Positions 1-64,000 of a stretch of DNA of 64,000 nucleotides are shown one piece after another. The stretch is from positions 91,822,001 to 91,886,000 of the forward strand of contig NC_087439.1 of the NCBI RefSeq assembly GCF_036321535.1, in the 5' to 3' direction. The notes under the pieces are model-generated. The model ran no database searches. It saw nothing but the letters and a program-made list of their open reading frames with translations, and was not told the DNA's origin. The stretch comes from Camelus dromedarius (Eukaryota). How positions within the stretch are numbered: the first letter of the stretch is position 1; the number at the start of each line of letters is the position of its first letter. The position numbers and the translations under genes are program-made.

Positions 1-420
1 ATGGTAGCCGTAGCGGCAGCGGGCTCGGGTGCCACTTACCCGGCAGGAGCCCGCCCGGGCCGAGCGGAAACAGAGCTGATCGAGCGGGAGCCGGGGCCGA
101 AGCCGGGGCGGAGCGGGGCAGGCAGCCGCTCTCTCCGTGCGCCCGTATCCTTCTCTGCCGCCTCCCGGAGCTGCGCAGCCCGCCGGCCCCGAGGGAGGGG
201 GCGCGCCGGCGGCTCCACCCTCCTCTGCCCGCCCCCCGCGCCCCCTCCTTCTTCCTGCCTCCATCCAGGCTACCTGTCAGCTCAGTGGCAGCTCGGGGGC
301 GGGGATGGCGAAGGCGGCTGCGGGAACACGCTCCCGAGGGTCTGACACAGGCTTTGGGCTCGAGGATTCCAGGTTCACCCGTGTCCTGAGAGAAGTGAGG
401 GCGCGCCAGGTACTCCCGGA
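1..420. promoter_or_regulatory. CpG island / TATA-less GC-box promoter of the putative ECEL1 gene
   Basis: Very high GC and CpG density; GC boxes such as GGGGGCGGGG near 295-304 and C-rich tracts at 228-250. Confidence 0.75.
40..190 (-). other. ECEL1: Probable non-coding first exon of ECEL1 (endothelin-converting enzyme-like 1 / DINE); rest of gene lies left of the window; 5' boundary approximate
   Basis: CpG-dense; minus-strand consensus donor CGG|GTAAGTG (exon ends at 40, GT at 39-38); about 30 kb upstream of and divergent from PRSS56, matching the remembered human order ECEL1-PRSS56-CHRND-CHRNG-EIF4E2. No coding sequence visible, so identity rests on synteny. Confidence 0.6.
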
Positions 421-3400
421 AAGGGGTCCCCTCTGATCCAACGCCCCTACTCAGGGATGCCTACCAGCCCTCAGGAAAGGGGCTCAAGCTGAAGATGAGG
501 AGGCTAGTGGGCCATTACAGCCACAGGACTGGAGCATCGCCCAGGCAGGAGTCCCGAAAGGCTGTGGGTGCACTTGAATAGTGCCTGTAACTCCTGGCAC
601 ACCGCCTGCAGCAGAGCAGGCGTCCATAAGGGGGTTTCCTGGTCCTCCCTTTTAGCTCCTGCCCATGTCCAGCCCTCCGCGGGCGCCAGGGGTTTTGGTT
701 CACCCTGCCCCTGATGGAGGAAGAGCCTGAGAGGCTGCTGCAAGAAAGGGCCACAGGGCTGAGACTGAGCGCCTCCCCCAAAACTTGGCTGGCCTGGGTC
801 CCCACTGCTCTGGAAGCCCCTGGGGAAGGAAACGACTGGAGAGAAATGAAAGAGCCCACCCTGCAGGAGCCAGGGAGGGAGGGAGTCCACCTGCTCTGCA
901 CAGCAGCTCCAGCTCTCTAACTGGGTCTTGGGCCTCAGGACCTTGGTATTTGGGCTGGTGGGAGGACAGGTCAGGTAGGGGGGCTAGGAATTATTCATCC
1001 AATCCTTTATCCTGGTTCAACCTCCTTTTTTAATGTGGGACCTCCCTCCCTGGACACAGGGCCTACTTCCCCCTGGCTGACTCACCACTGCACTCAGTTT
1101 CTGGTCCATGTGGGGCACAGGTAACTCAGGGCTTCTTGGATGAATGATACTGTTTCTGGAGTCTCTGCCATCTCCACCCTGCCCTCCCTTTCCTTCTGCT
1201 TCCAGTGTCCCTAGCAGGGGACCCCACAAAGCAGCGGCACTCCCAGGCGTGGTGGTTTCAGCTTGCAGGACTGGCCTAAACAACTAAACAACATTAGAGA
1301 CAGCCCAGGACTGCTATAGAGCCCCATCTGATTAAAACCACAATGAGGCAGTGACTAAACAACTCGATACTCTGTCCCCTCCCTGAGGTTGCTCATTAGT
1401 CCAGAGATTGGCCCCTGGCCTTGAGTGAAGTGGCCACCTCTGTCCCAGTTCTGTCTGTCCCTTGTGTGTCCATCTGTTCACCTCTAAGCCACCTTCTGGA
1501 TATTCTTTGCCTCCACCTCTGACCATCTCACGGTCCTCCTTTGACCCAAGTGTTCTTCTTGGGTCTAATTAATTCTACCCATGGGAGGTGGGATTATGTA
1601 AAATGTGGTGATTCCATAAAGGAGGGGAGGGCAGGGCAGTGGCAAAGTGGCTCTTTGTGCTTTTAATCTGCATTTTTCCCTCAACGTTTTGTCTCCAGGA
1701 GGATAATTTTCCAGTCTTTTCAGGCCCTGATTGGTATCATTTCTCCAGCAATGACAGCTTTTATTTTCCCTGAAATGAATGTCATGAAATTTCCAAGAAA
1801 TATAAAAATGGATATTGTCTCAGGGAGCTGACTCTCTTCTAACAGAAAGGCACAAAGGCAAACCTGCTTCCCCAGGGATGCTGCTGCTCCAGCCACTGGA
1901 GGGTGGGGAGCCAGGCCCTCAGCTCGCCCTCCCCGCCTCCCTCCCAGGTCAGCTGTAGGACCCCCTCCTGGCCATCCCTCTCCCAGAGTCTCAGCTGCCG
2001 TTGATCTGTTCCTGTGCCTCCCCATTCCTGGCCAGGCCATCCTGTCTGCCTGCCTCGCTCCATCTGGCCTCTCTGTACAGCACCTCATCCTCCACACCCA
2101 GCCCCAGAGGCTCCCCCAGGGCTGAGCACAGCAACCAGGGCTCACAGGAGGTGACTGAGGACTGGGCCCATGACCACTCAGTCCCAGTCCCCCCAGCACC
2201 GCCCACCAATAAGGGTGACCATGCCCCGCCTCCTGTGCCCTTCTGTCCCTTCTCAGAAAGGGAAGCTGAGTTGAGGCCTCATCTGGCCTCCAGCTGCCTC
2301 AGTCTTTTTGAGAGTCCTGGGGTGCCCCTCCCATTGTCAAAATAACTCCCTGAGGAGCAAGAGAATGAGAGGACCCAGCCCAGCCCTGAGGAGGTAACTG
2401 GATTCCCATTTTGGGGTGGAGGGGAACAGGGGAGCACTGACAAGAGCTGATTGGTGAGAGAAGGGGGCTGGGGGCAGAGGTGAGGGGACCCTCTACGTCT
2501 TCCCTTCCCAGATCCCATCCCACCCCATGCTGGGTGGGCATCATGGGTCTGGATTCTAGGAAAGGGGCACAGAGCAGCCTCTTCTATGTCCCACTCTATG
2601 GGGACAGCAGTCTCCACACTAATGACTCACGTCTATTAAGCTTCCACCAGATGAGTTGCTAAATGCTTGACTTCAAAGGAGGGCTGCCATCCTGGAGGCA
2701 GCCTGGCCCTGCCTGGAGCCCATCCTGATGAGACTCATTTCTGCACCTATGGGGAAGGACTGGGCCCCATCTGCCTGCTGCTCGAGCCTGAACCCCCTAG
2801 CTCTGCCTCTGATCTGGAGATGACCCCGGCCTCCACCCTGCCTGACTGGCTCCCCCACCCCCACCAACAGTGCTGTGGAATCTTCCCTGCCCAGGAAAAC
2901 ATCCCCCACAACCAGCTTCCTGGCCTCCGGCTGGCCTCCCAGGACTCATCCCATCTATTATTCACAGCACAAAATGGATTTTTAATTTGAGAAATGAAAC
3001 GACTCTCCCAAGTGGCTGGGGTGGCAGGGAGGGGGCGGGGAGAGGCTGGAGCCTTGGGGGGGGGGGGGCAACACGGTGCTGACTCAGATTCCTGTTGGAA
3101 AGCTGTGTGTCCACAGCAGCTCTGGGGGATCCCTAGGGCCTACGTACCCCTACACCCAGCCTATTCCTCCAGTCTGTTGCTATCACCAGATGGGGTGAAA
3201 GGTGACCATCACTCCTGCTGAGCTCCGAGTGGGGTCTGCTCCTGGCCAGGCAGGGCGCTAGGGACTCTGCACTCTGCTTGCTGCCAGATCCCTGGGCTTG
3301 GAGGGCAGCCCTTGGGCTCCCTGGCCTGGTCCAACTCCTCCCCAAACTTCCTGGCCATCACTGGGCTGAGCTCAAGATTCTCCCCAGAGCAGACCACCAG

Positions 3401-3986
3401 CTGATCTCCTCTGCTAGGTCCCAACACCTTGCTATGCCCACTCCAACCTGGACAGCTACCCCAGGCCCCACACTGGCCTCCAGCTCCCAGAGCCCCTCCT
3501 CACCCCCAGGATAGAACTTACACCTAAGTGGCCCAAGGCCGTGATCTCTTCCTGACCTCTGCTCTGCTCTGTCTGTCTCCTGATCCCCTACCTCTCTTCC
3601 CTGGTCACTTTGTTATATTTTCATTTCCCAGAACATAGCAGGCTCTCCCTCACCTCAGGGCCTTAGCACTTCTCCCAGAACCTCTTCCATTGGCCAAGTG
3701 CCACTCATCCTTCTTGAGGTGCCAGCTTTCCTCTCTGGTCCTGTGCTAGTTCCGTGGACCTGGGCTCGCTCTTCCTGGGCCCCAGCTATGCTTCCTGCTT
3801 AGTAGTTGTATAGTTTACTCAACTGTGTAGCCCAGAGCAGGGCAGAGACAGTGCATCTGATAGACATGGAACGTTCTCACACAGCTGTGTTCGGCCTATG
3901 AAACGGCCATTTTGAAGTATTCCCCAGGAAGGCGATTTCCATTCCCACTGTGCAGAGACTCTTCTTTGGGGTCATCTACCAACCTC

Positions 3987-4132
3987 NNNNNNNNNNNNNN
4001 NNNNNNNNNNNNNNNNNNNNNNNNNNNNNNNNNNNNNNNNNNNNNNNNNNNNNNNNNNNNNNNNNNNNNNNNNNNNNNNNNNNNNNNNNNNNNNNNNNNN
4101 NNNNNNNNNNNNNNNNNNNNNNNNNNNNNNNN
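3987..4132. other. Assembly gap (N run)
   Basis: 146 N. Confidence 1.
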
Positions 4133-4257
4133 ACTTAACCTAAGCCTGTTGGGGGCCTGAAAGCCTTCCCTCACACACATCCCCTTCCCAGTCTTTCCCA
4201 AGGTAAGGTAAGCTCTTGACTACCTCAGTATGAGCATCTAGGCACCTGCCAACGTTG

Positions 4258-4297
4258 CTTTCTTTTTCTTTTTCTTTTTCTTTTTCTTTTTCTTTTT
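4258..4297. repeat. (TCTTTT)n simple repeat
   Basis: Direct reading. Confidence 0.9.
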
Positions 4298-5229
4298 AAT
4301 AACTGAGACACCAGGAGATATGTGATTTGGTGCCCTGTACCCACAGGCCTCCACCAGCCTCTCCCACACAGAAGTCCCCATTGTCTCCATCCCCAACCCA
4401 GGGACACAGGTGGTCTTGCCCATACCTGTCTGGTCTCCAAAGCCCAGGCCTTGTCTGGTGTCCTGCCTCTCACTCTCCCTCTCAGCCCACCCCGCCCGCC
4501 CTCCCTGCTCCAGCTCCACTCCATCCCCTGGAGGCTCTGCCCAGGTGGTGGCACAGCCCCTCAATTCTGACCCCAGGTTCCATCTGTACCTGCGGCTCCA
4601 GAGGCTCTCCACATTCCAAATCCAGCTCATCTTTCATTTCTCCTCCTCTTCCTCACTCCCTACTTCAGGCCCAAGTCCCAGCATCCCACTCTGGAAAGGC
4701 TTCTCTCTCCCCTCCTCCTTCCCAGCCCATCCTGTGCCAGTTCTGGCCCTTAGTTCTCCATTCCTGACTGGAGGAAGGGGGTGTCTTCCCTTTGCCCACC
4801 CAGACACTGCTGCTGCCCCCTGCCCGTTCCCGCCCCACACCCTCCGGGACCCTCAGCATGGTTTCTGAGGCTTCCTTGGTCTGGCTCCAGCCCCCTTTCT
4901 AGCCTCCTCATTCAAGGTTCCCTAATTCCCACCTCCTGAAGGGGATTGTACCCCCACCTCGGTGCCTTTGTTATACGTCCCCTCTGCCAGAGTGCCTTTA
5001 CCCCAGCCCTCCTGTCCCCCTTTAGGTCTGTCTCAAGCTTCCAGGATCCCTGGGAGTCCCCACAGCCCCGCGGGTCCTCACCTGAGGGAGGCAGCTGAGA
5101 CACATGCCCTGTGTGCCCAGCCTGGAGCCTGGTCCCTGGCCTGGGCTGACCGGAGCAGACCTCAGCTGGGACCTGGATGCCCTCTAACCAACAGCTATGG
5201 TGGGCCCTACTCCCCCCCCCGCCCCCCGT

Positions 5230-5450
5230 AACAGATGTAGAGCATCTCCTATGCGCATGCTCTGTCCAAGCTCTCTGCGGGCTTCACCACACTGAGTCTC
5301 ACAGTGAACCTGCCAGGGGCCCCTGTCACTGGCCCCAATTTACACAGAGGAAACTAAGGCCCAGAGAAGGAAAGAAAGTAGCCCAGGCTCACCCAGCTCA
5401 AAAGCACTGAAGCTGAAATTTGAACCCATGTCTACAGCATTCACGCAGAC
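5230..5450 (-). mobile_element. MIR SINE
   Basis: Core GAGGAAACTAAGGCCCAGAGAAGG...AAATTTGAACCCA. Confidence 0.7.
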
Positions 5451-6875
5451 TCCGAGCTGGGAGCCAAAAGGACAGCTCTGTAGGGAGCGGGCAGGGCACT
5501 CAGAACCCACGTGAAGGCAACATGGGGCCAGGGGCCAGGCTGTGAGCTCCATCCAGAACTGCGTTGGGGGTAAGGAATCTGGGGAGCCAGGCGGGTGCCA
5601 AGGCTGGCTTTGCCCAGAGACTTCAGGAGGGATCTCAGGGCCTGACGCTTAGCCTCGGCCTCCCTTCCAGATACCCCACCTCCAAGGGCCCTTCCTGGAC
5701 CTCCCTGATTGAAGCGCCCAGTCATTTTTTGTCTGTTGTCCTGGGTGCATGTATAGTATTTGACATTATCTTGTGACCTGGCATTTTCGTGGTCTCTCTT
5801 CCTCAGCTCTGTTGAGACCCCAGTTTTTCCAACCTCATCCCTCCTGCCCTGCCTGAGTGGGAAGGCCTTGGCCACAGGCCATTGGGGGTGTTGGCCAGGT
5901 TGACAGAGCCAAAGCAGGGTGGTGACCATGGGGTCAGGGAGGAGAGGGAGGAGAGACTCTGAGGTCTGAGGCCTCCAGCTCTGACAGGCCCCTTAGGCTT
6001 TTATTTGAATGAACAGGACACAACAGAGGCAAGTAAGGCTGTAAGGGCTGGGGGAGGGGAATAGGAAAGTGAACCCCAGAGCCTGGAGCACCCCTTCCTG
6101 TCAGGGTACCCACAGCTCGTTGCTTGTGATAGCAAGGAGGAGGGCTTGGAATGGGCAGAGCCCAGAGAAGCCAGCAGGCCCTGCAGAGCCCCTTCCTTGC
6201 CTCACAGGGTCACTGGGTTGTGGTCCCCTCCCCCAGCACTCCATCATCATTTCAAGTGATCAGAGCTGAAGGGGATCATTAGCTAATTAAAGCCAAGGCC
6301 ACTAATTGTCCCTTGTAGGAGAGAAAGCAGGACTGCAGAGGGAAGGAGACAGCAGGCTCAGAGGGACTCAGAGGGGCCGGGCATAGGGCCCCTGCCCTGG
6401 GCAGGGCCTCCATCTAGGCTGTGTGTATAGGAGAGGGCTGTGTCCTTGGTGTGGAACTGTGGGATGGGGGCAAGAGCCCGGACTCAGAGCTCCCATCCAA
6501 CAACTGTGCGTCTTCGTGAACATCCACACCCGCTTCTGCCTACCGCCCGCCCGCCTTGGATTGTGAGCTGGGGTGGTGTGTGGTGAGGGACTCCCACAGA
6601 CATCCTCTGGATGCTGTGATAGGTCAGATTTGAGGACAGGGAGCAGGATGCTAGGGTCCCAGGCCCCAGGCTGGCCCCGAGGAGGAAGTCTGCCTGCCAA
6701 ATAAGTGTCTGCCCTCCCCTCCACCCCTTACAGCCTGAGGCAGGTGAACTATCAGCAGTGGTGCACATCCACATGTCCGAGAGGGCCAGCCACACCTGGT
6801 GCCGCCCTTAGCCTGGCACCGATTCCCGCCTAGCGGGATGTCCCAGGGCCTTCTGTCAGAACTACCAAATAGGGT

Positions 6876-7493
6876 TGTTGGTTTCCTATTCCTGTGTAAT
6901 GAATTACCACAAACATAGCAACTTAAAACTAGACAAATTTATTGTCTCTGTAGGTCAGAAGTCCAGGCGCAGCATGGCTGGATTCTCTGCTCAGGGCCTC
7001 ACTGGGCTGAAGTCCACATCCATTGGGGCTGGGTTCTCCCTTAGGGCTCAGGCTCCTCTTCCAAGCTCAGGGGTTGTGGCAGAATTCAGTTCCTTCGGTT
7101 GGAGAATCAAGGTGTCCCATCTTTTCTGGCTGCCAACCAGGGGCTGCTCTCAGCTTCCAGAGGCCACTGCATCTCTTGCCTTGAGGCCCCTCCAACTCCA
7201 AAGTCACCAATGGAAAATCTCCCCCACATTGAATTTTTGTCATGCTTAGATCTGTCTTCCTCTCATCCACCAGCCAGAGAAAGGCTGCTTTTTCTCTGCT
7301 TTTAAAGGCCCCGTATAATTAGGTCTGATAATCTCCCCATCTTAAGGTCAACTTGTTTGGAATCTTAATTACATCTGCAAAATTCCTTCGTAACAGTACC
7401 TAGATTTATGTTTGGTTGAATAGTAGGGAGAAATATGTCTGTACATCAGGGTCCAGGAATCGTGGGGGGCATCTTGGGATTCTGCCTGTCACA
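6876..7493 (-). mobile_element. MaLR solo LTR, MLT1E-like
   Basis: Minus strand begins TGTGACAGGCAGAATCCCAAGATG and ends ...GGAAACCAACA; typical MLT1 internal motifs. Confidence 0.75.
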
Positions 7494-7559
7494 GAAGTTA
7501 TGAGGGAAAGAGCTAAGGCCTGGTAAGAATACTAGCAGCTGACTTCTGGGCCAGGTCTT

Positions 7560-7700
7560 GGGCTTCAAGTTCTAAGTTATCTCCTTTAATCCTCAGCACA
7601 ATTCTAGGAGCAGGTGCTACTAGTGTCACCATTTTATAGAGGCAGAAACTGAGGCCGTGAGAGGTTAAGTGATTTTCACAGTCACACAGCTCGAGAACGG
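7560..7700 (-). mobile_element. MIR SINE
   Basis: CATTTTATAGAGGCAGAAACTGAGGCCGTGAGAGGTTAAGTGA. Confidence 0.7.
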
Positions 7701-8845
7701 TCAAGCTGGGATACTAGGGTAATACAACGTCTAAGCCAGCTCTTACTGTGTTCTCTTAGGAAAGTTGTATAACCTCTCTGGGCCTCTGTGGAAAAAGGGA
7801 AATGAAGTCCATTTTCCATGGAGAGGTAGGCCAGCCTCCAGGGCCCACACTGCCGGGGATGGGTGGGGTCTGGCCTGCGCCATCCTCATCTCAGTGGTCC
7901 TGAGGGGTGCTTGATTGGCACTTATGGCACTCAGTGAGATGGAGTGGGACTGGGGTCCCTGATGTCAGCAGTCCAACTGCAGCCATTCTGGCTTCTTCAA
8001 CCCAAAGACAGAATGTTCCCAGGCACTGAGGCTAGGAGGCTTACGGTTACCACGGGGCCCCTGACACAGACATAGGAACCCCAGGATTAATGGCCAGGAA
8101 ATTGCTGATCACAAGCAGGCTAGTCTCCTTAGAGAACCAAATAGGGGCTTTCAGACCTTTGCCCAAGGGTGGGCATGTGTGTCTGGAGCGGGTGCCTCGC
8201 CCACATCCAGGCTCTGGCTCTCTTGACTCAGCTGGACAGGCTACTGCTCTGGTGAGAGAGGGACCCAGAGAGGTGGCAGTGGCCGCTGCCTGCTCCCCCT
8301 CCCCATAAGAAAGACTGTCAGTCAACCCCAGCAGGCCCCCACACAATCAGCCTCCTCCCACCCACCCTCTTCGCCCCTATGCTTGAGCAGCCTCCCTCAG
8401 TAACGGGGCTTAATCATAACATGCATTAGCTAGGGCCTGCTGCCTGCAATTACTGCTTCAATCAGCCACCCACCACCCTCCGCCCCCAGCCTCAGGCCAC
8501 CTGTGGGGACATCCTGCCCCACCCTCCCTGGCCCCCTCCCCAAATGCAGGGCAGGTGCCCCAGGCTCTGCAGTTGGAAAGAGAAGTGACCCCTGGCAGTG
8601 AGGGGGCTGGGGGTGGGGGTGGCCAGCGGCCAGAGGACAGAGAGCTACAGCTCAGGGTCACAGGCAATTATTTTAAAAGCCTGTTGGACAAAAAAATAAA
8701 TAAATAAATAAAAGCCTGTTGGAAACTGCGCTGCCTTCCCAGCACAGCGGCGGGCTCATCCTGAGGGTTGCACTGCCCCAGGTTGCTGACACGCTTGCAT
8801 ACACACATGGGTGTTTACATGTGCTAGTTCCACCCCCCATGCAAG

Positions 8846-8885
8846 CATACACACACAAACACACACACATACACACACACACACA
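8846..8885. repeat. Interrupted (CA)n microsatellite
   Basis: Direct reading. Confidence 0.9.
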
Positions 8886-10199
8886 AGGATGGGTGTGTGC
8901 CAGGGCACATGGCAGTGGATGCATAGCCCTAGGGGGCCCACATGGACCCCAAAGAGTTGGGTACTGGCTGCCTCCAAGGTATGGACGCACAAGGAGGTTC
9001 ACCTGAGTGACCCTTTGCACCCCTGCCCCCTCCAAGCACAGACTGCCTCCTGTCCTTTGGCTCCCCTAGCCCAGCCATGAGGCACAGGGGGCCTGAGCTG
9101 AATTGGATGACTGCCTGTTCCATCCAGCCTCAGAGCTTGAGTGGGGGCTGGAGAAAAGGGGAGAAGGCGGACCTGGCAGGGGGAGGGGTGGGGGAGGGGA
9201 CTGCTGTTGTGCTGTGATTCTTTCTAATTGCTGTTTTGCTGAGAGGTAATTAAAATCCCTTTTTATTTCACACGTCAGAGCCCTCACCAGCCTGTGGAGA
9301 GGGCACAGGGGGAGGCAGAGAGGTGGGGGCAACCGAAGGCTGGCTGCCTGGCACAGTGAGGGGACAGAGAGGTGGGTCTTCTGAGCCCAGACTGCCAGCC
9401 CAGTCTGCCTGCTAGGAGGACCAGTGACAGCAGTCCCCAGCCCAGCCCCTGACCCAGCCCATGAGTGCCCAGGGGCAGGCCCTGGCCAGGATGTGTGCAG
9501 CCCACCAACGCCAACAAAAGCCACACCTCCCTATGCCTCCTAGATGCCAGGCATTGTGCTGAGCTCCCAACTCATAGGATTGTTACCAAAATAACTACCA
9601 CCGGGTAGATACCATTATTATCCCATGTCAGGACAGTGATAAAACTGAGACTCAGAGATTAAGAAACAGCTGAGATCACCCCCCTCTAACCACAGTGGTA
9701 GAATTGGATTTGAAGAGGTCTGATGCCAAACTCCGAAGTACTATATCAGCCTGACCACTTCAAGCCACATAACTGTCTGCTTCGGCAGAGCCTGCCACAG
9801 TTCCACAGCCCTACCCTGACCCTCCTCAAAGCCTAGAGGGAAGGGCCACAGCCTTCGGACCCCTGCCCAAGGCCCACACATGGTATGGTCACCTGCTGAC
9901 AAGTCACTTGGGACAAAACTGGAGCTTGCCCTGCCCATTGAGGCCTGTGGACACTCCCTGAAGTCTGGGTGGGGCCAAAGGGCCATGGCCAGATCAGAGC
10001 CTGGACTACTACCCAACCAGTGTCAGGCTGGAAAGAAGCAAGGCCCCCTGCCTTCTCCTAGGCTGTCTGGGGGAGGTGGGTTAATAGCAACTGGGCCTCA
10101 CTGGGTGGGGCAGGTGCAAGGTCACTGACCAGCACCTCTCTGTTTCATATGCCACTCCCTTTGCCTTTTCTCTCCCTTCATGTGGGCCAGGAGTTGTGT

Positions 10200-10405
10200 C
10201 ACCCATCCTTTTCATCATCACCATCTCCGCCACCATCAGCACCACTGTCACCATCCATTATCTTTGCCATCAGCATCATCACCGTCATATTTATTTTCAC
10301 CAAAATCATCACCATCATCATCATCATTACAGTTATGAGCATCATCACCACCACTTTCTCAATTATCATCATCATTTCCATCAAAATGACCACCACCATC
10401 ATTGC
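10200..10405. repeat. Degenerate (CAT/CAC)n trinucleotide low-complexity tract
   Basis: Direct reading; runs straight into a MIR. Confidence 0.9.
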
Positions 10406-10640
10406 CACCAGGGCTTACACTGTACCAGGCACTGTTCAAACAATGGGTATTTTATCTCACTGAATCCTCATAATATCTAAGAAGTAGGTGCCAGTATTAT
10501 CCTCTCATTTTACATTTAAGTAGGGGGAAACCAAGGCTTACAATGAAGGAGCTTGCCCAAAGTCACAGAGCCAGGAAGTAGCAGAGGAAGGACTTGAACC
10601 AAAACTGCTTGATATTAGAGCCCAAAGGCATAACCACTAC
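10405..10640 (-). mobile_element. MIR SINE
   Basis: GGGGAAACCAAGGCTTACAATGAAGGAGCTTGCCCAAAGTCACAGAGC. Confidence 0.7.
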
Positions 10641-11629
10641 ACATCACTGCCTCTAAGTTGAAGAACCTGGAGAATCAAGCCAGAGGATGAGAAAAAAGTT
10701 CAGCTTCCCAGGGACCCAGAAGCAGCTAGCCACCCCATTGCCCTGCTGGGCCTTGGCAGCAATCCTACCCCAAGCCTCCTTCTGGCTCAACTTTGCCAGG
10801 GCTGGAGATAGGCGAATGGTCAAAAGGAGCCATGTGACTCAAGAAGCTGGATTCTAGTTTTGTCCCTAGCCGGACAGAGTCCGGACAGCCCCATCTCCCT
10901 TGGCATCCCCTCATTTTCCAGGCCATGTCTCTGGGGGCTTATTCACCTCTTGTGCATGCTGGCCAAGCTGAGGATGGACGGTCAGGCCTGGTGGGGGAAG
11001 GGCACGGAAGTGGCAGCCCAGGGAGAGGGGCAGAGCAGGCAGGAGCCCAGCGGGGCCTTGGGTGATATCTCATGACACAGGACTAGATTGTGGCCAAGAG
11101 AGAAAGCTCCCTCCCAGCCTGCCAACCTTCTCTCTTCAACCCAGGGCATTGGCCTTGTTGTGTTGATCACTCAAGGGGGCCAAGAGGGCAGTCACTCAGG
11201 TCACTTAGAGACCAGCCAGGCACCTGCCGCCTTGCCTGAGGTCTGATGGGAGTGAGAGACAGGCTGGAGACGGCAGAGGAAGGACTGAGAGCAGGTGCCC
11301 CACTCTCTCAAGGGCAGGCATGGTGACCCTGTGTCCTTGGAGCTCAATGCACCGCCATTTATGTGTAATCAGGTCAAGGAAGCAAGACAGGAAGGGAAGA
11401 GAGAAGGATTGCTGAGCAGTGCGGAGGTGGCCAGGGACCCCCCGGGGTCTGCAGGAGTGAGGGAGGGACAGTCTCAGCTACATGCAGCAGCCGGGCCAGA
11501 GAGCAGGGAGGGGTTTTATCCATCATGTGTCCCCAGTGCACAGTGCTGGCACTAGAAGGTACTTAATATTTATAGAATGAAAGAATGGATGAAAACAATT
11601 TCAGGATTAGAACTGTCCCTCAATAGGAC

Positions 11630-11830
11630 ACGACATCCAGTGAGGTAGCTTCCATCACTGGAGCAAAAGGATTAAAAATCTCAGGCTCTAGAGTCAGATG
11701 AATAAGGATTAAATCCTAGCCCCACCATTTCCCAGCTGTGATCAGGTCACTTGGCCTCTTTAAGCCTCAACTTTCTCATCCAAAAATGGGGACAATAATG
11801 TCTATCTGATATCATGTACAGGTGGGGAAT
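11630..11830 (+). mobile_element. MIR SINE
   Basis: GCCTCAACTTTCTCATCCAAAAATGGGGACAATAATG. Confidence 0.7.
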
Positions 11831-12323
11831 CCTTATATAAGCACCTCTAGGAGGGAAGGCTGGGGCCAGCTAGAAGCCCACAGCCTCCTTCCCACATCAT
11901 CCTCCAGGCACCTAGGGACCTCCTCCTACACCTCATTTCTCTCCACTGAGGAGCAGCTAGGCATGGCTGAGCCCAACAAGATGAACTCCCTGGCCGGCTG
12001 CCCCAGTACAGAGAGAAACCCCCATGGGGAAGGGCCAGGAGGTAGGATGGTGGGCAGAGACTTCAGGAGCCAGGCTCCTGAGGGGTTTAGGGGTTGCTGG
12101 GACACCTGGGAAGGGGGCTCCATGGAGGCCAGTGGAATCTCAGACCAGGGAGTGAGTCTTCTCCCTGACACCCACTGAGCTGCCTTGCTTGAGTCCTCAG
12201 TTTCCTCATCTGTAACATGGGAATAATTACAGGCTCAAAATCTCAGGACAGTTGCTGGGTTTATAAGAGGTGATCCTGTGAAAGCCCCCCAGCAGCATGT
12301 CTGGCAAACACTGGGGCCCCAGC

Positions 12324-12336
12324 CATACACACACAT

Positions 12337-12367
<31 letters not shown>

Positions 12368-12385
12368 CACACAGACACACACACA
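12324..12385. repeat. Interrupted (CA)n microsatellite
   Basis: Direct reading. Confidence 0.9.
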
Positions 12386-13556
12386 CCCTCGCAGCTGTCC
12401 ATTCCCTGGGCCTTGCTGGCTCCTCGGGAGGTGGGGGGAGACCTGGAGCCCCACCCTCCCCCGACCCCCATCCCCTCATCCCACACATCTGTGGCAGTGA
12501 TGCACACTGCTCTTCCTTTCTGTCAATGTTCTCTGCCGGTTAATGGGCCAATTTTTTAGCATTACGGAGATTTGGCCAATTTGGCTGCCCTGACAGAAAG
12601 GCTCAGTGAACAGTTGCCTAGGGGGTGGGGGTGGGGTGTGGAAGCAAGGGTGGGAGAGGAGGAGGATGAGAAGGAGAAGGGAGTGGAGATCTGTACCTCC
12701 TCTCAGGCTGCTCCCAGCCAGGCATGTCTAAATTCTGGGCAAGGGAGGTGGAGTCAGTGGAGAGATTACAGAGATAATTAGCCCCACTTATGCCCCCCAC
12801 CTACCCCCTCCCACCGTGCACTGGCCCTGTGCTGAGCACTCTGCATATATTTTCTCTTTTAATCCTCTAATAACCCTCTAAGGCCAGTTCTATTATTTGC
12901 TCCATCCTTCCTGGTGTGGAACTCAGGGACAGGAGACTCGGAGCTGGCCCAAGGTCACAGAGCCAGGAAGTGATGGAGCTGGAATGTGAGCTAAGGCTGA
13001 AAGCCAGCCCTTTGAACCATTCCTGAGCTCAGTTTCTAACTAAAGGCTGAGAATTAGACCAGGACCCCTCCACCCATTCACCCACCTACCCCCACCTATC
13101 CAACTCCCTCTCCCCGCAGCCAGGCACACACCACACACAATCTCCAAAAGCCTCAGCCTCTCCAGGCTGCTGGGGATCCCTATCAGGCACTCAGAGATCC
13201 CCATGTCCTTCCCCTCCTGGCTGAGGGTGCCTCAGCTTGAAGCCCCCAGACCCAGCATCTCTGCAGAGAGGGCCTGAGCACCACAACTGTCAGGCATGAG
13301 CAGGGGTTCCAGCCCAGAACTGTACCCTCCCTTCCTTCCCAGGCTGTGGGCTAGGGTCCCCATACCAGCTGTGGCTTCTGGAGCACCTCCTGGGGTCAGT
13401 GCCAGGCTGCAAGTGGGCATCAGCTGTGCCCACCGCACAATCTGGGCCCTTCTGGGGGCAAGGAGGCAAATCTGCCAGGGAGGTTGGGAGGGGAGGGGAG
13501 GAAAGGGGAGGGAAGGAAAAGGGAGGGGAGTGCCTCTGGGCTGGAGGAGGGGGCTG

Positions 13557-13688
13557 NNNNNNNNNNNNNNNNNNNNNNNNNNNNNNNNNNNNNNNNNNNN
13601 NNNNNNNNNNNNNNNNNNNNNNNNNNNNNNNNNNNNNNNNNNNNNNNNNNNNNNNNNNNNNNNNNNNNNNNNNNNNNNNNNNNNNNNN
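13557..13688. other. Assembly gap (N run)
   Basis: 132 N. Confidence 1.
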
Positions 13689-14189
13689 CCCTTTCCTTGC
13701 TGGTGTCCTTGACAAGGCCTCCCTTCCCCCTCTGCTGGCCCCTCCTCTACGCCCCTGCAGGAGGCCGGGGTCTCTGGGGCCTGGGAGCCTACAGGACCTC
13801 CCGGCCAGATCCAGGGCCCTGCGTGTGTGCGCACGTGCATGTGGATGTGCGGCTGGGAGACTGCTGTGGTCCCCTGTGTGTGTACCTGGGCAGCTCTGTG
13901 TGCATGCCTAGAAGTATGCTCCTGTGAGCACACGTCTGTGTGCATGCCTGAGTGCGTATACACATACGTGAACCTCGCTGTGCATGCACCCACCAGAAAG
14001 CTCCACCAAGGTAAGAGACAAGGGAGCAAGGCAGGGGCATGTTGCAAATTCAGAGAGCAAAGAGGAGGGGGGGCGGGGAGGAGAGGAGGAGGGTGCACTC
14101 TTAGAGGAGTCAGCTTTGTTGGACCAAATCGTGGACCCAGTGGAGACCTCCCAGGGCCAGGGCGTCCCCAAGGGGGCGGCGCACGGAGA

Positions 14190-15070
14190 CACAGGTGTGC
14201 ACCCGCATACACGGGCGGACACACGTACATGCAGGCACACACTCACTGCAGAGACCCGGGCGGGCCAGCTCGCTGCGGGACTCCTGGCCCGGCGCCCGTG
14301 ACGTCAGCAGCTGGACCGTGACGTCACCACCCCGCCTCTGCCCGCGGGGAGCTCCATCTCCGCCTAATGGCAGAAGACTCGGAATTGCACATCTGTCTTG
14401 TCGGGAATTAGTTAATTGAATCAAACGACCCGAGCTGCCGCAGCGACCTCGGCCTTGGCCCAGAAGGGGGGCTGGGCGGGCCCATGGGTGAGTTGTACTC
14501 AGCCTCGAGCGAGGCGCGTCTAGGGGATGCTCACCTAGACGGGCTGGGAGACCAAGCTCTCTCGGGAAATATGGTAGTTGTCCCGCTCAGCACCTCATCC
14601 TCTCCCAAGACAGTGAGGGCAGAGACCGAGGGCCTGTCACCCGCTGAGGGAACTTAAGGGGCTAGACTTCTGCGGACACCGCAGCCCGCCCCTGCCCCAG
14701 GGCTCTCGGGCCTCCCGCCTCACATAACCTATAGGCTTGACCTCCCTCCCTTCTACGCTCGCCTCCGCCCAACGCTGCCGAGAAACGCTGCTAATTCCCG
14801 AGCCAGCCTGCCAGCGCGGCGGTTCCCGCCCCCCTCCTCCGCTTCCCCCCGACCCCCGAGCATCTTGGGATTTGGAGCCGCCGCCAGGCAATTTGTCGGA
14901 ACTGTTTAAGCGCCCAGGAGATTTCTTTGTCCCGTCCCCTGACCCTGTGTCCCTTATCTCGGGCGCTCCTGGCCCTGCCCCCATAGTCCTCCCTCTCTCT
15001 TCCCGCACCTCCATCCTTAGGTCATCCCTCCCTCACGTTTTTATTCCTAACTCACAAGAGACAGCACCGG
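14190..15070. promoter_or_regulatory. Orphan intergenic CpG island with two perfect CREs, an E-box and homeobox sites
   Basis: CpG-dense; TGACGTCA at 14299 and 14319; CAGCTG at 14308; AATTAGTTAATTGAATCA at 14406-14423. Confidence 0.7.
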
Positions 15071-15084
15071 AAAGACGTTAAGAA

Positions 15085-15740
15085 GTAAGGCTCTCAGAGA
15101 TATCCGGGTTCCAGTCCCAGCTGTGCCTCTTGTGAGTTTCGAGACCTTGACACATCTCTTAACCTCTCCAAGCCCCACTTTCCACATTTGACACTAGGAT
15201 AAATAAAAAGAACATATCTTATTGGATAACATTACATAATATATGTAAAAGGCTTAGAACTTAATCCGATTTTGGTAACCAATACTTTGTAGTTTTAAGG
15301 AGGATGCAGAACTGTCATGGGGGTGCAGTTTCTCTAGAAGGGTCACTGGGCAATTGATGAGAGAAAGCACCACACTGTGGGCTGTGGTGACCTGAAGGGC
15401 CAAGGAGTCTAGCAGGTGCTTCCAGGTGGGCAAGGCATGGGTCCTTAGTGATGGGGAGGCCCACCCACGCAAGACTCCCACCTGGAACTCAGGCTCCAAC
15501 TCTCTCTGCTCCTACTAGGGCCCAACAGAGCCCCACTGGTCCTCTCTCATTAATTCCACAGGTTTACCTAACTTCACAGTTTCACACATTGTCAACTTAA
15601 TCCTAAATGCTTAATCCTTGAACAATATCATCCCATTTCACAAATGAGAAAGCAGAAGTTCAGAAAGGTTAAGTGACTTGCCAAAGGCCTCACAGATGTC
15701 ATGGCATAGCCAGGATTTGAACCCAACTTCTCTGGCCTCA
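15085..15740. mobile_element. Two MIR SINEs (15085-15260 +, 15570-15740 -)
   Basis: CTCTTAACCTCTCCAAGCCCCACTTTCC and CCCATTTCACAAATGAGAAAGCAGAAGTTCAGAAAGGTTAAGTGACTTGCC. Confidence 0.65.
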
Positions 15741-16209
15741 AATGTCAGCCACTCTCTTCCTCACTGCTGTGCCTCCTGCTGTGAGGGCCACTCAGTTGCT
15801 AGGAGATAGCAAGCCAGTGGTTACTATGGGAACCAGGCCTATGTGGAAAGTGAAAAGAGTTTGTGTCCAGGCAGCAGCAAGAAGGCTCCAGGTGGGCTCC
15901 ACAGCACCTTCCCTGCCCCTCCCATGGAGGCAGCTCTTGGCTTTCAGCTTTGGGGTTAGAGTTCCAGGCGGCAGATGATCAGTGATAAGGCCAGAGAAAG
16001 GTGCCATGAGGGGGGGGCCCCTGCAAATCAAGAGCCCTGATGGAGGATGTGGTCCCAAAGATGGGGCTGAGGGGCAGACAAGCCAGGCCAGGGAGCCTCA
16101 CACTACTGCTTCCCCCAAACTGGCTGAGTGCAGATCTGAGCCTGTCCCTGGGAAAAAAGAGAAAAGGAGGGTGGGACCATGGTGAGGTACAGAGCTGTGC
16201 CAGAGGGCT

Positions 16210-16580
16210 CTAGACCTGGACAAACACCTCAGTTTTCTCATCTGTAAGAGGGGAATGATACTAGCCCCTCTCCACAGATACTATGTTGAGAAAATTAACA
16301 AAAATACAAAGCACCATAACTGATCCATAGACTTCACTAGCTGTGTGACCTTGAGCAAGTCCCTTAGCCTCTCTGAGCCTTTGCAAATGAAGATAATAAA
16401 CAGTACCTGCCTCCTAGGGTTGTAAAGATTAAATGCGTGATTGACACAACATTGTAAAATGATTATAACTCAATTTTTAAAATGTTAAAAAAATAAATTC
16501 ATTAATTAATTTTAAAAAAAGATTAAATGAGTGAATACAGGTAAAAAGGCTGTGAACAGGCCTGGCAGGCTTTAAGGTTC
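16210..16580 (+). mobile_element. MIR SINE pieces, one split by the L1 micro-insertion
   Basis: ACTAGCTGTGTGACCTTGAGCAAGTCCCTTAGCCTCTCTGAGCCT. Confidence 0.75.
16441..16517 (+). mobile_element. 77-bp 5'-truncated L1 3' end with 17-bp TSD, inside a MIR
   Basis: GACACAACATTGTAAAATGATTATAACTCAAT plus A/T tail; flanks AAAGATTAAATGCGTGA (16424-16440) and AAAGATTAAATGAGTGA (16518-16534). Confidence 0.8.
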
Positions 16581-17829
16581 TATACAGTGTTGGCTGTTCT
16601 ATTTTTATAGTAAATTCTCAACAGCCCCCCGGGGGTCCTGGTCACTCTGGATCCAGCTCCTTTTCTCTCGATCTCTCAGGAGAAAAGCTCCCACTACCCC
16701 TCACCCCTTGCTGGGTGAGGACAAGCAGAACCAGAGAAACAGGACTCTCTGAGGCTTCAGACCTCCCCTGCTCCAAGTTCAGGGGCCTGAAGCCTGAGAG
16801 GCTGGGGTGGGAGGGAGTGAGGAGGTGGCGCTGGCAGCTAAATTTGTTCATCCGGCCTGTCAGTCCCTTAATCTGATCTCTGAGGAACAACACCGAAGCT
16901 TCACTCTGGATGACAAACGAGGAGGGGAGAGGCCTGCCCTGCCTGGACTCCGGGTGAGTAATGGCTTTGCATTAAGATATTAGGCCTGGACGACAAGAAA
17001 TGTGCTCCTGCTCCTGCTCCGCCCCCAACAAGGCTGGGAAGAGAGCTTGGGGAGAGAGGGTGGCTTCCTGAAGACTAAGCCCCAGGAAGGTGGGGGATGC
17101 TAGGGGATTTGAGAGAAGGCTTGGGAAGTGCTGAGGAAGGGTGGGGGTGACAGAGGGGGAGAGACAGACTGACAGGCCACAGAAGTATCCAGAAACAGAG
17201 ACACAGCAGGGAGAGAAGAAGTAGAGAAAAGGGAGGAGACAGACAGGCACTTTGGGAGGGAGGTTGCAAAGAGGGGAGATGCCTGTTCTCACACAGGGCA
17301 AGGATGCCTTAGTCAGGGCCATGGCCAACCTGGGCAGGCCATCCACCAAGGGGGATTCAGGCTCCAGGGAGGGCCAGGCTGGAGGCCTGGCTTCAAGGCT
17401 GGCCTCGGTCTTTAATGTCTGTCCACCTGCTCCTGAGCCTCCTGGGCTGGGAGAGTACTGGTTTGGGTGATGGCCCCGTCAGAACTGGCTTAGGCCAACA
17501 GGCAGGGCCTCCAGCCACATGGACAGTACACTTTCCTAGGCAGCCTGTTTGGAGGGGGCAGTCCAGAGGGTAAATTCCAGCTCCAAGCCTCTGCACTGCT
17601 CAAGGAGCCCCTCCCTCATTGAACCCCTGGTCCACCATAGCTTATATCCTGCGATGCAGCATTTGCTGGGCTAAGGGACCTCTGGAGGAGAAGATGGGGC
17701 CAGGTCCAGATTAGGACTCAGAGACAGTGTGGTTCAGAGATGAGGGGTTGAGAGAGAGCAAAATGGGCCAGAGATAGACCCCAAACAGACCACAGGGGCA
17801 GCCTGCGTCTCTGTCACAACCTTAGAGCA

Positions 17830-18260
17830 GTGTTGAGTACTGGCTCAGACAGCAGACCTTCTCTGCCTGGGTTCAAATCCTAGCTCCTCCCTTTCTGCTG
17901 TGTGACCTTGCTGAGCCTCACTCAGACCCCACCTGTAAAGTGGGATCGTTATAGCCATTACAGCATGAACTTCTGTGAAGGACCCCTGCCTAGAATGGGG
18001 CCTGGCATATCCTAATGGTTTAGTGAACTTCACAAATTGCTGTTAATTATAGTATTTCCTCCAGGCCCCAGCCATGACCCTATAAGCAAGATGACACCTG
18101 TAACAAGTCCCCAGACCCCTTTTATTCCTCAGAGGGGTTCATACCCAGACCTGGGAATCCTGGCTCACCTCAGTAAGCTATCAGCCTCTCTGTGCCTCAG
18201 TTTCCACATCTGCAATATGGGCATACCTTTTGGCTTAGTGGAGCCAGTGCGTGTAAGCAT
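17830..18260 (+). mobile_element. Two MIR SINEs
   Basis: GGGTTCAAATCCTAGC...GTGTGACCTTG; CTCTCTGTGCCTCAGTTTCCACATCTGCAATATGGG. Confidence 0.7.
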
Positions 18261-18320
18261 TTAATAAGACCACAGTGGCCTATTTCAGATGCCCCAGATC
18301 TCTGCTTGGAGGACCATCAT

Positions 18321-18322
<2 letters not shown>

Positions 18323-18352
<30 letters not shown>
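18323..18352. repeat. Perfect (GT)15 microsatellite
   Basis: Direct reading. Confidence 0.95.
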
Positions 18353-18354
<2 letters not shown>

Positions 18355-19049
18355 ACTAGCTGGGAAGCAGGGAAAGTTTGAGAGCCTCCCAGAGATGCTC
18401 AGACACAATGATAAGGTGAGGGGGAGCCCCAAATCCTAAGCCCAGGGCCCCATGTGCAGGAAGTAGAGGTCAGGAGGTCAGCTACTTCCACCCCTGTGCC
18501 CCCTCCCTCCAGCACTACCTTCACCTGTGGCTCCGGCCTTTTGCCCCACTCAGCCTCATCCACGCTGGGTGGTCCTACACTTTGTTCACTTGGGATTTCA
18601 CAGGTGGGTACATTTTCTCCGGAACTGTGGCTTGAGCAAATAAAGGATGATTCAGAAAACAGTTGTTGATTTGGGGAAAAGGGGGTGGGAGCAAGGTGGA
18701 AAGATCAAGGCAAGGACAGAAAGTGGAGAAGGCTCACTAGCTGAACCTCAGAACAGCACGAGGCAGGCCGCTGCCCTTCTGCTGGGGAAGCCTGACGGAG
18801 GGGACTGGGGCGGGGTCGCCACAGGGGCGGTCCTTGTGAAAGCAACTCCCACAAGCCATCCCCTGTGAGGATAGGTGGGGTACCACAGTCTCTGAGATCG
18901 TCCTTCAACCGCCCCAAGATTTCCCCCCTGAATTGCCCCGGTTCAAATCCCTTGTCCCAGCTGTGAGACCTCTTGGTTTTACTTAGCCCCCGACCCCTCC
19001 CTGGGGTCCAGGGCTTCCCGGTTCTTCAAGGCCTGTGTCTCTCATGGAA

Positions 19050-19400
19050 CGCCACCAGGAGGCGCCCCAAGCCTGCTCGGACCCTCTTGGTCCGGGATCC
19101 GCCAGCCTTGTGGGTCAGGAGGAGTGGCCTCCTCGGGTCCGGGTGGGGAGGGTCTCCGGGCCTCGGCTGCGCCGCTTGGAGCCCCGCGGTGTGCCCCCCC
19201 CCCGCCCCGCCCCGAGCTAGAACCTGCCTCGTGGCGTCGCGCACCCTTTCTCTGTCCTGAATCCCCAACGGGTGGCGGTCGTCCTATCCGACGCTCTCTC
19301 CTCCATGCTTCTCCATCTGCATCCGCGGTCTAGGGCTCTGGTCGCTCCCATGGGCCTCACCCGCGGAATCCTCGGCCTTCTTGCCAGCACAGGACCCAGA
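19050..19400. promoter_or_regulatory. Small orphan CpG island with tandem GC boxes
   Basis: Local CpG enrichment; CCCCGCCCCGCCCC near 19200-19213. Confidence 0.55.
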
Positions 19401-22400
19401 GTCCAGGGCCTGGTTGGGGCCATCCGTGCTGTGGTCCCACTTCCCCTGACCCTCTGATCCCTCTCTGAAGGTTGGGTGGATTAACTGTTCCCAAACCTGG
19501 TTTGTTAAGAATCGGCCAGCGTTTACTAATTCCAGGTCCATTACAGCTTGAGGGAGGGCCAGGAATCACTGAATTTATCCTGGGACCAGCTCCCTGCCAG
19601 GGAGCTTCTGGCTCCTTCAGTCCTGCACTACGATTCCACCAGGGAGCCCTCTGCCCTCCAGGAAGAAACAAAGTCCCTTAAATATTTTTTTTAATTGTTT
19701 TTTGGTAGATAATATACCAAATTGATTCAAAAATCAACAACATTGCAGTGAACATTCTTGCACATCCATCGTTTCCTAAGAGGGCTTTTGTACAGATAGG
19801 TAGGCTAAAAGGCCCCGAGTGAGAGCACCGCTTACAGAGCGAGAGTGCGTGTCACGTGGGTAGGTATGGGAGCAGGTATTGCCAGTTGCCCTGCATGGGG
19901 CTTAGACCACTGGGCACTCCCCAGGCAGTGACCAGACTGTTTCTCAACAGCCTTGCCAACAGAGTGTACTGCTGAACTTGTGGGGTTTTTGTTTGTTTTT
20001 GTTTTTTACGACATATTCACTTGTGTTGTGTCCCCAGGAAGCCTGTCTTGACCTGCAGACTGTAACCCCGCTGCCTGGGTTCCCCCAGCCCACAGGCCTT
20101 CTCCTTCACAGCACTTTGTGCCCTTGGAATGACATATATTATATCATTGTAATTTCTTCAACAATTGCCTACTGCCAGCCTATAAGCTCCACACAGGCAG
20201 GGACTGTACCCCAGCCCCTGGCACATCACGGACACACGAGATGCTTTCGTAGCTGGGACGGCCCCCTATGTGCCCCACATCCTAGTAGGCACTTTGTGTG
20301 GGTGACCTCAGCTGTGACTCTCAACCACCTTATGAGGAGGCATGGGTAGTAGCTCCAATGAGCAGATGGGGAGACTGAGGCTCATACAGGAGGTGATTTG
20401 CTCAAGGACTCACAGCTGGTCAGTAATGCAGTCCTTTGTCCCTCCTCCTGAATCCTTGGCTTTATTTCTTCCTTACTCTGGCCTGTGGGGGCCCCCCCAT
20501 CACCAGGAACAGTCAAGTCCAGGTCAAGGGGGCTCCAAGCTCAGAATCAGCCCCATCTGCACTGCCTGCAATGGTGGAGAGCCAAGCTGGGGCCTGGCCT
20601 GAGCCCCTGGGGGCCTTGTTGGCTTACAGGCTCAGATCCCCTGTTTGGCGGCAATGCCAGGGCCACAGTTACTCCTGTGGCTGTGCAGTCACCAGAGCCC
20701 CTTCCCAGAGGCCCCACGGCTGCTCTGGCTTTGTGCCCGACTATCACTCTGTTCCCCAGCGGCTCTTTGTGGTGGCTGCCTGCCTCCCTGCCTGCCATTA
20801 ATCATGTGCGCAGGATTTATTTTCTCCAGCAATTTATTTCAGCAAATGCAATCTGGGTGTGCCCACAGGTGGGCAGGATGCTCTGCTACCGCCAGAGTCA
20901 TAGAGCCTGGCTCTACTGTCAGGCTGACAGGCATGACTCACCAGCACCCCCAGTCAGATGTCAGGCCTGCCTGAGCCCTGGGGTGGGACAGTAGGTACCC
21001 TGGGGACCGGCCCCACCCCCACATCAGCATTCCCAGCAGCCTGGAAGGTCCAGCTTACCTCACTTTTTTTCTTGGGGCTTTGCTGTCCCTACCAAGCCTA
21101 GCTGGCTAATGGGATACAGGATGAGATTAGCCCCCAATGTCCTCACCCTGAAACAGGCCTTCAGAGGTCTTTTCTGAAGATCCAGGGGGTGGCTGTTTTC
21201 AGTTTCCTGATCTGGGGAAATTGGGGGTCCTCCCTCCCAAACTCCCTCCTCCTTGGCACTGCTAAGCAACCTGGTCCTAATTCCCACAGCAGTCATGGAG
21301 GGAAACAGCTAATGCCAACCCTGCCACCCCCTTGCCATACTCACAATACGTGTCCTCCTTTCTGGGGTTTCCTTTAGTCCCTACATCACCCTTGGCAGCT
21401 CTCTCTAGGCTGTCAGCAGGATGCAGCAGCCCAGGGCTGAATAGTGGATGTGGCCCTGATGCCAGGCCAGGAGACAGAGGCTGCTTGATTTCAGGTCCTG
21501 AGTTAGTGCCCCTGGTTATCCACTTACAAGCTTTGGAAACAGGAAGGAAAGGACTGTAGGCAGTAGCGAGCAGGGACCGTCCACCTGGCCCTGGCCCCCA
21601 CCAAGCCCTTTGCATCTCACCCATGCCCCCTCCTCCACTGCAGCATCTCAGGGGCCCAGGTCTCATCCCTGGGGACCTGCTTCCTCCCTTGGTATTCTCC
21701 AGTCCCAGCCCACAACCCCTGCCCTCAGCCCACCCAAGCCTGGCTGCCTCTAATGCTGCAGATAATTCCTGCTGTCACAAAGCCATTACCCTGCAGATGG
21801 GCTGCGCTTCAGCGTTTCTGTGTGTGTGTGTGCGGGTACGCACAGGGGAGAGGGCTGTGGCAGGCAAAGCACCTTGCATAAGCCTCACTCACTGCCATAA
21901 CTGCCTTAGGGGATCTGTAGCGCCCCCTTCCCATTCCCTGCCCTGGCTGTCAGACTCCACTGATGCCAGGTGATGGGGTCTGGAGCTCTGGGCAGGAGGC
22001 CAGACATGCCCCCAGCTGGAGGGTGGTGAGGCCTTGCAGAGGGGTCCTGGTGCATGAGACTCCCCCCTCTTCTCCATAGGGGTCAGCTGAGCTCAGAGAG
22101 TGGCTGAGCCACCCCCTACTCAGCCTCCCAGACCTCGGGGGCCCTGGGGAGTAAGCCGACCTGGGAGTGCAAGGTGGATGCTGGAAGGACTTTGGTGGCA
22201 TTCGATGCCCTGGTTTCTCCTCTTCCATCTCGCTCCAACCCCTCCAGGTCCCTGGAACCCCACCCTCTGCTTTGTCTGCCATTTGTAGACCCCCGCCCTT
22301 ACCCCCAGGAGCCATCACAGCTGCTCCACATTGCCCCCTCCTGCTTCAGCACAGCCAGGTCTCCCCTAGGGGGAAGCAAATCCTCCACCCTTTCAAGAAC

Positions 22401-22849
22401 CTTCGACCTTTGTGTTGAGAGCCTTTGGCAAACCTTGAGATGTTGGCATGGTCAGGAAGCACCGTGAATTCAGGAGGCAGGGCTGGGCAGCGGTCAAGAG
22501 AGTCACCTTCAGCAGCAGGTGGAACCGCTTTTAATCTCTGCTCTTCCAGTTTCTGGTGATGTGGTCTTGACCACGTCACTCAACTTCTATGAGCCTCAGT
22601 GGCCTTATCTGTAAATGGGATCTGATAACACCTGCCTCAAACAATTATTATTAAAGGTTTAATACTTGTAATACATTGAACCACATGAACTTGCTTATAG
22701 TCGACCCATTTTCTACATTAATATTTATTAGGTGAAATAGTGCACTGCGCTAACAAACTTTGTGTCATTGATAAGTTTTCTACCTGAGGCCCTGCACTTT
22801 GCTTTTATCCTCTTCATGGTCTATATTTGTACAGATGCTACCTGCTGGT

Positions 22850-23620
22850 TTTAGAGAATTCAAGCTAAGTGGAAAAGCACAAAGAATAAAGTCAGAAGCA
22901 AAACAAAACAAAAATAAATCTCCCTGTCAGAAATAGCCATAATTAATGAATAATAACCATGTCCAGAAAACTCTTTTTGCACTAATACCGGTAGAAGTGT
23001 AGAGAGCTAAGTTGATAGAAATCTTGCTATGAGAAGGGATCTGACTATTTTAAGTATGATTTATTAAATTAAATTTTAGTTTATTTTAACAAAAGAAAAT
23101 AAAAGAAAGGAAACTGAAAGAAACCACATAACTCCAGTAAATATCTCTTCATCAGAGAGACAGTGTTTTATGAAAAGATCATCTCATGTTAACAAAAACA
23201 TTTGGAAGCAGTAAGAATAAAAAGTATTGATTAGGGAGACTTTCATGTAAGAGGGGGAGAATGTGACTATTATATTAGAAATTGAAGGTGTTAAATTAGC
23301 CTGTTTCAAAGAAACACAGCTGACAGCAAGACTGAGAAAAAGAAAAGAAAACCTGTGGAGAGAGACAAGAAAGACAAAAGACAAAAAAAGGAAAAAAAGA
23401 AGAGGAAACAGGTAGAACTGTGGGTTGATTCACATTCTTTTGATCACAAAGGTTCAACAGTGGTACTCAAAATTTCACACATATTTAACTTGAAAGAATT
23501 TTGCCTAGATGTGCCCTCCTCACCTAAAGGTTTCCATCCTGTTTAAATGGTGAAAAAGATGTAATTTCTGGCATGTTGTAAATATTGACATCTTTAAATA
23601 AAGCTGTTACAGCTCTTCTG
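22850..23620. mobile_element. AT-rich probable old L1 remnant
   Basis: Abrupt AT-rich, A-skewed block in a GC-rich context; subfamily not assignable. Confidence 0.35.
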
Positions 23621-24723
23621 AATATATTGGGCCATTTTGATGGATTTCATATGGTTCGACCTAAGAGATGAGCCCCCCGGCCCAGAGCTGGCCCTCGGTG
23701 ACGCTCAGCCTGGCAGATGTTAGGAGCACAAGACCTCACGCTCTACGACAGCTCATCTGGCCTTGAGCTTTTGTATTTTCTTTATTTCTGCTTTTGTGGT
23801 ATTTTTAGCAAAATTCCCCTGAACTCTCCAACTTTTCTCACTAAATGAAGAAAAAAAAAATTGGAGTCTATGATTAAAATGGAAAAGCAGAGCCCCCCGG
23901 CAGGGTCCCAGTCCCGGGGGTAGGAGGCTGGCCCCACTAGAGAAGGTTGGACTGAGCCTAGGGGAGGGGGTGACCCTCTTCTCCTCCCAAGCACTTCAGA
24001 GGAGGCTGACAGGGAAGTATGGAGACTGAAAAGATTATGGGATGTGTACAAAAGATTGGTTCTGAAATGGGGGGAGCACAGGGTGTGGCCCAGATGCATC
24101 CATGCCTATGGCTCCTGCCAAGAACATTGGGTGAGAAGCCAGGGGTCTCACCAACCCCAGAGAGCCCCGAGTGCAGGTTCCAGGACCACCCCATTCTCAG
24201 AGACCCAGGGAGCCTGCAGGGGGGAGCCTCCAACTCGGCCTCCCCCCACCCCCAGGTGGCACCCTTGCCTCTCCCTCTTAAAGTCAAGTTTAGCCCAAAG
24301 GGAGGGCGAAGTCAGAGCAGCAAGTAAAGCTGCCAAGCTGAAGGAGACCAGCCATGCATGAGGAAGGCCCCAGGGGGCAAGGGGAGCCCCCCTACTCAGA
24401 CACCCGGAGAGCTTCAAGCCACACACAACCTGGGGAGCCCCCACCCCTGCTGCTGCCCCAGGCCCCATTCCCTTTGTTCTCTAGGCGCCAACATCCCCCT
24501 TGCTGCGGTCCAGGATCAGGCCCTGGCTGCCCTCACCATGTTCACACAGGGAAACAGCAACCCACGATTGTCAACATTTACAAAGTGCTGACCTAGAGCA
24601 GCGATGGTAATCCCTGCCAGCCCTTTGTGGGAAGCCTGACGGGTGTCCTCTAATCCTCCCAGCGAGATGGGTGTCATTATCCCATTTGCCAGACTGGGAG
24701 CATGAGGTTGAGAGCTGGGGAAG

Positions 24724-25152
24724 TGAATTAGTTTCCTGGGCTGCCTTCACGAATTGTCACAAACTGGTTGGAAATGTATCTCTCACAGTTCTGGAGGCCA
24801 GAAGGCCGACAAAGTCAAGGTGTTGGAAGGGTCATGCCGTTTCAAAGGCTGTTTGGGAGAATCTGTCCCTCGCCTTTCTCTTACTGCCAGTGTTGCCGGC
24901 AATCTTTGGCTTACAGCTGCGTGACTCCAGTCCTTGCCTCCGTTGCCACATGGCCTTCTCCCTGTGTGTCTCTTCTCTTCCAAAAGGACGTATAGGATTA
25001 AGGGCCTACCCTACTCCAGTATGACCTCTGCTTAACTTATTACATTTGCAACAATTCTATTTCCAAATAAAAGGTCACATTCCGAGGTCTGGGGTTGAGG
25101 GGGTGGTTAGGACATCAATATATCTTTTGGGGAACAGAATTCAACCCCCACA
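24724..25152 (-). mobile_element. MaLR solo LTR, MLT1C-like, inserted in a MIR with 5-bp TSD GGAAG
   Basis: TG...CA termini; MLT1B/C motifs (GAATGTGACC...ATTTGGAAATAG); GGAAG at 24719-24723 and 25153-25157. Confidence 0.85.
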
Positions 25153-28100
25153 GGAAGTGATTCATCCAAAGTCACCCAGAGGTACAGTCAGAACCCCAGG
25201 CCTGAGCTCTGAATCATGGCCTGAGCAGCCTTCCATCCCAAGACGAGCCCGACTCCAACCTCTTCATACATTTCAACGTGTCACAAGCCAGCGTGTGGCC
25301 GTTTTGTGCCTAGCCAGTCATCTTTGGCCAGCAGAGCTGGCATGGCTGTGGTTCCCTCTATCCTGTCCTGGGACACTGCCCTCAAAGGTGGCCTGGTCAG
25401 CTCTTGGGTTAATCTCTCTCCCACTGCCCTTTTGCTCATATCCCTGGTGGGGCCCAGGAGGTTGGTGTGGCTTGGAGGCTGCAGGGCTGGCCCACATCAC
25501 CAGAGCGCGCAGGAACCTCCTGACATGAGCCTGCTGGGATTTTCCAGAGATATTGACAAAGGTCCAAGGTTCTGTCCCTCCCTCTTCTTGAAGTAGGGGT
25601 TACGGCTGAGACTTTGCCCCCACCTGCGAGAGGAATGAGGTGGGGCAGCTGTGGCCTCAGAGGGCACCCAGGGCGGGGGGGTCAGCACATGGCAGACAAG
25701 GCCGACTCCCCTCTCAGGCAGGAGACTGGGGCCTGGAGCAGACCCCAGAGAAATCAGGGATCGTGGATGTCACTAACAGTCCCCCGAGTCTCTTCTGTGT
25801 CCCTCCTGCACCCTGGGAAAATGGGGCTGCAAAGAGGAAAGAACAGGGGAGCAGCAGAAGAGGAGTCCCCAGCTCTGCCACATTCTGGCTGGGTGACCTC
25901 CCTGAGCCATTTTCTTCCCTGAGTTTGGGGAGAACGGTGTGAAGTGCTGGTACTTACCGGCCCCTCAGAAAATGTCTCTCCCCGACCCACACTCCAAGGG
26001 AGAGTGAAGAGACTGGGCAGACTGAATGTGGGCGTGAGGAAGAAAGAGCTGAAGACCAGGCCCCACCCCTGCACGGAAAGGGAGCTGATGGGGAGGAGCC
26101 GGCAGGGGAGGGGGACCCCAGGACTGCTTTGGACAGATTGAGGTTGACGTGCCAGGAGGCAGGGAATTCAGCCCTGGAGCAGGAAGACAGGCCAGTTCTG
26201 ATCACTCATTTCTTCATTTGTTTAGCAAATACAATGTGTCAGTTTCTGTTGTGGGTGCTGGGGACACCACGGGGACGAGACAGAAAGCCCTACTGCCCTG
26301 CAGCACACAGACAACGCAAAGACCAAGCTCACAACTGCAGATGGCTCTTAGCAGCTCACTGGGCAATCTCAACTCATTGGGCTGTAGATTGGAAAAGACT
26401 GAAATTTTCCAGGCACTGCCCTCCACTGTGCTGGGCAGAGGCTCCTTTCCCACTGGAAGGGGCAGCTCTCTTCCCAAAACTGGGCCAGATTGTGAGCCTT
26501 CTTCACCCCCAGGTTAGAGCTTCTTCTGGGCATTGTCCATTGAAACTCTAAGCTCTTGCTTGATAAAACTCATCTCCCTTCCCCAAGCTTCAGAAGTTCT
26601 AGTGGGGATGGAAGGGTGAGAAGGGGTCTCCCTTCACCCTTGGTTCTTCAGTGTTGGGGTAGGGAGAAAGAAAGGGGGCACGTGCTCCTGACTCGCCTGG
26701 GCCAGGGAGCCCCAGAACCAGAGGCCCTGCTGGGGCTGTAGCTCCTTTCCATGGAGAACGAGCAGTGTCAGCGGTCCAACCTCTACCTCAGGGCGGCTCC
26801 CATGGGCACAGGGCCCTGTGCTCAGCAAGGCCCCACACTTGGTTTGATGTTCCACCTGCCACGGCATGTATTATAACAACGTAACGCTGGCAGCATCATA
26901 CCATGCTGTACTTTGCCCCAAAGCCTGAAGCTACCTGTCTCTCTCACACTCAGGGCCAACTCTCAGGCCTGAGGACACATGTGAGATGGCCCTCTGCAAA
27001 TGCTTAAGGACCAGGAACCGCAGGGGTATGGGCCCCGCCCTACTCAGCACTTCCACCCTACCCTCACTACAGAGGGCCCTGGCTGGTCAGTAAGTCCTCT
27101 GGCTAAGGTGACCTTCACTGAGCACTGAAATGCCAGTCCCTCCCTCTTGCCAGCTCCCTGATTCCTGAGCAAGGATTTTCTTGATTCCTCAGGGGATTCT
27201 ACCCCTCCTTCTCGCTTGGCTGGAGCTGTGAGGGAAGATGCTCTCTCTGCCAACACTGTGCCACCCCCAAGGCCCTCCTCCCCCATCCTTTCTTCCGATC
27301 CACTTGGAGGAGGGGCCGTGGGGGAAAATGGATTCTGACAAGGGTCCGGCAGTGAGCCCTGCCGTGGTGGTGGGGAACTGCCCACTCAACTAGCCTGCGG
27401 AGACCAAGCCCCTTAACCAGGCAAGAACTCCACTGGACAGCCTGCAACAGACATGATTGCTCTGAAGAAGATACAAGAGGGTAGTGTGACAGAGATGAGA
27501 GGAGCTGCCGGGACAGCGGCCAGAAGGCCCCTCTGTCACATTCCAACGGGAGAAGCAGATAAGGAACAAGTGCACTGTCACCAATAGTAAACAAAATCGT
27601 ATCATGAAATGTGGATTTAGACGCGATTCTCAAGAGGAGGCCTGTGGAAGCAGATGAAATTGACCTGGACTTGGGGTGGGTATAGACAGAGGCGAGGGCT
27701 TGTGACTCAGCCATGGAAACAGCAGTGACAGAGGAGGCGGCAGAGAAGGGTGAGCTGGAATTTGAGCCGAATTGCGGTGCATCCTCTGAGGTCCCTGCTT
27801 TTTCTTTGGCAGTGGCGGGACTTTTTCCCGAGGGGAGTTGGGGCAGAAGGGACAGTAAAAAGACCAGCAACTCCTGGTCTTCCTGCTCCTCCGCCTCCTG
27901 CCTTGGAGACCAATGCAGGCAGAAGCGAGACCAGGAGGCAGGGTGGGAAGGCTCTTTACAGGTGCTCTAGCCTGAACAGGCTTTGGCAGATTCCAAGCAG
28001 CTAAGAGACTTAGGTGCTGTGTGGGTAGGAAGTGTACCCCCCAAGAAATTCCCCAGAGGAAGTGTCCACAGGGGGCTCCACTGTGGGGGGGCTGGCTTCA

Positions 28101-28572
28101 GGCTTCAGTCCTTTCAGTTTAAATGCAAGGCTCTGCAGCCAGAGCTTGCAGGATGTATCTGAGCTGCTGGCCTCTCTGTCTGGAGGCCTGCTAGACTTTC
28201 CCACACATCTCTCTCTGCTTTCTGGGTCCCTTACTTAATGGCTCTCTCTTGCAACCACAGATAATTTTCCTTTGGACACTTTCTCAAACCTCTGTTTATG
28301 CTTCAAATACAGGTTGTGTTGAACTCTCTCTCTGCCAAGAATTTGGAGATCGTGGATAAAAAGTCCCAAAAGGTTCCCCACCTAGACACACATCCTATCT
28401 AGATGTATAGATTGTATAGATATTCTGATGAATACAGATAATTTCCAGTTTCATAATATTCACTCACAATAACCCACACTCAGACAGTATTTTCATGGCA
28501 TTCCTGAATCGGAGGTGTTACCTTTCTGAGGTGTGGTGGTAGGTAACCAGTGAAGGGGAAAAGGGGTGTATA

Positions 28573-28778
28573 TAGTGCTGTGCTGCTAAATGCCGAACAA
28601 ATGCCTCCCTGGGGAAAAAAGAGCTCTGATCCACAGCTTTTGCTGATTCCCATGGTGTAAATACTCTCATCATGACTGATTTCAAGCTACCACGTGACAT
28701 TACTGAATGCAGTCTTGGGAAGAGATGCAGATGATTAGCTCTCAGGAGCCAGTCTGAGCTGACTGTAGCACAGCACTG
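28573..28778. mobile_element. hAT MITE, MER63A-like
   Basis: About 206 bp; terminal inverted repeats TAGTGCTGTGCTG / TAGCACAGCACTG; internal GGTGTAAATACTCTCATCATGACTGATTTCAAGCTACCA. Confidence 0.75.
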
Positions 28779-30073
28779 GGGCGGGGTGGGGGAGCAGTGA
28801 GGGGCTACTCCAATGGAGTTCCATGGGGTGGGAGCCTCATTGTGGTCAGTGCCCAGAGAGGTTGGGAAGAACCAAACTGATGGGGCATCACTGCAATCCA
28901 GGGGGAAGAAAATTTCAGGGAGGAAAAGGAAGTCGTGCTTATTCTCCACTGCCCACAGTGGCACAGAAGGAAGAGGTTGGAGAGGATGCTGGATTTGGCT
29001 GCCCCTTCTCTTCATCTCACCTACTACCCCTGTGGGACCCCTGGCTCAAGGCTATCTCTGCAGGTCTGAGGTTCTGTCTTTGAAAGGAGGGCAAGTTCCC
29101 ATCAGGGTGAGTTCACCTATATAGAAAGAGCAAGGGCTGGAGAAGAAAGGACAATGTTACAGAGAAGACATCGTGACAGATCTGCTCTGAAAATGGACCA
29201 GGCCTGCCAAAGCCGCCTGGGGGTCACCAGCACAAACTGCGGTGCCAGAGTTCTTTTTTTGGCCCCAAGACATTCTGTGGGGCAAGAGGTTACCTTCTTT
29301 CTGCCCCAGGTGGGGACTTGGTCCCAGGAGAGCTGCCCATTTGTGGCCCTTCCCGTGAGACTACAGAAGACTCCCTCCTGCCAGATCAGGGTCATAGCAA
29401 CCAAGAACAATGCCAGGCAGGCCGAGTGGGCCCTGCGCAGGGGCAGGGGGTCTGGGAGAGCGGCAGAAGCTGCTGGGGCCTGTCCTTCCCGAACTGGGCC
29501 ACTGATGGGGCCTTTCGTCTCCCGCCTTCCTCTCTGGGCCACTCCAGCGTCCGCCTGCCTCTGCCTTTCCCCCCACCCTAACTACCCCCAGTGCGGCAAT
29601 TACGGCGCTAATTAGGGCGCTTTGATCATCTTTAGAAATGGCCACACTGGGGAGGGACACCGCCAAGCAATTAGGGGCAGAGAGGCTGGGAGCTCAGGCA
29701 CCTCCTTAGGGGGTGGGACTGCCGAGGACCCTCAGATACCCCCTTCCCTCCTCCCTCCAGGAGTGTCTGCCCCCAGCATAGCTGTAAACTCTTCAGGGAA
29801 TAGAGACACATGGGAATCCCGCCCCCCATTTGAGCCCTGGAGACAGGGCCAGCCCCTGCCCACCAGCCTCCCTTTGCCTGGCCCCCAGCCCAACCGTCAG
29901 CTCTTCTGGCCTGTCCAGGCCCCTTTGATGGAGCCGCAGAAACAAGGGCTCCTTTGACAGAAGGGGGGCCTCAGAGCCTGGATGATGAGACTTCAAAGGT
30001 GAGGGTCAAGCCCACTACCCTGTTCCCTCCCCCAGGCCTGGCCCCCTCCCATGTACCCCCCCAGTCTGTCCTC

Positions 30074-30079
30074 TATATA
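30074..30079 (+). promoter_or_regulatory. TATA-like box of PRSS56 (TATATA); predicted TSS near 30105
   Basis: Isolated TATATAG in GC-rich sequence about 240 bp upstream of the ATG. Confidence 0.6.
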
Positions 30080-30316
30080 GCCCCCCAAGCCCCATTTCCC
30101 CTGTGGGCTCCTGGGAGTTAAGGGCCAGGTGAGGGACTGACCAAGGGAAGCGGGTGATTTTGATGTAAGAGAATAGAGTCAGATGATCTGAGGGACAAGA
30201 ACTCAGTGCCCAGGGGCAGAAAGGCAGTGGGAGACAGGCACCAAAGGATAAGCGCCTGGCGGGTGGACCCCGAGGGGGAAAGAACCCGGGGTCGCTTGCT
30301 CCGGCTCCTGGTCACC

Positions 30317-35314
<4,998 letters not shown>

Positions 35315-35492
35315 GCCATGTTTCTCCCCTAGGCCCTGGTCAGGACCTGCTGCTCCCAGGGCCTGGGAGGGTTCAGGAATTATGATGACAAACTGTCACT
35401 GCCAGAGTTGGGTGGGGGTCGGGGAGGTGGGAGAAGGGTCCTGGGCCCTACGTGTCTTCCCAGATGTGCCATCAGAAAATTACAGCTGCTTT

Positions 35493-35498
35493 AATAAA
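35493..35498 (+). terminator. PRSS56 polyadenylation signal AATAAA
   Basis: First AATAAA about 180 nt after the stop codon, followed by T-rich sequence. Confidence 0.8.
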
Positions 35499-35547
35499 CA
35501 TTATTTATGATCTACAGATACAACTCCAGAGCTTACTTAGCATTGAA

Positions 35548-35673
35548 TTTCTTTCTTTTTTTTTCCCCAGTGGGAGAGGTAATTAAGTTTGTTTGTTTAT
35601 TTATTTAATGTGGGTTGAACTCAGGACCTCTTGCATGCTAAGCACACACTCTACCACTGAGCTATACCCTCCC
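35548..35673 (-). mobile_element. Camelid Vic-1-type tRNA-derived SINE
   Basis: Minus strand reads GGGAGGGTATAGCTCAGTGGTAGAGTGTGTGCTTAGCATGCAAGAGGTCCTGAGTTCAACCCAC, then an AATAAATAAACAAAC...CTTAATTACCTC tail; degenerate flanking duplication cattgaatttcttt / cactgagtttcctt. Confidence 0.85.
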
Positions 35674-35995
35674 ACTGAGTTTCCTTAGGATGGACATTGG
35701 ACCTCTGGGGGTACGGCCCAGCCCCTAGAAGCAGTTGGTGGAGGTCACAAAGACACTGGCTGGGGGCTGCAAAGCCCCCCACCTCAGCATACCTGTCTAC
35801 CTCCCAAGAAAGGGCAGTGGCGGACCTGCCTATCACCACTTCGCTATCCATGGCTGATCAGTGCTGCCCCCAATGTTCAGCGTTGCACGCAGCCTCAGCC
35901 CTCATTGCTAGCTGTAGGGACTCCCAGCCTGGGATCTTTGTCTCATGTCTTTGGGCTCCTGCCCGGCTGGCCAGTCCCTGTCCCCACCCCCTCAT

Positions 35996-36095
35996 CACCT
36001 GTCCCAGTTTCTCTTCCCTGCAGCAGAGCCTAGAGGTGTCAGATTGCGTTTCCGGCTGCCTCTTCCCTTTGTACCCTCCCCCCATCCTGCACCTG
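35996..36095 (+). promoter_or_regulatory. CHRND proximal promoter: N-box TTCCGG (36050-36055) flanked by E-boxes CACCTG (35996-36001, 36090-36095)
   Basis: The N-box (GABP/Ets site) is the established synapse-specific element of AChR delta/epsilon promoters; E-boxes bind myogenic bHLH factors; about 120 bp upstream of the ATG. Confidence 0.8.
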
Positions 36096-36172
36096 TCCCC
36101 TCTGTCACCCACCCACATTCCCTAGTCCTGCTGATAGGAGGGGCAGACCCAAGACCCAGTCAGAGGAGAAGG

Positions 36173-42699
<6,527 letters not shown>

Positions 42700-43561
42700 A
42701 GTGGGCCTGTCCTGCCCCACCTGGCGCAGCAGCCAGGACAGCTCCATGGCGGGGAAAGGGTGGGGGTGGGCCTGAAAGGGATGGGCCTGCAGGGGGTGGG
42801 GGTGGGGCAGGTAGCTGTGTGGACAGGGGGGTCTGAGAGACAAGCTCTTCCTGGGGAGGCCAACTCCCGGCCATGAGACTTGAGTCCAGTTGGTCCTGCA
42901 AAGCTGGGGCAGAGATGATCTGGGCTTTCCTGAGCTCCAGGAAGTGAAGGAGAAGCCCCACTTCTCAACAGTGGTTCTTTTGCAAATACAGCCAGGAGTC
43001 ACTCCAGAAGGTATGAGAGTGGATGTTGACTGGTGGTGGGGCAGGATGACGTCAGGGGAGGCAGGAGGCTGGTTCAGGGACCAGGGAGGATGCCACTCAG
43101 GATGGCCTTTTGGGACCCCTCTGTGACACGTCAGAAAAACAGGCATCTTCTTGCCTCCCCTTCCCCCCAGGTCAGGGTAGAGCAGATGGGTCCCTGTGCC
43201 TTAACTTGCCGGCTCCTCCAGCCACCTCCTCCTGCCAACCCCTTAGCCTTGGGCTTCTGAGGCCCAACTGGAGGCAAGGTTGGGGATGCTTCTCTCTCCA
43301 GCCCACTAGGGAAGGAGCTTTTTGGCAGGTGTGGGAGCACCAGGATTGCAGAAGGGCCTTCCCCAACCCTTTCTTTCTGCCTTGGCCACTCTGTCTGGGC
43401 CCCTCAGAAGCAGAGGACCGTGGTGGAAGGGTCAAGTTCAGCATCCACAGAGGCCAGAGGTCAACCTGTCAACTTCAGGTCACGTACTATCCTAAAGCCC
43501 CAGAATACAGCCATCCCCCCAAGATTGCTCCTTCTTGGGCACCTATTCCTCCTCCCCAAAG

Positions 43562-43679
43562 TAGGATTGCCAGATAAGACTTGGGATATATGTATACCGA
43601 AAAATAATTCATCGTCTATCTGAAACCCAAATTTAACTGGGAATCCTGTATTTTAATTTGCTAAATCTGGCAACTTCAC
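43562..43679. mobile_element. Internally deleted MER53-like hAT MITE
   Basis: Ends TAGGATTGCCAGAT / ATCTGGCAAC; internal TATCTGAAACCCAAATTTAACTGGGAATCCTGTATTTT. Confidence 0.7.
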
Positions 43680-43728
43680 CCCAAAGGGCCAAGTGCTGAG
43701 GCTACAGGAGCTGGGGGATGTGGCTCTG

Positions 43729-44217
43729 TGTGGCAGCCCACCTCCAAAACGGCCCCAGTGATCCCTACCGCCTGGTATTCATATCCTTGTGTAGTGCCTC
43801 CCACATGGTACCAGGACTACTCTGTGTGACCAACAGAATGAGGCAGAAGTGGTTGTGTGAAACTTCCAAGTCTAGGTCATGAGAGACATTGTAGCCCTCC
43901 CCCCACCCCTGCTGTTACTCCCTCATTCACTCTCAGTTGGCTGACAGAGGAAGCTGGTTGGCACANNNNNNNNNNNNNNNNNNNNNNNNNNNNNNNNNNN
44001 NNNNNNNNNNNNNNNNNNNNNNNNNNNNNNNNNNNNNNNNNNNNNNNNNNNNNNNNNNNNNNNNNNNNNNNNNNNNNNNNNNNNNNNNNNNNNNNNNNNN
44101 NTGCTAGAACCACCCAGCTAAACTGCTCCTGGATTTCTGACCCTCAGAAACTATGTGAGATAATAAACGTTTCTTGTTTTAAGAGACAAAGTTTCGGGTA
44201 GTTAGTTACACTAGCAG
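43729..44217 (+). mobile_element. MaLR solo LTR, MLT1F-like, interrupted by an assembly gap
   Basis: 5' TGTGGCAG...; 3' CTAGAACCACCCAGCTAAACTGCTCC...GAGATAATAAACGTTTCTTGTTTTAAG. Confidence 0.8.
43966..44101. other. Assembly gap (N run)
   Basis: 136 N. Confidence 1.
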
Positions 44218-45279
44218 TGTGGCCTTGGGGGAACCACTCCTCATCTCCCAGCTTCAGTTTTCTCATCTGCAAAGCATATGTAAGTCTGGCTCAGGAAACG
44301 TTCTGAAGATCAGATTTGCTAGTAGGAGTAAAGGTAGTTACACGTGTCCTGCAAATTTTAGCAGCGGTGGTTTATCTCATATCTCATCTGTGAGCCTCAG
44401 TCACTGAGGATAGGCCTCTGGGGCCAGGATCAAGCCTGGCTCAGTGAGTGAAGGGGGACTGGAGCAGGTTAGAGAACGCAATTCTTTATCTCCTTGATGT
44501 GCAGGCGTGAGGTCCCACAGCTCAACCCGTCTCCCGCAGAGGGAGTCAGTGACCTCATGAGCTCAGGTATACAGAAGACCGACTTTTTAGTCTTTCCATG
44601 GAACTAAAGCAAAGACTAGCCATTTAAAACCACAACTGACCTTACTTCCGCTTTCCAATATGAACTTTCCAAAAACTCAAGGTACAAATCTTTAATTTTT
44701 TCCCTCTGAATAGGAAAACTAGCTTGGACTTACACCCTTCAGATGAGCAGGCAGTCCGGGTCTTCCCTGGAATTGGCCACCAACTCCAGGAGGTCCCTGT
44801 CTCACACACACAAACGAGAGGGCTGACATCCGAGCCCACAACCACTGTCATTGCTCCTCTCTGCCACACGGTGGCACTGTTGGCAGCAGGTCTTATACAG
44901 TCCACCCGCCAGGCTCTGTGGTGTCTGGCTCCTCTAGGGTGGCTATAAACCTTCCAGGGAAGACAATCCCCAAATGCCACATCCGACCAAGGGTACCTTT
45001 TGTGCAGGTTCCCAGGGTCACAGTGGGTCCCCCGAGAGCACCCACTCCCCCAGCACTCCAGCACCAGGGCGTTGTCAGGGTGCTGTCAGGACTGGTCCAC
45101 ATGGTGATATGGGAACTTGTCTCCTTCCCTCCCCAGAAAGTTACACCCACAGGGCCAGCTTCTTGTGAAGCCAGAGGGTGTCCATGCAGACTCCCCAGGC
45201 CAGCAGGGCTACCCACACTCTTTCAAAGGGTGATGAATCCATCAAGAATACACTGGCTGCAGACAGTCCAAAGGAACAG

Positions 45280-45560
45280 ACAATCCAAAGTCCGGTGGTG
45301 TAAGCAAATAAGGTTTCCTGTTTCTCACATAATAAGAATTGTGAGGCAGTGGCTGGTGCAAAACTATTAGGGACCTGGGTTCTGTGCTCTCTGCCCAGCC
45401 CTCCCTCCAGAGCATGTTGGCTTTGTCCTCAAACTTGTTGTCACAGCTCCACACTTCACATAATGTTCAAGGCAGGAAAGGAGCCAGCCATTTCTGACCT
45501 CTTTATCAGGAGGCAAAAGCTGAACCCCTCAGCCAACTTTGGCAAACACCGCATTGGCCA
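45280..45560 (-). mobile_element. Old MaLR LTR fragment, MLT1J/K-like
   Basis: Motifs TTTCTCACATAATAAG, GCATGTTGGCTTTGTCCTC, TTCAAGGCAGGAAAG. Confidence 0.55.
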
Positions 45561-46961
45561 GGATGCGATCACACGGACACCCCATCTGCACGGGAGCCCA
45601 GGAAAGGAGCATTTCACTTTTCCAGCCCCTGGAGTAGAAGGTGGCAAAGTTGTCAGACAGTGAAGACAACACGAGATTTTCTCTTTATGGGTCCCCTATC
45701 TCCCCACATAACCCTCCACGGCAGAAACTGCCACTCCTCAGAGATGCCTTGTCCTCCTGAGAACACTGAGGATACCTCTCAGAGCAGAGATGGGGAGAAA
45801 ATGGGAGTTACAATCTGCATACATAGGGAGGTGGCACAAGTCCCAACAGAATGAAGTCATGCTCCATAGTATCCTTTTTCCCTCCCAGATGCTTGTAGGA
45901 AAAGGAAAGGAGAAGGTCAGAAAGGTCGGGCATCACCGATGGCCTATGCCTGGGGCAGCAGAGCCAGGCAGGGACTAGGTGGGCCATTTTGTAGCTGAAG
46001 CCGGCAATGATCTTTGGCAAAGTGTGGTCCTGGAGCAGAGTAAAGAGGAGGAGACATATTGCTCTGCAAAACAGGAGAGGGAATTGAGTCTGGGGTTACC
46101 AGAGGGCAAAGTGGGGAGAAGGAGCCGTTGGCTTTGTGAACTCCAGGGAAAGTGGACTACACACCCAGATGTGTGGTGAGAACAGAGCTTGAGGGAAGTG
46201 AGCGGCACTGTCAAGGAAAACTGAGTGTGGGGCTCAGAGCGACTAAATGCAAGGACTGAAGCAGATGATCAGGGAAGGCAGGGGCCACCATCACCGTATC
46301 TCCAACCCCAAAGTCCTGGGGAGGACAGGAGGGACTTCTGGCCCTGCTTGCAGGGGGCTGGGGTCTGAGCCAGCCTCACTCGGATCTCCACCACAGGGCA
46401 CTGGGCTGTCTTCCAGTTTACTGACATGCATTGAAATGCCGCAGACATCATTCACTTGAGAGGAGGGCGACATGAAATGGTGCTTTCTCTCCAGCCCTCA
46501 GAGGCCGCCACCACCCTGTCCCCCAGGATGCTGAGGGGTGGGCTGTCCTATTCCCAAGAGCCTTGAGTTCCAGATCTTCCTTAGCCCTCCTTCCTTTAAA
46601 GCTTACCAGGCCTGAGCCCCATGCCTCAGAGACTTGGGGGACCCTGACCTGGCGCCCTCATTTGCATTAAGGTGTCATCGCTTGGGGGACCTAGTGTCTC
46701 TCCCACCCCTAGTGCCTGACCCTCCAGTGTCTGGGCCTAGTGAAGAGATCCATGAAGATGTCAGGCTGGTGGGACCAGTTTGGGATCCTCAACCAGGTAA
46801 TGGAGAAGCTCAGGTACAAAACATGCTTAACCAACAGCCTTCACACCTCCCCAAATCCCAACCCGCTGGATGGAGTGAGAGGAGGGCGCCTGGGTCAAGG
46901 CCCTTCCTCAGTACTCTGTCTTCTCCCACACCCATCTGTCGCTGGCTGCGTCCTCAGCCTC

Positions 46962-47133
46962 CAGCTGGAACATGGATGGAGGATGGGGACAGCTGAGCCT
47001 GAGAGTGGGGATGGAGGCTGGACTGTCTCTGTTGGGGCAGATGGGGCCCCTCTGTCCCTCCGCAGCCTGGGTAACCTGAGCCCGGCATTGTGTCCATCCT
47101 GAAACAGCTGACTGTGCTGTGGGCAGACAGCTG
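46962..47133 (+). promoter_or_regulatory. CHRNG promoter E-box cluster: CAGCTG at 46962, 46990, 47105, 47128
   Basis: Four CAGCTG boxes within 310 bp of the ATG and no TTCCGG N-box seen, as expected for the myogenin/MyoD-driven gamma gene. Confidence 0.7.
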
Positions 47134-47270
47134 GCGGGGCTGGGCTGGCCTGGCTGGGCTGGCTGGGGTGGGAGTGTGGGCTGTTACATGAGACTCAGAG
47201 TCTGCATCTCCCTACTCCAGACCTAAGGAGCTGCAGTCCCACCCCTGTCGCTGCAGAGAGCTGTGGCACC

Positions 47271-52720
<5,450 letters not shown>

Positions 52721-52847
52721 GCCAGCCAATTGCTGCTAGCCACGTGCAGTCTTACCAGCTTTGTTGTGCTGCTGAAGTTATGAGTATGCTCTTTGGGAAG
52801 CACACTTCAGGGACATGTGAGCCAACGGCCCTGAGAAAAGCTGAGGA

Positions 52848-52853
52848 AATAAA
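52848..52853 (+). terminator. Probable CHRNG polyadenylation signal AATAAA
   Basis: First AATAAA about 130 nt after the stop; another near 53423. Confidence 0.65.
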
Positions 52854-53899
52854 CAGACACAGCTGGAGTTCTGGAGGGGCTGGGGATGGGATGTGGGCAG
52901 AGTGTGCTAGTGGGATCGGCATCCATGTGGCACTAGCTTGCTAGTCCTGGAACTCCCCTCACTTCAGTAAAGTGTTATCAATTCCCATCATTTCTGAAGT
53001 TCTGAGGACTCTGTTTTATATCATATCCCCAACTGGGCAAGGTCCTATCACTCTAGGCCTGGGCCTCCCTTCCCTTTTACAAGTTCCCTGCAGGCTCCTG
53101 AAGGAGGGAAGTCAAGAGAGAAATGAAGAGTAGCAGCCAATGCTCTCTCAAAAGAAGGGCAGCAGCCCATTCCAGCTGGCATATGCCTGCTTTCTGGGTG
53201 CTGTAAACACCTAATAATGACACGCACCAGTGACCTTTTCATTTATAGGCATTTTTTGTCATTGATCACCAAACAGTTCATTAATTTTATTATCTTTTCT
53301 TCATTGTTAAGAGAAGAGATCTTCACAGCATCATGGATAAGCAAGTCACTATTCCCCTATGTTTAGGATAGGCAAATTGGGGCCCAGAGTAAGAGAGGCT
53401 TCCCAGAACAATGGTAGCTAAATAAAAGTGTCTGGTATAGAAGTCTCAACTCTGACCCAATCTTAGACACTAAGAAAGTACAGGGTTGCTGGCTTTGGGG
53501 ATCAATAACCAGCAGGTTCATCTCATTTACTCCGGGGTGGGGGGAAGGCGGCGCAGGCACCGCTGTGTATTTGGAGCAAAGGCTTAGATCCAGGAGGTAA
53601 TTTGTTGATGGTGGGACCATCTCTTGTTCCTGAAAGCCTCTTGCTAGCTTTGTCACCCAGAGTGAGTCTCTCAACCATTCTGACTGCCTCAGAGGGCGGA
53701 GATTAGTTCTGTAGCTCCTGGCACGAGTAAGCAAAGATTAACAATAGCTACCACTTATCGAAGGTTACGGTGTCTAGCGCCTGACACTGATTATGTCGTT
53801 CAATCCACACGGCCATCTGAAGAGGCGCGTACTATAGTACAGTATTGCCAGAACCAAAGAAGGACCTAACCTCGCGGAGGTTAGGAGAGAATCCAGGAT

Positions 53900-54830
53900 C
53901 TTGTAGCCCCACTGGCGGTGGAGTCGGGATGTGTACCATGCCGTGAATCCAGAGCCTGCGCCGTCAGCGACTCAGCGCTGCCTCTTTCTCCGAGCCCGCC
54001 GCGGGAGGGGGTCAGGATGCGCTCCCTGGGGAGGGCGGTTGGGCGGACAGGGAGGCGGCAGACAGGGACAGGGATTGGAATTGGAATAAAGCTGAGGCCC
54101 TCAGCCGGCGAAGGAGCTAAAGCCGAGCGCGTCGGCGAAGCCGCCCAGATTTGGTGTCCCGGGATACCCGTTCCCTACCGGGGCAGCGCGCCGACGTTCC
54201 GCTGCGTCCCGCACAACCGGAAGTGGCCGGACCCTAGGCGGAGGGACCGGAGGAGCGGAAGTCACTCCGTGAGGCAGTGGCTACGGCGGCAGCGAGAGGA
54301 TGAACAACAAGTTCGACGCGTGAGTGGCTCGTGGCCGGTCCCCCGGGGCCCCTTCCCCCAACCGTTCCCCGCGCCCGCCCCCGCCAGGACGGCCGGCGGC
54401 GCAAATTGTGCTGCACCGGCTTCCCTCCCGGGCTCGGGCTACGGGCCGGCCTGGGCGGCTGGCGGGGAGGAGGGAGTTGGGGAGGTGGGATGCAGGGGGT
54501 CTCTGGGACCCCAGGGTCGTGAGGACCGAGGACGAAGTGGGGGCTCGGGGGAGAGAAGGTGGCCGTACCTCCCGGAAGGAGATTTTCCGACGCCCCGCCC
54601 GGGCGGGTGCGGGTTGCCAGTGGCGTGGAGGGGCGGAGACCTCGGCGGTTTGGGTGTTTCCGCAGCCTGGCCGCCTCTGAATCCAGCTCTCCTCACAGAC
54701 TCTGGCCTAGGCAGCTCACCTCTCTTCTCTGTCTCAGTTTTCTCATCTGCAAAGTGGGGACTGTAACAGTTCGTGTCGTACGGTTGCGAAGATGCAATGA
54801 GGTAATGTGGCTGCCGCGCTCAGCGCTGTG
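53900..54830. promoter_or_regulatory. EIF4E2 CpG island promoter with two Ets/GABP motifs (CCGGAAGT 54217-54224, GCGGAAGT 54255-54262)
   Basis: CpG-dense, TATA-less, housekeeping-type motifs just upstream of exon 1. Confidence 0.85.
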
Positions 54831-57800
54831 GCTGCTCAGTTACGGAATTCTCATCGTCTTCCTGAGACTCCTTCCTACTTCCTTTCTCCTCCCCCTCCTT
54901 TTCCCCTCTTCCAACACACTCTCCAAGAGATGCTCAGTATCTTGCCCAAGTTTCTTGTTACTGTCCCCTTCTGCGATTCTGTATGTACCCTGATTTCTAG
55001 TTACAGCATCTATTTGGAGATGCAGAATGGAAATGCTAAGTGTTTGCGTATTTCCCTCCAGCGATTGTATCTGAAGGTAGATTATGTTCTTAGCTTTCAC
55101 CTAGTAGTCCAGTAAATCTGTCTTCTGAAGACCTAGATTTCCAGTCGCAGACCCACCCACCAGTTAATAGTTATTTGATAGCAGAAAAGTTACCCAGTCT
55201 CTGAGCCACTGTTACCCAAACCCAATTAATGGCTAAGGCCCTGCTGCCACACTGGTGTGATAAGGATCAAATCATGTTCAACAGTGCTTAAAGGTACTTT
55301 GTAAATTGATAAATAGTGAGATATAAATGTAAAATAGAATTACTTTTAGTTTAGGTTGTGACCCACTGTTTCTGATGGGAAATTGGGGCTTTTCCTGTAC
55401 AGTGAGTGCTGGTGTGCAAATTCAGAAGTCCTGGATTCTGACACTCCAGACAGCTCCTCAGGAATGTTTCCTGGTTGCTGAGAGGGCTTTACTAGTTGAA
55501 AAAAATCTTTGGGAGAGCGCTTCTGCGGCCTGCTGCATAGCTGAGCCATCCCTATACTAACGCCACCCCACCCCCCATCATCATAAGCCCTGCAACTCTT
55601 AGCTCCAGATCTAAGTCCAGCCTCTGGAGTTTTCTGCCAGCCTTACACCCCTTCTCCACTGAATTGAAGAAATAAAAATTTCATCTTAAGAAGGCATTTT
55701 ATGGGCTCTCTGGCCCAGTCCCAACCAAATCATTGGGAGGCCTGGAGTAAGCTAATTTAAGAACGGCAATAATGGCTTCCACAGGCATTTTGGTATTTTT
55801 CATATATTATTTATACTTCTAACAAGCCTGTAAAGGGGATCTTGTTACCTCCTTTTAGAAATGAGGAAAATGAGACTCTGAGATTAAATAACTTGCCCAC
55901 AACAACAAGAATGGCCATATGGTGGGATTCAAACCCAGGTTTGTTATTTAATGTTTGTTCAAGCACATCTTGACAAAAACTAACCTGGGTCATTTTTAAT
56001 TAGTTCTAATTATTAACTATTTATTATACTGAGCCAGATTTTTTTAAACATGTCTTCTAACTAGGAAAAAAACAAAGCTGGCTTTCATTTGAAATTAACA
56101 ATTGGAGACAGCACTCCCCCCAGTTTTGTTTTTGTTGTTTTTGTTTTTCATTCAAAAAAAGTATGCAGTTTTTAGACCACTGCTGCATATTCAGCCTCTG
56201 CACTCTTCACCACATGGCTCCTAAGGATGTGTTCCAGTTTGCCAGAGTTCTAAAAGTTCAGTGCCTGGAGTTCAGTACTGTAGTCTAATCTGATGGGCTC
56301 AGATTTAAGGGGATCTCTAGTCTCCTTTTCTGTGTGGTTTTCTGTGAATGTAACCTAATTGCTACCCCCACCCACCCAAGTCAAGTCTTTAGCTCCCAGT
56401 GCCATTGATCCTGTTCAGATATAAAACCTTAAGATGCTTTCACTGTACTGTAGTCCCTACATATTGAGCTTGGTTTTCAAATCTAGATGCCATACTTGAC
56501 TTTGTCCTTATTCTCTCTCTGTTAGCTTTTGGCCCATTCTTAACTATTGTCTGAACCACTTATTTGTCACTCATCCTGCTGTGCCTTGTATTGCTTTGAT
56601 TTTAGAGATCCATTCATTAAACGTGTTTGTTTTCTGCCACTGCCTGATGCTGAACATGTAAAGATGAATTATACCAAGTTCCTACCTACAATGTATTATC
56701 TAGTCAGGAAGTATGAGGACATACCTGGGCAGAAGCTTGGTGATGTAATTAGGTGCCACAGTCTGGACAGCCTCAGGTGCTAATTGCCTGCCTGAGTCTA
56801 TGGAGCACTGATTTTTCTGTAGATTATATCTTTGCTCAAATCCAGCTTCAGGCTGGGAGGAGTAGCCTCTGAAATATAGGATGCAGATGACTTGCCTTAA
56901 GTGTAGGCTCAGAGAGCAGAGTGGTTGGTTAGCTCCACCCTCAAGAAATAACAGCATCAGATGAATGTCCATTAGGGTTTCCATTTACTATCTTAGAAGG
57001 AAGTCGGGAGGTGTGGTCCAGGAATCACAGTAGCGTTGTTTATTCTCTGACATGAATATTTTTGTTATTCTTTTTCTGTTTCCTAGCAGTGATTAGCAGC
57101 AAGAGCACTAAAAAAGGAACTTACATGCTTTTCTTGGGACTAGCAGAACGTGAGATGCTGGGATGACTGTGCCCCTCTTCAACCAACATCGAAGGGAACA
57201 GACCCTGAAGGATATAGTGGGGGATTGGGAGCTGAGGAGAGAGATGGTTTGAGTCCTTGGGGTATGCCCTAAAGAAGAGAATTAGGAGCTGTCTTGGGTC
57301 CAAGCAATAGAAAAACTCATGAGATGTTCGTAATCAGGAAACAAGAAACTAGTCATGACAGTATAGCTGGGACAAATACAAACATTTATATGGGAGTGTT
57401 CAGAAGAGGGGATCCCGACTCAGCTTAGAGAGAGATTAGGAAATATTTTCAAGAAGAGAACGTGGCCCTTAGTCTGAGTCCTAAAGGACAGGTTAAGTAG
57501 GGGAAGAGGGGCTCTCTGAGGAGAGCATGTGATGAACGCAACAGAGGGGTGAGGTTGAGGACTGCAAGTAGGTTGATACCACCGAAGGGAAAGGAGTCTG
57601 TTGTACCATGCTGAGGCCTGACTCTGGCATTCTGTAGTATCTGATACAGTATGCTTATAAATGTAGTGGGGCTTACATGCTAGTCAGGCACCTCTTGAAA
57701 AGGAAACCACACCACCTCAAATTTAATAAAGGGAAAGGAGTAGTGTAAGTACCGTTAAGTCTCCCAGAGGTCCAGGAAGGCTGAACTAAGCCAATGCGAT

Positions 57801-60800
57801 ATCAGCATCACAAACAAAACCATTGTCCTCTCCACTCTGTTCATCTGCTCCATTCTCTTTGCCCCTCCTGGCTTCCTTTGCTCCTCCTGGCTTCCTTTGC
57901 TTTTGCTTAATGTCTTTATTCCCTCATGGCTTTTCTTGTATGAAACTTGTACAGCTGACCACCCCAGCTCCTGAATCTGTGTCATCTTTCATCTCCTGGA
58001 TGAAAAGCTGAGGGAAGAATCTGCTTATAATTTTGAGCAAGGCCTTGAGGCATAGGCCAGTCTCGGCCCTTTGTAGTCATGTCTTGGCCAGGGTGGGGAT
58101 GGGGACAGTGCACGACCTCAGGAGTGAATCTTACAGCTAGGGCTGTGAGGTGGGCAGAACAGACACCTCAGCACATGCTGCGCTCATCCATCCTAACATT
58201 TGAGTGCTTTTAATGTGATAGGCACTAGGGATTCCTGGGCAAGAAAACAAAGTACAAAATTCTTTGCAACATGTTTCTAATCTGTAATACAGGCAGACTG
58301 CATTTGACTGAGCTGTACAGATACTGCTTTTTTTTTTTTTTTAAAGAAATTGAAAGTTTATGGCAACCCTGTGTGTCAGATAATGGTTAACATTTTTTAG
58401 CAGTAAAGTATTTTTTAATTAAAATACCTACTTTTTTTAAGACATAATGCTATTGCACTCTTAATAGCATACAGTATAGTTTAAACATATGCACTGGGAA
58501 ATCCAAAAAAAAAAGTGACTGGTTTTATTGTGATACTTACTTTATTGCAGTGACATGGAACCAAACCCACAATAACCCCAAAGTATTCCTGTATCTGAGT
58601 TTTAGTTTGACCATTTCTAGTACCTTTCTTAAGAATTGCTGAATTCCACTTGACTGGATAGGGCTAGAAAGGTGATTTCAGGAAAGACCCATGATAAGTT
58701 AATGGTCCAGCTCTAAGCTAAACAGCATTCTTACTATCTTGGTGAATTCACCTTCCATTTATCTTTTTGTCTGAATCCAGTGAACTTCAGGTGTACCTGA
58801 AAGCCTTAGTATTTTGTTTTGAAGGGTGGTAAGTTAGGCTCAGAAACTGAGATTGTCCTTGCCAATAGTTTATTTCACACTGATTCACCGTGAGAATTGC
58901 AGTAATTTCGTAAACCAGTAGCAATGCAGATGTCTCTTATTAAGCCAGTAAAGAAATAACATAACATACTTCAGACCAGTGATAGATTAATCACACTGTT
59001 CCAGGCAAGAAGAGATAAAAGGAGTAAAGTCCAAATTTAGTTCAGGGTGTACCTTTGTATGAATTGGTACTAGGATAAGAAGGCTTTGCCAACCAAGAGC
59101 TCAGGTCCAGCTGCCAGCTCAAAATTCAAAGTCCCTTATTGTAAGGGACCTACAGCACTGGTGTTGACGGGGGAGCTGATCTTTATGGGGGCTGCTGCAT
59201 ACAAGGTTTGTCACCACTGCTAAAAAGATCACCATTACCACAGCAGGAGCTAATGTCCCTTTTCCTGAGACTGCTGCATGGTTTAACACCAGTTCCAACC
59301 AAAGAATCGCCTTGGCCACTGTTGGAGGAGCAAGTGTCCCAAGATACTCAGAGAGCAAGATCAGCCAAGGGTGGCTTTACCCGGACAGAAACTTGGATGT
59401 TCCTCACAAACCCTCCGTGTTTGTAGTCTGTCCCCTCACCGTAGTTCCTTCTTTGTCTGTTTTTATTGATGATGAGCTCCCAGGGGGGCCACTCTGCAAC
59501 TGAGCTGCTAGCGCCTGTCAGAGGCAGCAGACGAGGTGACGTCCTGACACATTTTGTTCTATAGCAAAACAGTTTTACTTCTAAAAGCAGTTTCTTTTTG
59601 GTCTTTGTCATAAACAAGTGTATTAAAATATCTTCATTTAAGTCATAAGTGGATTTGAAATCATAGCAAACCGATATACAACACTTAGAGTGGTTTCACT
59701 GCTCCTAAAAGCTTGGCGCATAAAGTACATTTGACTGTATTAACAAGGCAAGAAGGCATTCCTTCCTTTTCTTTCTTTTCTTTTCATTTAACACTGATGC
59801 AGCATCTGCTTGTGCTACATGTTAGAGCAGCATCTTCTTGTCCTACATGCTGAAGATGCAAAGATTAATAAGACACTGTTCTAAGAGCCCCCTCCACCTA
59901 GAAGGAAAAATGCATATGGGAGGAATGGTGCCTTGGACTGAGGGGCAACTTTGCAGATAGCTCGGATGTGGAACTGTAGGTTGCTTTGGGAGGTTGAGGG
60001 AGCAAAGAGGATGCCAGATTGACCAGAGTCAGATTCTAGAGAATCTTACATTGTTGTACTTTATCCTTCATGGCGGACATCAAAGGGCAAGGGACAGTTG
60101 AGGGGTTTAAGCAGGGGAATTAAAAGATTAGATTTGCATTTAGTAAGATAGAGCTGGTGGCAATGTGGAGGACAACAGAGCATGGAGATGATTTGTGTCA
60201 GGGAGACCGGATAGGAATTTATTGTAATGTAATTGAGATGACAGGAGAGAAGGATCCAAACTAAAGCAGTAGCAGTGGGGAAGGGTAGGAAAGATGATTA
60301 GAAGTGGCAAGAAACTTTTTAAACTTCATTTTGAAATACCAGAGTGGTTATTTAATCCAGAAAATTTTTTCATTGTTGACTCTATTTTTGGTAAAGCAAT
60401 CTCTTACCCTCTTGCTTACCCTCTTGCTTCTTTTGGGGGAGGGGGTGGCTGTTAGGTTTATTTATTTATTTATTTATTTATTTTTGATAGAGGTACTGGG
60501 GATTGAACCCAGGACCCTGTGCATGCTAAGCATGCACTCTACCACTGTACCTCAGCTTCTTTGTGCAGCCTTTTAGAAAACTAGAAGACCATGCTTTCTG
60601 GAATTTACAGGTTAGCTGATGAGCATTTCGTTTTTGTTGACTCCTAGTTGCCTTTCTGCATTCCCTTGTCCTGTCCCATGTGCATCCCATTGCCTGTATC
60701 TTAAGTGACTTCAGGTTGGTTCCATGGTAGTTCATTTGACCTGGTGGCTTTGTTAGATAAGCAAGAATCAGCTCAGTCATGGGATAACGTTGTTTTGCCT

Positions 60801-62090
60801 TCTCATTTAGATTGAAAGATGATGACAGTGGGGACCATGATCAGAATGAAGAAAACAGCACACAGAAAGATGGTGAGAAGGAAAAAACGGAACGAGACAA
60901 GAGTCAGAGCAGCAGCAAAAGGAAGGTGAGTTTTGTGCTGTAGAGACGTAGTTGCCTTTGGACTTGAGACTGGGTTATCTTGTGAAATCTGTTTATCTGG
61001 AAGATGCCAGATTAACTTAATAGCACTCTGTTTTGTAATATATGATTTGTTCTCAGAAAAGATTATTGAATCACTGGAGTTCATTTTGGGACTTAGAACA
61101 TTTCCCTTGAAACATGATCTTGAGATGCTGCCTCACTCTCTGGTATTCTCCAAGCTTGATGTAATGGAGATTAACCCTGGAGTTTAAGGCTGTTAGCTGC
61201 TTCGTAAGCTGCTGCTCAGTGTTTCAAGTCCTGCACATCACTTAGAAGAATAAGTACTCTGAGCTGAAAGTGACTTGGAAAAGAAAAAAATTAGAGAATC
61301 TGAGATAGATGGGTCAATTTCTTTCTTGAAATATTAAAGCAATCATTAATTCATTTGCCCCACAATATCGAGTACTTTCCAAATGTAAGCATCTTGTGTG
61401 CTAAGAGGACTCAAAGCTGGATGAGACCATGGATCAAGGCGTTTACAGTGCCAGTAATACTAGTAGCTGTCTTTTATTGAGCACTTACTGTGTGCCAGGC
61501 ACCATGTGAGCACTTTACATCTATTAATTAATTTGATCCTCTCAGCAGCCCCATGAGGGTGGTTATTATTATTTCCCCCATTTTGCAGATAAGCAGCTGA
61601 GGCACAAACAGGTTAAGCAACTTGCCCAAGGTCACTTGGCCAGTGATAAGAGTGCCATAGAGGAGGCCGTACTTGGCCTGGGAATATGTTGAGATAAGAT
61701 ACAAAAATAAATACCTATGGTAGGAAGTAGAAAGTTACAAAAGCTTTGAGAACACAGAGAAAATGTTACAGGAACTTACAGTCAGTTAACCACTAAAGAA
61801 ATTTACTACGTAAGCAGAATCTTGAGCACATTGCAGTAATTGAGGATGCATCCTTTTTAATTGTGGAGGTTGTGAGCGGTGACAGTGTAAAATGTTTTCT
61901 CAGTCTCAGAGCATGTGAAAAATGCCCAGGTTAACCCACCTTCTTTAATTCACAGGCTGTTGTCCCTGGGCCAGCAGAGCACCCCCTGCAGTATAACTAC
62001 ACTTTCTGGTATTCCAGGAGAACCCCCGGCCGTCCCACCAGCTCACAGAGCTACGAACAGAATATCAAACAGATTGGCACCTTTGCCTCT
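54300..62090 (+). CDS. EIF4E2: eIF4E family member 2 (4EHP), partial; join(54300..54319,60811..60925,61956..62090), continues past the window
   Basis: Spliced translation MNNKFDALKDDDSGDHDQNEENSTQKDGEKEKTERDKSQSSSKRKAVVPGPAEHPLQYNYTFWYSRRTPGRPTSSQSYEQNIKQIGTFAS matches 4EHP; consensus splice sites. Confidence 0.98.
58290..58591 (+). mobile_element. Non-autonomous Tigger1-derived MITE, 302 bp, TA target duplication
   Basis: TA|CAGGCAGACT...AAAGTATTCCTG|TA; Tigger1 left-end (AAATTGAAAGTTTATGGCAACCCTG) and right-end (GACATAATGCTATTGCAC...TATGCACTGGGAAA) blocks joined directly. Confidence 0.85.
60428..60550 (-). mobile_element. Camelid Vic-1-type SINE in EIF4E2 intron 1
   Basis: GTGGTAGAGTGCATGCTTAGCATGCACAGGGTCCTGGGTTCAATCCCCAGTACCTC plus (AAAT)n tail on the minus strand. 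Confidence 0.9.
61460..61640 (-). mobile_element. MIR SINE in EIF4E2 intron 2
   Basis: CCCCATTTTGCAGATAAGCAGCTGAGGCACAAACAGGTTAAGCAACTTGCCCAAGGTCAC. Confidence 0.85.
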
Positions 62091-64000
62091 GTGAGTATTT
62101 AGTGGCTTAATGTAGTGTGAGCCGTGATTGTACATTCACGCCTGTATTTACATCACTGTGTTTATTTACCCTTTTGGTAACCTACTTAGGATACTGGTTT
62201 CCTTAGTTGACTGATTGAAGTCTCTGAAGTCAAATTGCTTCATTCTTAGATTTCTCATTACACATCTGTAGGCAATATACATTGATACAAACAAGTATGT
62301 GAATTGTGGAATTGATCAGAAGGGGATGATACAAAAATACAGATTTGTTTAAGTAGCTATTTATTGAGTTCTTACTATGCTCAAAGTGTCATGGGAGATA
62401 CAAAATTTTATAGTGCGTGATGTCTGTTCTCATGAAGCTTGCAGTAAAGTCAGAGTGAAATTCTAAAGTTTTTGTTTAATAAACTCCCATTAGGGTTTTG
62501 GATATGTTAGTGATTATGCATAAAGCAGCATCTTTTTTTCTATGTTCAGAAAGAAACAAAATCTCTAACTTTTTTTGTGGGTACTGTCAGTATAGAGAGC
62601 CCACACTCTCTTATCTCCCTCACAGGTAGCTGGTTTGTGTACTGTGAAAAGCTGTGTGCAACTAAAGTCAGTCTCGTTCAATGAAAGTTACTATGTACTT
62701 CCTGTGTGCTGTCCAGTCAATCTCTGGGCAGAATCAAATGCAGGATTTGTTATTTTCTTGAAATTATTGAGGTGTTTGTCCTGTTTAAAATGCAGACACT
62801 GGAAAAGGAAACTATAATAGACAGTAAATTTTACAATAAATTAATAAAGAGGAAGGACACAGTAATAGACACTTCATGTAATTCACTTCAGTTGTTACGA
62901 TGGCTCTATCAAGTCAGTGATACTATCTATTTACAAATGAGGTGAATGAGATTTGGGCTAAGTATCTGATCTGAAGTCTCAAGTAAGTTACAATTTACTT
63001 GATTAAGTAGAAGAACTAGTATTGAAACTCAGGTTGGGTAGGCTGTAAAAAAACACCTTCCAAAGCCCGTGTTCTGTCACGCTTCCGTATGCTAAAATGC
63101 ATTCCAAGAGGCTCCAGTTTTTTTAAATGTTTGTTTACTAGACAAGCTCTATTTATATATCTGTTTGTTTATTAATTAGATATACAAATATAACTGGTAA
63201 TCAGATTATCTGATTACTGTGCTGAGTTGATAAAGTTTCAGCAAAAAGCAAAGATTTTGTTTTAGTTGGCCTGTGCTCCCTTATCACTGGTAAATGTAGG
63301 CTTTTTTGAATTATTCAAAATAGCCTGTGCACTGGTACATACTTGATTCAAGCAATGTTTGTTGAATGAATTCAAGGCACTAATAGAGTTCTAAAATGAA
63401 TTAAAACCTTGCCCTTGGGGAAATAAGACCTTCCCAGGAATTTCTAACACGGAGGGGCAATGGACGGTGCTATATAAGGAAGGCATGGCTAGAGTGATCT
63501 TGGAGTTCAGAGGAAAGGAATTAATTTCAACTTGGAGAAAGCCTCTTTGAGAGGAGATGGATTGAAGATTGAATTTAAAGAATTTAAACAGGTGCTAAGA
63601 AGAGGAAGGAATTCTTGGCAGAGAGAACAGTAGAATTAAACTTTAAAAAAATACCCATGAAGTCTTAACATTCCTGAATCCACAGAAATTTTGGTTACTG
63701 GCTAGACGTTGCAGGTAAAAGGACAGCCATTACGTTATGAGCAGCTGGTTAGGCACTCAGAATCAACGAAGGAGCTGACCTGGGGAGTAAGTTTTCATTC
63801 AGGATTTTGTTCAGTTATTTTGGGATGATTATAAATATTTCTAGCATTTTCTTTTCCTCTTAAGAAAAGCATGCATGAATTTACCCAACTTGTGCAAGGA
63901 AAGTTTTTGTTTTCTTTGGGCCTTTATGTTGAGTTGAACAGTTTATCATCAGCAGCATCTTGGGATAATGCTGCTTCAGTACTCACCGCTGTCATGTAAT

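Follow-up and report, generated by a model that had tools for sequence, protein, structure and literature searches.

A conserved homeodomain-site block upstream of ECEL1 as a candidate distal neuronal enhancer

The ECEL1 flank and its motifs

The window, by which we mean the whole 64-kb stretch of the Camelus dromedarius genome that was analysed, contains no ECEL1 coding sequence. The genes identified within it are a trypsin-family gene at 31.7-33.6 kb, taken as PRSS56 by position, followed by CHRND (37.5-39.3 kb) and CHRNG (47.9-50.4 kb), all three on the plus strand; the Cys-loop receptor exons of the latter two have as their best matches the solved delta and gamma subunits of the acetylcholine receptor, respectively. 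The order of the mammalian locus is ECEL1 (on the minus strand), PRSS56, CHRND and CHRNG, and we take this order to apply to the window as well.

At the left edge, positions 1-250 have a GC content of 0.78 and a CpG observed/expected ratio of 0.88. A 15.8-kb Logan contig from another mammal (L005) is, in reversed orientation, colinear with window positions 4-12197 at 72-82% identity. It carries the ECEL1 start and the first coding exon (a Peptidase_M13_N match) about 1.05 kb past window position 1, and its promoter CpG island (11.8-12.6 kb on the contig) falls, when projected onto the window, at roughly +330 to -470. Given the synteny and the presence of the first ECEL1 coding exon on this contig, the promoter CpG island of ECEL1 lies at the left edge of the window, with the gene transcribed leftwards. 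With the island placed there, the element analysed here (6277-6289) lies ~6.1-6.7 kb upstream of the likely ECEL1 start site; its distance from the ECEL1 start codon is roughly 7.3 kb. The original prediction, made from the sequence alone, had put the element 6 kb upstream of ECEL1, and this placement holds on the combined evidence of synteny, the CpG island and colinearity with the contig that bears the ECEL1 exon, the gene itself being outside the window.

The features discussed below are as follows.

1..345, minus strand: edge of the ECEL1 promoter CpG island (from composition and colinearity with L005)
6252..6258, plus strand: TCAAGTG, NKX-type heptamer (read in the sequence)
6262..6361, no strand assigned: conserved non-coding block (from the six-lineage alignment and identity to L005)
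6277..6289, plus strand: exact match to the Isl1-Lhx3 consensus CATTA-N3-AATTA, CATTAGCTAATTA (read in the sequence and found by pattern scan)
6277..6282, plus strand: CATTAG, ISL1-type half-site, with A6278 derived (from alignments of six lineages)
6283..6293, plus strand: CTAATTAAAGC, LHX3-type TAATTA site (from comparison with tested sites and the alignment)
6302..6308, plus strand: CTAATTG, second homeodomain-type site, not conserved (from the sequence and the six-lineage alignment)

The original prediction was built on three motifs, the NKX-type heptamer (6252-6258), the consensus match (6277-6289) and CTAATTG (6302-6308), all of which were confirmed by direct reading of the sequence. Its claim that they lie in unique sequence fits with the finding that 6262-6450 is not duplicated anywhere else in the window. 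Positions 6277-6289 combine CATTA-N3-AATTA with the CATTAG half for ISL1 and accordingly have the sequence of an HxRE of the long, SELEX type. When both strands were scanned, CATTANNNAATTA was the single match in the 64-kb window, against an expectation of 0.03, and at least one CATTA-N3-AATTA match appeared in 3 of 100 dinucleotide-preserving shuffles of the window; the significance of the 13-mer is post hoc, as many other motifs could have caught the reader's eye. The core, 6277-6308, is 38% GC and its flanks are 58-62% GC. The window has 10 clusters of at least four TAAT/ATTA cores within 40 bp, so the homeodomain-core cluster as such is ordinary, and the exact 13-mer is the only unusual part.

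Other assignments and matches were weighed and set aside. The orientation of ATTA-GC-TAAT is wrong for a paired-type P2/P3 dimer site, and a Onecut site at GATCGTT is a poor match. A 21-mer scan of metagenome contigs for host DNA yielded no matches, and the four matches from a gapped-pattern scan of metagenome and genome contigs were attributed to chance, being located in bacterial or low-complexity DNA with dissimilar flanks. Elsewhere, the window contains three runs of N, 132-146 bases long (3987-4132, 13557-13688 and 43966-44101), and (CA)n/(TG)n microsatellites at 8800-8960 and 12290-12400, with CVCVCV and HTHTHT runs in the ORF translations.

Orthologous sequences and conservation of the block

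Orthologous sequences were recovered by way of a spurious minus-strand ORF at 6368-6724, next to the element, which was searched as a protein, singly and then as a profile. The protein matches were traced to three Logan contigs (L005, L006 and L015) and to three host contigs in ENA metagenome assemblies (L014, L016 and L017), all of which are colinear with the window around the element. Over 6262-6890, these contigs are 79-84% identical to the window and 76-86% identical to one another, except for L014 and L016, which share 93%. The comparison comprises the window and five other mammalian lineages, human and mouse not being among them. Alignments and queries start at 6262 or end at 6221, so that 6262 is the left edge of the analysis and not necessarily that of the block. 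Conservation of the flanking ORF as a protein-coding sequence was rejected, given that frames and stops differ between species. Within this spurious minus-strand ORF, a peak at 6560-6650 (87-90% across lineages) reads LKSDLSxHPEDVCGSPSP; it is not coding. A search with protein P0002 returned no match but the protein itself.

Several other sequences do not extend the comparison. The rodent loci L007 (Dipodomys), L012 (Castor) and L013 (Thomomys) were rejected as orthologous because they have no alignment with the window. Partial ECEL1-like models (Peptidase_M13_N, 312-484 aa) are located between alkaline-phosphatase genes in Dipodomys, Castor and Thomomys and resemble duplicated pieces of ECEL1 within the ALP cluster; ECEL1P pseudogenes occur in the human ALP cluster. 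In the locus of the bat Saccopteryx bilineata (L008), alignment with the window ends at 5443, so that the element falls outside the fetched flank. The sequence further upstream (1-3183 of L008) fails to align and is for the greater part AT-rich, at 27-47% GC, an observation suggestive of a lineage-specific insertion that displaced the orthologous block. Logan contigs L009-L011 end at about window position 3900, short of the element. Sequencing runs containing the stretch come from this species and a close relative only. RNA-labelled runs were rejected as evidence of an exon or an enhancer RNA, being host-contaminated metagenomes in which intergenic DNA is also present.

Conservation in the block exceeds that of the surrounding DNA in several lineages, as is typical of a conserved non-coding element. 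Within the 630-bp alignment, 6262-6311 shows 90-91% identity across the five other lineages, compared to 75% overall. Mismatching cells account for 17 of the 200 in 6262-6311 (8.5%) versus 26.7% in the rest of the alignment, counted over four independent lineages, and the binomial probability of so few mismatches is ~8e-11, a value uncorrected for rate variation and for the choice of window. In the comparison with L005 alone, 6262-6336 is 96% identical, where the mean over ~5.8 kb of aligned sequence is 78% (SD 12%), and the block ranks within the top six of the 229 overlapping 50-bp windows that make up the identity profile (top 3%). This conservation is moderate, not extreme, and the block is not ultraconserved. 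A MIR-like SINE core at 7637-7686 (…TTTTATAGAGGCAGAAACTGAGGC…GAGAGGTTAAGTGATTT…GTCACACAGC; the repeat spans 7630-7700) is also 96% identical to L005, so local identity alone is no proof of function.

Only three invariant runs of at least eight bases occur in the 630 bp, namely, 6263-6271, 6284-6293 and 6333-6342. Across the six lineages, the sequence follows the near-invariant pattern GAGCTGAAG.GG.TC.TTAG.TAATTAAAGC, and TAATTAAAGC itself (6284-6293) is fully invariant, as would be expected of an HxRE-short or LHX3 site under constraint. The ISL1 half does not share this invariance: base 6278 is G in all five of the other lineages, which thus have CGTTAG where the window has CATTAG. CTAATTG at 6302-6308, proposed originally as a companion site, is kept in L005 only and is replaced in the others by CCAATTG, CTAACTG, CTCATTT or CTAACCG, so that this part of the proposal falls away.

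The consensus CATTA-N3-AATTA was not found in any of the fetched ECEL1 loci of other species, that is, L005 (12 kb upstream and the gene start), the bat locus, three whole-gene Logan contigs and the short orthologous contigs; conservation at the ECEL1 locus thus does not extend to the exact hexamer. The two half-sites at their spacing are not preserved together in the orthologues from the five other lineages, a set without mouse and human. The original prediction had itself named absence of the site from orthologues as counting against it, and this is, in spirit, what these five lineages (again, without mouse and human) display.

CG-to-CA is the commonest substitution in mammals. A maximum-likelihood tree gives the window a branch (0.097) shorter than the L006 and L015 branches and does not set it apart as the outgroup; with midpoint rooting, it groups with L006. 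Because the base is G in five of five other lineages, the change is of the commonest kind and the window is not an outgroup, A6278 is derived, having been produced by a CpG-to-CpA transition in the window's lineage. Every sampled word of the stretch is present in all 16 DNA runs from this species and the close relative, which implies that the A allele is widespread. Judged by the alignments, the ISL1 half-site is a lineage-specific gain on an older LHX3-type site, not an ancestral feature, and constraint falls on a single LHX3-type TAATTA site and not on a bipartite Isl1-Lhx3 site. The predicted hexamer element thus stands as an exact match in a conserved non-coding block near a motor-neuron gene, but its ISL1 half is not conserved, reading CGTTAG in every other lineage compared.

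ECEL1 expression and characterized LIM-homeodomain sites

Loss of ECEL1 leads to distal arthrogryposis type 5D and to motor-nerve branching defects. The gene is expressed predominantly in motor neurons (PMC5683451), in agreement with the expression there on which the original prediction relied, and by gene score it marks abducens motor neurons, which are Lhx3-positive, as well as facial motor neurons, which are Phox2-positive and Lhx3-negative (PMC11436875, supplement). In the literature searched, we found no paper linking ECEL1 with Isl1, Lhx3 or Lhx8 binding or with a distal enhancer, and none that treats ECEL1 alongside Lhx8 or cholinergic interneurons.

The motor-neuron complex has the consensus CATTAXXXAATTA, and CATTAG is the ISL1 site obtained by SELEX (PMC7797366), so the consensus used in the original prediction is correct. 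The SELEX motif of Isl1-Lhx8 is 15 nt long (PMC3998908). The M100 site of Hb9 (Mnx1), quoted in PMC7797366 from Lee et al. 2008 as CATTAGCCAATTA, is identical to the window element in 12 of 13 bases, the two being one spacer base apart. Common to both are the CATTAG ISL1 half, the 3-bp spacing and the AATTA LHX3 half, and each is distal to a motor-neuron gene. Unlike in M100, the third spacer base in the window is T, which produces a full palindromic TAATTA, a type of site that prefers LHX3 alone in vitro. Also unlike M100, the CATTAG half of the window is lineage-specific, and the window element is a candidate identified by sequence.

The alpha-GSU (Cga) pituitary glycoprotein basal element, a site for LHX3 and LHX2, is ACTTAGCTAATTAAATGTG (PMC7797366). 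The LHX3 homeodomain alone binds this TAATTA site with a Kd of 9 nM and M100 in the micromolar range, whereas the tethered ISL1-LHX3 homeodomain pair binds M100 at 24 nM and alpha-GSU at 4 uM in vitro (PMC7797366). Window positions 6279-6291, TTAGCTAATTAAA, match the alpha-GSU LHX3 site in 13 of 13 bases, and the ancestral form of the element, CGTTAGCTAATTAAAG, resembles the alpha-GSU site ACTTAGCTAATTAAAT, neither having an ATTA core in the left half. Since the tethered pair is weak on the TAATTA site of alpha-GSU, the TAATTA half in the window may favour LHX3 alone over the hexamer. The alpha-GSU site belongs to a pituitary promoter, whereas the window element is located 6 kb upstream of a neuronal gene, and pituitary activity is not expected for ECEL1.

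Validated HxRE-short motifs are CTAATTAAA (Lhx3-Peak-A), which is needed for motor-neuron activity, and TTTTAATTAGCT; the Lhx3-only complex also binds sites of this kind, as does Hb9 (PMC5394944). Window positions 6283-6291 are identical to the Lhx3-Peak-A motif CTAATTAAA in 9 of 9 bases and hence have the HxRE-short sequence, and the longer segment AGCTAATTAAA matches the Isl1-Peak site Hx-S1, AGCTAATTAAAA, in 11 of 12 bases. It is this HxRE-short-like part of the window site that the six lineages share without change. The HxRE-short motifs lie under ChIP peaks and were mutated in chick neural tube, whereas the window site is a sequence match within a conserved block. As HxRE-short sites under Isl1-Lhx3 peaks are functional in vivo, the motor-neuron complex could use the site in all compared species, and its use may have been strengthened in this species.

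The sole transcriptional control of this gene described in the searched literature involves the same locus, namely, the proximal DINE/ECEL1 promoter, where ATF3, c-Jun and STAT3 are recruited by Sp1 after nerve injury (Kiryu-Seo 2008, as summarized in PMC3277281). As described in that summary, this control is proximal, injury-induced and without homeodomain input, whereas the window element lies distally and would bear on expression in development or by cell type.

Possible roles of the element

We tentatively favour, with somewhat less than even confidence, the reading of the element as a candidate homeodomain-dependent distal neuronal enhancer module of ECEL1, of the LIM-homeodomain class. 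The stretch would form the core of a non-coding element that is conserved and lies ~6.1-6.7 kb upstream of the ECEL1 transcription start, and the constrained part of this element would be a single TAATTA-type homeodomain site, (C/T)TAATTAAAGC, with the same sequence as in characterized LHX3 sites. Several conserved blocks with homeodomain sites would lie upstream of ECEL1, the element among them, and the exact hexamer would have been completed in this lineage by a CpG-to-CpA transition on the older LHX3-type site. The block would thus be an enhancer, would act on ECEL1 and would be used by homeodomain proteins of which the LIM class is our working choice. This specificity is an assumption, because very many homeodomain proteins bind TAATTA, and ECEL1 is assumed to be the target from proximity, the gene in the PRSS56 position being 25 kb away.

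As the comparison illustrates, an exact consensus is a weak guide: the eye-catching half is young and unconstrained, and it is the plain TAATTA half that is constrained. Apart from the injury-responsive proximal promoter, cell-type control of ECEL1 is undescribed in the searched literature, and so is the element itself, which makes it a fresh candidate for an HxRE-like member. With its conserved LHX3-type site, the element would offer a small, concrete target 6 kb upstream of the gene and a place to seek non-coding variants in unsolved cases.

A competing explanation, unlikely in our view, is that there is no regulatory function at all: a chance 13-mer would have been completed by neutral CpG decay, and the conservation around it would reflect local rate variation. 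By our own estimate from base composition, CATTA-N3-AATTA occurs on the order of 10^4 times per mammalian genome, with few of these sites expected to be bound, and here the motif was picked post hoc from a window with 10 homeodomain-core clusters of like density and a MIR-like repeat equally identical to L005. Chance and rate variation sit less easily with a mismatch rate three-fold below that of the flanks in four or five independent lineages, with an AT-rich 10-mer that stays invariant within 57-62% GC sequence, and with the adjoining conserved homeodomain blocks upstream of a neuron-specific gene.

We also consider it unlikely that the conserved module is used by other TAATTA-binding homeodomain proteins or serves another gene (for example, PRSS56), with the new CATTAG being neutral. 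The candidates would include Phox2a/b with Isl1 (in branchiomotor neurons), Hb9, Hox, Lhx2/9, Dlx and POU-homeodomain proteins, but nothing singles out any of them. The generic TAATTA core alone is invariant, and binding of HxRE-short sites by the Lhx3-only complex and Hb9 (PMC5394944) and the marker score of ECEL1 in Phox2-positive facial motor neurons are consistent with other users, the conserved GC-rich runs at 6263-6271 and 6333-6342 pointing to additional factors. The flanks of the site, however, closely match LHX3-validated sites (AGCTAATTAAA), and as to the target, the ECEL1 promoter is nearest by far (~6 kb versus ~25 kb).

Improbable, given the alignments, is the idea in its original form, namely, a conserved Isl1-Lhx3/Isl1-Lhx8 hexamer with constrained 3-bp spacing that puts ECEL1 in the cholinergic programme, in motor neurons and forebrain, across mammals. 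An exact CATTA-N3-AATTA that is one base from the Hb9 M100 site and sits inside a conserved block near a motor-neuron gene speaks for this idea. Yet CGTTAG takes the place of the ISL1 half in five of five lineages, the fetched ECEL1 loci of other species have no exact consensus, and the second site is not conserved. As ECEL1 also marks Lhx3-negative facial motor neurons, Isl1-Lhx3 cannot be its sole input, and for the forebrain part, the searched literature holds no paper on ECEL1 with Lhx8 or cholinergic interneurons.

Very improbable is a functional gain in which the CpG-to-CpA change beside an ancient LHX3-only (tetramer/PGBE-type) site made a full Isl1-Lhx3 hexamer, converting or strengthening a motor-neuron enhancer of ECEL1; if true, this would be a natural cis-regulatory gain via CpG decay that changed which LIM-homeodomain complex reads the element.

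Two further blocks upstream of ECEL1 are closely similar to L005. Conservation in the upstream region is highest at 9195-9310 (~115 bp, 98-100% identity), which contains CTAATTG (9224-9230), GTAATTAAAA (with TAATTA at 9247-9252) and ACGTCA, a CRE/ATF-type half-site (9272-9277). The latter is of interest in view of the ATF3- and c-Jun-driven expression of ECEL1 that follows nerve injury, and 9195-9310 may be a stronger enhancer candidate than the element at 6277-6289. The second homeodomain-type block, 8395-8475, is identical to L005 in 78 of 81 bases and contains TTAATCATAA, CATTAGCTAG (with CATTAG at 8424), GCAATTAC (8447) and a Pbx-like TCAATCA.
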